Below are positions 1-64,000 of a DNA stretch of 64,000 bases, piece by piece; within the stretch, counting starts at the first letter, position 1, and every line of letters starts with the position of its first letter. A program made the position numbers and the translations under genes. The stretch is from Pseudovirgaria hyperparasitica (taxonomy: Eukaryota), in NCBI GenBank assembly GCA_010093815.1, contig ML996567.1. The stretch is one strand, 5' to 3'. Below the pieces are notes generated by a model, which was not told where the DNA came from, did not search any database, and was given only the letters and a program-made list of their open reading frames with translations.

Positions 1-1135
1 AACAAACCCTGCAACGCAGCCAGCCCGGATGTCAGCGCATGAATGATCTTGAAACAAGCTACTATGGATATCAGGCATTCGAAGCGTAACTCACATGAAG
101 TTTTAGGATCAATGCGATGCTATCCACCATGAGAGGGTCAATTGACCAAGTTCTTTACTGAGAGTCATCAAGAAGACCAGGACAAAGGCTACAGAACTGA
201 GTTATGTGTCCTCCTATACGTAATATGACTGATTGAGAAGCACCAGACATCTTGTATAGTTCGTGACGAGACTTTTCTCATCCGGCCATCCTTAGCTGTT
301 GGCGATCAACCTCGCTGCTCCCAACGTACGCGAGGTGGTCCGGGTAGCGATAAGGCATCTGCATCAGCCGCGTGTGAAGACGACGCGGACATCAGGGGGG
401 TTCAGGAAATCGGGTTCGCTAAGTCTTCCGCAGAGAGTCCGGGCCGGTGTCAAGGAGGTCGAAATAGCATAGCATGATGGTACAAGTTTTGCTGATTAAG
501 TGAGTTCACGGAGGGCGGAGCGGGACACACCTGGGCAGATCACTAGTTCCAACGGCTGCTCCCGCGGCGTGGTTCCACTAGATGTTGCGGGCCACATGCA
601 CAGGGTCATGCAACAACAATGTCATGGGAATCAGGTTCTGTCATTGGAAGATGGATTGACAAGCCTTTGCAGCTTTGAAGCAACATCAATCTACAGCGGC
701 TACGTAAGTAATAAAGGTCGGTAATATGGATCCTACATGCTCTTAGAATGCTCGTTGATTGAATAATAGCAGCAAAAACTGCCAACATGCTAAAGATGCC
801 CCCTGTCTGCATTTCAGGAGTGAAAACGGTCACATACTGCTACCTACATGGCGTCAGGTATATATAATAACAATAATGATGATGATGCATATTTCAGCTT
901 TTGATGGGCATACCTATATGGTCAGCAGACACAAGCGTGCTCTGGCGAATAAGGCATCAGGAAAGACTTCCCTGCGCTAGCCCAATACATCTAGTCAAAA
1001 AATACGGTGCCTTTGACAAAACCTTCTCGGCGCTGCCCGCAATTCGCACTTTGGGACGATGATTTGTCGCGCAAATAGGTCGCGTTATTTGCCTATTGCA
1101 CTCCTTCACAGGAAACTGGACTACGGTTAATCAAG

Positions 1136-1968
1136 ATGGTTGAGAAGACTTACGTTACCTATAATCAGGTATGCTCTCTCTCACCTTGTTCGCCCCGCAA
1201 GCACACGAGCAAGAGCTTCGGGCTAGGCCCCCTCTGGTGAAGACAGAAATTTATTTTGCTGCCACAGGTTCACAAGCTCTGCCAGGAGTCTGCAGACAGA
1301 ATTCTCGATGACTTCAAACCCAATCTCATGGTCGCTATTGGCGGCGGAGGCTTTGTTCCCGCTCGTATCCTTCGGTAAATTTATGCGCCGTTCCCATCCT
1401 CGATGCGTATCCTGACACTTTCTCAGATCTTTCTTGAAGAAGCCTGGCAGCCCAAACATCCCTATCCAAGCTATCGGTCTCTCCCTGTACGAACAATTCG
1501 ACAACTCGGGCCCAGTCGAGACTCCTGGCACAAAGGTGACCCGCACACAATGGCTGGACAAAAGCCTGGAGACCGCTGGAGTGACAACTCTCATTGGCAA
1601 AAATGTTCTGATCGTCGACGAGGTTGACGATACCCGTACTACACTAGAATATGCAGTCAAAGAACTGCAGAAGGATGTAGAGAAAGAGTCGGAAGAGGCT
1701 GCAAAGCGCGGCGAAGACGTAAAGAAGACTACTTTCAGCGTCTTTGTGCTTCACAACAAGGACAAACCCAAAAAGGGCAAGCTACCGAGCGAGCTGCTCG
1801 ACGGAGGGAAGTATTATGCTGCGAAGACTACCGGTGACGTTTGGATATGCTACCCATGGGAGGCAACGTAAGTCAAGCTACGTTGCATCACCCGGCATAC
1901 TCCGCGCTAACAGCTTTAGGGATATTGATGAGCATGACCGCTTGTCTGCTGCAGAGACCAATGCATGA
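1136..1968 (+). CDS. XPT1: Xanthine/hypoxanthine-guanine phosphoribosyltransferase (fungal HPT1/XPT1 type), 4 exons: 1136-1168, 1268-1374, 1427-1867, 1920-1968 (209 aa)
   Basis: The spliced product reads MVEKTYVTYNQVHKLCQ...MVAIGGGGFVPARILRSFLK, then the PRPP-binding motif VLIVDEVDDTRTTL, then WICYPWE. All three introns are GT-AG. HPT1 and XPT1 cannot be distinguished from sequence alone. Confidence 0.9.
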
Positions 1969-2283
1969 AACAGGAGTCAAGTGCATACGCATACACTAGA
2001 GAATACATAGAAGTATAGCGAATTGGAGAGACCATATACGTTTAGATCAACCCTGACTGTCGGCCCTGCAGCTGTGCAGGCAAGTGTGCAGCAACAGCTC
2101 AATGCCAACTGCATTTTTCTCTCTTCAATGTGATCTTATAGCAAAGGTGAGTATAAAATATGATGAACAGAGAACAACACGTTTCACACTGGTCAAAGGG
2201 TCGTTCAAATATGACGAGCATGTATGCCCATATTGGAGTATATGGTTAGTTCCCAGGCAATACCGGTACATACCGGGCCTAAT

Positions 2284-3264
2284 TCAAAACTTCGAGCCCA
2301 GTTTTCTGATGGCTTCCTTTGTACTAACTAATTTTCCCTCTTCTTCACCGATTTCTAGGTCCAGGTCTTGCATTTCTAAGGCATTGACTCCTTTTTTAGT
2401 CCATGATTTCCTCCCAAACTCCTCCGCAAACTTCAGTAATTGACCCAGCTCTTTTCCTGTGCTAGGCCAGAGTTGTCCTACAGTTTCAACGTCACTCTTG
2501 ACGTAGACAGCATCTATTTCATGCCCCTTCTTATCGCCGAGGACTGCTGCCCATGCGCTCAACATCTCTCCATGAGGCATCCACTCCACTACGCCAAGAA
2601 CATAGCCCACAGGCAAGCAGATACTTGGTTTTTCTAATATTTTCTGGACGAACAATCCTGTATTCACGGTGTGGTCACCGACCATTGGTACGAGCGTGTC
2701 TCGAGCGACTGGTTGGACCCAGACATATCTTCCTGCACTTGGTAGAGGGGCTGGCATGAAAGGTGCATATGTCACGTTTTCCGCATACATCCCTCCCCAA
2801 TAGAACGTTGTCTTTCTAGCTAGCTCAGGATGGGAATCGATGATGTATTCGTCCACTTGAGCCTTGCCGTCCATGTGCGGTACAGCCATCGTCCCACGAG
2901 AGACTGTTGTAGCAGAGGGAAGGGTAGACCAGACGAAATGCTCGAGAGACTCCAAGGCTGCAGCGACATCAGCTATATTCTTTCCTTGTGTCACCTCGCG
3001 CTCCATTGCTCCATCGTACATCGTGGTGACTGCGAAAATGACGTGAGCTGAAGTAAAGGCCACGGCTATAGAATCTGGGTCATCGAGATTGACATGTACG
3101 ACATTCACACCCCGTTCCTTCAGACGATGTGCGGCCGGCGTCTCTGTGTCTTCTGTTGTGACGCCGCGTATGTTATATCGTCCAGTTTTAAGCAAAGCGT
3201 CTACGACAGAGCCGCCTTGGCCACGTGTGGCGCCTAAGACTGCTATAATCCGTTTGCGAGTCAT
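2284..3264 (-). CDS. NmrA-like NAD(P)-binding Rossmann-fold protein, intronless
   Basis: N-terminal IAVLGATRGQGGSV glycine motif, QGKNIADVA, HFVWSTLP and VPHMDGKAQV, all typical of NmrA/HSCARG-like proteins. First ATG is at 3264. Confidence 0.85.
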   Translation of the reverse strand: MTRKRIIAVLGATRGQGGSVVDALLKTGRYNIRGVTTEDTETPAAHRLKERGVNVVHVNLDDPDSIAVAFTSAHVIFAVTTMYDGAMEREVTQGKNIADVAAALESLEHFVWSTLPSATTVSRGTMAVPHMDGKAQVDEYIIDSHPELARKTTFYWGGMYAENVTYAPFMPAPLPSAGRYVWVQPVARDTLVPMVGDHTVNTGLFVQKILEKPSICLPVGYVLGVVEWMPHGEMLSAWAAVLGDKKGHEIDAVYVKSDVETVGQLWPSTGKELGQLLKFAEEFGRKSWTKKGVNALEMQDLDLEIGEEEGKLVSTKEAIRKLGSKF

Positions 3265-3963
3265 CGATACTGGGACAGGGCAGTCTCGGGCTATAGGCAA
3301 CGTGATTGTTCAATGTAAATGATCCTGCTTACAAGTGTTGCGGAAACTGGATTACTTCACCCACGTCCGAGTTCTTGTAGGGTCGAAAGTCTTGGCAACT
3401 GGCCGCAGTAGGTACCTCTTCGATCGAGGGGTAGCCTGGGCCAGGTGAACGAATTATACCTTGATCAAGGCTTTGATAGCACTTGTTATGCCTTTGTACG
3501 CTTGATGCTATGTATAATGTATGAGGGATCTGCTTAAAGTGTGCGTTGTAACGCGATTGTCTGCTCTTGGTTGCTATTTAAAGCGGCCTCACCTGCATGC
3601 AGTTGTGGATCTCGACAGCTTACGTAGAAAGCTGTTACTGTCTCGAGAAATGTCTCCCATAAACGTTCTGTGGTCTGCCAAGCCACCAGCAAGACAGGCA
3701 GAGTCGAGCACAATGTCTTTGTTTCCAATCATTATAAAGCTCGTATAAGAATAGATCGTGCCTTTGCCGCCACAGGTCTACTCATATTAACGCGTAGTGA
3801 TTACACGTGCTGTACCAACAACGGACAATACCTGTCAGCAACCTTCTGGGCACATGATCGAGTCCGTATATCTCAGCCCACAAGTCTCCCAGACAGTAAA
3901 AGCAACACTTAGCACACCCGTTCCAGAAACATCAGATTCGGTTCCCGTCTCTCATCTTCACTC

Positions 3964-5628
3964 ATGGGTTCCGCGCATTCTCTGCTCCGCATGCCAAGAT
4001 GTCGTGGAATAGATATCGAGGAAATGACGATCCTGCAACTGCAAAACCATCTCGACAAAGGGTCATTCACTTCCAGAGAATTGACAGAGTGCTATCTGAA
4101 GAGAATTGCAAAAGTCAATCCACTTGTCAAAGCTGTGATCGAGACGAACCCCGACGCTCTCAAGATTGCCAACGAATTAGATGTCGAGCGCAGGAACGGC
4201 CACGTACGTAGCGCGTTACATGGAATCCCTTTCCTCGTCAAAGACAACATTGCTACAAAAGACTCAATGCAGACTACGGCAGGTTGTGCGGCGCTTATCG
4301 ATACATATGTCCCAGATGATGCTCAGGTCGTTGCACTTCTGCGGGCTGCTGGTGGTGTACTCCTTGGGAAAGCGAACTTATCCGAGTGGGCGTCCATGCG
4401 AGCAAGCTACTATTCGGAAGCGTACTCTTCCCGAGGAGGGCAGAACCGGAATCCCTACAATCTTGAGGAACACCCTGGTGGTTCTAGTTCTGGAAGTGCA
4501 AGTGCAGTAGCTGCCAATATGTGTGCTTTCAGCATCGGTACTGAGACTGACGGTAGCGTCATGTTCCCTGCAGATCGTAACGCAGTAGTAGGCATCAAAC
4601 CAACTGTAGGCCTCACATCCACGGTCGGTGTCATCCCCGAGGCTCCAAGTCTAGACACGGTCGGTGTTTTTGGACGTTCTGTTCCAGATGTGGCTGCAGT
4701 CCTGGATGTCATCGCTGACACGAGCTCTCTCCCCGAGTCTCTACAGGCGAACACTGGCTCGTCATCCAACCCTCAGTGTACCAGAGGCTCATATACATCG
4801 CAACTTGCCAAGAAAGATGCCCTACGAGGTGCAAGATTCGGTCTACCGTCGAAACGGGTTTGGGACGCAGCGAGCAAAAACAAAAATTCTGTATTTGAAT
4901 ATACTACCCTCAGAGAAGTCACAGCTCGATTGGAAAAAGCAGGTGCGCAGATTGTGGATGTGGATTTTCCGAGTGCTGAAGAAATAATATCACCTGACGG
5001 CTGGGATTGGGAATTTGGAACAGGAGTCAGTGGCGCTGCCCTGTCTGAATTTTCAGTGGTCAAAGTTGAATTCTACCAAGGGTTACGAAAGTATCTTGCT
5101 ACACTCGAAGGAAACAAAGGCCAGATTCTTTCGCTGGAAGATGTGGTCGCATATAATATCAAGTATACGAACGAAGAAGGAGGGTTACCAGGCACACACC
5201 CAGCATGGCCGACTGGGCAGGACAATTTCGACAGATGCATCGAGACCAAGAGCCAGGACGAAGATGTCTACACCAAGGCGCTAGCTTATATTCAACAGAA
5301 GTCTCGGGAAGAAGGTATTGACGCAGCCTTGACAGGTCAGAAAGGTAGGTTAGATGCGCTGCTCGTGCCTCTGCAAGCAGAAGGAGGTGGAGCGTGTTCG
5401 GTCGCTGCAAAGGCAGGCTACCCAATGATTACGATTCCAGTCGGCATCAACAACTTTGGTGTTCCTTTTGGATTAGGACTCATGCAAACAGCATGGAATG
5501 ACACTGCACTGGTAAAATATGGATCGGCGATTGAGGACCTGATTCGAGGTCGATTACCCCCTCCCTTCAAGAACTTGAACGCGAACAATTATATGTACAT
5601 TGGGAGTCCACCACAAGGTCATATATAG
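3964..5628 (+). CDS. Amidase-signature family enzyme (true start uncertain)
   Basis: LHGIPFLVKDN (catalytic Lys), GGSSSGSA and IGTETDGS form the Ser-cisSer-Lys triad; also GKANLSEW and AGYPMITIPVG. Confidence 0.88.
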   Translation: MGSAHSLLRMPRCRGIDIEEMTILQLQNHLDKGSFTSRELTECYLKRIAKVNPLVKAVIETNPDALKIANELDVERRNGHVRSALHGIPFLVKDNIATKDSMQTTAGCAALIDTYVPDDAQVVALLRAAGGVLLGKANLSEWASMRASYYSEAYSSRGGQNRNPYNLEEHPGGSSSGSASAVAANMCAFSIGTETDGSVMFPADRNAVVGIKPTVGLTSTVGVIPEAPSLDTVGVFGRSVPDVAAVLDVIADTSSLPESLQANTGSSSNPQCTRGSYTSQLAKKDALRGARFGLPSKRVWDAASKNKNSVFEYTTLREVTARLEKAGAQIVDVDFPSAEEIISPDGWDWEFGTGVSGAALSEFSVVKVEFYQGLRKYLATLEGNKGQILSLEDVVAYNIKYTNEEGGLPGTHPAWPTGQDNFDRCIETKSQDEDVYTKALAYIQQKSREEGIDAALTGQKGRLDALLVPLQAEGGGACSVAAKAGYPMITIPVGINNFGVPFGLGLMQTAWNDTALVKYGSAIEDLIRGRLPPPFKNLNANNYMYIGSPPQGHI

Positions 5629-5654
5629 TAGCCAAATGACGCTGATTATTGGCA

Positions 5655-7784
5655 TCAACTAATTTTGAACTTCTGTTTCGTCAACTTCCATCGAGTACGC
5701 CACGTCATCCGTCTTCTAGGTGTGTCATCCATGAAGGCAGCCTGCTCTTCATCGATGACTGGATCTTTTACGGCGTTTAAAAATTTCATCAGAACAAAGA
5801 TTAAGATAACTGTAAACGCCGATACTGGCCCAGCTGTCTTCCAGAAATATGACGACGTATGAACAGTGTGGGCGATGTCCGTGAGGTTCATCCCAAAATA
5901 TGACGTGAAGAAGGACAGGGGAAGGAAGATAATAGTAACAGCCGTAAAGAAAAAGACAGATCTAGATTGCATCCTTGAGCTTCTAGCCTCGTCTATGGCT
6001 AGGGTGCGTTGTTGCGTTGCCAAATGACTTTGGGTCACGGTCAATTCTTGCTGTTCGAGAACACGGAATTGAAGAAGCACGTCGAGATATCGATCTACCT
6101 TGCCTTTCAACGATGTCCAATGCCCAATAATAGTGTCGAAGCTCTTATCGATCAGATCCATCTCATCCTGTATCAGTTTTTGAATTAAAGGAGGTGGAGC
6201 ATAGTCCTGATGAAAAGAGACCTTGTGATTCTCAAACGGAGGTATTCCCCAGATTGGAAGTTCGCGTCTATTCTCCTCGAGATACTCCAACCCTTCAAGT
6301 ACAGTCTGTTGTAGGCTGAACACGAGTTCCACATGTTTGCGACTAGCGCCTCGCCTACTTTTAAGCCTTGTAAAGACCTTGTTCAGAGCCCTCTCCGGCG
6401 TGTCTTGCATCATCTCATCATTCTCTATCGAAACGCGACACAAAGTGTAATACAAGAGAGCGGAGTCAGGATTCTTTCGAAGTAGATCCTGTTTTCGAAG
6501 CAGTCGATTAGCAATTACTTTGTAGAGATTAGGGGTACCGCAGCTCAGCAATGTGTGATCCCTATAGAACTCGAGTCTCTCGACAGTATCGTCCCAGCTG
6601 CCATAGAGATACACATTCTCCAACTTCGCGATCTTATGCAATTCTTGAAGACCTGGTTTCGCATCATACATCCGATCCCTAATCGCATCGACTGCGTTGA
6701 GATACGCGAGAACATACTCGAGGTCGTTGTCTTGGCTCTTTTGTAGACTCTTACGTAGAGCGAGACGGCGATTCAGAAAGTCAAGAAGTAGAGAGTAAGG
6801 CTCCGTAGCGAACCAGGCCGATGAATTGACGCGAAGGCCTAGATATTCTGGAGAGCCTGGGGTCTGGCGATAGTACCGTCCAATATGTTTGTGATCTGTT
6901 TAGAGAAGTATAAGCCAATATCTGACGAGACGGAGCTGTGCTCTAGCCTCTATCACTAACCATGTATGTCTTCTGTGTGCAACGGCGGACGGCCCGCCTT
7001 GTGGTCTAACTCTGCGAGTCGGTCTTGAAGAAGAACGATTGGTGATTTTTCAAACAAAGCAGGATCCGTTCCCCACTGAGCAAATCTATAATCTGAGCCC
7101 CAGAAAGTGCCTGTTTTGTAGTACTCCACATAAATCCATCTGATACGTGGTATTGCATCTCCGGGCTGTAATATACACTTCGAGGCTAAGACTTCCTCCA
7201 ACGTATACTCCATTCTTCGCACAACATCCCTTGAGTACTCTGTGATGATCACTTTGGCCTCCTCGATAGGTGGAAAGCATTCATTTACCAGAGCAAACAG
7301 TTCTTGACGCGTTGGTTCCTCGAGACCAGGAGCAGTGACTGTTGACCTTTGGCGCACGACTGTATCAAGGCTTGGGATTGTGCCAAAGCTGACTCTCGAG
7401 CCAGCAAGAGACATATTAGAGATGTTTCGTAACTTCGCCCGCCTGAATCTACATGGTGCAAGCATTAGCTACAGTATCTACTTTGCGTGGACATCCTTAC
7501 CTTTTTAATTTTGAGATAGCCACTTCGCTTTTCTCCCTCCGGGCCTGCATATGTTGATCATGAATAAACCTCAACCAACCAACAGCTCTATCGACTTGGT
7601 CCACTGCGCCTGGCGCAGAGTCTCGCCTTCGCTTGCATGTTAATCTAGGGGCAACACCGTTGTATATATTACCGACGCCGTTCCCAAGATGTTCCGCAGA
7701 ACCACGGCGTTTTAGGAGAGGACCTGACTTATCGAATGGTGGAGGGAGCTCCGCCCTCCAATCAGTGACCTTTTCTGGTCTCAT
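5655..7784 (-). CDS. CorA-like membrane protein with C-terminal two-helix GMN module, 3 exons: 7784-7501, 7448-6961, 6895-5655 (about 670 aa)
   Basis: C-terminal FTAVTIIFLPLSFFTSYFGMN is followed by a second hydrophobic helix (YFWKTAGPVSAFTVILIFVLM). Introns 7449-7500 (GTAAGG..GCTAAT..TAG) and 6896-6960 (GTTAGT..CAG) join three listed ORFs in frame. Confidence 0.8.
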
Positions 7785-8584
7785 GGACGTAATTGAATAG
7801 TGAATTCTGAGGGCTCGTATAATATGTATAGGATGAGATACTTATCAAGTGATGCATGTTGATGGTGCCGAAACATCTGCAACATATAATGCTACTTGGG
7901 CATCATGATTATTGATGCCCAGGATTGATGCCTACAGTTAGCCTTGTCTGTTATTGTTCCACGGTTGTGATCTCAGTGCAGTTATAAGTTGCCAGCCTTG
8001 CTGCCCAGATAATGAGGCTGGGTGGCGCCATAAGAATCGGATCATCTTACTGGACCTCAAAATCTACATGTGTTGTGACAAATCCATTGCAACGGATATC
8101 GACAAGAGAGCCGTATGCTGCAAATGATGCTTCAGTCACAAATACATCGCGATGTACATGATAACAAACGCGTGGTTGATGGGAGCCACACCGTGTACCT
8201 CGAAACACACCGCACCACACGAGACGGGAGTTGTCGGCCTTTGGACCCGGAACACAATATTAACGAACACGATGGAAGACTGATGTACGACTTCCCGAAA
8301 GTCCTACCTCTAGTAATGCTACTACGTGTTCCTATATGTGAGGCCACAACCGAACCGACCCATACAACTCATGCTATTGGACAGCTTACTCTCAGGCCGC
8401 ACAGCCTCACAGCTGCAGGTGTCAGATGCCCGCACGTCCATTGCAGCCTAGACCGCCGCTGAAAGTCGTTAGCGCTTCTTCAGCTTATCGTGGGCATCTC
8501 CAGAAAATTCTTGGGTTGGCTTAAATATTTGCTATAAAGGTCATATTGTGGGCATATCGATAGAACAACTGTTGGAATTGACAG

Positions 8585-11338
8585 ATGGTTGAGTCTAACC
8601 CAGGAATGGCAGAGGAAGTCAAGGAGGATCCCAAAACCAATGGAGAGTTAAATACAGTGGATATGAAGGAAGTTAATGGCTCTGGTAAGCCCCCAGATGT
8701 GAAAGAAGAAGTAGTCGTCGCAGAACCCGAGAAGGTTGTTAGTGGCCCGATTCTAGAGGCTCCAGAAGTTCCACTATTGGCCTTCCCGAATGATGTAGAT
8801 CAGACAAGTGAAGCGAAATACAAGAACGGACACCCAAGTCGTACGCAGAGTCCAAACAGAAGCCGCAATCGGAACCGAGGAAGAAGCGCCGACTCTCGCG
8901 GTAGGGACAGGAATTCAAATGAAGAGCGACCTGTTCCGAAGGTGGTTCACAAGATCGAGTATCGTCATGTCTCTTCCAACGCCGTTGTTTTCGAAGAAGA
9001 ATCTGATCGCTTTGCTCCGTCAAAGCCGCCACCGGAGGAGCCAGTGCTCGAGGTCATCACGATAGCCTTTACGGCTCAGGACAGGTCTCCGTATTCATAC
9101 AGGCACGATGTCATCAAACCACCACCGATTCATTCGATGGGCCATACATACGTCCAGGTGAACTCCGCTGCTGTTATCAATGCGTTGCGTAACGTAGTGG
9201 AGTACTATCCAGGACAGAATCTAATAGGAGACTCTATCACAATCTCCGAGCCGTACACTATTCTAGTCCATCACGAACAAGAGCTTGCTCAGTATCGAGA
9301 GATGTTCGCTCCTGGCTCACGAGGTGTTGATGATGAGCCATGTGAAGTGGAGGAAGATACCTACGAACACCTCGGCATCGTGCTGGACTTCTTGTCAAAG
9401 ACTATGAAAGACAGCATGGAAAAGGAGAGGGCTCGTCACGCTCGGGACAAGCCCCTGGCCACATATGAGATGCTGTGGACTCTTTACAAACCCGGAACAA
9501 ATGTCTACTTTGATTCACAAAGCGCCGGTATCTTCGACAGTTTCGTTGTAAAGAATGTCAGTTGGGAGATTAACAATGGAGCCCCCGTTCGATACAACAT
9601 CGGCCTTTGGAACCTGTACTATGACTCCATTCATATAGGGCCAAGAAATCATCATGCAGTTGTGTTGCCATTTGATGGCGAAAAGGAGATTGGCTCACTG
9701 GACATATTCCCGTGTGAGTATCTCAGAGAAGATCTACATAAGGAGACAGCCGAGGCAATGCAAAAGCGATTAGAAGAGAGAGGTAAAGTATTCTTCAAGT
9801 TGACTTCGAAGCAATGTATGTGGTACGATGGCTTGACCACAACATTTCCCCGCCAGAAGGTACACAAGCCATATCTCTTGAGCACAAACGCGGACTGACG
9901 TATACACAGTTCACCGGTACTGTCATGGTTGATGCCGAATCGTTTTGGGCATCCCTACAAGAGAAGTCCGGTAGCAAATCTGGCTCTCCGTCTCCCCCAC
10001 CACTTATAAGTGATGATGTGGGAGAGCGAACAATAGGAGGCATTCCGACGTGCTTCTGCAAAAGATGCGTCAAGCTCAATAGCTCGAAAAAGAAGTCCAA
10101 ATTCGCAGATTATGCACGCATCAATCCCATGACACAGAAGGAACTCACACCACACCAGTATTGGCTCTGCGATCGATCTGTCTGGGGCTTTATCATGAAA
10201 GTCCGCGCATGGCGTAAGTAGCACACACCTTCTCACCTCTATCTGCTGACATTTAATCAGACCGTCTCGATGCTGCCAACTTCTCTGCCGCAAAGTTCGA
10301 TACCACACTCATGAACGACCTCGTTCTCGCATCTGACACCAAGAATCTGATCAAACTACTCTCGAAAAAGTACGCTCGTGAAACACCCGCTCCAGCTGCC
10401 GACGCTCCTGAAGCGGACCACTGGGCCGCAGATTTTGTGCAGGGCAAAGGAGAAGGGATGATTTTCTTGCTCCACGGCAAGCCTGGTGTAGGAAAGACGT
10501 ACACAGCTGAATGCGTGGCTGAGTACACACGCCGCCCGCTGCTGAGCCTGACTTGCACCGACATTGGGACGAATCCTCTTGTCATTGAGAGTAAGCTGGC
10601 GTACTGGTTCAAGCTGGCTAAGCACTGGGGCACGATTTTGTTGATTGACGAGGCAGACATTTACATGGAGCATAGAAAGACGCGGGATTTGGAGAGGAAC
10701 AATCTTGTCGCGGGTTTCTTGAGAGCGATGGAGTACTATCAAGGAATCCTTTTCCTGACTACAAATCGAGTGGTGAGTTATTTGAAGCAGACAATGGTGG
10801 CTCTGGGCGAGTGGCTGATGTTCTGCTTAGGGTACTTTCGACGATGCATTCATCAGCCGCATTCATGTGAGCATCCATTATCCAGAGTTTAGCGAAGCAG
10901 ACCGCAAGGAGGTGTGGATTAGCTTTTTCCGCAAGCTGGAAGCCGAGAAAGGGGATAAGATGGTTGTATGCGACGACGTAAAGACATATGTCACCGACGA
11001 CAAGGACATGCGAGTTGTGAAGTGGAATGGGCGAGAAATTCGGAACGGTGAGCACAACTTATGAGTTGACATATTGATATTAACACTCCACAGCATTCCA
11101 AACCGCAGTTGCACTCGCTGAAGTGGAAGACGAGAAGGTTTCAGCCGACGACGACCGGGTGGTGCTCAAGATGAGCCACATCGAGTCCATTGTTAAGATG
11201 TCGGCTAATTTCAAAACGTATCTGAACACGCTGCATCAAGGAGACGAAACGAAGCGGGCGGCGAGAGAAGGGTTGCGTGTTGATGATTTCGAAGAAGCTG
11301 TTGAGAGGGAGAAGAAGGGGTTCGCGCATTACATGTGA
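8585..11338 (+). CDS. Fungal single-module AAA+ ATPase with long N-terminal region, 5 exons: 8585-9859, 9910-10213, 10261-10772, 10831-11047, 11094-11338 (about 850 aa)
   Basis: Walker A GKPGVGKT, Walker B ILLIDEAD, sensor FLTTNR, then after splicing GTFDDAFISRIH (Arg finger) and WNGREIRNAFQTA. Four GT-AG introns carry branch sites. Confidence 0.9.
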
Positions 11339-11814
11339 GGCAAGACTATGATGATACAAAGGGCTACAACAGTAGAAATGAGCGAGATGAAGTATACGCA
11401 CGGGTCGATTTTCTGTATAACGTTGGGAAGTACATATAGTAGCACAATTAAGTGTTTTGAATGCTGATTTGCCGGCGTGAGAGCATCGATCCACTTCCGC
11501 ACACTTTCGATTGGACACGGAAATCTTTGAGCCTGTTCATGAGAATCGTGATGTATGTGTAGATCAAACGATGGTCCTTCAACTTTACGTAAAGTGAGTT
11601 GGCGTTGTGTAAACAGTATTCCTGGTTATCGGCGGCTCAACAAGAGGACTCCAGGAAAACCCTGAGATGCGGCGTGCACGGGCGTTAATGTAGCGGTGTC
11701 GGAGAAGTCTGGGGCGTGGATCCTGGAGCTTAAGCTTGCTATCGGGGAAAAACGGTAGATAACGCCTTTTTGACTCTCCCAAAACGCCGGCTCTTCTACT
11801 CCACATACATGTCC

Positions 11815-11870
11815 TTCACTCTCACTCACTCACTTACTCTCTCTCTCTTTCTCTCCCTTCTCCCTCCTCT
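11815..11870 (+). repeat. CT/CACT-rich pyrimidine tract upstream of the glycine decarboxylase gene (probable core promoter CT box)
   Basis: The sequence cttcactctcactcactcacttactctctctctctttctctcccttctccctcctct lies about 230 nt upstream of the ATG. Confidence 0.5.
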
Positions 11871-12095
11871 ACAGATCTCAATCCGCTTTGTAAAGAGTGC
11901 AATTGGCTGTGGTTGTGCCAGCAGCGCTCGTCGAAGAGTCATTCACGTCATTTCGGCCGACCTCGTCGCCTGCTAATTACGCCCCACTACATTTTCAACA
12001 TTTCCGGCCAACATTGTAGACGCAAACAGTATCGCACCACGCCAAGGACCCAGTGAGCTCTATAGCTCCAGCAACAGAGAGAAAGCCGACTCAAG

Positions 12096-15000
12096 ATGCT
12101 CTCCTCGTGTCGATCAATTGCGTCCAGGCGCGTCCTGTCGGCGCGTACTACGCCGATTGCCACATGGCGGCTGTCAGGTAGCAAATGTCTGGTTGCGACG
12201 CGAAGCCAAAGCATATACAAGAGGACCTTCTATTCAAGCGCAGAGAAGCCGACCAACGAATCTGCAGATGTAGTCCAAGCTACAAAACACACCCTCGACA
12301 CATTCGCCCGCCGACATGTCGGTCCGTCCTCCGAGTCCGAGCAGAAAATGCTCAGAGCTCTAGACCCTCCAGTCGAGTCGCTAGACGAGTTCATCAAGCA
12401 GGTCATACCACCAAGTGTACTCTCGTCTAGGAATATAGAAGTTGGAACCTCGGGTAAAGACGCACTGCCAGCTCCGTTGACCGAGGAGAGCGCAAAGAAC
12501 GTGCTGATAGATTTGGCGAACGAAAACCAGGTATTTCGCAGCCTGATAGGGTGTGGCTATGCAGGAACCATTGTTCCGGAGGTCATCAAGAGAAACGTAC
12601 TGGAGGGACCTGGTTGGTATACGAGCTATACCCCATACCAGCCCGAGATCAGCCAGGGCCGCTTGGAATCCCTCCTAAATTTCCAGACCATGGTATCTGA
12701 TTTGACGGGACTTGCAATCTCGAATGCGTCAGTCCTAGATGAGCCCACTGCTGCAGCTGAGGCTATGACGCTTGCGGTGAACTCTCTGCCCCCGAAGAGG
12801 CAGAGGAGGCCTACAAAGGTATTCTTCGTCTCGCATCGGTGCCACCCGCAAACCATTGCCGTGCTTGAATCTCGCGCTGAGGGCTTTGGAATCACGATCA
12901 AGGTCGGTGACATCCTTGAGAATGGCGGCAAGAGCATAGACGATATTGGCGAGGATCTTATTGGTGTCATGGCGCAGTATCCGGATACTGAAGGTGGTGT
13001 AGATGACTTTAAGAACATCGCCGATAAGGTGCACAAGCTGGACGGAACGTTCTGTGTAGGAACGGATTTGTTGGCTTTGACTATGCTCACACCTCCTGGC
13101 GAATTTGGAGCGGATGTCGCCTTCGGTAATGCGCAGCGTTTTGGGGTGCCCCTAGGATATGGCGGGCCGCACGCAGCATTCTTTGCCTGTAATGAGAAGA
13201 ACAAGAGAAAAATTCCTGGTCGACTTGTTGGCCTGTCAAAGGACAGACTTGGTAACAGCGCTGTGCGTCTTGCTCTTCAGACACGAGAGCAGCACATCCG
13301 AAGAGAAAAAGCCACGAGTAACATATGTACCGCCCAGGCACTACTGGCTAATATGAATGCTTTCTACGCAATCTACCATGGTCCGAAGGGACTACGAGCC
13401 ATTGCTGAACGCGTACGGTCTTTAGCAAGGCTTCTTCAGGAAGGTCTCATTGGGGCTGGATTCAAGACTGGCAGGCGCGGACAATTGGACAACAAGCCCG
13501 TGGCATTCGACACCGTTGTTTTTGAGAGTGGAAGCCAGACCAAGGACGTTTTGCAGAGGTTGAACAAGGCTAGATACAATGTACGCACTTTCGACGAGAG
13601 CCACCTTGGGATTACTGTAGACGAGGCCGTCACATACCAGACCGTACAGCACCTTCTAAAAACGATAACCGGAAAAGACGTAGGCGAGCAGAGTGGTGTA
13701 AAATCATTTGCTTCCGAAGTACCCAAGCATTTTCAACGAACGTCCGAATACTTGACGCACCCAGTGTTCAACAGCCATCACTCGGAGACGGAACTCCTTC
13801 GTTACATTCATCACCTGCAATCCAAGGACTTGTCTCTCGTTCACTCTATGATTCCACTAGGCTCCTGTACAATGAAGCTGAACGCGTCTACAGAGATGGC
13901 ACCTGTTAGTCTGCCAGGATTCTCCTCAATCCACCCGTTCGCTCCAGTCGAGCAGGCTCAAGGCTATAAGAAGTTGATTGAAGAGCTAGAGGCAGATCTG
14001 GCACACATTACCGGCTTCGACGCTGTATCGCTGCAGCCAAATTCAGGAGCCCAAGGAGAATTCCTCGGACTACGTCTCATTCGCAAGTACCTCGAGCAGC
14101 AACCTGGAAAGAAGCGCGACATCTGTCTTATTCCCATATCCGCACACGGAACCAACCCAGCCAGTGCAACCATGTGCGGTATGAGAGTGGTGCCACTGAA
14201 GTGTGATCCCGTGACCGGTAATCTGGATATGGCTGACCTGGAGGCAAAGTGCAAGAAGCACAGCGAAGAGCTCGGCGCAATCATGGTTACATATCCCAGC
14301 ACTTTCGGTGTGTTCGAGCCGAAGATCAAAGAGGTCTGCGAGATGGTGCACCAATACGGAGGGCAGGTCTACATGGACGGAGCGAACATGAACGCTCAGA
14401 TTGGACTCTGCTCTCCAGGTGAGATTGGTGCTGATGTCTGCCACCTTAACTTGCACAAGACCTTTTGTATCCCTCACGGCGGTGGTGGTCCAGGTGTCGG
14501 CCCAGTTGGTGTCAAAAACCATCTTGCACCGTTCCTGCCCGGCCATCCTCTCGTCAAGACTGGTGGCGAGAAGGCCATCGCACCAATCAGTGGTGCGCCA
14601 TGGGGAAGTGCCAGCATTCTCCCTATCAGCTGGGCGTATATCAAGATGATGGGTGGAGTTGGCTTGACCCACGCTACGAAGATAACCCTGTTGAATGCCA
14701 ACTACATTTTGTCTCGACTTAAGCCCTACTACCCAATCCTTTACACTAACCAAGAAGGACGATGCGCGCACGAGTTCATCTTGGACGTGCGTAAGTTCAA
14801 GGAATCCGCTGGCATCGAGGCTATCGACATCGCCAAACGCTTGCAAGACTATGGTTTCCACGCACCGACCATGTCGTGGCCTGTTGCAAACACACTCATG
14901 ATCGAGCCTACCGAGTCCGAGAGCAAGGCAGAGCTTGACCGCTTCTGTGATGCACTGATCTCCATCCGTAAGGAGATTGAGGCAGTAGAAAAGGGAGAGC

Positions 15001-15302
15001 AACCAAAAGACATCAATGTTCTCAAAATGGCCCCTCATACCATGAGAGACTTACTCCAAAGCGATTGGAACAGATCATATGATCGAGAAGCCGCCGCATA
15101 TCCCCTACCATATCTAAAAGAGAAGAAATTCTGGCCGTCCGTAGCGCGCTTAGACGATGGTAGGCCCCACATTCCCCTAACCTCCATTCCTCATGCCACT
15201 AACACATCCGTAGCATACGGCGATACCAACCTCTTTTGCACGTGCGCGCCCGTTGACGGCGGCGAAGAGATCACTGGCATGGAAGCTCCTCAGCCGACAT
15301 AA
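12096..15302 (+). CDS. GCV2: Mitochondrial glycine decarboxylase (glycine cleavage P protein), one intron at 15160-15213 (about 1050 aa)
   Basis: Arg/Ser-rich presequence; YTPYQPEISQGRLE; ALQTREQHIRREKATSNICTAQAL; MIPLGSCTMKLN; PLP-lysine motif HLNLHKTFCIPHGGGGPG. Splicing restores the conserved DDAYGDTNLFCTC. Confidence 0.97.
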   Translation: MLSSCRSIASRRVLSARTTPIATWRLSGSKCLVATRSQSIYKRTFYSSAEKPTNESADVVQATKHTLDTFARRHVGPSSESEQKMLRALDPPVESLDEFIKQVIPPSVLSSRNIEVGTSGKDALPAPLTEESAKNVLIDLANENQVFRSLIGCGYAGTIVPEVIKRNVLEGPGWYTSYTPYQPEISQGRLESLLNFQTMVSDLTGLAISNASVLDEPTAAAEAMTLAVNSLPPKRQRRPTKVFFVSHRCHPQTIAVLESRAEGFGITIKVGDILENGGKSIDDIGEDLIGVMAQYPDTEGGVDDFKNIADKVHKLDGTFCVGTDLLALTMLTPPGEFGADVAFGNAQRFGVPLGYGGPHAAFFACNEKNKRKIPGRLVGLSKDRLGNSAVRLALQTREQHIRREKATSNICTAQALLANMNAFYAIYHGPKGLRAIAERVRSLARLLQEGLIGAGFKTGRRGQLDNKPVAFDTVVFESGSQTKDVLQRLNKARYNVRTFDESHLGITVDEAVTYQTVQHLLKTITGKDVGEQSGVKSFASEVPKHFQRTSEYLTHPVFNSHHSETELLRYIHHLQSKDLSLVHSMIPLGSCTMKLNASTEMAPVSLPGFSSIHPFAPVEQAQGYKKLIEELEADLAHITGFDAVSLQPNSGAQGEFLGLRLIRKYLEQQPGKKRDICLIPISAHGTNPASATMCGMRVVPLKCDPVTGNLDMADLEAKCKKHSEELGAIMVTYPSTFGVFEPKIKEVCEMVHQYGGQVYMDGANMNAQIGLCSPGEIGADVCHLNLHKTFCIPHGGGGPGVGPVGVKNHLAPFLPGHPLVKTGGEKAIAPISGAPWGSASILPISWAYIKMMGGVGLTHATKITLLNANYILSRLKPYYPILYTNQEGRCAHEFILDVRKFKESAGIEAIDIAKRLQDYGFHAPTMSWPVANTLMIEPTESESKAELDRFCDALISIRKEIEAVEKGEQPKDINVLKMAPHTMRDLLQSDWNRSYDREAAAYPLPYLKEKKFWPSVARLDDGRPHIPLTSIPHATNTSVAYGDTNLFCTCAPVDGGEEITGMEAPQPT

Positions 15303-15683
15303 TACGAAAAAAGAATTCAACATGCCTTCCACCTTTGCATAGCAGGGCTCGGCGTTTCAACACTGGGAAATACCCAATTATATTGTACGATTTGATTCAT
15401 CTCAATACGGTTCGGAGAACGGCGCTTTTGGGTTTGGATATAAATACGGCGTTCAACAATCATAGATCTGGACCGTGAGATGCCTTCTTAACAGGGCGAA
15501 ATAGATGGACGATGGAGAGACCCTGAGGAATAGGCATGGATATAACATTACCGTACAGAGGTGAAAGCAAGTATGTAAGAAATACAACAGTCCACTTTAT
15601 ATATCTCCCTATCCGTCACCCCTCATCCTACCAGTCTAAATCTTTGTAACAACCCCCTCCCCACCCCTCCCACACAAGTCCTT

Positions 15684-16070
15684 CTAGTTATCACAGACCC
15701 GCACAATCACATCCTCCCCATTCATCTCCGAACCTTTCAAATCCAACCGTATCGTCTGCCGACACGCAAAGCTCCCATCAGCAGACACTCCACTGGGCAG
15801 TTTGTCGAGCAGCACCTTGCACACGCGTCCGCCCTCCGGCAGCCCGGGGTATCGCAGCTCGACGACGCTGCCGGTGACGGGTATGACGTGTACCGGCGCA
15901 AATGCCGTGCCAACGGTGCAGGGCCGGACGCTAGAGCGACTGTGTACGTCGGCGGCGTGAGAGGGGTCAAGGGGGTCGATGGGGGCGAGAGGGGTGAGGG
16001 CCGCGAGAGGAGTGGCTAGGGCGAGAGGGAGGAGGGTGAGGAGTGAGAGGATGAGAGTTGAGCTGGGCAT
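15684..16070 (-). CDS. Small secreted protein, 128 aa, 4 Cys (effector-like)
   Basis: Hydrophobic signal peptide MPSSTLILSLLTLLPLALA-TP and a good start context (aacaATG). The mature part has 4 Cys and alternating hydrophobic, beta-strand-like segments. Confidence 0.7.
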   Translation of the reverse strand: MPSSTLILSLLTLLPLALATPLAALTPLAPIDPLDPSHAADVHSRSSVRPCTVGTAFAPVHVIPVTGSVVELRYPGLPEGGRVCKVLLDKLPSGVSADGSFACRQTIRLDLKGSEMNGEDVIVRVCDN

Positions 16071-17157
16071 TGTTGTTATTGTTGTTGGTGGTGGTGTTGC
16101 GTTTGTTGAGATGAGCGAGGCTTGACTGGGGATTATAAAGTGAATGAAGTCTGATATGGTGTTTGGGACAGTATTTGATGAGTGTTTGTTATAGACGTTC
16201 TCAAGCAGATGGATGGATGATACAGAATATCAAAAGATCCGGCGCGAGACAATGATATATAAACTCGACATATCTTCTCCTCACCCATTCATCACCAGCA
16301 CAAACGCCCTCTTCTATACCATCAATCTTCTAAACCCTGTCTCTCTCAACATACCCCATATCCCCTCCGCCACTCTCATCAATACTCACAAACAAACAGA
16401 AAAGCCGTGTCACATTATCGCGCGCGCAACGAGCTCGCCAGGTAACCCTGCACACATACATGCACATACACACGCACACACGCTTCATCAAGGAAAACCT
16501 TCTTTTAGCTACGGAACTACGGCATCGCCAATTGATAACCTGCTGTGCTGCGCTCCATATTTAGCATCGAACATACTCGTTCCATGCTTGCGCTCGTGAT
16601 GATTTTCTCCGGGTACGACTCATCCCACACTAAGAAATACTGGGACGGGGGGGTGGAGTGGTGATTGGGCATGGGAAGGTTTGTTTTGATTTGACGAAAC
16701 GAGGGGCGCTGCGGTGGGTGGTTGCGGCGCAGCACTGCCGTACGTTGGACGGCAGACATGTATTCCGGACATGGATGGGACTGTAGAGGTTGAGGGGGGA
16801 TCGGGATGTATATGTCCGCAGATTCTACGCGCGAGGGGTGGGACATGGAGAGGTTTATGGGACGAAGAGCTTTTCTACTGTGTGTTCCTCGTGCAGAGGT
16901 GGTGCTGCTGATGGGACTTCCCATTTAGGAAAGGCTTCAATTCTGCTGGGCGTTGTTCCCCGCAACATATTCCAAGGTGATCGGAAGTCCCGATGTCGCG
17001 CTCATACTCTCCTTCACCATACTGTCATGTTCTTACTCTATTATGCCCTACTAGTAGCTTCCCAATCCAGCCACGCTTCGAACGGCGTCAAAATACTGCA
17101 TCTCGTCGATAGCCGCTGAAAGAACTCACAAGTTGTCTTCATCAATTCTGCCAGCCG

Positions 17158-18414
17158 ATGCGCAATAATCTGAAGAACCCGGCTTCTTGGAAACCTGCAC
17201 CGCCCACCGATCCCAAATTTACGACAGAACTCTGGAGCACAGTCCGCAGCATGAGCGCAAGCTCTTCTATACCAATCGGTACAAACCCAGGGAGGAGAGG
17301 CAGAAAAGCTGGCACTCCGAGCACGAGGAATGTTGTAAGGGAAATACCTCATTCTCCTCCATCAACTACCTTAGAGATCGCATCGATCGCCGAGTCCTCT
17401 ATCACTGCAAAGAGCTCGACGAGGTCAAAAGCACCAACCGGACCTCGCAACATTCGATTTGAAGAGGAAGTGCTTCGGCGACATGGGATCGAAATTGACC
17501 GCTCTAAGCGCCCAACATCGGGTCCATTCGACTATTTCGGTACGAAGCAAGACGACTATACCACAATAGACAGCCTCAACCACATTACCATCTGGATGGC
17601 CGCAAGCAACGAGGAGCTCCAAGCGATCGCGAACGAATACACAGAGATGATGCGTCAGAAACTCTGCGAGGATGAGTACGCGACTTTTGCGAAAGAAAAT
17701 CTTTTAAAAGGCCCACGGCGCGCTGGCTATGTCGCCGAAGACGGCCTGTTCCGTATCCAACGCCTAGTTAACCCCTTCCTTGCACCTGACCATTCCAATC
17801 ACTGGGTCGTACCGCCGAAGATGATCGAAGACGGGGCTGATTGGAGCTGGGATATCAGACCGGACTGCTCGTACTGGTTATCGCTTCGGGGCTTCAACGA
17901 GGACTGGCGATCGCAGGTGGAGGACGTTACATATGTGAAGAAAGTCGTTGCATGCCCATACTTTACGGTTGAGTTTAAGCGCGATGGCGAGCCTGACGAT
18001 GTCGCAATTAAGCAGGTCGCTGCTGCCGGGTCAATTGCCGTTTACAATCGGTTTCACTTACACCGAAACGCCCTACAATCACACGCCCTAAAGAAGTCCA
18101 TCGTCTGGACGCCAACTCCTGCCGCCGAGATCCGCCACTTTGGCCTCACATTCGTCGGTAGCACCTATGCGCTCTGGGTGCTTAGGCCTGCCACTACGGA
18201 GGGAGGAGACTGGGCTGGGTGTACGATGGAACGGCTGCGTGGTGGAGACTGCGAAGCAAGTGTTCATAACACAAAAGTTTTGTTGGAATGGATCAATGAG
18301 ATCCATCGATGGGGTGTGACAGTGCATGGGCCGGCATGTAAAGATGAGATAAAGGTGTGTCTGCAGCGCGATGGGGTGAGAACATCTGACATAGGGAGCA
18401 ACTGTGGCTCATGA
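17158..18414 (+). CDS. Hypothetical protein with PD-(D/E)xK nuclease-like motifs, intronless, 418 aa
   Basis: Long ORF with DIRPDCSYWLSL ... CPYFTVEFKRD ... IKQVAAAG, a PD..ExK..Q spacing. The N-terminus is low-complexity, basic and Ser-rich. Confidence 0.65.
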   Translation: MRNNLKNPASWKPAPPTDPKFTTELWSTVRSMSASSSIPIGTNPGRRGRKAGTPSTRNVVREIPHSPPSTTLEIASIAESSITAKSSTRSKAPTGPRNIRFEEEVLRRHGIEIDRSKRPTSGPFDYFGTKQDDYTTIDSLNHITIWMAASNEELQAIANEYTEMMRQKLCEDEYATFAKENLLKGPRRAGYVAEDGLFRIQRLVNPFLAPDHSNHWVVPPKMIEDGADWSWDIRPDCSYWLSLRGFNEDWRSQVEDVTYVKKVVACPYFTVEFKRDGEPDDVAIKQVAAAGSIAVYNRFHLHRNALQSHALKKSIVWTPTPAAEIRHFGLTFVGSTYALWVLRPATTEGGDWAGCTMERLRGGDCEASVHNTKVLLEWINEIHRWGVTVHGPACKDEIKVCLQRDGVRTSDIGSNCGS

Positions 18415-19609
18415 GGAAATCGTGGATTAAACAGAAACCTGAAGCACGGATCACCGCACTCCTTTGTCTCCTACGAACTGTTTGATCTCGTCTTGGTTCC
18501 TGCAGTAGCAAGGAATCCGGTTCACATGAAGTATCTTATGCTCTCGTTGGCAAGCATACAACCTCAGTCTCTACTATTGTGTGTGTACTGAGAATTTGAT
18601 CGCCTCTGGCAAAAGCCTGGCTTAGGCACGGGGGAGGGGCGGACTCAGTCATGAACAGAAGCTCTTCATACTTGACATCAAGCAATGAGAATTCAAGTGT
18701 CCTCATAGGGAGTGAGTGAGTGAGCTAGTAGAGCTAAGTAGGTATGTACTCAATGACTGTATCTGCCGTGCCCGAGAATGAATGTACAGTACAACACCAA
18801 GCAGTCAATGTGCCGCATCAGTATGAAAGGGCCATGACTAAGAAGCAGTATTGAGAGAGCACTGCACCACACACGAGATGAGCAGCAGTAGGAAATCCAC
18901 GTTTAACCTGTACTGTATTCTAGCGCCAAGACCAAATGCCCCCCCCCTTTCGAGTCTCGAGCTTGTACCTAAATAATTAGAGTCTGCGATCTAATAATAC
19001 ACATAAAGTAGTAAGATTAGCGCCCGATCGCGCGTGGCTGGGGCATGGATGTTCGCTGTTCCAGGCCCTGCGTGCTGCTGGCTGCTGCTGCGCCGTCAGG
19101 GGGAAAAAGGCCAGGTTCCTGGGCCATGCTTGAGCATGCATGCATGCGCACAGCTGAGCCTGAAACTCCCGGATCGTGAAGAAGACCCACGATTCTAGGC
19201 GATCGGATTAGCATGCATGGCTTAATGATCCAAGCCAATATAATGACTCCAGGATGTTGGGTAAGATGTGGCGCAGCTAGACAGCACGAGAATAAAGTCA
19301 GAAGATCGACAAAAGTCGAGACGAGTGCTTGGGCGCGCATTGACTCAGCACTGGTTTTGGCGCTGATTTACGTAAATTGTATGCTACATTGGAGTTGATT
19401 AACGAAAAGATGCTTGAGAAATGTGTCTATTAAAAACATCTACCCTGTTCTCTTTCAGCGGCTGTAAGCGCCAGGGATATCTCTGCTATGCCACGTCTCT
19501 CTCCCAACCAACTCCAACTGCCAAACTGGTTATATGTCGCGTCATAGCTGCCAAACAAAAGAAATTGCATACAATGAACGAACTGTAAATATGGGGAAAT
19601 AGACGTCGA

Positions 19610-19669
19610 TGAATGAATGTGCACTTCTGTGCTACCTGATCTACGCCAGGTGGCCAGCAAGACTCCGCA
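19610..19669 (-). repeat. Diverged direct duplicate of the last 20 codons of the LITAF gene (original at 19781-19840)
   Basis: The copy encodes CGVLLATWRRSGSTEVHIHS versus CGVLLATWHRSGSTEVHIHS in the gene. The offset is 171 nt. Confidence 0.9.
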
Positions 19670-19777
19670 CTCGACTTTTGGTTTACAACACGGGACTGTC
19701 CCCTTGGGAGCCGCCCAATATCATTCAAAAGACATGCAAGTTAAAGAACGACAAAAGTCATCTCGCGTATTCAATGA

Positions 19778-20377
19778 CTAGCTGTGAATATGCACCTCAG
19801 TGCTACCTGACCTGTGCCAGGTGGCCAGCAAGACGCCGCAGCGTCCACACTTATGTTGGACATCTTTCAGCGAGTTCATCAGGTAGGGAATGCAGCCGAG
19901 ACAGACGAGACAGCACAAAGCGAGTGCCCAGGCGCTAAAGCATAGTTAGCAAATATGCCGCGGCGAAGCGTGGCGCACGAAAGTCTAAACTTACTGTGTG
20001 GAGTTACCAACTTCATAGTTGATGCTGCTCATGGCGCGCTGGCCACAGGCAGGGCAATCTACAGGTGCAGGGCCACGTCCGAGTGAGGCAATAGGGGTTA
20101 CATTCTGGAATTGACGTTGCTCGGTGCCTTGCATCATCTGGGATTGAGCGCCGGGTGTGTGCGCTTGAGGAGCGGGCGAGCCAGCAAATTGACCAGCTGG
20201 AGGTGAGCCGGCATATTGGCCAGTATGTTGAGGCTGTTGTTGGAAGTACTGCGGCTGGCCAGTCTGTTGATGCTGCATGGGAGACTGAGCTGGGTAGCCC
20301 TGAGGAGGAGCATACGGCTGTCCTTGGGGAGGAGGGCTGTTTGGGTCGTGATATACGGGCGGTTGTTGAGAATGCAT
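19778..20377 (-). CDS. LITAF-domain (zf-LITAF-like) membrane-associated protein, 2 exons: 20377-19995, 19934-19778 (179 aa)
   Basis: Pro/Gln-rich N-terminus, then PAPVDCPAC ... hydrophobic segment WALALCCLVCLGCIPYL ... KDVQHKCGRCGVLLATW, i.e. two CxxC knuckles flanking a hydrophobic stretch. Intron 19935-19994 is GTAAGT..GCTAAC..TAG. Confidence 0.9.
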
Positions 20378-23208
20378 CTCAGTGGCTTGAGGGTAAGTGG
20401 CTCCTGATCCAACAATAAGCTTGTGCCGAACGAAGAAGCGCGAACCATTTTGCGAATTGCGTACCTTGCTTCTCCATTGTGAACGAAAAGTTGTCTTGTT
20501 AAATTAACGGTATATCTGGTACTGTGGGCGTGGCTGAAGTTGAGGGTTGAAAGTATCGGAGAGAACAAAAGTCGTGTAAAGTTGGGAATAAGGACCTATA
20601 TATTAGGACCGGGTACAAATTACAAGGCTGAGCGAAAGGCCCACGGTTCGGCCCCAATTGGCCAAAAGTTGAGCGCTTCACCACCACCGTCTGGCTCCCC
20701 TCCCGTATTCTGACTCTGGAACACACAATCTATGCACGCTGGACCTCAGCTCGTTGCCCTTAACAGTGGAGTTGGCGTGGCGGAGGGGCCAGCTACGGAC
20801 CCGCTGATTGGCTGACTGCTGCGGATCAGACACGCTAGTCAGATCTGGTCAGATTCCTCCTAGGCCGGCCGCCGCGAGAGCCACAAGGCAGAATTGGGGT
20901 CGATAAACGGACAAGTCGTCTTGCACGCGCCCAATGACCATCGTTGTGGGCGCATGAGGATGAAGCAGAACTTACCTGCATATCTGGCTAGACGTTCTCC
21001 TTGCATCTCCTCATAGCAGCTAGAATCGTCTGCAGCTATTGTCTCGTGTTCGGCAGTGCGAGCTCCAACCGTAGTCATTTGCGTTGTTCCAGTCTTCCAG
21101 ATGGACTGGATGCCAATGCACTATTTAACGTCCGAGGAAGTAATTGGGTATCTTTGTGCAACCAAAAAAATGCCCGTTCCTATATCATGTCGGAATCCCC
21201 TCTGCGCCAGGGATCGGAAACGCTTGACACTCCTCCATAGTGATAGCCTCTGATGATGCCGAAATAGAAGACGCCGGGAACTGACAGCTTCAGGGTTTCG
21301 TTCCTCAAAGTAGTAATCGCGGTAGTCCTATCATATCTTATACGTTAGACCCCTGGGCTGCTAAAGCTCTAGTATGCCACCCAGTGAACATACACCCCAA
21401 ACTCGGTGTTCCGGTATACTCTGTCTTCATGTCCATCATGGCTTGCAACGCATTGGTCTCTCCGCATCCAAATGCTCTTTCATACATTGACTCTGAAGAA
21501 GAAGCCATAACAATTTAACGACGGATGTCACCGTGTTCCATGTCCCAGTAGCCACGGCGCGTGGCTGTGAGAGTCGGCTGCAGGTAGGGTCCAGTCCCAC
21601 CTTTAGCACTAGCCAAGTACAGGGGCAAGCGAGCTCTCAGCTGTTGAGTATCGCGTCCAGTTTCGACACCATCTTCTTGAGATGCTTCATAGCATAAGCC
21701 ACTGTCGAAAATCGCCATGCCTCAGACTAGCCGGAGCTGAGGAAGGCATCGACGCGGGCTATATCTGGTGCCTGCGAAAACAGGGCTCTAAATCATATTA
21801 TAGCCTTGTGTCTGTGAGAGTTGGGACTATGTGGTAGGATGAGGTGATCAAGATCCGGTCGAAGAATGACAGTCACAGAGGGTCCTGCTGACCGTAGATT
21901 TGATTGAGACTTCAAAGCAAAACAAGGAAACATACGACAGTGGACGTTGTGAGGTGGGGCCACTACCATTTATATGTGCGGACACAACCACAACAAGGTA
22001 CTCAAGTGCAACTTCCATGTGGTCCCTTGGTCCCAGGCTAGCGCCTCGTCGCAATACGCGTACAGATCACGAGAAGACGTAAGCAGGTTGAAGTGCCAAC
22101 ATGTAATTAAGCATCTTTAGAATCTGCTTATGTGTTCGAGCAGTACGAAGAACCTAAGAATGGAACATATAGCCATCTGCTTCATCAGATGCGATAATGT
22201 TGGCTACAGCCATGTCGTATGATGTCCACTTGTCAGTTAAGTCATGATGGAAGCCAGGATGCTCGTAAGTGTTTGTTCTAGGATTCCTGGCCTCCTCTGT
22301 TCCACTCGTGACTATCATTGCAAAATTAGAAATTCGTCATGCTATTTGTCCTGAGGTCGTTTTCCTCTAATCGCTTTGTTTAACTCCTCTGCTTCGTGCA
22401 CTCAATTTGTCTCATCTGTGCGAGACCGCAACGAAATACTGCTTTGATTTCATTGAGACAAATGGCGCGGCAATCAGACCCTCGCGTCCACTCTCAAACA
22501 GTCATACCCGCAAGTGAGTCAAACTGAATGCCGAGAGGAGTCGATCGAAGAAATGGTAGGAACAGATAGACCTAAAGTATCCGACATTGGAGTATAAGAT
22601 TTTCGTTACTACACCTTCATGAATGTGTGTGAACTGAAGAAAGCAGTTCAGTCATTATCCACGTAGACAAACACCGAACGCAGTAGATTGTGAATTGGCG
22701 TCACGGATAGGGTTGTCAGCACTAGGCTTGCTTGAAGCGCGATATATCTATCGTACGACACAATAAAATGTCTCCGGCATTTCGTAAGATGCTTACGCGT
22801 CTATGTGTGTCTACGGCTTCACTGCACATTCATCGCTGGCTGTCTGTATTAAAGCCGATTTGTATTCAGAATGATTACTGTTGAATAGAAGCACTCTAGG
22901 AGTAGAATATAAACTTCGGGCATAATGCAGGGCGGGCCGGAGCACCCCTGGAAGCTTGCACCGAAGGGGGAAGAGCCGAGCTCCAAACGCGACAACAACC
23001 TCGCTCATCTTCGGCGCTCGAGTTCGGGGATGTGGAACATGGAATCAGTATACTCAAATGTTCTGCGCTTTTCTCAGTACGCGTCAACAAAACCAATCGC
23101 AATGGCGCCGCCCTCGGTCTCCATCTCTCAACATCCTCTAACATTTCACTTTTCATCTTCCAAAGATCACAGCTTGTTTGCTCGCGTGCCCAAGCTTGAA
23201 TCCCCGCC

Positions 23209-24812
23209 ATGACCCGTCCGGCACTAGACGGCATCGCCGCCGCGCAGGTCCCACACTCCTCCAAAGACACGAAAGTTGAATTCAATGTCGCTGAGATGAG
23301 CTTACAACCCAGTCCTCCAAGACCGACCGACTTTCAGCGCTCGTATTCCTTCTCCGGCCAGAAAGATCGACCAAAAAGTGAACGAAGACCCACCATGGTC
23401 GGTGATGTCGAGGAAAAGATGATACGACCAGGCCAGATCCGGATCAATTTAAAAGGCGCATACATTGTCGATGACGAAGGCTCAGGGACTCCAAGCGCAA
23501 GCAGCGAGGAAGGCAGCGCGATGGAAGTAGAGACCAAAGACATCAGATTGCCCAATCACTTAGGAGGTGTGAGCCATATCGCTGTCGATGTACGAACGCC
23601 CCCTGTACAACCCTCACGCATGATCTTGCGCATGCAGACAGGGCATATGGCTGACCTGGCTTGTAGATCGGCGGCTCACTTGCAAAGCTCGTATACTTCT
23701 CCCATGAACCCCATGAAGAACTTGGCGGACGCCTCTCCTTCCTCAAATTCGAAACCGATCGCATAGACGACTGCATAGACTATATGCGCACACTTCAAGA
23801 ACAACATCAAGCTGTGACTGGAAAGAAGGACGACCTCTGCGTTATGGCAACTGGTGGTGGTGCTTTCAAGTTCTATGACAAGATACGACAAGCTCTGGAC
23901 GTGGAAGTGCAGCGAGAAGATGAGATGGAATGCTTGATCATCGGACTGGACTTCTTCATCACCGAAATCCCGAATGAGGTCTTCACTCATAGCGACGATG
24001 ATCCCATGCAGTTTGTCGAGCCAAAGGCGGATATTTATCCCTACCTTCTTGTCAACATTGGTTCCGGTGTTTCAATGGTCAAGGTTTCTGGTCCACGGCA
24101 ATACGAGCGTGTAGGTGGCACATCTCTAGGAGGCGGGACACTATGGGGCCTACTGTCCTTGTTGACCGGCGCGCGCAACTTTGGCGAGATGTTGGCATTG
24201 GCTGAAAATGGCGACAACACTGCTGTCGATATGCTTGTTGGCGATATCTACGGCATGAACTACGGCAAAATTGGTCTGAAGAGCACGCACATTGCTAGCA
24301 GCTTTGGCAAAGTTTATAAAATGAAAAGAGAAGCGGAGAGAGAAGCAGAAGACAACGGGGGTCTCGCAAATGGTGACGAGGAGCATAACGATTTGTTAGA
24401 CGGGGTTTTGCACCGGAGAGAAAGTCGCTCGTTCAAACCAGAGGATGTTAGCAGAAGTCTGCTTTATGCAGTCAGGTATGTCTCATTGTCCCACTTATCC
24501 GTCCACTACCACTAGAAACTAATGGACTTCAGTAACAATATTGGTCAAATCGCCTACCTTCACGCAGAGAAGCACAACCTTGAGCGGATTTATTTCGGTG
24601 GCTCATTCATCGGCGGATATGCACAGACCATGAACACTCTTTCGTATGCAATCGATTTCTGGTCCAAAGGTACCAAACAAGCATACTTTTTGCGACATGA
24701 AGGCTATCTTGGCTCAGTTGGCGCGTTCTTGAAGAGGCAGCCGAAGAACTGGGGCCGTCGAAATAGTCTAGAACAAATGCGCCCATTATACAGGAGTCAT
24801 TCGAAAGATTGA
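23209..24812 (+). CDS. CAB1: Type II (eukaryotic) pantothenate kinase, 3 exons: 23209-23589, 23667-24475, 24533-24812 (489 aa)
   Basis: Spliced [75 protein letters not shown] and [13 protein letters not shown]. Confidence 0.95.
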
Positions 24813-26575
24813 GAAGTCTCTCGGTTATCTCAGAATACACGACAGAGAAGTAGCATCGGGCGGCGCGATTGGAGTTTATGGTGCCCAATGACTACACATA
24901 CAGTTATAGTAGCCATTCATTATTTGTAGCATATACTGGCTTAGATGATATCCCCTGGCAGTACTCTGGGGCCGTAGATATAGAAGCTCCTTTCTATGAC
25001 AAGCTTGCACAAAAAGTTGTCCAATATTAGATTAGGCTTGATTATGCCACCATCATTCCAAGCTATCTCATTGGGCGCGAATAAGCGACAATGCAACAAG
25101 CTTGGCGTTTGGACGTATGTAACATCCAGACGTTCACTTCAGACTCACCAGCTACACTCGACTTCGAGCACAACCATTACAATTATAACGGTATGTCTGC
25201 TCCGTCCTCTTGGAAACTTTGCTAGCATATATGGTTCTTGGCAAGCCTTTCGAGCCAATGATGGAAGACTTCTGATTCGACGTCAATACGAGTCTTTCTA
25301 AGGAGGCAGTGTTCAGACCGTCAGATACCTGGCCACATGGCCATTTTATTTGACCGTTCCTCGATAGTTTTGCATGTTTGTCGACCTTTGACGAAGTTCA
25401 TCGTGTTCTAGATCCTTAACTGACCTCCCAGAGCGGCATCTATGTATAGAAGCTAGAGCCGATGGATCACACACCATGCTGCCAAGTGACAGGCATCTAA
25501 CCATGTATTCCATCTTATCTGAGTCTGGCGTTCAAGTATTCTGCGATACGACCGAATAAGTCGAATATCAGTATATTGCTACGTTGCGGTGCTACGTCGT
25601 AGACGTCTCTGTCAAAGAGGACTTAGACCAAGAGGCTACTTGAATAGATGCACCACCTACCGTGATGATCCTCATGTTTGATGCCATAGAGCTATATTGC
25701 TTGATACTGTGGCGTGTGGATTGAGCTTACAAAGACACTTGAGACAGGCGCAACTTACATACCGCCGACCATATTCGGTAACCATTACTGGGCTTGCCTA
25801 CAAGGCAAATGGTCACAACCACCCTGGAGGCGATATACGAGAAACGCATCGGTCTAGCTGTTACAGACATTTGCAGCTTACTACGGGCATCCGTCAGAAC
25901 AGAAAGGTTAACTGTACTGTCTTCGGCTGGTATCGAGCCACATATTTCTTGTTTATCGTCTCAGCCTTGACCGTACGAATCCGGATCCAACACGATATTA
26001 TCTGACTGACCCACTACCGAGTACGCTTCTCTGAATATGTGTTTTTCCCAACTAATATGCACTACAGCTCCGGATATCCCCTGAACATACCACTTGGCAT
26101 CATCCCAACCCGTATTTCAATACCCACACCTTCTTCTCGGCAGATGCAGGGCTAGAACCATACCCTTTCCATGACTTCTAGTGTCAATGGTGCTTAATTT
26201 CAGCTATACCACCCCCTGTGGCATCGATTCAATATCTTGGCGCGAAGCCTGGCGGATGTTGGCTGCCTAGATCTGTCTCACATTATTCTTCGAAGTGTTC
26301 ATGTCCACATGTGCATGATAGACATTATGTAGCAGGCTTTAGGGAAGCCTTTAGCTAACCCTGCTACGGGCTCGTCTGATCGGGTTCTCCGTGTTGGGTC
26401 TGATCCCTATACGGCGCCACATATTTTGAGAGACTTCCATATCTTACTTATCGTATAAAGTCCCACGATGTTCACTTTTGTATCGTCCGTGTGCCAGAGT
26501 AATTGGTCCTTCACTTTTTGGCATAAACATTCATTCTATTCGAAGTCTTCTTCTTGTTCATACGTTTTTTGAATC

Positions 26576-27853
26576 ATGCATTTCTCCAAGGTCGTCCTCT
26601 TTTCGGCTTTTGTCACTTTCTTTCCATTCGTTTATGCCTGGCCGGCAATGGCAAGTTCCGCCAGCGATCTTACCAGACGCCTCATAGAACTAGAGAAGAG
26701 TAGGACCATGTTGACCCGCCCGAACATGCGTGTTCGGCACATGGTACGCAAACGAAACCCGCAAGCCGACGATGACGAAAACGGAGAAGAGGAAGAGGAA
26801 GAAGAAGAAGACCCAACTCACAACGAAGACGACGATCCTAACGATGACGACGGCACCCCCGTCCTTATTGGCGACCTCCTCCGGGACGGTGCGCGCACCG
26901 AAACCGGCAACGCCATTGCCGGAATTCTCCTGAAAACAACCTCCGGCCAGTCCACCGTCCCCCTCTACACCCCTCCCGGCGCCCTCGACTCTCCAGCCTG
27001 CCAGCAAGACACCTGCTGCGTCTGGTCATATATCTCCACCGCCATGACAACCGCCTTCACCGGCCCAACCGGCCGCTGCAACGCCCTTGCCCGCGCCGCC
27101 ATCCGACTCGGCTTCCACGACGCAGCAACCTGGTCTCAGACCGGAGCCCTCGCAGGCCAAGACTACGGCGGCGCAGACGGCAGCATCGTGCTCTCCGGCA
27201 CCGAACTCAGCCGACCCGAGAACAACGGCCTGCAACGCATCGGCGCCCAAATGGCCGCGTGGAAAGCCGAGTTTGGCGTCGGCATGGCCGACCTAATCCA
27301 ATTCGGCGCCATCCACGCCGCCGTGACATGTCCGCTCGGCCCACGCCTCCGGTTCTTCGTGGGCAGACAGGACAGCAGCACGCCTGCGGCAGACGGCCTG
27401 CTGCCCGACGTGCATGCGTCCGCCGACTCGCTGATCGAGCTATTCGCCAACAAAACGATTGTGCCGCACGACCTTGCCGCGCTGCTGGGCGCGCACACGA
27501 CGTCAACGCAGCTTCTCGTGGACGCCTCGCACGCGGGCCAGGGACAGGATAGCACGCCGGGGGTCTGGGACGTGCGGTATTATGGCGAGACGCTCGCGGC
27601 TCAGGCGCCGGATGGGGTGACGAGGTTTCATAGCGACGAGGTGTTGAGTGTGCATCCGAAGATGAGTAGCGAGTGGAGCAGTTTTACGTTTAGTGATGGG
27701 CAGGACCATTGGAATGAGGATTATGCGCAGAGCTATACGCGCATGAGCATGTTGGGAGTGAATGTTATGAATGGGATGGTGGAGTGCAGTGGGGTTGTAC
27801 CGGAGGCGCAGAGGGTGTTTGAGGGGAGTGAGCAGCCTGGTGTTTTGGAGTAG
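26576..27853 (+). CDS. Secreted class II heme peroxidase-like protein (AA2-related), intronless, 425 aa
   Basis: Signal peptide; distal motif AIRLGFHDA; Ca-binding GGADGS; RPENNGL; MADLIQF; proximal LLGAHT; DSTPGVWDV; conserved Cys (CC, C..C). Confidence 0.9.
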   Translation: MHFSKVVLFSAFVTFFPFVYAWPAMASSASDLTRRLIELEKSRTMLTRPNMRVRHMVRKRNPQADDDENGEEEEEEEEDPTHNEDDDPNDDDGTPVLIGDLLRDGARTETGNAIAGILLKTTSGQSTVPLYTPPGALDSPACQQDTCCVWSYISTAMTTAFTGPTGRCNALARAAIRLGFHDAATWSQTGALAGQDYGGADGSIVLSGTELSRPENNGLQRIGAQMAAWKAEFGVGMADLIQFGAIHAAVTCPLGPRLRFFVGRQDSSTPAADGLLPDVHASADSLIELFANKTIVPHDLAALLGAHTTSTQLLVDASHAGQGQDSTPGVWDVRYYGETLAAQAPDGVTRFHSDEVLSVHPKMSSEWSSFTFSDGQDHWNEDYAQSYTRMSMLGVNVMNGMVECSGVVPEAQRVFEGSEQPGVLE

Positions 27854-28629
27854 TTGTGTGGATAGGGGCTCGAGTGGACAGGGTTACGCGTGGCTTCCAA
27901 TGCATATATACTCGACTTCCTTTTAGAGAATCACATTGAGGAGATTTTCGACCATACCTCCGGATATGTGTAGAGCAACAAATATCCCACGTTGTCGAAT
28001 CTGGTCGCTCTGCTGCAGGGATAGTCATCCGTCCCCGGGGGGGGGGGTGTAAATGTGTCGATCAACGTCCAGTAGTATTAGCATTGTTTTATTCACCCAA
28101 GAACATACCCGGTTTCCATCAGACATGCCTATAAGCACCACCATATCCGGCTGTTGATTAGCTGCGATATATTGGTCCAATTTCAGCGCCGTGAAAGTCA
28201 CTGAATCACGCCGAGGCGAGTACTACCTTGTTTGTATCTTTTGTTCATCATTTTAAAATATTTGTGCTAGATGTTACCCTCACAACTCCTTTGGCTTTTG
28301 TGAGTTAGGTGGCTAGGAGCGCAATATGAGCTAATTTCCTTTCAGGAACCTTCGGAATACTATGCGAGAGTTGAGTTCATTCGAGAAACTAATGAGCATG
28401 GATGAACGTAATGTAGTGCCGAGTAGATATTCAGTCCCTCATTATGGAGATATCAGTCATATGCGTCGAACTCGTTCTGCCGCTGCATAACACTGGCTAG
28501 ATGCGCTGCCAATTTGTAAGAGGGACCTTCGCCTGATACGTACATTTTTTAATCCGCAATCGTCTAGTAATGCATTGGACTCTGGTCCAGAAGCTAAATA
28601 TACAGTAATGATGATGTTTTGATACGCCG

Positions 28630-30226
28630 CTAGTCCGAGTACGCAGCCTCCGCTAAATAGATGACCCCGAAGACAAGGAATGCAATTGCGCCGCCAAGTG
28701 TCACTATGATAGATATTAGCTTCTACGCACTTGATTAACAGATGTATAGTATTGAACAACTTACCAACTCGCATGCTGACCCGTCCGGCAATCGCCCGGC
28801 CCCCTATTACTGCAACACCAGTACACACCGCGTGTCCACTGATCGCACCCCCTGTGACCCACCAATAGTCCTGCCCAGCAGCCATTGCGATCGTTGCAAT
28901 CTGGCTGCGGTCGCCCCACTCGCCTAGAAATGTCATAATAAATGTCTGTACCCACGCCGGGCTCAGAAGCAGTGAAAACAGATTATTCACGCCGTTCAAC
29001 ATCCCAGCCAAGTTCCTCCGACCAGGCGATGGTGAACGGGACGGGCTCGTCGACGGACTTCGTGCAGGCGCCGGCAAGCGCGAATTCGACTTCGATTTTC
29101 TCCCTCGTCCTGCCTCTAGCGCATACGGCGACAAGTCACTCGCACGACGGGAGTTTCTGCGGGCAAGCGATTCCTTCTCTTCGAGCTCGGCTTCAACCTC
29201 GCGCATTTCCTCGCCTACACCCTCATCTGGGGACATTTTGTAACCTTCCATCAGCATCTTCGCGCCAAAGACGAGGAACAGAATAGCGGCGGCGAAGTTC
29301 GTAAAGCGCTTGGGGAGAAGGGTGGGCACAGCGTGGCCCAGGACTGCGGAGAGCACAGTCATGGCGATGAGTGCAGAGAAGGCGGCAGAGAAAACGACCA
29401 TTCGGTCATGGCGCATGGCCATGAGGGCGGCGACGAGGAAGGTTTTGTCGCCGACTTCAGAAAAGAGGATCATGGTTAGGGAGAGGATGAAAGAGTGGAA
29501 GGGCTGGATAACGCCGGAGTCGTCATCTTCGGCGTTTTTGACGGGGTATTTTGGGTAGGAGATAGGTGTGTCTGATGTAGAGTCTGTTGGGAGTTTGGGA
29601 GGGCTGGGCATTGGAATGTCGTGAGGTTTCCCGGGGAGGTCGTCTGGCTTCTCGAGACCAGCGGCACCAAGGGGCTTCTCTTTGGGAATCTTATCCGCAT
29701 CCTCAGAACCCTTGTTGCCCTGGGACTCGTCTTGTGATGTCTCTTTGCCGCTGTGAGAGGCTTCCTTCGGCTTCTCGGGAATCTTGTCTGTCTTCTCGCC
29801 CGACTCCTCCTTGGCCTTGCGATCTCGTTCTTTTTCTGTCACGCCGCCTTCGGTTCCCGTCGTGCCAGGCTTCGGAGTTGGCCGGTTGCGATCATTCATC
29901 ACCCCATCCTCCTCCACCAAACCCTTTGGCCTCGACGCATTTGGCTTCTCGGCTTTCAAGTCCTCCACCTCTTGCGACAGCTTCGTTTCTACGAATGGTC
30001 CTTTGTGTGGCTTCCCGTCCAGACCATCCACAGGCGCGTCTTTTGTCCCTACCTCATCCTTCGATTTGACTTTGCCGACCGTGGTGGGCATGGCGAGAGG
30101 GGCCTCAGGTGCCTGTGCGTCAGGGTCCCGTGCCAATGCATTACTGCTCTCGTCGCCTGCGGCGCTGTGTACGAGGATTGGGAAAATAAGGAAGATAAGA
30201 GTTGATGAGTACTTTTGCAACCGCAT
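28630..30226 (-). CDS. GDT1: GDT1/TMEM165 (UPF0016) Ca2+/Mn2+ transporter, 2 exons: 30226-28765, 28703-28630 (511 aa)
   Basis: Two E-x-G-D-[KR] motifs (SEVGDKTF, GEWGDRSQ) and a signal peptide. Intron 28704-28764 restores the final helix VTLGGAIAFLVFGVIYL. Confidence 0.93.
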
Positions 30227-30914
30227 TGTGCAAATAAGCTTGTGTAGCTACGCGCGTATTCTGTGTCGCCACCAGGAAGAGTGTGTCTCGTGAGGCAATC
30301 GGAATGTTTTTAGCTCTCCTGCATGAAGAACGATGCTGATAACTATAGTGAGTGAGTGTGGTGAGAAGTGAAGAAGAGTGAGCTCGGGAGCACGAATGGG
30401 CGACTGTGATGAAGCGTGATCTAGTAGCAGAGGAACTTTTAGGAAAAGATGCCGGAGCTGGCCTTTGCTGAATGATTGAGATGGGGCGTGCGCTAGGTAC
30501 TGCAGAGTCGGATTTAAGTACCTATATAGGGGCTGAAGTAGATTTGTCTCGGCGCAGGAAGAAACAGAAGGTCTCTGTAGTGTATCAGTATTGACGATGC
30601 GAAATTCACGAGAAAGTGTCGCACAAATAACAAGCATGTCAAGTTCTGTTCCTAGAGAAGAGGCGATGATCCGGAACTTGCCGCTATACGAGTCCAATTC
30701 TCCTGCTGCCTGAGGCGCGCACCACATCCATGGATGTGTTAGCGTGTTGCGGCATGTCGCATGAAATGCGCCCTTTGTGAGGGGAGGCACGACAACAAAA
30801 AAGGGCATATCTGCTTTGTGCACCTTTTCAATTATCTACTTGTCAGTCTTCCCCTATTAAATTCATCTCGGACCACCGTCATTCCCAACCACTTCGCCAT
30901 TCGAATCAGAAGAC

Positions 30915-33521
30915 ATGGCCGATCGGAGGAATTCTAGGGCCTCAAGTCGCAGTCGCGTCACTACTCAACCTACGCAGGCCTCTTCCACTGCACAAAGCCC
31001 AACTTCACGGGGCTCGCGGCGATCTGCTCGTATAACAGCCAGTCAAGAGCGTGAGTCCCAAAGGACCTTATACTCAAAACCACGAAATACACGAGCAACG
31101 AGCGTAGATAGCAATGGGAGTCGCATCAGTGCTCTGTCACGCGGCGCAAGGAAAGGTGCACAGAAGGCAAAGGTTGAAGAACTCGCAACAGTCTTGGAAG
31201 ACGCACCTAGCCATGGTGAAGAGGAGGAACAATATATCGCCGATCACGAAGCTGCAGAGCTCTCAGATGAGCACGCTGTGCCTTTAAGAACATCTGGTGA
31301 TACGGCTCTGGATACGTCTCTTGGAGTGCTATCACAAATATCAGGAACAACAGCTTATTCTCACGTCGAAGCTCAGGAGCTGGACTCTGAACAAATGCTG
31401 GACGAGCTGGACGGACTGTACTCAAATAGTAAACGCTTCTTGAAGAGATTCGCTCCAGCTGATGCAGACGCGGATGTGATCAGGGACTTGCACAGTGATC
31501 TCCTAGCAAAGGACAATAACATAAGGCGCACCTTCGACCGGATATGGCAAGCGCTTGAGCCTTCCTTGACTGTTTATCTCGGCTCGCAAAAGAAGTATAT
31601 AAGCACAACCAGCGTTCTGAGGAGTTTATTTAGTATAGACGCACCAGGAGACTTCTCAAGAAAGATTGCTGGTATTCAAAATCGTCCGGATCCAGTTCTC
31701 TTCTTGGCAAATTTGGCCATGTTCATACGAACTATTCTTCCGTCTACAAGCGAAGAACCCGTGTCATGGGAACGCCTCTTACATATGGACACTGATTTCC
31801 CGAAATTGTTCCTCTCTGGTTTTGCTAAGCCAAATGTTGGTCGAACATCTGGATATAGTAATAACCTGCGTCCTACTTTCTCTCTTGCTTTGGAAATCCG
31901 CACTCAAATGGCAATACAGCATTTGAAGAGGCTACAAGATGAAGGGCAGGATGTAGAGGCTCTCGTGAGCTCGCTTGATGACATATTCTATGCACGGCGA
32001 CCTGACGGGTCCATCGACGTGAAGGGCTGGGACGTCGATGGATTGGGTTCTCAAACAGAAATTCAGCCCCAGTTTCGCGATAAAATCGAGGCTCGCCACG
32101 AAAGACTGAAGAAGCTGCTTTACGACGCCACAAACGCCTCTGGTGAAGTCGAATTTGATCAATTGGGGAATGTATTTACGTGGTTGGACTTTCTTGGGAT
32201 CGTAGTTGCATGGGTTCAAGATCGAGCATCAGAGATTGAATCTGTCATGAGTCTGTACTCAGATGTTTCATCTATGGAGGCAAAACTCCGTGAGGAAATC
32301 AAAGAGTTTGCGGCACAAGCGAAGGCCCGGAGGAAATCAAGGAGATCACACGGAGCGCACTCGTAAGTAAAGCACTGCACGCATAACCTTTCCTCAACTT
32401 AATGAGCTCGTAGTGTCCACATTGGGGGCATAGAAGCTCTGAAGAACTTCACCGCGGAAGATTTTGCAGATCTGAAGGATCCCAATGAGCAAGATCTAGT
32501 GGATAAGACTGCCCCAATCGTAGAAATCGAACACATTGATCATCTGGACGACGCTGTTCCCGACTTTTCTAACACGATAGACGTGTCAGAAGAAGACGAC
32601 ATTGACGAATTGCCTTCAGTCGAACAAATTACCAGACGTTCAGCTGCCACAGCATCTATCAATGCAACGCAGAGCACGCGAAGGAGGCTACTTGAAATAG
32701 AGAAACTCAAGAAAGGGAAAGAAAATTTGGCCAGCTCCGCTACACAGCATAACAGAGCGTCGGCAAGGGGTCGCCTAATAGATGTACAATCAGGAGCTGA
32801 ACCGGTCGAATGGGGAGCCGATGGTTTTGAACCAACTCAATCTTCGGAGGCCGGCCCCTCCTATACGCAGGCAACTCAGACTTCAAGAAAGAGGCAACGA
32901 GACGAAGATGATGAGGATCCTACCGAGGACGAAGGCTTTCAGAATGATAATCGAGTCGTTGATACAGAGAGACGCCGACAACTTCATAGCCGAAAGAGGT
33001 ATGCTGTGCAAGACTTTTCATCCGAGAGACCTCAGCCAAGTTCAAGTAAGATAAGGGAGACAGGCCGCAATACACCAGCGTCACCACAAACATGGCCTGC
33101 ACAGAGGGCTTCTCAGCTACCTATCGCCTCTCAAGACCTAGCGAAGAGACAAGCGCGAGAGAATGTGGCAGCCAAAAAGAAGACGCAAACACGAGGGAAG
33201 AACCCCTGGACGGCCGAGGAGGAACAAAGACTTGTAGAGAGTATTGGTCTTTACGGCTGTAATTGGGCTGTCATTCGCGATCTTTTAGATGACCAAACAG
33301 GGGCCAGGATATTTAAAGGCCGCGACAATATCAGCATCAAAGACAAGGCGCGAAATTTGAAGATGATGTTCATCAAGTAAGTGCTCCCGACATTTCGTGT
33401 TGATCTAAGCTAATCTCGCTCTAGATCATACCGCATGATGCCTGAGAACTTTGATCAGATCTCCCTCGGCACCAGACTAGAGGGAATACTCATCGATCAA
33501 GGATTTAACCCTCATCCATAG
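30915..33521 (+). CDS. TRF/Taz1/Tbf1-like telomere repeat-binding Myb protein, 3 exons: 30915-32362, 32414-33376, 33425-33521 (835 aa)
   Basis: C-terminal single Myb repeat KNPWTAEEEQRL...GCNWAVIR...RDNISIKDKARNLK (telobox-like). The central helical region LANLAMF...LALEIRTQMAI resembles the fungal TRF dimerisation domain. Both introns are GT-AG. Confidence 0.75.
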
Positions 33522-34052
33522 CACCTTAACTAGGTGCAACTCAATACATCTTTATCGGCGCAACCATCCACAAAGCAAGGCAAGACGATGCAGAACATAG
33601 TGCAAGACATACTCGCTTCGTCATATCCAATATTATGATTCCTAAAAAGTTACCTCTTTAGTTCATCCAGACCTATTTGCCAAACGTCCAATCTGTTCAA
33701 TGATTGCCTTCAATTGTGTTCGCTCCGGGCTGTGATTCGTTCGTAGGCGGGCCCAGATGCGCGGAGCTCGCCGAGCACCGTTGCGTGCATGCCCCGCGTC
33801 ACCAATCAGGGCTTTTCCCAAGGGTAAGCATGGCTGCTGGAATGTTTCTTATATCTATGCAAATGCACTCTTTCGGGTAGATTTTTGAACTCGGTGATGC
33901 GCGTCTGTTTTATTGCGTCTGTTGATCGAAACATAGTCTTTGTCGAACGCTGTTATCTTGGCTAGGCTGAAGCGACTTGTTATCTAGGAAGGTTTCGTTC
34001 AAGAAGCTAGGAACAGCGTCAGCCCCGGGGATTCGGTCTCTCCTGATCTGTT

Positions 34053-35510
34053 ATGGCTACCACCAGTTGTACAGTCTATATTGGATCTTTTGTCCATTGT
34101 AGGAGCGTGACCGAGCTTGAGATTGAGAATGATGGTGCCATAGGGGTAGACAAGTCTGGTGTTATCAGATTTGTGCTGAGAGGCGCCGGGGGCAATGCTG
34201 AGAATATCAAGAAGACCTTGGAGTTCAAAGAGGCTTTTGAACATGGTCATGTTGAATTCGTCATCGTGAAGAAGGGTGGATGGTTCTTCCCAGGGTTCAT
34301 CGGTCCGTTTGTCCGGAGCTTGTTGAGAGCATGGAATTGATGAAGCACAGATACACACATTCACGCTTCGCAATATCCAAACACTGGACTTTTCGGCAAG
34401 ACAACACTCTTGGATTGGTTGAATACGTATACCTTCCCTCTTGAGTCATCATTCTCGGATCTGGACAAGGCACGCAAGATCTATAGCCGGGCGGTCGCAA
34501 GGACGCTTGCGCATGGCACTACTACAGCGTCGTACTACACGACCTTCCACGTTCCTGCTACAAATCTCCTTGCCGACATATGTCTTGCGAAAGGTCAGCG
34601 TGCCTTCGTTGGCAGAGTGTGCATGGATCAACTCAGCCCTGAGTACTATCGCGATGAGAGCATTGAGATCGGCACCGAGAACTCACGGAAGTGTATCGAC
34701 TATGTCAGGAGCATAGATCCCGCAGGCGAGATTGTACAGCCGATTATCACACCTCGGTTTGCTCCTTCATGTTCAAAAGGCTGTCTGGCCGCGCTCGGAA
34801 AGCTGCAGAAGGAGACAGATGCATATTGCCAAACACACATTTCAGAAAACAAGCCCGAGATTGAACTTGTGCAACAACTATTCCCGGAGTCTGGATCCTA
34901 TGCCAATGTCTATGAGGAAGCCGGCCTGTTGAACGAAAAGATGATCTTGGCGCATGCAGTTCATCTCACGCCAATGGAAAAAGAGCTTATTGTGCGCCGT
35001 AAAGCAAAGGTCAGCCATTGTCCCGCTAGCAACACAGCTCTCACATCAGGCTGCTGCCCAGTCCGCGATCTGATCGAGCGAGGTATTGATGTTGGCCTCG
35101 GAACGGATGTCAGTGGTGGATTCAGCCCGAGCATTCTGGAAATGGTCCGCCAAACTGTCTGGGTGTCGAGGCATCTCGCCATGACGGATGGTGATCAAGC
35201 TAAACTCACACACGAGGAAGCACTGTACCTCGCCACACGTGGCGGCGCCAAAGTGGTCGGAATGCAAGACAAAGTTGGAGGTTTCGAAGTCGGAAAACAT
35301 TTTGATGCACAAATGATCTGGCTAGGGGATGCTGAGGACATTGAAGGATGTGACGAGTTCGCTGCCAGAGAAGGGCCTGTTGATATCTTTGGATGGGAGA
35401 ATGAGGAGGATCGAATTGCTAAGTGGGTGTACAATGGAGACGATAGGAATACTCTTGCTGTCTGGGTAAAGGGACGCTTAGTGCATAGAAGGAAAGAGTA
35501 CGATTGTTAG
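34053..35510 (+). CDS. GUD1: Guanine deaminase, 2 exons: 34053-34302, 34351-35510 (469 aa)
   Basis: Spliced PGFIDTHIHASQY (metal-binding HxH), LLDWLNTYTFPLE, IITPRFAPSC, QTHISEN, LAHAVHL, HCPASN, GLGTDVSGG and GDDRN. Confidence 0.95.
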
Positions 35511-35852
35511 ATGCGCCTCCTTAAATAGATTCTATATAACATAGACTGTACCTACTTCATTTCGACACCATAATAGACGTTTTGAAACACAATTTTAACC
35601 TTAGATGTACGATCTGCTTCATCATTAATGCTTTGAGATTGAAGTTTGAGAGACAAGATGGCAGCTCCGGAAGATATTGAAAACATGTTGGCAGACTTGA
35701 TGCCTGATTCGCCAGGCGCCATCTTGGGTGCCATGTTGAATCCTAGCCACACCTTGCCGCGTTCTTCATCGCCAATACGCGCGACGATTCCCGCAAGCTC
35801 AAGCTTCTTCAATACAGTTCCATTGCTACGCTTCGATCGCGCCGAGGGCAAA

Positions 35853-37878
35853 ATGCCTCCTTTTAAAGATGACCAGATTATCGTATGCCGTTCTCTTTTC
35901 AGCAACAATATCCTATGCTACCACTAATCACAATGTTTTCAGATTATCTCCCCCGGTTCCGAGACGACGCTCGCGCAATTAGGTTTACCAGAGTCGTTTA
36001 CCCCTGCCGCTTTTCGCATACGGTCGCGCATGTTCCCAGGCGAGAAGGCAGGAGAATGGGAACCAAACAAGATCAGGAAGAAAGGCGGACCTGGTGCGCA
36101 TGGTGCAAATGGGAGCACGAATGGAGATACAGAGGTTGTATATGAGGAGGACTTCATGTCAGAGGAGGGTGCAGTGTGGCCTATTGCTGGAGGGAAGATC
36201 GTCAACTGGTCGTGCTTTTTCGCTCTCATGACGCATGTTTACAACACGCTCAACCCACCTTTCCACACACCTATACTTCTCATTGCGCAACCGGTATGGA
36301 CCATGAAGGACCATGAGAAGATCACACAGTTTTTCTTTGAGCGATTCAAAATGCCAGCCTTTGCGCTCATGGATTCTGCCGTGGCTACAATGTATGCATA
36401 TGGCGTACAAAGTGCGACGGTCATAGACATTGGGAAGGGCAAATGTGATGTTACAGCTATCTCGGAATTCCTCACGCATGAGGCGGGCCGAACTGTGGCA
36501 CTAGAGAATGCAGGAGGAGAGGCTATGACCAAACGGTTATTGGAGGTCATCAAACCAAAGGACAAGCATTTCAGTAGGGACATGGCAGAACAGCTGAAGA
36601 AGAGTCCAATTTGCGAGATCTTGCCCGTCGGAACACAGTTACCAGGGCCTGCTAGTGGATCAGAAGAAGCTGTGTCAAACCCAGCGGCGGCAGCATCCAC
36701 CGGAGCTGCAGGGTCAGGACCTGGACAACGGGACACAGGAACTGCCCTTGGGGCTGTACCGCTAGGGCCAGGCCCCGACACTGTTGTTGGTGATGAGGCG
36801 AATGGAGATGATGAAAGCGAAGGAGTAATTGACGTGGCCAGCATCGTTACTGGTGGCAAGATGCAAGAATATCTTGCCAAGAAGGAGAGAGAGAAACTCG
36901 AGAAAGATAAAAACAAGAAGAAGAACGCTGCAGATGCAGCAGCAGCGAACATTGCCAAACCAGCGAGGTTGCCAAACTCGAAACGAGAAAAGGGAACGTT
37001 CATGTATGAGGATCACAAGCTTCTAGACACGTTGAAAGAGATGAACTTGAGTAAAGGTGATCTTGCTGAAATGAGGGAGAGATTAGATGAAGGTCCCAAG
37101 TCGAAAGCTGGAACAGCTGAAGAAACGACTAATGGAGACGCTACGTCGCCTGTAGCATCCGGACTTGCCAAAGCTGGTTCCATCAAGCGCGAGATCGAGG
37201 TCGGTACGGAACGATTCCAAGCTGTTAGCGGAGGCATCCTTGAAAGTATAGCCGATGCCGTTCACAAGACAATAACTTCGGTGGAAGAAGTTAATAAACG
37301 AAGCGAGCTTTGGGACTCTTTAATCATCGTTGGAAACGGAGCAAAGATCAGAGGTAATAACAGTTTTCCCAGATGAGACTATTTGCTAAGGCTCCACAGG
37401 TTTCAAAGACGCTCTAATGTCATTGTTGCAAGCCAAGTACCTCATCTCGCCCTCTTCAGCAACCATATTCACATCGGAACTTCCTTCGACCATATCAACC
37501 CCAGCAGGTACAGGCGCAAATACTCCACAACCCCAGCTTGGCCCACACGGCGGATCCGGAGTCAACCCACTACTTCTCGCTGCCACCACTGCTCAGAACC
37601 CTCACATGATGCACCCCGGGCAATCAACCCCAGCATCTATGCACTCACATAACATGCACTCTTCACACGGACAAACTCCAACGAGTATCAAAATCGCCAA
37701 GGTTCCCGAGTACTTTCCTGAATGGAAAGAAGTAGGCTACGACGAGTCTACGTTCCTGGGCGCACAAGTTGCGGCGAAGGTACTATTCGTCGTAGACCAG
37801 GGACTTGGAAAAGGATACATGACTAGGAACGACTGGAACGATTCGGGACCGACAGGCATTCACGACTTTGCTATTTAG
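35853..37878 (+). CDS. ARP9: Actin-related protein Arp9 (RSC/SWI-SNF chromatin remodelling), 3 exons: 35853-35882, 35943-37353, 37400-37878 (639 aa)
   Basis: MPPFKDDQIIIISPGSETTLAQLGLPESFTP start typical of fungal Arp9; actin-fold motifs WPIAGGKIVNW, ITQFFFERF, VIDIG, EVGTERF, LWDSLIIVGNG; PEYFPEWK and FLGAQVAAK. Confidence 0.88.
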
Positions 37879-38905
37879 ACGGTCTTTAGTCCTGGGGGAA
37901 AAGTTCGTTTAGGGTTAGGCTGGGGGTTTGGGCGTTTGGTGGGCAATGCTGGCACTAGTTGGTGTATAACATTACACGTAGCTTCTTGCTGTTTGGAATA
38001 ATGTTCAACAGGCGAAAGAGTAAATCTCTAACACTTCAAGTGTGACTAACTAAGCATTGACCAAGTATTTGCTATCTGCTCCTATACGACAGGGCAGATA
38101 TTAGAAGAAATCGCGTTCAAGAATACATCCAGTGAGGGGAAACTGCCTTCTGCTTCATGAAACCAGCATTTTGACAATCTCAAGACCTTCTCCCTCATTT
38201 GAGCGCACTCGCAACTCAATCGCATGAAGACAAATTTAACACCGCGGTATCTATCGCTTCAAGATACTAGTACTTCTCAGCATTGCTTGGACATTCCAAC
38301 TTGCGAATGGGAGTCAACAATAGAAGATAAATCAACTGCCGTTCCTTGACTGTACGTTGATTGAAGAGCACATCTGAATATCTCTGTCAAGTCAGACCTG
38401 TTATGGAAATCTTAAGGCACCGAGAGGAATACTTCGTCGATGAGGCAGAAACACTTGAGTTCAGTGTGCGAGAAGACTTTGGCTACAAAATCTGTATCAT
38501 TGATCATTGATTGAGCATGCCACCACGTGAAGCCTAGTTGTGGCTGCTGTGGCTATTGCGGCGTTTTCTCCACATCTATATTCGGTTAGTTGCACGATTC
38601 CCATCGATGGCTCACTTAGCTCGAGACGTCATTGAGCCGTTGGCCAATCAGATGGGAGCTCCCGACATCAGCTTGAGCTCCCCAGCGCAACCTGCCGGAA
38701 GACTTCCAACCTCCAACCTCCTCTCCACCTCGCTTCATCAACCATACAGGCGCATTAATCCATCCTTTGCGCATCAAAACTACTCAGTCTTGCGCCCATA
38801 CCGGTAGTGTTCATCTGACTGTCAACAGACGATATACTAAGACCTTGATTGGTGCTTGGCGCTTGGCGGAGCTACCCTCAGGGTGAAAGGAAACATATAT
38901 CAACC

Positions 38906-39717
38906 ATGTCTGAAAAGAACATTGAGAAGGGCGACCAGGGTAAGTTGGTGTAGAAAGCCTAGTGGAACTTTGCATCTCCCATTTGTTGATTTGCGCATAT
39001 CCATGTCCACTCAAGACCTCATTAGTCATACTCTATGCGCGCTTTATGCGCCTATGAAGTAATATGCTAATATTTATGTTTGAAGTCTCCTGGAACTGGG
39101 GAAATGGCAAGCCGGGTGGTGAAGTCGCTGAAGTTGCTGACAAGGGTGAAATTGCCATCGAGTCGCACCGTGGTAACACAATCAAGAAGAACGCTGAGCC
39201 AGACAATCCAGCTGTCCATATCGCTCGTCCTGGTAACGATGTTGTCAAGCGTGCCAATGAATTGAACCTCGAAGAGAAAGCAAATGGCACCACGAACACA
39301 GACGATGAGCAGAATGAGAAGGCCGATGGCAAGTCCGAGCAAAAAGAGGGAGATAAAGAGGAAGAATCAAAGGAAGAGAAGATAGATGAAGAAGCCGAGA
39401 AGAAAGAGGAAGAGGACAACCATGACGACAAAACGAACGGTGAGGAAGACATCGAAAAGAAGGGCGACAAGAAAAAGGAGTCTACCACTGGGGAGAAGCG
39501 CAAGGCAGGTGCCGTTGAAAATGGCCACAAGAAGGATGACAAGACCTCGGATGACGCGCCCGCATCTAAGCAACAGAAAACTGCGGATGAACCGAAGAAG
39601 GCTCGCGGTAGACCTGCAAAGAATGGCGAGAAAAAAGAACCAACCAAGAAAAAGGAGCCTAAAAAAGCCGCCACAGAGAGTGGTGAGCCACGACGCAGTG
39701 GTCGAAATCGCGGTTAA
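38906..39717 (+). CDS. HVA1-like Tudor-domain (DUF2945-type) protein with long charged tail and AT-hook, 2 exons: 38906-38939, 39086-39717 (221 aa)
   Basis: Spliced MSEKNIEKGDQVSWNWGNGKPGGEVAEV...IESHRGNTIKKNAEPDNPAVHIARPGNDVVKRANEL; K/E-rich tail; ARGRPAK near the C-terminus. Confidence 0.78.
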
Positions 39718-40901
39718 ACGTTGGCCGCATAGTTACCAAAACATACCTACTTCGAGGCTCGATTGTCAAATAAGCCGAGTCCCTTCTTCGACTTCTCTGG
39801 TTGCTGGGTTGGACATGGGTCAAAAGGGTTGGAAGACAGGTATGTTTTGACGGAACAGCGTTCGCGTGGTCTGTCTTCTTGCACACAAAATTCTTTCCTT
39901 GCTCGTACTTCCAAGTGTAACATAGCACCGTCTGGTATGGCCTACGCTCTGCGTTGGGTGTTCTTTAATGTACACATTTGCGTGATGTCTGCCGCTATGT
40001 ATTCCGAGAACAACATCGTCGACTTCGGGATCGGCCGGGATCTGACGATAAGGTATCATGGGCAGTGAAGAGACATCAGGGTTGTGGAAGACATTCATCT
40101 ATAGCTTCGTCAGTATCTGGTCAAAAAGTTTTAAGTATAACTTGGAGTGATTTCACAGCATCTCAGTGAAAGATTCTCGATCATTGTATGTCAGTTCCGT
40201 CTTGAAACATATTGAAAGTAAAATGTTCATCATGGCAACGCCCAGGGGCGCGAAGAGGTAGAGGATACAGATGGAAATTTACTGCTTACTGTATGTTATA
40301 GCAAAGTTGTTGGCAAGTATATTCTACCAGCAACCTTCTTGTCGAAATGTGGCTCGAAAAAGTGAAGGATGGTGAAAGAAAGATTTTAGGCGACGGGTTA
40401 GCCTTTGCCGGTGCCGATGAGAGTCTATGCGTTGGCACGTCTTAGTATTGAGAGCAGGAGCTCTGTAACACGAGCCCCACTAAAGTTTCACTTTGTGTGG
40501 AAAGATGTTACGATGTCAAAATATCGCCTGGAAAATGTATTTTCGTGAGGCTGGACTACCAAAGTCCGTGAGGTGTGCACCCCCGGCCCCTTGCAGGTGC
40601 CTTAGGTAGACATGACGTCGTGGTGGGGCGAGTCATCTTGACTGCAGGTGCGGACAGGTAGAGGGGCGTTTGCTACAAAAACCAACAAATCTCAGCAGAA
40701 ATATCGCCTCGTTCAATACTTCTCAACATCTTCTGACACTTCGATCAATCACTGTAAGTCTACTCACGGGTTACTTTCAGCTTCTACGCAAATGCTAATA
40801 ATACACAGACTACCCTAAGCTTTCAAACAGTAAGCTCTACGGACCTAGTTAGCTTCATTCGATCTGCATCTCTAACCATTACCCAGCTCAAATCAGCCAG
40901 A

Positions 40902-41111
40902 ATGTCTGCCCCAAACCAAGGCCGCCAATCGCCTGACCCAGAGAACCAGACCAGCGACCAAGCTGGCACTCAAGCGAAGCCGAACGACCAGGGCGGCGCC
41001 CCCGCTGGCAGCAACGATTCCAAGGACGCTTCGGACAAGACGAAGAGTGGTCTTGAGTCTAACCCTACTCACATACTCGAGAAAGCTGCACAAGACAAGA
41101 CGGCAAAGTGA
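40902..41111 (+). CDS. Small hydrophilic protein, 69 aa (hydrophilin/stress-protein-like), preceded by two 5' UTR introns
   Basis: MSAPNQGRQSPDPE...LESNPTHILE has a G/Q/S/D/K-rich composition. UTR introns are 40754-40808 (GTAAGT..GCTAAT..CAG) and 40830-40886 (GTAAGC..CTAAC..CAG). Confidence 0.75.
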   Translation: MSAPNQGRQSPDPENQTSDQAGTQAKPNDQGGAPAGSNDSKDASDKTKSGLESNPTHILEKAAQDKTAK

Positions 41112-41284
41112 AAGGTTCCCAGCATGATGTAACGGTGGATGTTGGAATGATCTTAACGTGCCAGCTTGATGGCTTCGTAGATCGTACCTTACGATGAACA
41201 CAATCAATGATACCTTACCCTGACCGCGTGGTTGCTAGGAGTGCTGGATTTGTCTTTATCTTGTGTGACTCTTAATTCGGACAT

Positions 41285-42409
41285 CTAGTAATCGTAGAAT
41301 CCTTTCCCACTCTTCTTACCAAGCCAGCCAGCGTCAACCATTTTCCTTAGTAGCACAGCAGGCCTATACTTGCTATCACCCGTCTCTTCGTATAGAACCT
41401 TCATGATAGCCAAGCATGTGTCAATGCCAATGAAATCCGCCAGTTGTAAAGGACCCATCGGAACATTCGTCCCATTCTTCATGATACTGTCAATGTCGTC
41501 TCGTTTGCCAACTCCAGTTTCGAGGCATATGATGGCCTCATTGATATATGGCATCAATATCCTATTTGCAAGAAACCCAGGCGAGTCTGCGCTCTGCGAA
41601 GGAATCTTGCCCATCTTTCTGCACAGATCAAGTGCTGTATCAATGGTATCTTGTGAAGTCTGCAGTCCAATGATGATTTCTACGCCCTTCTGGACAGGTA
41701 CTGGGTTCATGAAGTGTGTACTGATGACACGAGATGGAGCCGAAAGGTTTGTCGGGTCTTTAGATGTCGCCGCCGCAATCTTCGTGATAGATATAGAGGA
41801 GGTATTGGTAGCGAGAATAGCGTGCGAGGGACAGATCTCGGCGAGCTGGCCGAAAATCTTGTTCTTCAAGTCTGGTATTTCCTGATTTACCGGTCAGTTT
41901 GTGCAACAAAGCGAGCGTTTAAGTAATCCTACAGGAACAGCTTCAATGACGAAATCAACGTCAGACAAATCCTCCATCTTCGTACTTGGTATCAGGAGCT
42001 GACGAATTGATGTCGCTTGTTCTTTCGTGATCCTCTCCTTACCAACATCCTTCTGAAGCAGTTTATCTAGGACGTGTCAATTGAGTTTCGAGTATGACAT
42101 TATTTCGGTGCCGACCTGCAAACTTCAAGCCTTTGTCTAGAGATGCCTGAGAGTTATCAATAACCCTGACCGTGAGCCCTGCTTTTTGCGCAGCAACAAG
42201 CGCTATTCCTAAGCCCTACACTCTGTCAGCTATGCGACTGGGTCCTTCAGTTCTCTACATGCTCATAGGCATACCATCTGCCCAGCACCAATAACCCCTA
42301 TTTTCTTGACCTCCGCAGCGGCAGCATTCACAGGGGAGCTGCTAAAGTTTCGACATGTGATTGCTTTTGATGCACGCAGTATGTGCCGCGGGGTTCTCAG
42401 AGACAACAT
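41285..42409 (-). CDS. Mitochondrial 3-hydroxybutyryl/3-hydroxyacyl-CoA dehydrogenase, 4 exons: 42409-42275, 42215-42116, 42066-41933, 41881-41285 (321 aa)
   Basis: Presequence, then KIGVIGAGQMGLGIA; VDFVIEAVPE; ILATNTSSISI; catalytic HFMNPVPV; PGFLANRIL; PMGPLQLADFIGID; GWLGKKSGKGFY. Confidence 0.95.
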
Positions 42410-42584
42410 GGTGATTACATGCGTAACAAAGGATGTTGTGTTATGGGGAGAAGATTGTTGGACAACTGATTAGGTTGTAATTCAAAGATCCTGTGACCGA
42501 TGCAAACCGAGCAAGCTCCCACCTCGGCTTCTGACGTCTCGGTATGGGTACCGCAGCACAGGCCACCCGGCTGCTTCCCCACGC

Positions 42585-42656
42585 ACGCGTGGTGTTGTAA
42601 TGGGCTGACTACCGGCCACTTTAGCGGCGGGATAGGCGCGTCGTCGCAGGACGCGT
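42585..42656. promoter_or_regulatory. Two MCB-like (ACGCGT) cell-cycle boxes upstream of TOF1
   Basis: ACGCGT at 42585-42590 and 42651-42656, plus a GCGCGT variant between them, 50-120 nt upstream of the TOF1 ATG. Confidence 0.55.
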
Positions 42657-42704
42657 CTTGATTTCGAGATTCATCAGCAAATACAGCTACAGCATTGCAC
42701 AGCC

Positions 42705-45700
42705 ATGGATCCTCACGACGAAGACGATTACGATGCTACGCTGGAGGAAAGAATCAGCGCGTATTTGTTCAGTCTAGTGTCAGCCGTAAGTCCAGACAGC
42801 TCCTGATTCCTCCTACTAGCCTCTGACTTGACTAACGCGGATGTTAGATTGGTGGAAGCAGTGCGGAAGACGATGGACGATATCGAGCCGGCGAAGAGGC
42901 ACTGTACTGCCTACGAGATATACGAAAATTAATCACTGCTTTCGACATCAAGAAGAACCGTTTCGACGTAGCAAGAGCAGCAGCAGAGGCCAATCTTGTT
43001 CAAGGAGATTTGCTTGAACTTCTGGCGCAATGGAACGGCGAAGAGCACGACTCGATTGGGGCTCACAGGACTGTTGTTGCGGCTCGTATGTCCAAGGAAT
43101 TTCATATACTGCTCAGTCCTAACTTCAATAGTTGAGATTCTCGTTCATCTGACCTGGCCAATTGAGATCGAGCCCGAAGACATGACCGTGAATCACCACA
43201 GACACCTACCATACCTACGTTTATCGCAGGCGGAATATAAGCGTGCAATACTACACCACCCGAGTTCGCGAATCTTGAACTCGGCGGTACGAGCTTCCCT
43301 ACCGGCTATGGCCGAGTCTCGCAAAGAGCGTTCACTACGAGACGAAAGCATCATTAGAATTCTTATATGTCTAATGAGGAATGTTGCCGCTCTCTCGCAC
43401 CCCATGAATGTCGATACAGATTTCGATGACGCTGAGGTGTCTAGATCAGCAGTTATAGACGCGTTTCAACAACAGGATGTATTCCAGGTTCTCTTAACCA
43501 TGTCTTCGAGTACGGGCGAGGATTTCGTGGACCAGGACGTGATTTTACTGGAAACACTTTTTCACTTGATCAAGGGTGTAAATGTGGAGAAGTTATTCCT
43601 GGATGAGCAAAAGCTGAGCAGCGCAAACACAAAAGACTTCAAGAACCTCCTGAACAAGGAGAAGGCAATGCTTGCAGGGTATACCAAAACTGCCCCTACA
43701 CGACACAACCGGTTTGGAACTATGATATGGATTAAGAGAGAAGACTACAAGGTCCACACAATTTCTGGACAAGACGTCCTGGGAAACGCTCAACGCAGTC
43801 TCCAAAAAATGGATAAAACGAAGAAGTGGAACAAGCCAAAATACAAGGGACGAAAGACGGAAGGGGTTGATAAGGAGAGCGTAAGTATAACCGAATCCAG
43901 AGTAACGCGATTACTTATTTGTTCACCAGACAGAGTTTGATCGCATCACACATCTCGACAGCACGGCGCGCAAGAACCTACGTACCTTTGTAGAAGACTT
44001 CCTCGATTCGTCATTTAACCCGCTTTTCTCCCATCTCCGTCGCGCTATCGAACGCGAGGAGAAGCGCGTCGAAAGGCGCCACTCCGCTCAATTCTTCTAT
44101 GTCGTGTCTTGGTTTCTCCAAGCTGAATGTATACGTCGGCGGAAGATTCGTCAAGCACGTGAGCAGTCGAAAGGTGCAGGCAGTACTGCACAACAAGAAG
44201 ATGAGGGTTTTGGTCTTATCGCTAGCGTTATGACCCAAGAAACTTTCGTGCTCCTTAACCGCTTCATGCAACGTAGCCATGATGATAAGCTCTGGACAGA
44301 CCTAAAGGCCAGTATGAGAGCGTTTACACAAATTCTGCTTACCGTGCAAGAAATGTCGGAATCGCCCTCGGAGGACGATCAGGACATTGCTGAGAATATC
44401 TTGAATCGTATCTTCTACGAAGAGTCAACGCATGATCGCATTGTCACTTTGCTGCGTAGCTACACTACACAGGGCTTCAGCTATCTCGATGCCGTTACTG
44501 AGCTCTCACATGTGTTCTTACGAATGCTAGAACGTTACTCGAAGCAGAACGTTGACTTACAAGTACGATCAAAGCGGAGAGCGCGAAAGAAGAAGAAGCA
44601 AGTTGAGGTCGAGACGGACGGAGTCGACAATTCTACTGTCGACCGAGCTGAAGAAGCAGAGGACATGGCCGAAGCCCAAAGAACAGTGTCTGAACGGAAG
44701 TTCGATTTCACTCGTTTCGCTGCTCGTTTCATGCAACAGGGCAGCGTCGATACCTTTATCGCCTTTCTCAAATTCTACAACGACCTAAACGAGGAACAGC
44801 TCAAGCGTGCCCATCGCTTCCTATACCGTCTGGCATTCAAGATGGAAATGGCCATTATCCTCTACCGAGTGGATATCTTGTACTTGTTTAACAAGATGAT
44901 CAAAGGACCGGAAGGTCTTGATTCTGAGCAGGCTTCTTTCAAGGAGTGGGAGGAATTAATCAAGCAGGTCTTCCGACGTGCCGTGAAGAAGATACAGGAG
45001 CGGCCTGAGCTGGTTGTTGAGATGCTGTTTAGCAAGATCAACCCTACACTATACTACCTCGAGCACGGCCACGAGAAGGAGACCATAACCCGTGCCCCCC
45101 GTGCACCTGCGGAACTTGAAGTCAGGCCAGGCATGGAACGCGACGAGCAGGTCGGTGTAGCAGTATCCATCCTCATCAATCAGAGCAAATCCGATGCCCT
45201 GCAATGGATCAAAGACTCGCTGTCCTCGGCCGCGGACGAACGTAAGAGTTGGGAGTCCGCGGAGGCCGCTCGAAAAGCCCTTGCTCGCTCTGCTTTACCT
45301 CCAGCCGACGATCTTGACGAGCTCCTTATCGATGCGACAGGAAAGCCGTCTGCCGAATCCACCCCTGAACCCCCTCAAATCACCCTGGAACCTGACTCCG
45401 AAGACCGCCGCCTCGCCCTGTTCAAAGACAACAAACTCCGCCTTCTCCTCTCTCTCCTTTCCTTCACACTCACATCCACCCCTTCAGACCCACAAGCCAC
45501 ATGGGCAATCCCATCGTCTCTCTCCGCCGAGGCCCTCACCGCATCCCTCGACCTAATCCGTAAACTCGAGCGCGACCCTCCTGTATTCGAGGAAGGAAAA
45601 CCACCCGAGTCCTTTCTGCGCAGCAAGGCAGCAGCTGCCCGTCGCCGTGCCGAATTCGATGATGATTCGTCAGCAGATGATGATCAAGAGCTCTCCCTTT

Positions 45701-46581
45701 TCGAACCTGGAGGACCAAGCAAAAGCACACCATCCGCCGAAGCGCAACTTGCAAAGCTAAAACGTAAACGAGCACGTAAGCAACGGCGTACCGACCCTAC
45801 TGAGCTTGATGAGGAAACACTTAGAGCACGAGCAAAAGCGCGAAGAGAACAGGAGCGGTTGAAGCGGAGCAAGATCAAGAGTCAGCTGACTATTGAAGAC
45901 AGCGACGAGGATAACGAAGACGACGAAGAATTTTTCCGCCGTGAAGCTGAACTCCGCGAGCGCACAAAAGCAAACTTCAGACGCGCAATGGCGGGCTTCA
46001 AAGACTCACCAAAAGGTTCTTCCATACCATCCACCCCCCTCGAATCCCATAAGAGGGCGCACTCCGACCTCCCCAACGATAAATCCCGCAAGAAACGCCG
46101 CGGCACACCCGTCTCGGAAGATCTGAGGTCCGACTCGGAGAACGCTTCGGACGGCATCGAAGACAACGACGGAGGACCGCACCGCAGTGACTTTAGCGAC
46201 GACTCTCACCCCAGCACTCCTCCGACACCAAGTCACATGTCCACACCACCGAGTCCCGGAAGCCCAGCTAATGACAAACCACGAAAGCGAAAGTTTATTA
46301 AAAAGGCTCGAGTAGTGCCGGATGACCCTGAGGAGGAAACCACGGCGCTGGAAACAGACACTGCGCCGAGGGTGCCGCCGCGGCTTGGGGATTCGGATAA
46401 GGAGAATCGGTATGGGAGCGCTTATGAGAACAAGGAGAGTCGCAATGAGATTCGAGAGGTGCGAATGGCGGATGCGGCCATGAGTAACGATGACGATTAT
46501 GACGACGATGTGGTTATCACACGTGCACCTCCCGTTGCGAGGACAAGGGGTGGGTTTGTGATTGACAGCGATTCAGAATAG
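42705..46581 (+). CDS. TOF1: Replication fork protection factor Tof1/Swi1/Timeless, 4 exons: 42705-42785, 42848-43085, 43132-43880, 43930-46581 (about 1239 aa)
   Basis: SLVSAIGG...YRAGEEALYCLRDIRK; NLVQGDLL; LEILVHLTWP; TRHNRFGTMIW; FLDSSFNPLF; NILNRIFYEE; VSERKFDF; acidic/basic disordered C-terminus. Confidence 0.92.
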
Positions 46582-47189
46582 GGGGGATATGAATAGTCAC
46601 AGGACGGGGTAGCGCGGCGTTCGGCAGGTCCCGAGTTCGAGCCATTTATGTGTAAAAGGAGTTCATGTATGATCCAGGCATATTTTTAGGGTGTTAGAGT
46701 ACTCGTCCGGCACGGCGCGTGTAGCGTGACTTTATCTGGGTATTCTGCTCATAATGCCAATTTTGGATATTGCTCGAGATGACCTAGTACCGCTATGCGT
46801 GAATGTGTGTCGTGTTTCGGAGAGACACTACCAGATGAGACGAGCTGTTATGGCTTGGCTGAGCGGAGTATAGATGTATGTGCCGGTATGACATAGTGGA
46901 GCTTTCGGCGGAGTGGAATGGAGCGGAGTGCGCGTATAGGTGTCAAACGTTGATATCGATACATGCCTCCCTCTTATCCAGGACATTATTTTTGACTGAA
47001 TTACTCTCTGGATTACTAACTTCCTTGCTTGTCTTCCCCCTTCCCACTGCTTCATCTTCCATTCCCAACTGCCTTCCTTGCATTATAGTCTATTGAACAC
47101 CGCTGATGATACCTCCGCAGCAGCAGTTTTCGCCCTCCGGAAGCGCCACACACGGTACGACACGGTACTGTATGTCAGTCAGTCACTCT

Positions 47190-48055
47190 ATCTTATAATT
47201 AATACCTAGTTAGTAAGGTACGAGTTTATCTACTTTACTTTTAGAAAATAATAGAGCTATATTCTTAAGCTCTAGGGGTAGTATCCTTTAGATCTAACTT
47301 AGCGATAGCTACCTTTTCTTCTCTAAGGTCTTATAGATATCTAATATAGATACTATATTTACTATAAGAGCCTCTTTAGAGTCCTTATATTCTTTTATTA
47401 GGTCCGTCTATTCTATAGTAGTATCTAGTTTATAGTAGTTAAGATCTTTATCTATCTATTACTTTATCTAGCTATAGTAGAACTATTACTTATTAGATAT
47501 AGTTCTTATCTTATTATATACTTTCTATAGATTTCTAAGGATAAGCGGGAAGGCTAGATTAGATACTATATAGATATAGATATCTTATCTATAATTATCT
47601 ATTTCTATATAGAATATAATAACTCGACATGTACATGTAAGAGGAACGATACTACAAACCAGTGAATATCTTTACAATCTTAGAGACTACATCTCCGTCA
47701 GATAGTCAATTAGAGGTTTAGATGGAATTATACACACCTTGGTCCTGAAGACACGAGCGACTAAGTATGATAAGCACTCGACTACTTCCCTCGGCTAAAC
47801 CTTTAACTAGTATAGATTCTATAGTATCTATCTTAATTTTATCTAGAGCTTAGATATAGACTAGATAGAGCATATATAGTATCTAATACTTTATTACGGC
47901 TCCGCTAGATCTATAATAGAGACTACTTTACTATATATTATAACTCTATAGTATACTATATATATTTATTATATTTCTAACTAGATTATTACCTTTTAAA
48001 GGTTTTATAAAGTCTATACTAATATTTATTAAGGTATATAAATATATAGCTATGT
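47190..48055. mobile_element. RIP-mutated AT-rich relic (probable transposon or duplicated-gene remnant)
   Basis: Abrupt AT-rich segment with abundant TA. CA/TG dinucleotides are nearly absent in 47190-47625 and 47795-48055 while CG survives, the CpA->TpA signature of RIP. The element family is not recognisable. Confidence 0.75.
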
Positions 48056-48246
48056 AGACGGAGATAAGTGGGTAACACGGCGGATCCGCACCCGCTAACC
48101 GCTGGGTATCTCGAACTTCACTGGACCACTGCAAGGTGGAATCAACATTGTGCGCGCCAGCCGTAGATAAGAAGCGTCTTTCCAAATCTTTCGACATTCA
48201 CACAGTCGCCTGCTATTTCGCTCTCAATGCATCGGCTTCTCTTACC

Positions 48247-49587
48247 ATGAGTATATATGACGAAATTGCAGAAAAGATAGGTGATGATGAATGGGACAAG
48301 TGGAAGAAAGAGGTCCTGAACACAAAAGATGAAATCGCGCATTTTGTCGCACACTATCGGCCAGGAAGCCAAGATCCAGAGGTAATCGATTGGATGGGAG
48401 GTTCGTTCAATCTTTATCTGCGAGTTATGTTCAGCGATGGGGGCGCGGATGCCATGATTCGTTTTTCAGGGCAGGGACACTCCGTTTCCCGGGACGAAAA
48501 GACGCAGAACGAAGTCGAGACGATCAAATTCATCCATGAAAACACCACGATCCCAGTTCCACGTCTGCTAGGCTGGGGGTTGACCAAAGACAGCCCTCGC
48601 CAGCTTGGTCCATTCATCATCTCCGAGTTTGTGGAGGGAGTCAGTTTAAGTAGCATTCTGTCTGATCGTACCGACGTGCAGAAGCTCTGGCTAAACCCAA
48701 ACATTGACACGAAAATTCTGGACACTGTCTACGAGCAGATCGCTGATTTCATGCTTCAACTCTATCAGTTCAACTTCTCTAGTATTGGGGCCATCTCAAA
48801 GGACGCTGAAACGGGCAGCTGGTCTGTCAAGAGGAGGCCTCTAACTTACAGTATGAATGAATTGGCGACGTCTACGTTTTACCCAGTCGATGAATTCCCA
48901 AGCAACCCGTTCAACACTGCAAGCGACTACTTCCAGTCTCTCTCGCAAGCGCACTTAACTCACCTTCGCACTCAACGCAACTTCTGTTCCAGTCCTAAAA
49001 CTGCTAAAGAGCTATACGTCTCCTGCAATCTGTTCGCTCAACTAGTTTCAAAGTACACCGTTAATGACCGTGGTCCTTTTAAACTTTTCTGCGACGATTT
49101 CCGGTGTCAAAACATGCTAGTTGATCCAGAAAACCTCCGCATCACTGCTGTGCTAGATCTTGAGTTCACAAATGCAATGCCTGAGCAATACGCATCAGAG
49201 TCACCGTGGTGGTTACTTCTTGTTGGGCCAGAGGCATATCTGTTCCGCGGCCGAACTATAGAAGAGTTCGAGGCTGCTTATAGGCCTCGCTTGGAGCAGT
49301 TTATCAGAGCGATGCAGCGAGTTGAAGAAGCAAAAGGTTTAACGATTGATAAGACGAGTCTTTCGAGTCTCATGCTAGAGTCCTGGCATACGAAAAGATT
49401 TTGGTTTAATTTTGCTGCGCGGAAATCGCTTGATGTTGACGTGCTCTTTAATAACTGCCTGAATGAGGATGGCCACGGGCTCGAGTCGCTAGACGAGGAC
49501 CTTCAAGCTGGACTGGATCCATTTGTCGAAATGAAAATGAAGCAGTTGAAGGCATATGATATAGATTGCAAGGAGTTACTCAAGTAG
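48247..49587 (+). CDS. Aminoglycoside phosphotransferase (APH)/choline kinase-like protein, intronless, 446 aa
   Basis: MGGSFN glycine loop, IRF, NEVETIKFI..TTIPVPRLLGWG, FIISEFVEG, catalytic LFCDDFRCQNMLVD, metal-binding AVLDLEF and PWWLL. Confidence 0.85.
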   Translation: MSIYDEIAEKIGDDEWDKWKKEVLNTKDEIAHFVAHYRPGSQDPEVIDWMGGSFNLYLRVMFSDGGADAMIRFSGQGHSVSRDEKTQNEVETIKFIHENTTIPVPRLLGWGLTKDSPRQLGPFIISEFVEGVSLSSILSDRTDVQKLWLNPNIDTKILDTVYEQIADFMLQLYQFNFSSIGAISKDAETGSWSVKRRPLTYSMNELATSTFYPVDEFPSNPFNTASDYFQSLSQAHLTHLRTQRNFCSSPKTAKELYVSCNLFAQLVSKYTVNDRGPFKLFCDDFRCQNMLVDPENLRITAVLDLEFTNAMPEQYASESPWWLLLVGPEAYLFRGRTIEEFEAAYRPRLEQFIRAMQRVEEAKGLTIDKTSLSSLMLESWHTKRFWFNFAARKSLDVDVLFNNCLNEDGHGLESLDEDLQAGLDPFVEMKMKQLKAYDIDCKELLK

Positions 49588-50050
49588 TCTGAAATCTGAG
49601 TCTCATGTTTCTATTGTAATCTTAGCAATTTCTTTAGCTATTAATGAATACTGCTATTTTGAAATATTAGTGAATGCTCTACGAATTTCGCGTCTCAACG
49701 ACAAGACGAGGCCTACGGTTACTGCCAAGGTTCTTCAAATTCTTTGTCTCCTCTACTGATATGTGGCATGTTGGGGGGGGTATATGATGAGTCTTCGCCG
49801 GATGGTGTCGCATCTCTCAATTGTTCGTGTGGTTGTGCGGTTGTATGTGTTACGGTGTCACTAGGTAGTAGATGTCTCAGCCTTCATACAGGATGCAGTC
49901 GTACAACGCCTCCTTTCCCATCCCTCCCCATGTCTCACGGCGTCATACGGACGGGACTCCGGGCACTTGGCTGGTTATACTGTAGACTGTATGCTGCACG
50001 CTGTATGGTGTATCTATGCATGAAAAAGGCATGGCACAGCTCGAGGTCAA

Positions 50051-50145
50051 TTCCATCCCATTCCATACCATCACATTCCATTCCATTCCATTCCATTCCA
50101 TCATTGCATTCCATCTATCCGATCCATCGCATTTCATTCCATTCC
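50051..50145 (+). repeat. Degenerate (CATTC)n pentanucleotide array
   Basis: ttccatcccattccataccatcacattccattccattccattccattccatcattgcattccat...ttcattccattcc. Confidence 0.85.
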
Positions 50146-50530
50146 AACACACTCCCCCACCGCGCCACCACATATATCGGATACATAGCAAAAGCACCCG
50201 CACACGCGCGCGTTACGCACAGAGGAAGTCAATGCGCCGCGGGATCTGCCGGAGAAGAAAAGAAGAGGGGGAGGGGGGGGACCAGTAGCACTGCATATTA
50301 TTATGGAATATAGATTGTGGTGTGGTGTGGTGTGACACATACGGGTACCACACACTACATGCGTACTACAGGGGGAATTTGTGTTTTCTTTGGGGGGCAA
50401 AGCTTGTGCGGGCACTTGGGGCTTGGGGGGAAAGCTTGTCGTCGCCGAAGATACAGTCGGGGGTATTGATAGTGTAGGGTGTGAATGTGGGACAGGCTTC
50501 TGGGATGTTGAGTGGTTTGCAGGGTTAGCT

Positions 50531-50564
<34 letters not shown>

Positions 50565-50577
50565 CGACGACGACGAT
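50531..50577 (+). repeat. (ATG)11(ACG)4 compound microsatellite
   Basis: Read directly from the sequence. Confidence 0.9.
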
Positions 50578-50726
50578 GGCGATCGGCGGTGAAGCGGGAT
50601 GTCTAGACCTTGGTTTCAGTCTCTTGCCCCCTAGAGTTCTAGGACTGAACTCCGAGCTGTGCATATGCGTGTTCGAATGACAGTTATCTCCGTCCGTGTG
50701 CTGCTGCAGGCATGCAAGCGAACAAA

Positions 50727-50746
50727 CAAGCAAGCAAGCAAGCAAG
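50727..50746 (+). repeat. (CAAG)5 microsatellite
   Basis: Read directly from the sequence. Confidence 0.85.
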
Positions 50747-51698
50747 CAGCGCAGCGCAACAGTCCTCAGGATGGTCGAACGGAGGCCAAGGGGCTAGAAG
50801 CGACTTAGCAAAAGCTTGAATTGATAGTTTTGAGGTGCGTTTGTATGACGTCGCCGGCTTTGCGTCCCCTATCCTTATCGTACCTAGTATTCTATCCTAT
50901 CCTACCCTGCAGCGCATCACATCGCACCGCATCGCACAGCGGAAGATGATCCGCGGACACGCCTTATGCTGCCTGCATAATGGATGGAAGCTGCGTGGGC
51001 TCGTAGTCGTCGGACACTTTGTTACTTTTTCTACCTTGACTACATACTTACGAACCTTGAATGCATCGTCTACCGACTTGGAGCATATCGTATCACACTA
51101 CCACCACCATCACCATTAATTACTATTAAAAAAAGTCTTTATCCCAATAGCCACGTACCCACCAGCCAATCGGGCCCACTCCACAACTCCGACGCCCCAA
51201 GCCCAACACCAAGCCTAGCCTAGCTCATCTCAGCCTAGTTCCCACATCCAAGCCTCGACCCCCTCTAGCCAAGCGGAAGCTTAATGGTATTTAGCTTTCT
51301 TTGCTTATAGCGCGTAAGGGGAAAAAAGGCGGGGTTTAGTTGTCGATCAACCCCATTTTTTATGGGTGAGGCGAGACTAGAGGTAGATCTCCACTACAGT
51401 AGATCAATTGCTTTAGACCCGCTTTGAGGGGGGTTTCTCAGGGGGCGGGGATGGAGGTGGTTTCAGGGACTGTTTGCACCGGGGTTTCGGGTGATTTTGG
51501 TGGGTTAAGTGGGTTGGGTTGGGGAAGGGGGATTTTCTTCTGGGTCTGGGGAATAGTGTGGATTGTTGTTGAGACTGGTGGGGGTTTGGATTGTTTGGGA
51601 TGAATTAAGGATGGAAGGTGAGGTGAGGAGGAGAGGAAGACGTCTGAGATTGTTGCGCACGTAAGTTGTGCGTGTGCCGTCCTCACGCGATCAGGATA

Positions 51699-51735
51699 TC
51701 TCTCTCTCTGTGTGTGTGTGTGTGTGTCTGTGTGT
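51699..51735 (+). repeat. (TC)n(TG)n compound microsatellite
   Basis: tctctctctctgtgtgtgtgtgtgtgtgtctgtgtgt. Confidence 0.85.
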
Positions 51736-54700
51736 AAGAGGCCTAGTCGTAGTCCGGGCAGCGCCGCTGATTGTCCTGGCAGCGGGAACGTATAACGGTA
51801 TGAATCGCACAAGCACACGCCTAGCATCAAAAGAAGCACCGTCCAACCCCGTCGCAGACACCGTCACACCCAAGCAAGCACCTAGAAGCAAGCAGAACCA
51901 TTCCTAGGAGGACGTAGACGTGATTACGCGTCGCACGTCGCACCTTCAAACCCCAGCCCACCTCAAAACCCCGGACATCGAACTAATTAACTATCAACAA
52001 TCCATCCATCTAGCCAGAAGCTTAATTAGTACATACACACACGCATACGTCCAAACCGGCACCGGCATACCAGTACTGTACGTAGGCCATCACACCGCAC
52101 CTCGCACCAAACTTTTTCGTACAGAGACAAAAAAAAAACCACGCGTCACAAGCCTTTCTCCGGCCCGCAAACAAGATTATTGGCAAAAGCTTGTTCCGGT
52201 GTGTGGGTGCAGCACCCTGCCGCTGTGTGCTCCGTGGGACCGTACTATACTTTCATTGCTTCGTGTACCTTTGATGATGATGATGTGCATAGATAAAGGG
52301 AGGAGAGGAGGAGATGTTGCACGTGAGGTATGAATGGGTTGGTTGTGTTAATTAGTGCTTGTGTTTCTTGGTTGGTTGGTTGGGAAGGAATGATAAATTG
52401 CGTCGGTGATGGGTAATGGATGCCTCACGGCGACAACGCGAGTGCGTGCATGCATGCGGACTGAATATCTATTTCCCCTGCAAAAAAATACAGGCAGATC
52501 CAGATCCAGATCTAGATCCAAAATCCAAAGCATCGGATTCTTCCAATGTGCATGCATGCATACATGCATGCGTGCGAGCAAAGCCGGGCCTGACCTGGAC
52601 TTGGGATCATGGAGTAACCCATGCAAGGCAGACGTCCTTTCGTTCTCAGCCTCGTTGCTTCGAGGCCGTAGTACTGGATTCAGCCTGGTTTTGATACGAG
52701 TTTTGCATTGCAGACTAGATCGCATTGCATGTGTGTTGTGTTTGGAAGACGGATGCTGCGCTGCAAACACCACCGCACCGCACTGCCAGCACTGTTGCAT
52801 GGAATGGAATGGGGGATCATGAATGGATGCCTCGTTCAATCCTCCCCTCCCGCCCGCCAGCCCGCACGATGGATAGGCGTTTGAAGAGAGATATGTAGAG
52901 ACCTAGATAAGCGCGCCTTCGCTATTAGCAGCACGGCACAGCATCAGCATAATTAGCAGATCTCCATATCACAGATCAGATCAGATCAGATTCCAACGCA
53001 GCCATCCATCTGCATCCATCATCACTCCCTACAATACTACCTACTAAACCTACTAGCCAGGAGGATTCTCAGCCATCAGGATCCCCTCAGCCAAAGGCGT
53101 CCGGCAGCCCGGCCGGCAGCCCGGCGAGGGAGGGACGATCCGACTCACACTGACTGACTCATTCCTGTGTGGCTTATAACGCTGACGCTCGCTCCGAAGT
53201 AGCGCAAAACCCGCCTTGCCTTGAACAGAAATGCTTGTAAGTTGGCTGATATCGTATTGGATTGGAGAGATAGTGAGCTTGTATTCGTAATCCATAAGCC
53301 GCGTCTCTCATAATCAACATGCACGCACGCTGCATCGCACCATTCCCCAAACGCAGTTACTACTAGCGAGGATACATTCGTGGATATGGATAGGGATAGG
53401 TAGCGAAAGTAGAGCAGACCCTGACCCTGTCCCGTCCCTATTTCCAAGGCGCTAATCGTACTGTAGCTAACAGGCTAACTAACAGCCAGTCGTGCCATTT
53501 ACTGCTTTTGGAATAGAGAGGGGAGAGAGATGAGAGAGATGGGAGGCCTGAACGGTGTGTGTATGTGTGTGTGCACTGTGTGTATGAACATCAACTTCTG
53601 GCATTCTCTTCTTGAAATGATGAATATGATGATGATGACGGGGCGGAGTCGGGCAGGATGACACGGTATGTGCACCCCAGGGGGGGCAGGCTGTTTGGCA
53701 TGCTGTTTAGCTGTTTAGAAAACAGTTGGCTTCAGAAGGCTATTTTGCATTCACAACGCTCTTTGCCACAAGAGGACAGTGTGTGTGTGGAGGGAGATGT
53801 ATTTTTTCTGACGTTGTATTATTGGGGTAATTAGTGGAATGGTGATGTAGATGTGTATGTACGAAAAGTGGCTGTGGAGGGACGGTGGCCGGACGGGGCG
53901 GTGCACGCACACACATACCCTATCTACGATTAGTGCCGGGACTACCTGAGCAAGTAGGCATCACGGTCGGTCTCGAGTCTTGACCCAGATGCGTGTTAGC
54001 CTTGCGAAGAGAATAGAACAGAAACAACAAGGCCATGGACACACCCCTGCATCAATGGCATAGACAGACAGGCTGTTGTTCTTGTTTCTGATGGCGGATG
54101 TGGCTGCATATGCAATAACAAGTGTGCTCGGTCGGTCGGACGGTCGGTCGCGAGCGACCTAGCGAATAATAGTCATCATTGGACAGTCAGTATGGATCGC
54201 TAGGTAGTAAACCGGCGTTATGATGCACATGTCCGACAAGGCCGAGGAATAATCACTCAAGGATGGAATGAACGAAATGCAAGTGACTCTCGGACGGGTT
54301 TCACTGGATGATTGGCAAATATGTAACTTCATTTCTTTTCTGTGGCCGTGCTGTGTGTGTGCTTTGTCCATGGCCATTTCAGCCTCAATATGCGCCCGGC
54401 CTCGTCCGTTATGCCAACAAAACTCTCTCCCCCCAACTCGTATCACCGTATTGATGGTAGTAGCACCTGGAGTAGTAGCAGCGTATGTGGTAAGAACGCA
54501 AGTAAGACCTCGCAACACAAATGGTGGCGCACAATGTATTGCTAGCGCTGTCTGCGTCCGCGACCGTCCCGGCTCGCCCCGTCACTCTAAGGCGTCGTCT
54601 CGTTCGTTGTACGCCTGCGCGACTGCTTTTGATATCCGTCGCATGACCCTGCAAGTGCCCAAACAGAAGAAGCCCATGCACGCGTCCCAACAGTGGAGAT

Positions 54701-55081
54701 ATTTCAAAACAGGAGATATCAGATCCATAGATCAAAGAGTTGAGAATAGTACAGATTGCAAGAAGTGAACAGGTTGGTTCGTGATATCATTCCCATATGT
54801 GGATCCTGCCTGGTGTTACGGATCCGACCCTTCCAAATGATGAGTTGGGTGACGCAAAAAACGCCGGAAGGCTACGTTGCGGCGTGCCTGTATGCTTGCT
54901 GGTAGTATAGAGAAAAACAGAAGGAAAGCACAGCGTTTCATTGTGTCGCTGCAAGAAAAATAACAATGGCGCTGTGTGGGGTATCGACAAAACAAAGGTG
55001 CGCTCCAAGACAAGGCAGAGTTCGAGGCGGGGGAAGCTGTCAAACGAGGAAAATGTGACAGATCACCAGCCTGGCTGGACC

Positions 55082-55681
55082 CTACTTGACGAAGCTAAAG
55101 AAGCCTTTGCCCATCATCTTGGTCTTCTTCCTGAGGCTTTTGCCGAACACGGACGAGGGTTTGGCATGTGAGCCAGTTGGTTGGCTGCCGTTGTTGCTAG
55201 ATCCTGACTCCGTCGGACTATCGTCGTCGTCGTCTTGTTCCTCCATGAATTCTGATAGTCGTGAATCGATGGACTGCATGCGTTCCGGGCGGTTGTTGAG
55301 GTACGAGTCGATGCGAGCATTGATGGCTCTGTTCTTTACGCTGTGGGACATTACTGTGATGCTATTGTTGCTCCCCGTTCGTGACAGACTGCCTGACCGG
55401 CTCTCTCGTCGTGTGCTGGACAAGGATGTGGAAGGCTTGCGTGATAGATGGTGACTGCTTGCTGTGGACGGCGTCCGACCTCCGCCGATGATGCGATACG
55501 AGCCATCGTCTGTGTTCCAGCCATCGCACCAAGGACAGAAGTCACAACGGATCTCCCAGCCCTCGAGACCGAGCTTCCGTGTGCAGTTGTCGAGGTTGGT
55601 GGAGTCGCTGCAGGAGCGAACAAGATGATACCAGCGATGCTGGCAGTCGCGACTGGCGACGTTGAGCTCGGCTATACACAT
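55082..55681 (-). CDS. Hypothetical 199-aa protein with Cys/His-rich N-terminal module and Ser-rich disordered tail
   Basis: Good start context (gccATG); MC..C-Q-H-R-W..C..C..CDFCPWC; C-ending codon bias typical of real genes here; basic C-terminus. Confidence 0.75.
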   Translation of the reverse strand: MCIAELNVASRDCQHRWYHLVRSCSDSTNLDNCTRKLGLEGWEIRCDFCPWCDGWNTDDGSYRIIGGGRTPSTASSHHLSRKPSTSLSSTRRESRSGSLSRTGSNNSITVMSHSVKNRAINARIDSYLNNRPERMQSIDSRLSEFMEEQDDDDDSPTESGSSNNGSQPTGSHAKPSSVFGKSLRKKTKMMGKGFFSFVK

Positions 55682-58600
55682 GGCGAGTCTTGGTAAAGTG
55701 GGAGAAGATGCTTGGTATCTTCTAGTGAGGGTAGGGGAAGAAACGGCAAGCTTTTAACAAGGCGTGGCGCCTAGGAATAGCGGTAGCGGTAGCAGGAATC
55801 TTAAGTGATGTAGTCTTGGTAGCCTGCCGGTGATAAGATGCTTAGTCGAGGAGGTGACGTGGAAGGTAAAGACCGGGGGATTGAATAGAGTGGTAGTGGT
55901 AATACTGGTCTGGTATTGGTGACGGAACCGGTGTAGAGGATAGTTGGATGGCCGCGACAGGATGGATGCAAGCTTAGCATTTAGATGTTTATGAGTAGTA
56001 GCCGGATCGTCAGGTCCGCACCGATGAGGCAGGTCTGTGGGGTCGGAGAGATGGTTTGACTGGCTGGACTACTGGATCGTTGGGCCGAAAAGTGCGATTA
56101 TGCGATATTGGGGGTCGCGCACGCACAGATATTGTTTCCGTTCTTGTACTGCTGCAAAGGTTGCGCGGCTTATCAGTTGCTGTCTTGTCGGATTAATCGG
56201 AGCAACGGCTGAAGGAGGGGGGGGACACTATTATCAGGAGTGTGCCTAATGCGCTGCTGCTGATGGCTCAGCAAGACGCCAAGAATGGCGATGCTTTGTG
56301 ATGCCTGGCCGTGATGGTGTTGCACTTATGCAGGCTGCTGCCGAGCTCGCCTGTTCTCCTTCCAAGAGCTGCTAGACGCAGACGCACGTGTATATTGCTG
56401 ACGATACACTCCCCTTACAAAGCTTTGAAGAAGCAATACAGATTTGAGACAGTAACACGGCACGTCTCGTTGGTGGCAGATGCACCTGGACTTGCACTTG
56501 CACTTCAGGCGGGTCGGGGCGGATAAGAAGCAAGTTTGTTGATGGCGGCAAGATTTGCGTTGAAGATTTGGTTGATAGGTGTATATATCGTGGATGGTCG
56601 GGTTGGTATGATGACGAGGGACGACAGACGGTTGGGTGATATAGTCCGAGATGAAACAAGCCGTTCAACGAGGACGAGCGAGTAGAGGTTGAATTATGAT
56701 TATCGGACGGAACAGGAAAGATGGGACCTGGTGTGGTTTTGAGGCGTGGGATTTGAAGAGATGGCCTTTCTCTTCCAGCGATGACAACAAGGGGGAGGGG
56801 GAGGGGGAGCGCAAGGGAAAGTTTTGGGGGGGCAGAATGTGACGGGAGGTGGTAGGTTCTTTATCATGAATTATTAGCAGGGAGGGCGTGGTGTAGGAAC
56901 TCCCTTGGCCAAATTGCGCTCCACCTGCCTAGACATCAGAGCAAAGTGCTACAGTACTTACTGTAGCCAGGTATGTGTATTAAAGGCACTGGGACCCGGC
57001 ACTGGCACTATTCTCCCTCTCCCCCCCTGTACTTGGGCAAGTCGGGCACGTTTTACTGCTCGAAACGGCACGAAACAGCAACAGAAGGACGCCAGACGCC
57101 AGCGGGCGGCGGGGGAGAATGGCAAGCTTAAGTTAGGTGCGGACCGGGGGGGGGGACCGGGGGGACGGGGGCGTCTCTGGGGCGTCTCTAGGGCGTGTCC
57201 AGGGCTAAAACAGTGGGAAGCTGTAGCTGGACCAGCCACGCGAGCGAGCGGTGGACGCGCGGGACATGGACTGTTTGTTGGACATGACTGCCAACTGCCC
57301 CCCTAATTAGCTGCAATACAGGAGAATCTGGCTGACTCTTGGTCCGCCAAGTCCTCCATCCTCTCCCCGCGGCCGGGCGTCACCCTCCCCCCCAAAACAA
57401 CCAAAATTCCTTGATCTCTTGGCTCTATCCCGGGCACCTCGCATACCTCCAGAGCAAGACACGTACCCGCTGTGCGACATCTCTGTCTCTGCTTCGTCCG
57501 TGTTGCTGATGTCTTGTGTAATCAGTGTGTCTGCAAACTCATATGACTGTGGTGAGTACTCTGTTGTTGTTCATTTTCCAGGGATTCTCGGACATGGCAT
57601 GGTGGTGGGATTGTGAGATGCCTAGGGCCCCGGCCAATGCCAAGCTGCCAGGACGCCCTCCAGCTTTCTCTACTCTTCTCTACTGTTCTGCTACTGTACT
57701 GTGTGTGTGTAGAGAGAGCGAGAGAGAGAAAGTCTTGGCCTGTTGGAGTTGGAGTCTTGGAATTGCAGACGCGTGGTCGAGGTCTAAGCGCCTCCGTTCC
57801 ACTCCACTCGCTCCACTCTTCTTACTGGCCCGCGCCGCCGCACTGAACCTTTTTCTGTCGACTTTCCTCACCGCAACCTTTGGCTTCACTGGGGCCTGAG
57901 TCATCTATGCTTTAATCATGTTCGTCCGTGTTTTTCTGTGTTGCCTATCCTACACCTCCCGTACGCCGGCTTTCCGAAACGTGTGCTTATTATTGGCCTT
58001 CCAACTCTCAAAAAGGTTTTCCTCTTTTAGATCATCGCGCCTCCTGCCAGTGCGCTCAGATCCCAGCTGTGTGACATGGTGGAAGTTGCGTTTGTTGCTG
58101 TATCTTATGTCCACTCTTTCCTCCCCATCAGAGCATGCCGGCATTAGCAGACCACTTCTGACTAGGGTCCCATGTCCCCTGGTTTGTCCGTGAGCACCGA
58201 TTGCAACACGCCGTCAGGCCGCAGTGGACGGTTCAGTGGCTTGTCGCATGTCGTGGCGCTCCCGTGACAAGATGCCGGAGCACGACGAAGATCACACACG
58301 GGTCCAGACTCCTCTTTAGACGAGATGAGGTCGAGAGGGCGTCTGCAATAGAGCGTACATCGATATACCACAGCTCCGCGAGGCTGTCACTGCCAAGATA
58401 AGAACCGAAAGTCTTGAGGACCAGTGCTCATAGAGACAGCTCAGTGGCGCGTACTACACCTCCAGATGGCAGAATGTACACAGAAACGCTCAGAATGATG
58501 TCCGTCCCTCCGTCCCTCCCTCATCTCTGGGTCTCCACTTCATTTCCTCTCCGCCGCGCTCAGACCGCCCTAATTGTTCCAACGGCATTCTGCACACGAG

Positions 58601-59558
58601 TCACGGCACATGGAATCTCTGATCTTCACCAACTCTGCTGTTTGTGGAAACACCGTCTTCTCGATGATGTCTCACTTGAACCAACACCATATACTGTGTG
58701 TCTCTATAAAGTGTTGAAAGTACTCTACTCCCGCGCACCATCCAATAGCGGGCAACAATAAATAGTTAGGACCTGAGCGTATTAAGTCGCAACCCGGTCG
58801 GACAAACTTAGAGCGTAACTCCATAGCTGGGGCTGAGTGCTGTTATCATTTTCTCCGAGAGGATTCAATGATTACAAGCACCAGGCCCATAGCATGCATA
58901 GCTGGTAAGCAGGTGGTGCTATCCATTTCAAAGCCATTAAGGACTTTTCTAGACAATAGCTTCTACAAAACTGTTGTTCGAATTTAGCTCATCTCTTTCT
59001 CCCACGCACAGACAGTCGGTCGGCCGAGATGTAAGTTGTCCCAATTTTTACAATGACTCGAAACCCAGCCAGACCACAAGTTCGTATCGATGTATGTAAG
59101 TATAGCAAGGGAATGAAATCAGTCGCGACGAGCCAAGCGACAGCTCCCAACTCCTTGGACGGCAGGCGCACTCAAGGTGTGGATGTTGACTTATGTCATC
59201 AGCCGTAACGGGACGGCACGCTCTAACTTCATCCACCAGCCGGTTTTCCCTGTCTTTAGATCTACAAACTCCATCACTGCTGCATGTCCTCCTCTTTGAC
59301 CGACCTTTTGAGTCTTGACAGCCACCAACAACGATGACTTATCCAGATATCTCCGATGCCACCTGCGCATTGTGTTCCACTCTGCTCCATCACTGCACTT
59401 TTGCCAGTCTACTGCCCGATTCCTGGTTACAACAGCGTCATGCTTTGATGCGGAGACCCACCGTATCACCTTGAATTTACTTACAAGCCCTCAACACCAG
59501 TCGCGCTTCGTTTCAAGATAACCTCTATGTGTTCTACATGCCTGATGTCAATGCTTAG

Positions 59559-60267
59559 AAGTCTGCCATCAGCAGAATCTGGACGCAGGATCTCTCCCTG
59601 TCACTTCTTACAACAAAGATAACAGGCAATCGCGGCGATCCTTAGCTGACTTGATCGAGATGCCTGCGGGAATCGTACGCACAATCTTGGCATACACTCC
59701 TCAACATCAGTATACGTCCGTCAGTGATCTTCCAGGGATTATCGTTCATTCGCAACGCTTAAAAGGAATGGCCTGGCGAAAACTGCTCTCTGGGAACCCT
59801 GTCTTCGCGCTGCCTCAATGTCTGGGATTGTTATGGGAATTAGAACTAGCCCACCATCTCAGGACAAGCATCGACGTCTGATGATCATCGCATATGACAT
59901 TCCCACTGTCCAGGCCAGGATCCGAAGTCGTCACGGGTTGCAGCAGTTTCGTATATATTACGACACCATCCGTTCCGGCAGAGTGGTATTGCAGCGGAAT
60001 TACCGACCTCTGTCGAATGAGCATCAGCGCTACCTACTTAATCAAGCAAATAGTACGTATTGGCGGGGGCGGAGTCGTCTACGGGCCTGCCAAGCCAAAG
60101 TCAAGACTTTCAAGTGTCCGCTGGGCACGCATGAGCTGCACATTGCTGCACATCAGCCGAGAACATGCTCGTCCTCGGCCGGGCTTCTCTCCAAGTCCAA
60201 CCTCCCTCTTCCCCAGTGCCCAACGATGGCACCGCACCTGGCCAAGTGCAAGAATCGGTACCTATAA
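59559..60267 (+). pseudogene. Possible degenerate F-box-like gene split across two frames
   Basis: After a candidate acceptor (CTGAT..TTAG at 59558), the frame reads ..SLADLIEMPAGIVRTILAYTP, resembling the LxxLPxEIxxxIL F-box-like pattern. It stops at 59881, while an overlapping frame is open from about 59728 to 60267. Confidence 0.25.
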
Positions 60268-60767
60268 TCATATCATCTCTCTATGATGTGACGCATACAG
60301 CTGCTACGTCTTCCAAGCTCTGTACGACCTGTGCGTGGCTTGTCAATCCAACCCTGCATGTAATTATGCCTACAAGACCTGGCAACGACGAGATCTTCCA
60401 TCGTCAATAACGGCTATGCTTGCTGCTGCCTATAATCACAATCCGATCACTATCAGAGTTGCACACATCCTATGCGCCATCACAAGTTCACAACTGTCCT
60501 TCCCGAATGGCCAAGACCCGTCGCTTATCTTTGCCAATGAGAGGCCATGTTACCGGGAACGGTCAAGCCTGAACTTGGAATTTATCTTGCTTTTCTCCGA
60601 TTCTTTTTCTTACCGCCTTGTGTCTTCCTATCAGATCAAACAGTAGACGACCCTGGCTCGCGCCAACAGCTCCCTCTGCCTATTTCATTCAATTCGTTGT
60701 CGAAAACAACCCGATGCATGCAACCGACTATCTACATGCACTCATCTTGAAAATTATTTGGCACCTC

Positions 60768-62108
60768 TCATGAATGCATCAGTCGTAGGCATTTGATTAG
60801 ATCGCCAGTCACCCCCATTGCAGTCACATCGCCACCTGCCCTGCGAGGAGTAAGTGTCAAGTTTCGGTGCTAGAGTCTCGGCTCTTGATTTATCACTTAC
60901 CCAGCGCCTTGAATGATCAAAGGGTTCTCCCCATACCGCGCGGTATAGAAGCTAATGATGTTGTCACTACCCTTGAGTGCTGCGATTGGGTGTGATGCGT
61001 CAAATCTGGTGAGGGTGTCGTCAGCCTCCTGCGTTCCTTCCTCAGCAGCGGTGGAAATACTTCTCTAAGCCAACCTTTACCTCTTTCTTGCCGACGTCGA
61101 TACTTCCAACGAACCTGACAACCTTACCCTCAGCTGCAGCTTCTTTCTTCAATTTCTCCATTTCCCCGTCATATTCACCCAGCTTTTGCATAAACTCGTC
61201 CCCAGTCTTGCACGATTCCAATGCTGTTGGGATCAAGCTTTGAACAGGGAAGCTTGTGGGACTTTCCACAGGTAGGCCAGCTAGACGAGCGAGGATGGTC
61301 AGTTTGCGTGCCACATCTAAGCCATTCAGATCATCGCGGGGATCAGGCTCAGTGTATCCCAAATCCTTGGCCTTCTTCACTTCGGCGGAAAATGATCCAC
61401 CGCCTCCGCCAACGGGCATGAAACTATTGAAAAGGAAGCTCATAGTGCCCGAGAAAACACCTTCAATCTTCCGCACCTCGTCTCCTGTCTCGACAAGCTC
61501 CTTCAGCGTCGAGATGACCGGAAGCCCGGCGCCAACACTGCTCTCGTGATAGATCCAACCACCCTTCCCATCCCCATTTCTCGCTGAAGCATATATATCC
61601 TTCCACAACGCATAGCTACTCGAAAATGCCTTCTTGTTAGGCGTGACAATGCTAATGCCTTGCTTCAGAAAGGAGGGATAGCTGTCCGCCCACTCCTGGT
61701 TGCTTGTATTGTCAATCAATACCACAGGCTCATCCGCCTTAGCCAGAAACTCCAGCACATCGGCGGGACTCTTCGCCGACGTGCTGGAAGTCTGTAGCTG
61801 CTCTTCCCAAGTGCTCAGACTGAGCGGCTGGTACGTGGGGCTGTAAATCAGCTTCTTACTGGTGGAAAGCAATACCAGCGAGAAGTATGTAGGTGCAGCG
61901 TGCGATTGCGACAGTCGTGATGCCAGCGTCTTCAATTGCGTCAGAAAGCACTTCCCGACTCCTCCCGCGCCTATATCAAGTCAAGTCAGTGGACCTGTTT
62001 CATAACAAGAGCATTCGGGATGGAGGGTTCGGGCTGCAAACATGCAGGTTTGCGGAGTGAGACCGGCGTACCTATGACGGCAATGAATATCTGCCGGGGT
62101 CCTGGCAT
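60768..62108 (-). CDS. HOM6: Homoserine dehydrogenase, 4 exons: 62108-62072, 61970-61061, 61005-60901, 60840-60768 (374 aa)
   Basis: Spliced IAVIGAGGVG; VLIDNTS; IVTPNKKAFS; HESSVGAGLPVI; EGVFSGTMS; GYTEPDPRDDLNGLDVARKLTILAR; LKGSDNII; IQGAGAGGDVTAMGV. Confidence 0.97.
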
Positions 62109-64000
62109 AGTGGTGAGTTTCCTGTCGTTGAGAGACTTTCGATTGGATCTTGAGTGGGTTTGTTGAGTGCAGAGTGCTGGCGTGATGTTTCTTTTATACG
62201 CTTGAACAAGAAAGTAGCAAGACCCTGGTTGGCAATGCTTGACCGATGATGAGGAGCAGGGGCAGGTGAGCTTGAAGTGCAATGTGTGGTGTTTTGGGCA
62301 GAAAAGATGTGATGATGGGAATGTATGTGGGATAGTGGGGTGGGTCCTGAGCTTGAGCTTGACCCCGCCTGCATCATCATCATGGTCCCCTCGTCCTCGA
62401 GAGCTGCCCACGAGCACCAGAATGGAAAAGGATTTCCCATATGACACCTGAGGCGCCGCGGTCGTACGGAAGTCTCCAGCAAACCTCAATCGTCTATCCT
62501 TCGCAGTACCTTCCGACCTGTAGTTGATCACCTAGCCCCGTTCTGGCACTATACAAACATCTCTATGACCCTCTCGACAACACCATCACCAGATGGCCAA
62601 AAATCCCGCACCATACCTTACTGTGTACTGCTCGATACATAGCCTCGAGCTGTTACAGCGGATACCGCACCGAAGAAGGGCCCTGCGTAACTGCTTACCG
62701 TCGCCTTGTCATCCCCCATGTTGACCAAGCACGAAATACACAGTCCCATTGGACAATGACAATTATCAGAGTGAACACCGACACCACGGACCTGCGCCGC
62801 CGGGATTCCAGCGGCACAGTATGACCATGTATAAGCTGTGAACAGATCAGCATCAACAGCAAATACACGGCTCTATGTGAGCGAATTTTAAATTGCATGA
62901 CCCCCAACAAAGTCTCCCATCTCTCTCTCGCAGTAAGTCTGACCCTTTTGGGAAACCGTCCTCCCAACAACACAAATCATCTAATGGCATTCGACAGAAC
63001 CTCGAATTGATCCGTTCGTATGGTGGCAAGATGTACGTCTTTCCGCTCAACACCCCACGTCTCGGCGTAACAGACCTCTTCGTCCGGCTCTCGCATGCTC
63101 GGTCATTAGTCGGCTGCATATACTCGCCACTCCTGCCCCCGCGAAAGGACATTCGAGGTTCCGCTGGTAGTGTTAGGACGATGAACTTATGGCGTTGGGG
63201 TTCTGCCGGCGGGTTTATGCAACGTGAGACTCTGGAGCATCGAGTATGCCCGAGCGAGAGGACTGCTAGATTGTGAGAGGGACGGTCCAGATAGACGGTA
63301 CATCTAATCCTGTATCAGCATGCATGCATGGCCTGAGTCATGTCTCTTGGCCGGAAAATGCTCTAATTATGACACGTGCTCGTGGGACCGAGATGCAGAC
63401 TGCTCGTGTCGGGGCATGGCGATGGTAGCAGGTGACCTATGACTATCTGATTAAGGGGCTATGGGATAAGATTAGCTGTATCGTAGTATTATCAAAAACT
63501 CAAGCTAGGTCTGATGCATGCACGTGTTCCCTTGGCTGTTCCAGAAAGATAATGCATGCGAATGCATACGTGCAGTCTATTCCCATCTATATATTCACCC
63601 GTGAGAGTGCCGGTGTGTATTTATCAGTATCAAGCGCGATTTAGATCTAGATAACCTTCTGAATGCACTCCTTTCTTCACACTTCCTTCCTTTCTACCAA
63701 CTCATGAAAGACCGGTCTTGTGTGATGGATAGATGGACATATCAGCACCCATGCTCCAGTCAACTGGCTGCTGTATAGTGTGACCGTTCATACTAAACAA
63801 CTCAACAAGACGTCCTCATGCTATAGAGAGGGAGATATTTTCCAGGCCGTCTCCCTGGCATACTGAATAGTCCCAACTTATCTGCCAAACCAACTCCCTC
63901 CCTCCCTTCACAAAACAGCGATAGTCCGGACCCCCTTGTAGTCGGCCCAGTCAGGAAGGTATAGCCGCCTGACTAGCCTTCAAAGCCCCAATGACCGTCA

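Follow-up and report, generated by a model that had tools for sequence, protein, structure and literature searches.

Duplicated terminal codons in the 3' untranslated region of a LITAF-domain gene of Pseudovirgaria hyperparasitica, probably a relic of coding sequence

What is a second copy of a gene's last codons doing, in the same frame, downstream of that gene's own stop codon? This question is raised by a gene of Pseudovirgaria hyperparasitica, a dothideomycete of the order Acrospermales, located in a 64-kb stretch of genomic DNA (hereafter the window, in which all positions are counted). A preliminary description of the window had pointed to the duplicate, to its almost purely synonymous divergence, and to an AG|GT site present in both copies, and had offered three readings—an alternative C-terminal exon, an intron being born, or the remnant of a formerly functional tandem paralogue.

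The gene that hosts the duplicate is an ordinary LITAF-domain gene that is already annotated. It runs on the minus strand from start to stop codon at 19778-20477 and encodes a 192-residue protein (P0001) of the LITAF-like zinc-ribbon type in three coding exons: exon 1 (20465-20477, minus strand), defined from the gene sequence and contig joints; exon 2 (19995-20403, minus strand), whose translation matches profile positions 2-27 of Pfam family PF10601 (20.9 bits); and exon 3 (19781-19934, minus strand), whose translation matches positions 29-70 of the 70 in that profile (39.3 bits against a cut-off of 23.8, E = 7.6e-10) and which is followed by the TAG stop codon at 19778-19780. PF10601 is also present in the precomputed domain list for P0001 as a whole. 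Intron 1 (20404-20464, minus strand; 61 nt, GTACGC...CAG) is in phase 1 and follows MEKQ, and intron 2 (19935-19994, minus strand; 60 nt, GTAAGT...CTAAC...TAG) divides the LITAF domain, both being placed by joints in assembled RNA contigs. The translation of exon 2 shows 100% identity to a 192-residue Pseudovirgaria hyperparasitica protein described as hypothetical or LITAF-domain, and the three-exon model matches the sequence of that protein.

LITAF-like zinc ribbons are laid out as a CxxC knuckle, a hydrophobic stretch, and an HxCxxC knuckle. P0001 follows this layout (...DCPACG...AWALALCCLVCLGCIPY...HKCGRCG...), with the Cys and His columns of its knuckles invariant in 13 of 13 aligned proteins, and thus resembles LITAF/SIMPLE-like proteins both in the two knuckles flanking the hydrophobic stretch and in a tail that is highly conserved across Dothideomycetes. 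Within this tail W180, H181, R182, S183, and G184 are likewise invariant in all 13 aligned proteins. The collections searched contained no close relative of Pseudovirgaria hyperparasitica, and the best non-self protein aligned over nearly the whole query was about 50% identical.

A repeat search returned a direct repeat of 56 nt at 88% identity (19614-19669 and 19785-19840) with a start-to-start spacing of 171 nt, or 57 codons, and the window holds just these two copies (blastn-short, E = 4.8e-10). Copy 1 (19784-19840, minus strand) comprises the last 19 homologous codons of the coding sequence, CGVLLATWHRSGSTEVHIH, followed by an AGC codon and the TAG stop. Copy 2 (19613-19669, minus strand), CGVLLATWRRSGSTEVHIH, is its diverged duplicate in the 3' untranslated region (UTR), identical to copy 1 at 49 of 57 bases, directly preceded by AG (19670-19671), and without a stop codon after it; where copy 1 ends in CAC AGC TAG, copy 2 reads CAT TCA TCG. 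The in-frame duplication reported in the preliminary description is thereby confirmed, down to its spacing of 171 nt and to 11 base differences in 8 of 20 codons, the two 60-nt stretches translating as CGVLLATWHRSGSTEVHIHS (copy 1) and CGVLLATWRRSGSTEVHIHS (copy 2). Three of these differences belong to the terminal codon (AGC vs. TCA), which lies outside the alignable core, so that its Ser/Ser match may be due to chance. The 19 homologous codons hold the other 8 differences, 7 of them at third positions and one at a second position, where a His is replaced by Arg; this is H181, one of the invariant residues. Reading of the sequence also bears out that CAG|GTAGCA occurs in both copies (as TCAG|GTAGCA, at 19807|19806 and 19636|19635) and that the frame beyond copy 2 is open to 19430.

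The stretch between the copies (19670-19783, minus strand) comprises the gene's final codon, its TAG stop, and 108 nt of UTR, in which a TGA lies at 19721-19723. Stop-codon read-through into copy 2 is rejected on account of the TAG at 19780 and the TGA at 19723, both of which are in frame. From 19720 the frame through copy 2 is open as far as the stop at 19430-19432, and appears in the list of open reading frames as a stop-to-stop frame of 96 residues (19430-19720, minus strand) that we judge to be non-coding. It reads ...CCKPKVECGVLLATW (KPKVECG) into copy 2, without the HxCxxC knuckle and with only the last Cys kept, and it matched no Pfam family at E up to 1 and none of 1.84 billion representative proteins at E up to 0.001; a 41-residue query from the same frame found no word-sharing candidate among longer proteins, which is weak evidence. 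The window holds no second LITAF gene. A plus-strand frame of 111 residues (19603-19938) also spans both copies, yet there the copies differ at many residues, and the minus-strand LITAF frame is therefore the conserved one.

Homology stops sharply at both edges of the coding core, and the inter-copy stretch cannot be aligned with what lies upstream of copy 1 or downstream of copy 2. In local alignment of the flanks, 491 of 500 shuffles reached the observed score on the upstream side and 170 of 500 on the downstream side; for anchored extension the corresponding counts were 1071 of 2000 and 75 of 500 (2000 of 2000 in a further run). An upstream similarity across a 4-nt gap, suggested by a MAFFT alignment, found no support in the anchored test, and a collinear patch at offset 170, with 26 of 74 positions identical against background 95th and 99th percentiles of 25 and 27, is too weak for use.

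At its 5' edge the repeat opens on the T of a TGC codon for Cys (19669), immediately after the AG that precedes copy 2. Two related fungal loci (L066 and L067) carry a phase-0 intron exactly at this position (...HKCG[QK]|gt...ag|CGV...), and a third (L059) apparently has the same phase-0 intron, judging by its tblastn matches. These intron-bearing loci are distant, with 35-65% identity in their best segment. The repeat thus appears to be a close counterpart of the terminal coding segment that forms an exon by itself in a few distant fungi, a match that was spotted post hoc; abrupt edges of this kind are the pattern expected of an old exon lying between an intron and a UTR.

We next consider whether the transcript uses copy 2. 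RNA evidence took the form of assembled contigs from three runs (X1, X2, and X3) on 19100-20700, with X2 and X3 derived from one sample. None of the three runs is on record as RNA, and X2 and X3 were taken as RNA-derived on the strength of contigs without introns: both GT..AG introns are missing from these contigs, which therefore derive from spliced RNA. Only two joints occur in the X2 and X3 contigs, at 19935-19994 (60 nt) and at about 20403-20463 (61 nt). An X2 contig is continuous over 19382-19934 and then crosses intron 2 to 20127, the X3 contig consists of the pieces 19443-19934, 19995-20402, and 20464-20700, and X1 contributes a single contig of 166 nt (19735-19900) that is unspliced across the stop codon. 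The X2 and X3 contigs pass unbroken through copy 1, the TAG stop, and copy 2, from 19934 to 19382 and 19443, respectively, and copy 2 is therefore part of the 3' UTR of the assembled mRNA (19382-19777, minus strand), which extends for at least 396 nt in X2, to the contig end at 19382, with the X3 contig ending at 19443. In bins over 19424-19909, depth equals that of a single contig in each of X2 and X3, so there is no second assembled form in this interval.

Using copy 1 as donor and copy 2 as acceptor would require a joint 19807>19635, and a further acceptor had been proposed for a joint 19807>19695. Neither of these, nor any joint into 19669, was found among 54 contigs (52 from X2, 1 from X3, and 1 from X1), in which rare variants are dropped by assembly; as far as the contigs show, the transcript is not spliced into copy 2, which is one of the outcomes that the preliminary description had named as counting against its proposal. 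The protein encoded by the assembled mRNA ends at ...HIHS, like its orthologues. Introns are judged here by donor and branch-site consensus motifs (e.g., CTRAY), and the proposed intron fares poorly on both: its donor is GTAGCA and its length 171 nt, against GTAAGT and GTACGC at 60 and 61 nt for the two confirmed introns, and it has no CTRAY-like branch site near the acceptor, as had already been observed from the sequence, with CTAAC present in intron 2. The product of the 19807>19635 joint would gain 59 residues, up to the stop at 19430-19432, and would not restore the original protein, and the present gene has no donor after ...HKCGR for joining to copy 2. In 12 of 12 relatives, the protein ends directly after HKCG[RK]CGVLLATWHRSG[ST]..H.H plus one residue, with no extension. 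The proposal of an intron being born accordingly finds no support in the contigs, the donor, or the length, and neither does that of an alternative C-terminal exon, the region being unspliced in the contigs and the 59 added residues matching nothing.

To place the duplicate in a comparative context, we scanned metagenome contigs and obtained 71 fungal loci with relatives of the LITAF gene. A 28-residue tail query has two good tblastn matches in the window (E = 1.7e-17 and 7e-10), and none of the 71 loci has a second tail match comparable to copy 2; second matches in 12 loci were at E = 0.003-0.82 and lay upstream, on the other strand, or in the exon before an intron. The tail including the HxCxxC knuckle is one uninterrupted match in 66 of the 71 loci, as it is in copy 1, and two loci (L068 and L071) have poor tail matches only. 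Among the 63 loci with at least 200 nt of downstream sequence, none has a second copy of the last 60 coding bases within 1 kb, the best local score in this duplicate scan being 12 (median 9), compared with 42 in the window. Copy 2 is therefore lineage-specific, and the sequence behind it is no conserved coding region. Nor did any of the 63 loci reveal an intact tandem paralogue or another terminal exon.

By the NG86 method, copy 1 and copy 2 differ with dN 0.023 and dS 0.86 (ratio 0.027), and their first and second positions, 38 in all, show a single change. Third positions are identical at 12 of 19 codons, and copy 1 shares as many or almost as many with its best orthologues in other fungi among 60 loci (12 for L001 and L014, 11 for L031); the split therefore looks old. 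If all changes had occurred in copy 2, the probability of at least 7 of 8 differences falling at third positions would be 0.0026. Under a fairer null, in which copy 1 accepts synonymous changes only and copy 2 is neutral, the chance of a third-position difference is 0.445-0.464 and the same probability becomes 0.017-0.022. The repeat itself is thus clearly beyond chance, and the third-position bias modestly so. The earlier contention that the pattern is not expected of neutral 3' UTR sequence stands to the extent of this modest bias, less the single conserved Ser codon, which is perhaps a chance match. Past protein-level constraint on copy 2 is suggested by eight differences that were spotted post hoc in a 64-kb scan.

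A set of 40 distinct orthologous 57-mers was uninformative on which copy had changed at each of the 8 differences, because third positions are saturated. Third-position G+C is 10 of 19 in copy 2 and 14 of 19 in copy 1, a drop that we count, with the lost stop codon and the H-to-R change, among the marks of decay in copy 2. Repeat-induced point mutation was considered and rejected as a source of the differences, which comprise 6 transitions and 2 transversions with a single CpA-to-TpA change; that process also needs repeats far longer than this one.

How does the locus compare with known systems? In a model reportedly put forward by Rogers in 1989, introns are gained by tandem duplication of an exon segment containing AGGT. 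The present locus is similar in that it carries a direct duplication with an in-frame AG|GT in both copies, 171 nt apart, but it differs in that the repeated part amounts to 56-57 of the 171 nt rather than the whole unit, and in that the assembled RNA contains no splicing between the copies. Moreover, because the duplication spans the end of the gene, splicing would remove the stop codon, and the outcome would be a longer protein, not the original one. Duplicated alternative terminal exons offer a second comparison. Here too there are two near-identical coding segments in series at the end of a gene, with the second preceded by AG at an intron position used in three other fungal lineages; however, copy 1 is fused to the preceding exon and has its stop, and no junction into copy 2 is seen in the contigs. 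Copy 2 also differs from LITAF/SIMPLE-like proteins as such, having only the last Cys and the tail, which is no LITAF domain by itself.

The closest likeness is to unprocessed partial duplicates, or pseudo-exons. Like these, copy 2 is a short piece of coding homology beside its parent and on the same strand, without a start codon, with its stop lost, with the rest of the domain missing, and not found in relatives. It departs from them in lying inside its parent's own 3' UTR, where it is co-transcribed, and in its almost all-synonymous divergence, a pattern that is uncommon among dead fragments and suggestive of coding use in the past. Copy 2 is best filed as a partial-duplicate relic (pseudo-exon) with unusually synonymous divergence.

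On balance, we think it probable, by a modest degree, that copy 2 is a transcribed but untranslated relic of a formerly coding duplicate of the gene's terminal segment, and we hold with considerably greater assurance that it has no coding role today. Under such a history, copy 2 would have been held under protein-level constraint for much of the time since the duplication. It could once have formed the final exon of a tandem paralogue, of which the rest has since been deleted, or else a second terminal exon entered via the AG before its TGC; it would later have lost its partner exons or its splice access, and then its stop codon. The H-to-R change at an otherwise invariant residue would have been accepted along the way, and copy 2 would now have no function of its own. 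A formerly coding origin would explain the intact amino acids despite large synonymous divergence, as well as the unalignable flanks and the AG|TGC edge. The suggestion of a remnant of a functional tandem paralogue is compatible with this account and is the one we prefer among those first proposed, with the reservation that no intact paralogue was seen in relatives (0 of 63 loci).

A further reading, which we regard as quite improbable, is that the locus shows terminal-exon turnover in progress. Copy 2 would formerly have been, and perhaps conditionally would still be, a separate last exon entered at AG|TGC; a duplicate of that exon, joined directly to the exon before it and equipped with its own stop codon, would have taken over; and the old exon would have been left stranded in the UTR, nearly intact at the protein level.

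The main rival to the formerly coding relic is an account in which copy 2 never coded for protein at all. The 56-57-nt end of the coding sequence could have been copied into the 3' UTR in the recent past, for instance by slippage or templated repair, and have drifted neutrally since, with the excess of third-position differences arising from chance together with constraint on copy 1. We consider this rather unlikely, while granting that much of the evidence would sit comfortably with it: overall divergence is just 12%, nothing beyond the core aligns, as expected if the core alone was copied, the second copy is missing in 63 of 63 relatives, and copy 2 has neither a stop codon nor the invariant His. 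A probability of 0.017-0.022 under the fair null is also not overwhelming for a pattern chosen by eye. What weighs against a young, never-coding patch is the placement of 7 of the 8 differences at third positions, and a dS of 0.86 that approximates synonymous change between genera, yet with a single change in 38 first and second positions. In addition, one of its breakpoints lies between two codons where other fungi have an intron, and the other where the coding sequence ends.

Use of copy 2 at present, whether as a rare or conditional alternative terminal exon or through a nascent 171-nt intron, would yield a C-terminally extended LITAF protein; we find this very unlikely. The locus does offer AG|GT in both copies, a spacing that is a multiple of three, and a frame open to 19430, and ongoing selection would produce the third-position bias. 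Creation of introns by segmental duplication is documented as well: Hellsten et al. 2011 (PMC3265369) showed intron gain by tandem duplication experimentally, and the potato RdRp gene (PMC4974935) is reported as a case of intron gain by this route. However, the sole RNA form assembled here, from contigs that drop rare variants, is unspliced across the region, the proposed intron combines a poor GTAGCA donor with three times the length of the real introns and no branch-site motif near its acceptor, and its product would add 59 residues without relatives to a tail that ends alike in 12 of 12 relatives. For the nascent intron in particular, the duplication of merely 56-57 of 171 nt is a further objection. 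We assign still less probability to copy 2 acting at the RNA level, as a binding site or structure that the 3' UTR would share with the end of the coding sequence. The mRNA in which it is transcribed looks abundant, and the core of copy 2 is better kept than the flanks, but selection on RNA would not direct differences to the third positions of codons, folding of the 3' UTR is no better than that of its shuffled versions (z = 0.12, with 51 of 100 shuffles folding as well), 19000-20900 yielded no Rfam match at E up to 1, and no relative has such a copy (0 of 63 loci).

Returning to the preferred reading of a formerly coding relic, copy 2 is, as it stands, what a small, lineage-specific duplication has left behind in the UTR of an ordinary gene, and it matters little. 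The locus nevertheless serves as a worked example of how a short duplicate with "all synonymous" differences becomes weak evidence (P of about 0.02) once constraint on the parent copy is allowed for, and of how RNA contigs can directly reject a nascent intron in the main transcript. Should copy 2 prove to have served as an exon until recently, the locus would be a record of how a terminal intron is lost via exon duplication; and if turnover of the terminal exon is indeed under way, it would provide a snapshot of intron loss or exon replacement by duplication, as opposed to clean cDNA-mediated excision.

Contigs from three sequencing runs match the minus-strand LITAF-domain gene of the window (19778-20477); two of the runs, X2 and X3, come from one sample that we take to be RNA-derived, as their contigs lack both canonical introns. 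In X2, LITAF exon 1 is linked to approximately 2 kb of sequence lying upstream of 20700 (window 20464-20700 and beyond) by a 2275-nt contig whose depth is one tenth that of the contig carrying the coding sequence, and the corresponding X3 contig reaches only ~136 nt beyond 20700. The sequence past 20700 represents either a long alternative leader or the overlapping transcript of a neighbouring gene. X2 also contains numerous 60-nt contigs, each with one mismatch, stacked on the Gln/Pro-rich N-terminal coding region (20098-20362), within which a 20-nt direct repeat occurs at a spacing of 39 nt (20217-20236 and 20256-20275); allelic variation, errors arising from the very high depth, or cross-matching of low-complexity sequence could account for these contigs. 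The third run, X1, whose organism label (A) differs from that of X2 and X3 (B), yielded a 166-nt contig of depth 2.3 identical to window 19735-19900, which may be explained by carry-over, by the same fungus living on a different host, or by how the run was labelled.

Among the 71 related fungal loci, we also observed a subgroup of four (L061, L062, L064 and L065) with a lengthened tail, ...LLATWHRSASQHCPVDVHQYS, in which additional residues, one more Cys among them, lie between RS and VH, indicating that this otherwise rigid tail is variable in some lineages. The junction between HKCG and CGV is uninterrupted in 66 of the 71 loci, and likewise in the LITAF gene of the window, while in three loci a phase-0 intron separates ...HKCG[QK] from CGV... 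(L066:3279-3359, L067:3012-3088 and, apparently, L059 near 2976), such that in these relatives the last 20 codons form a separate exon.
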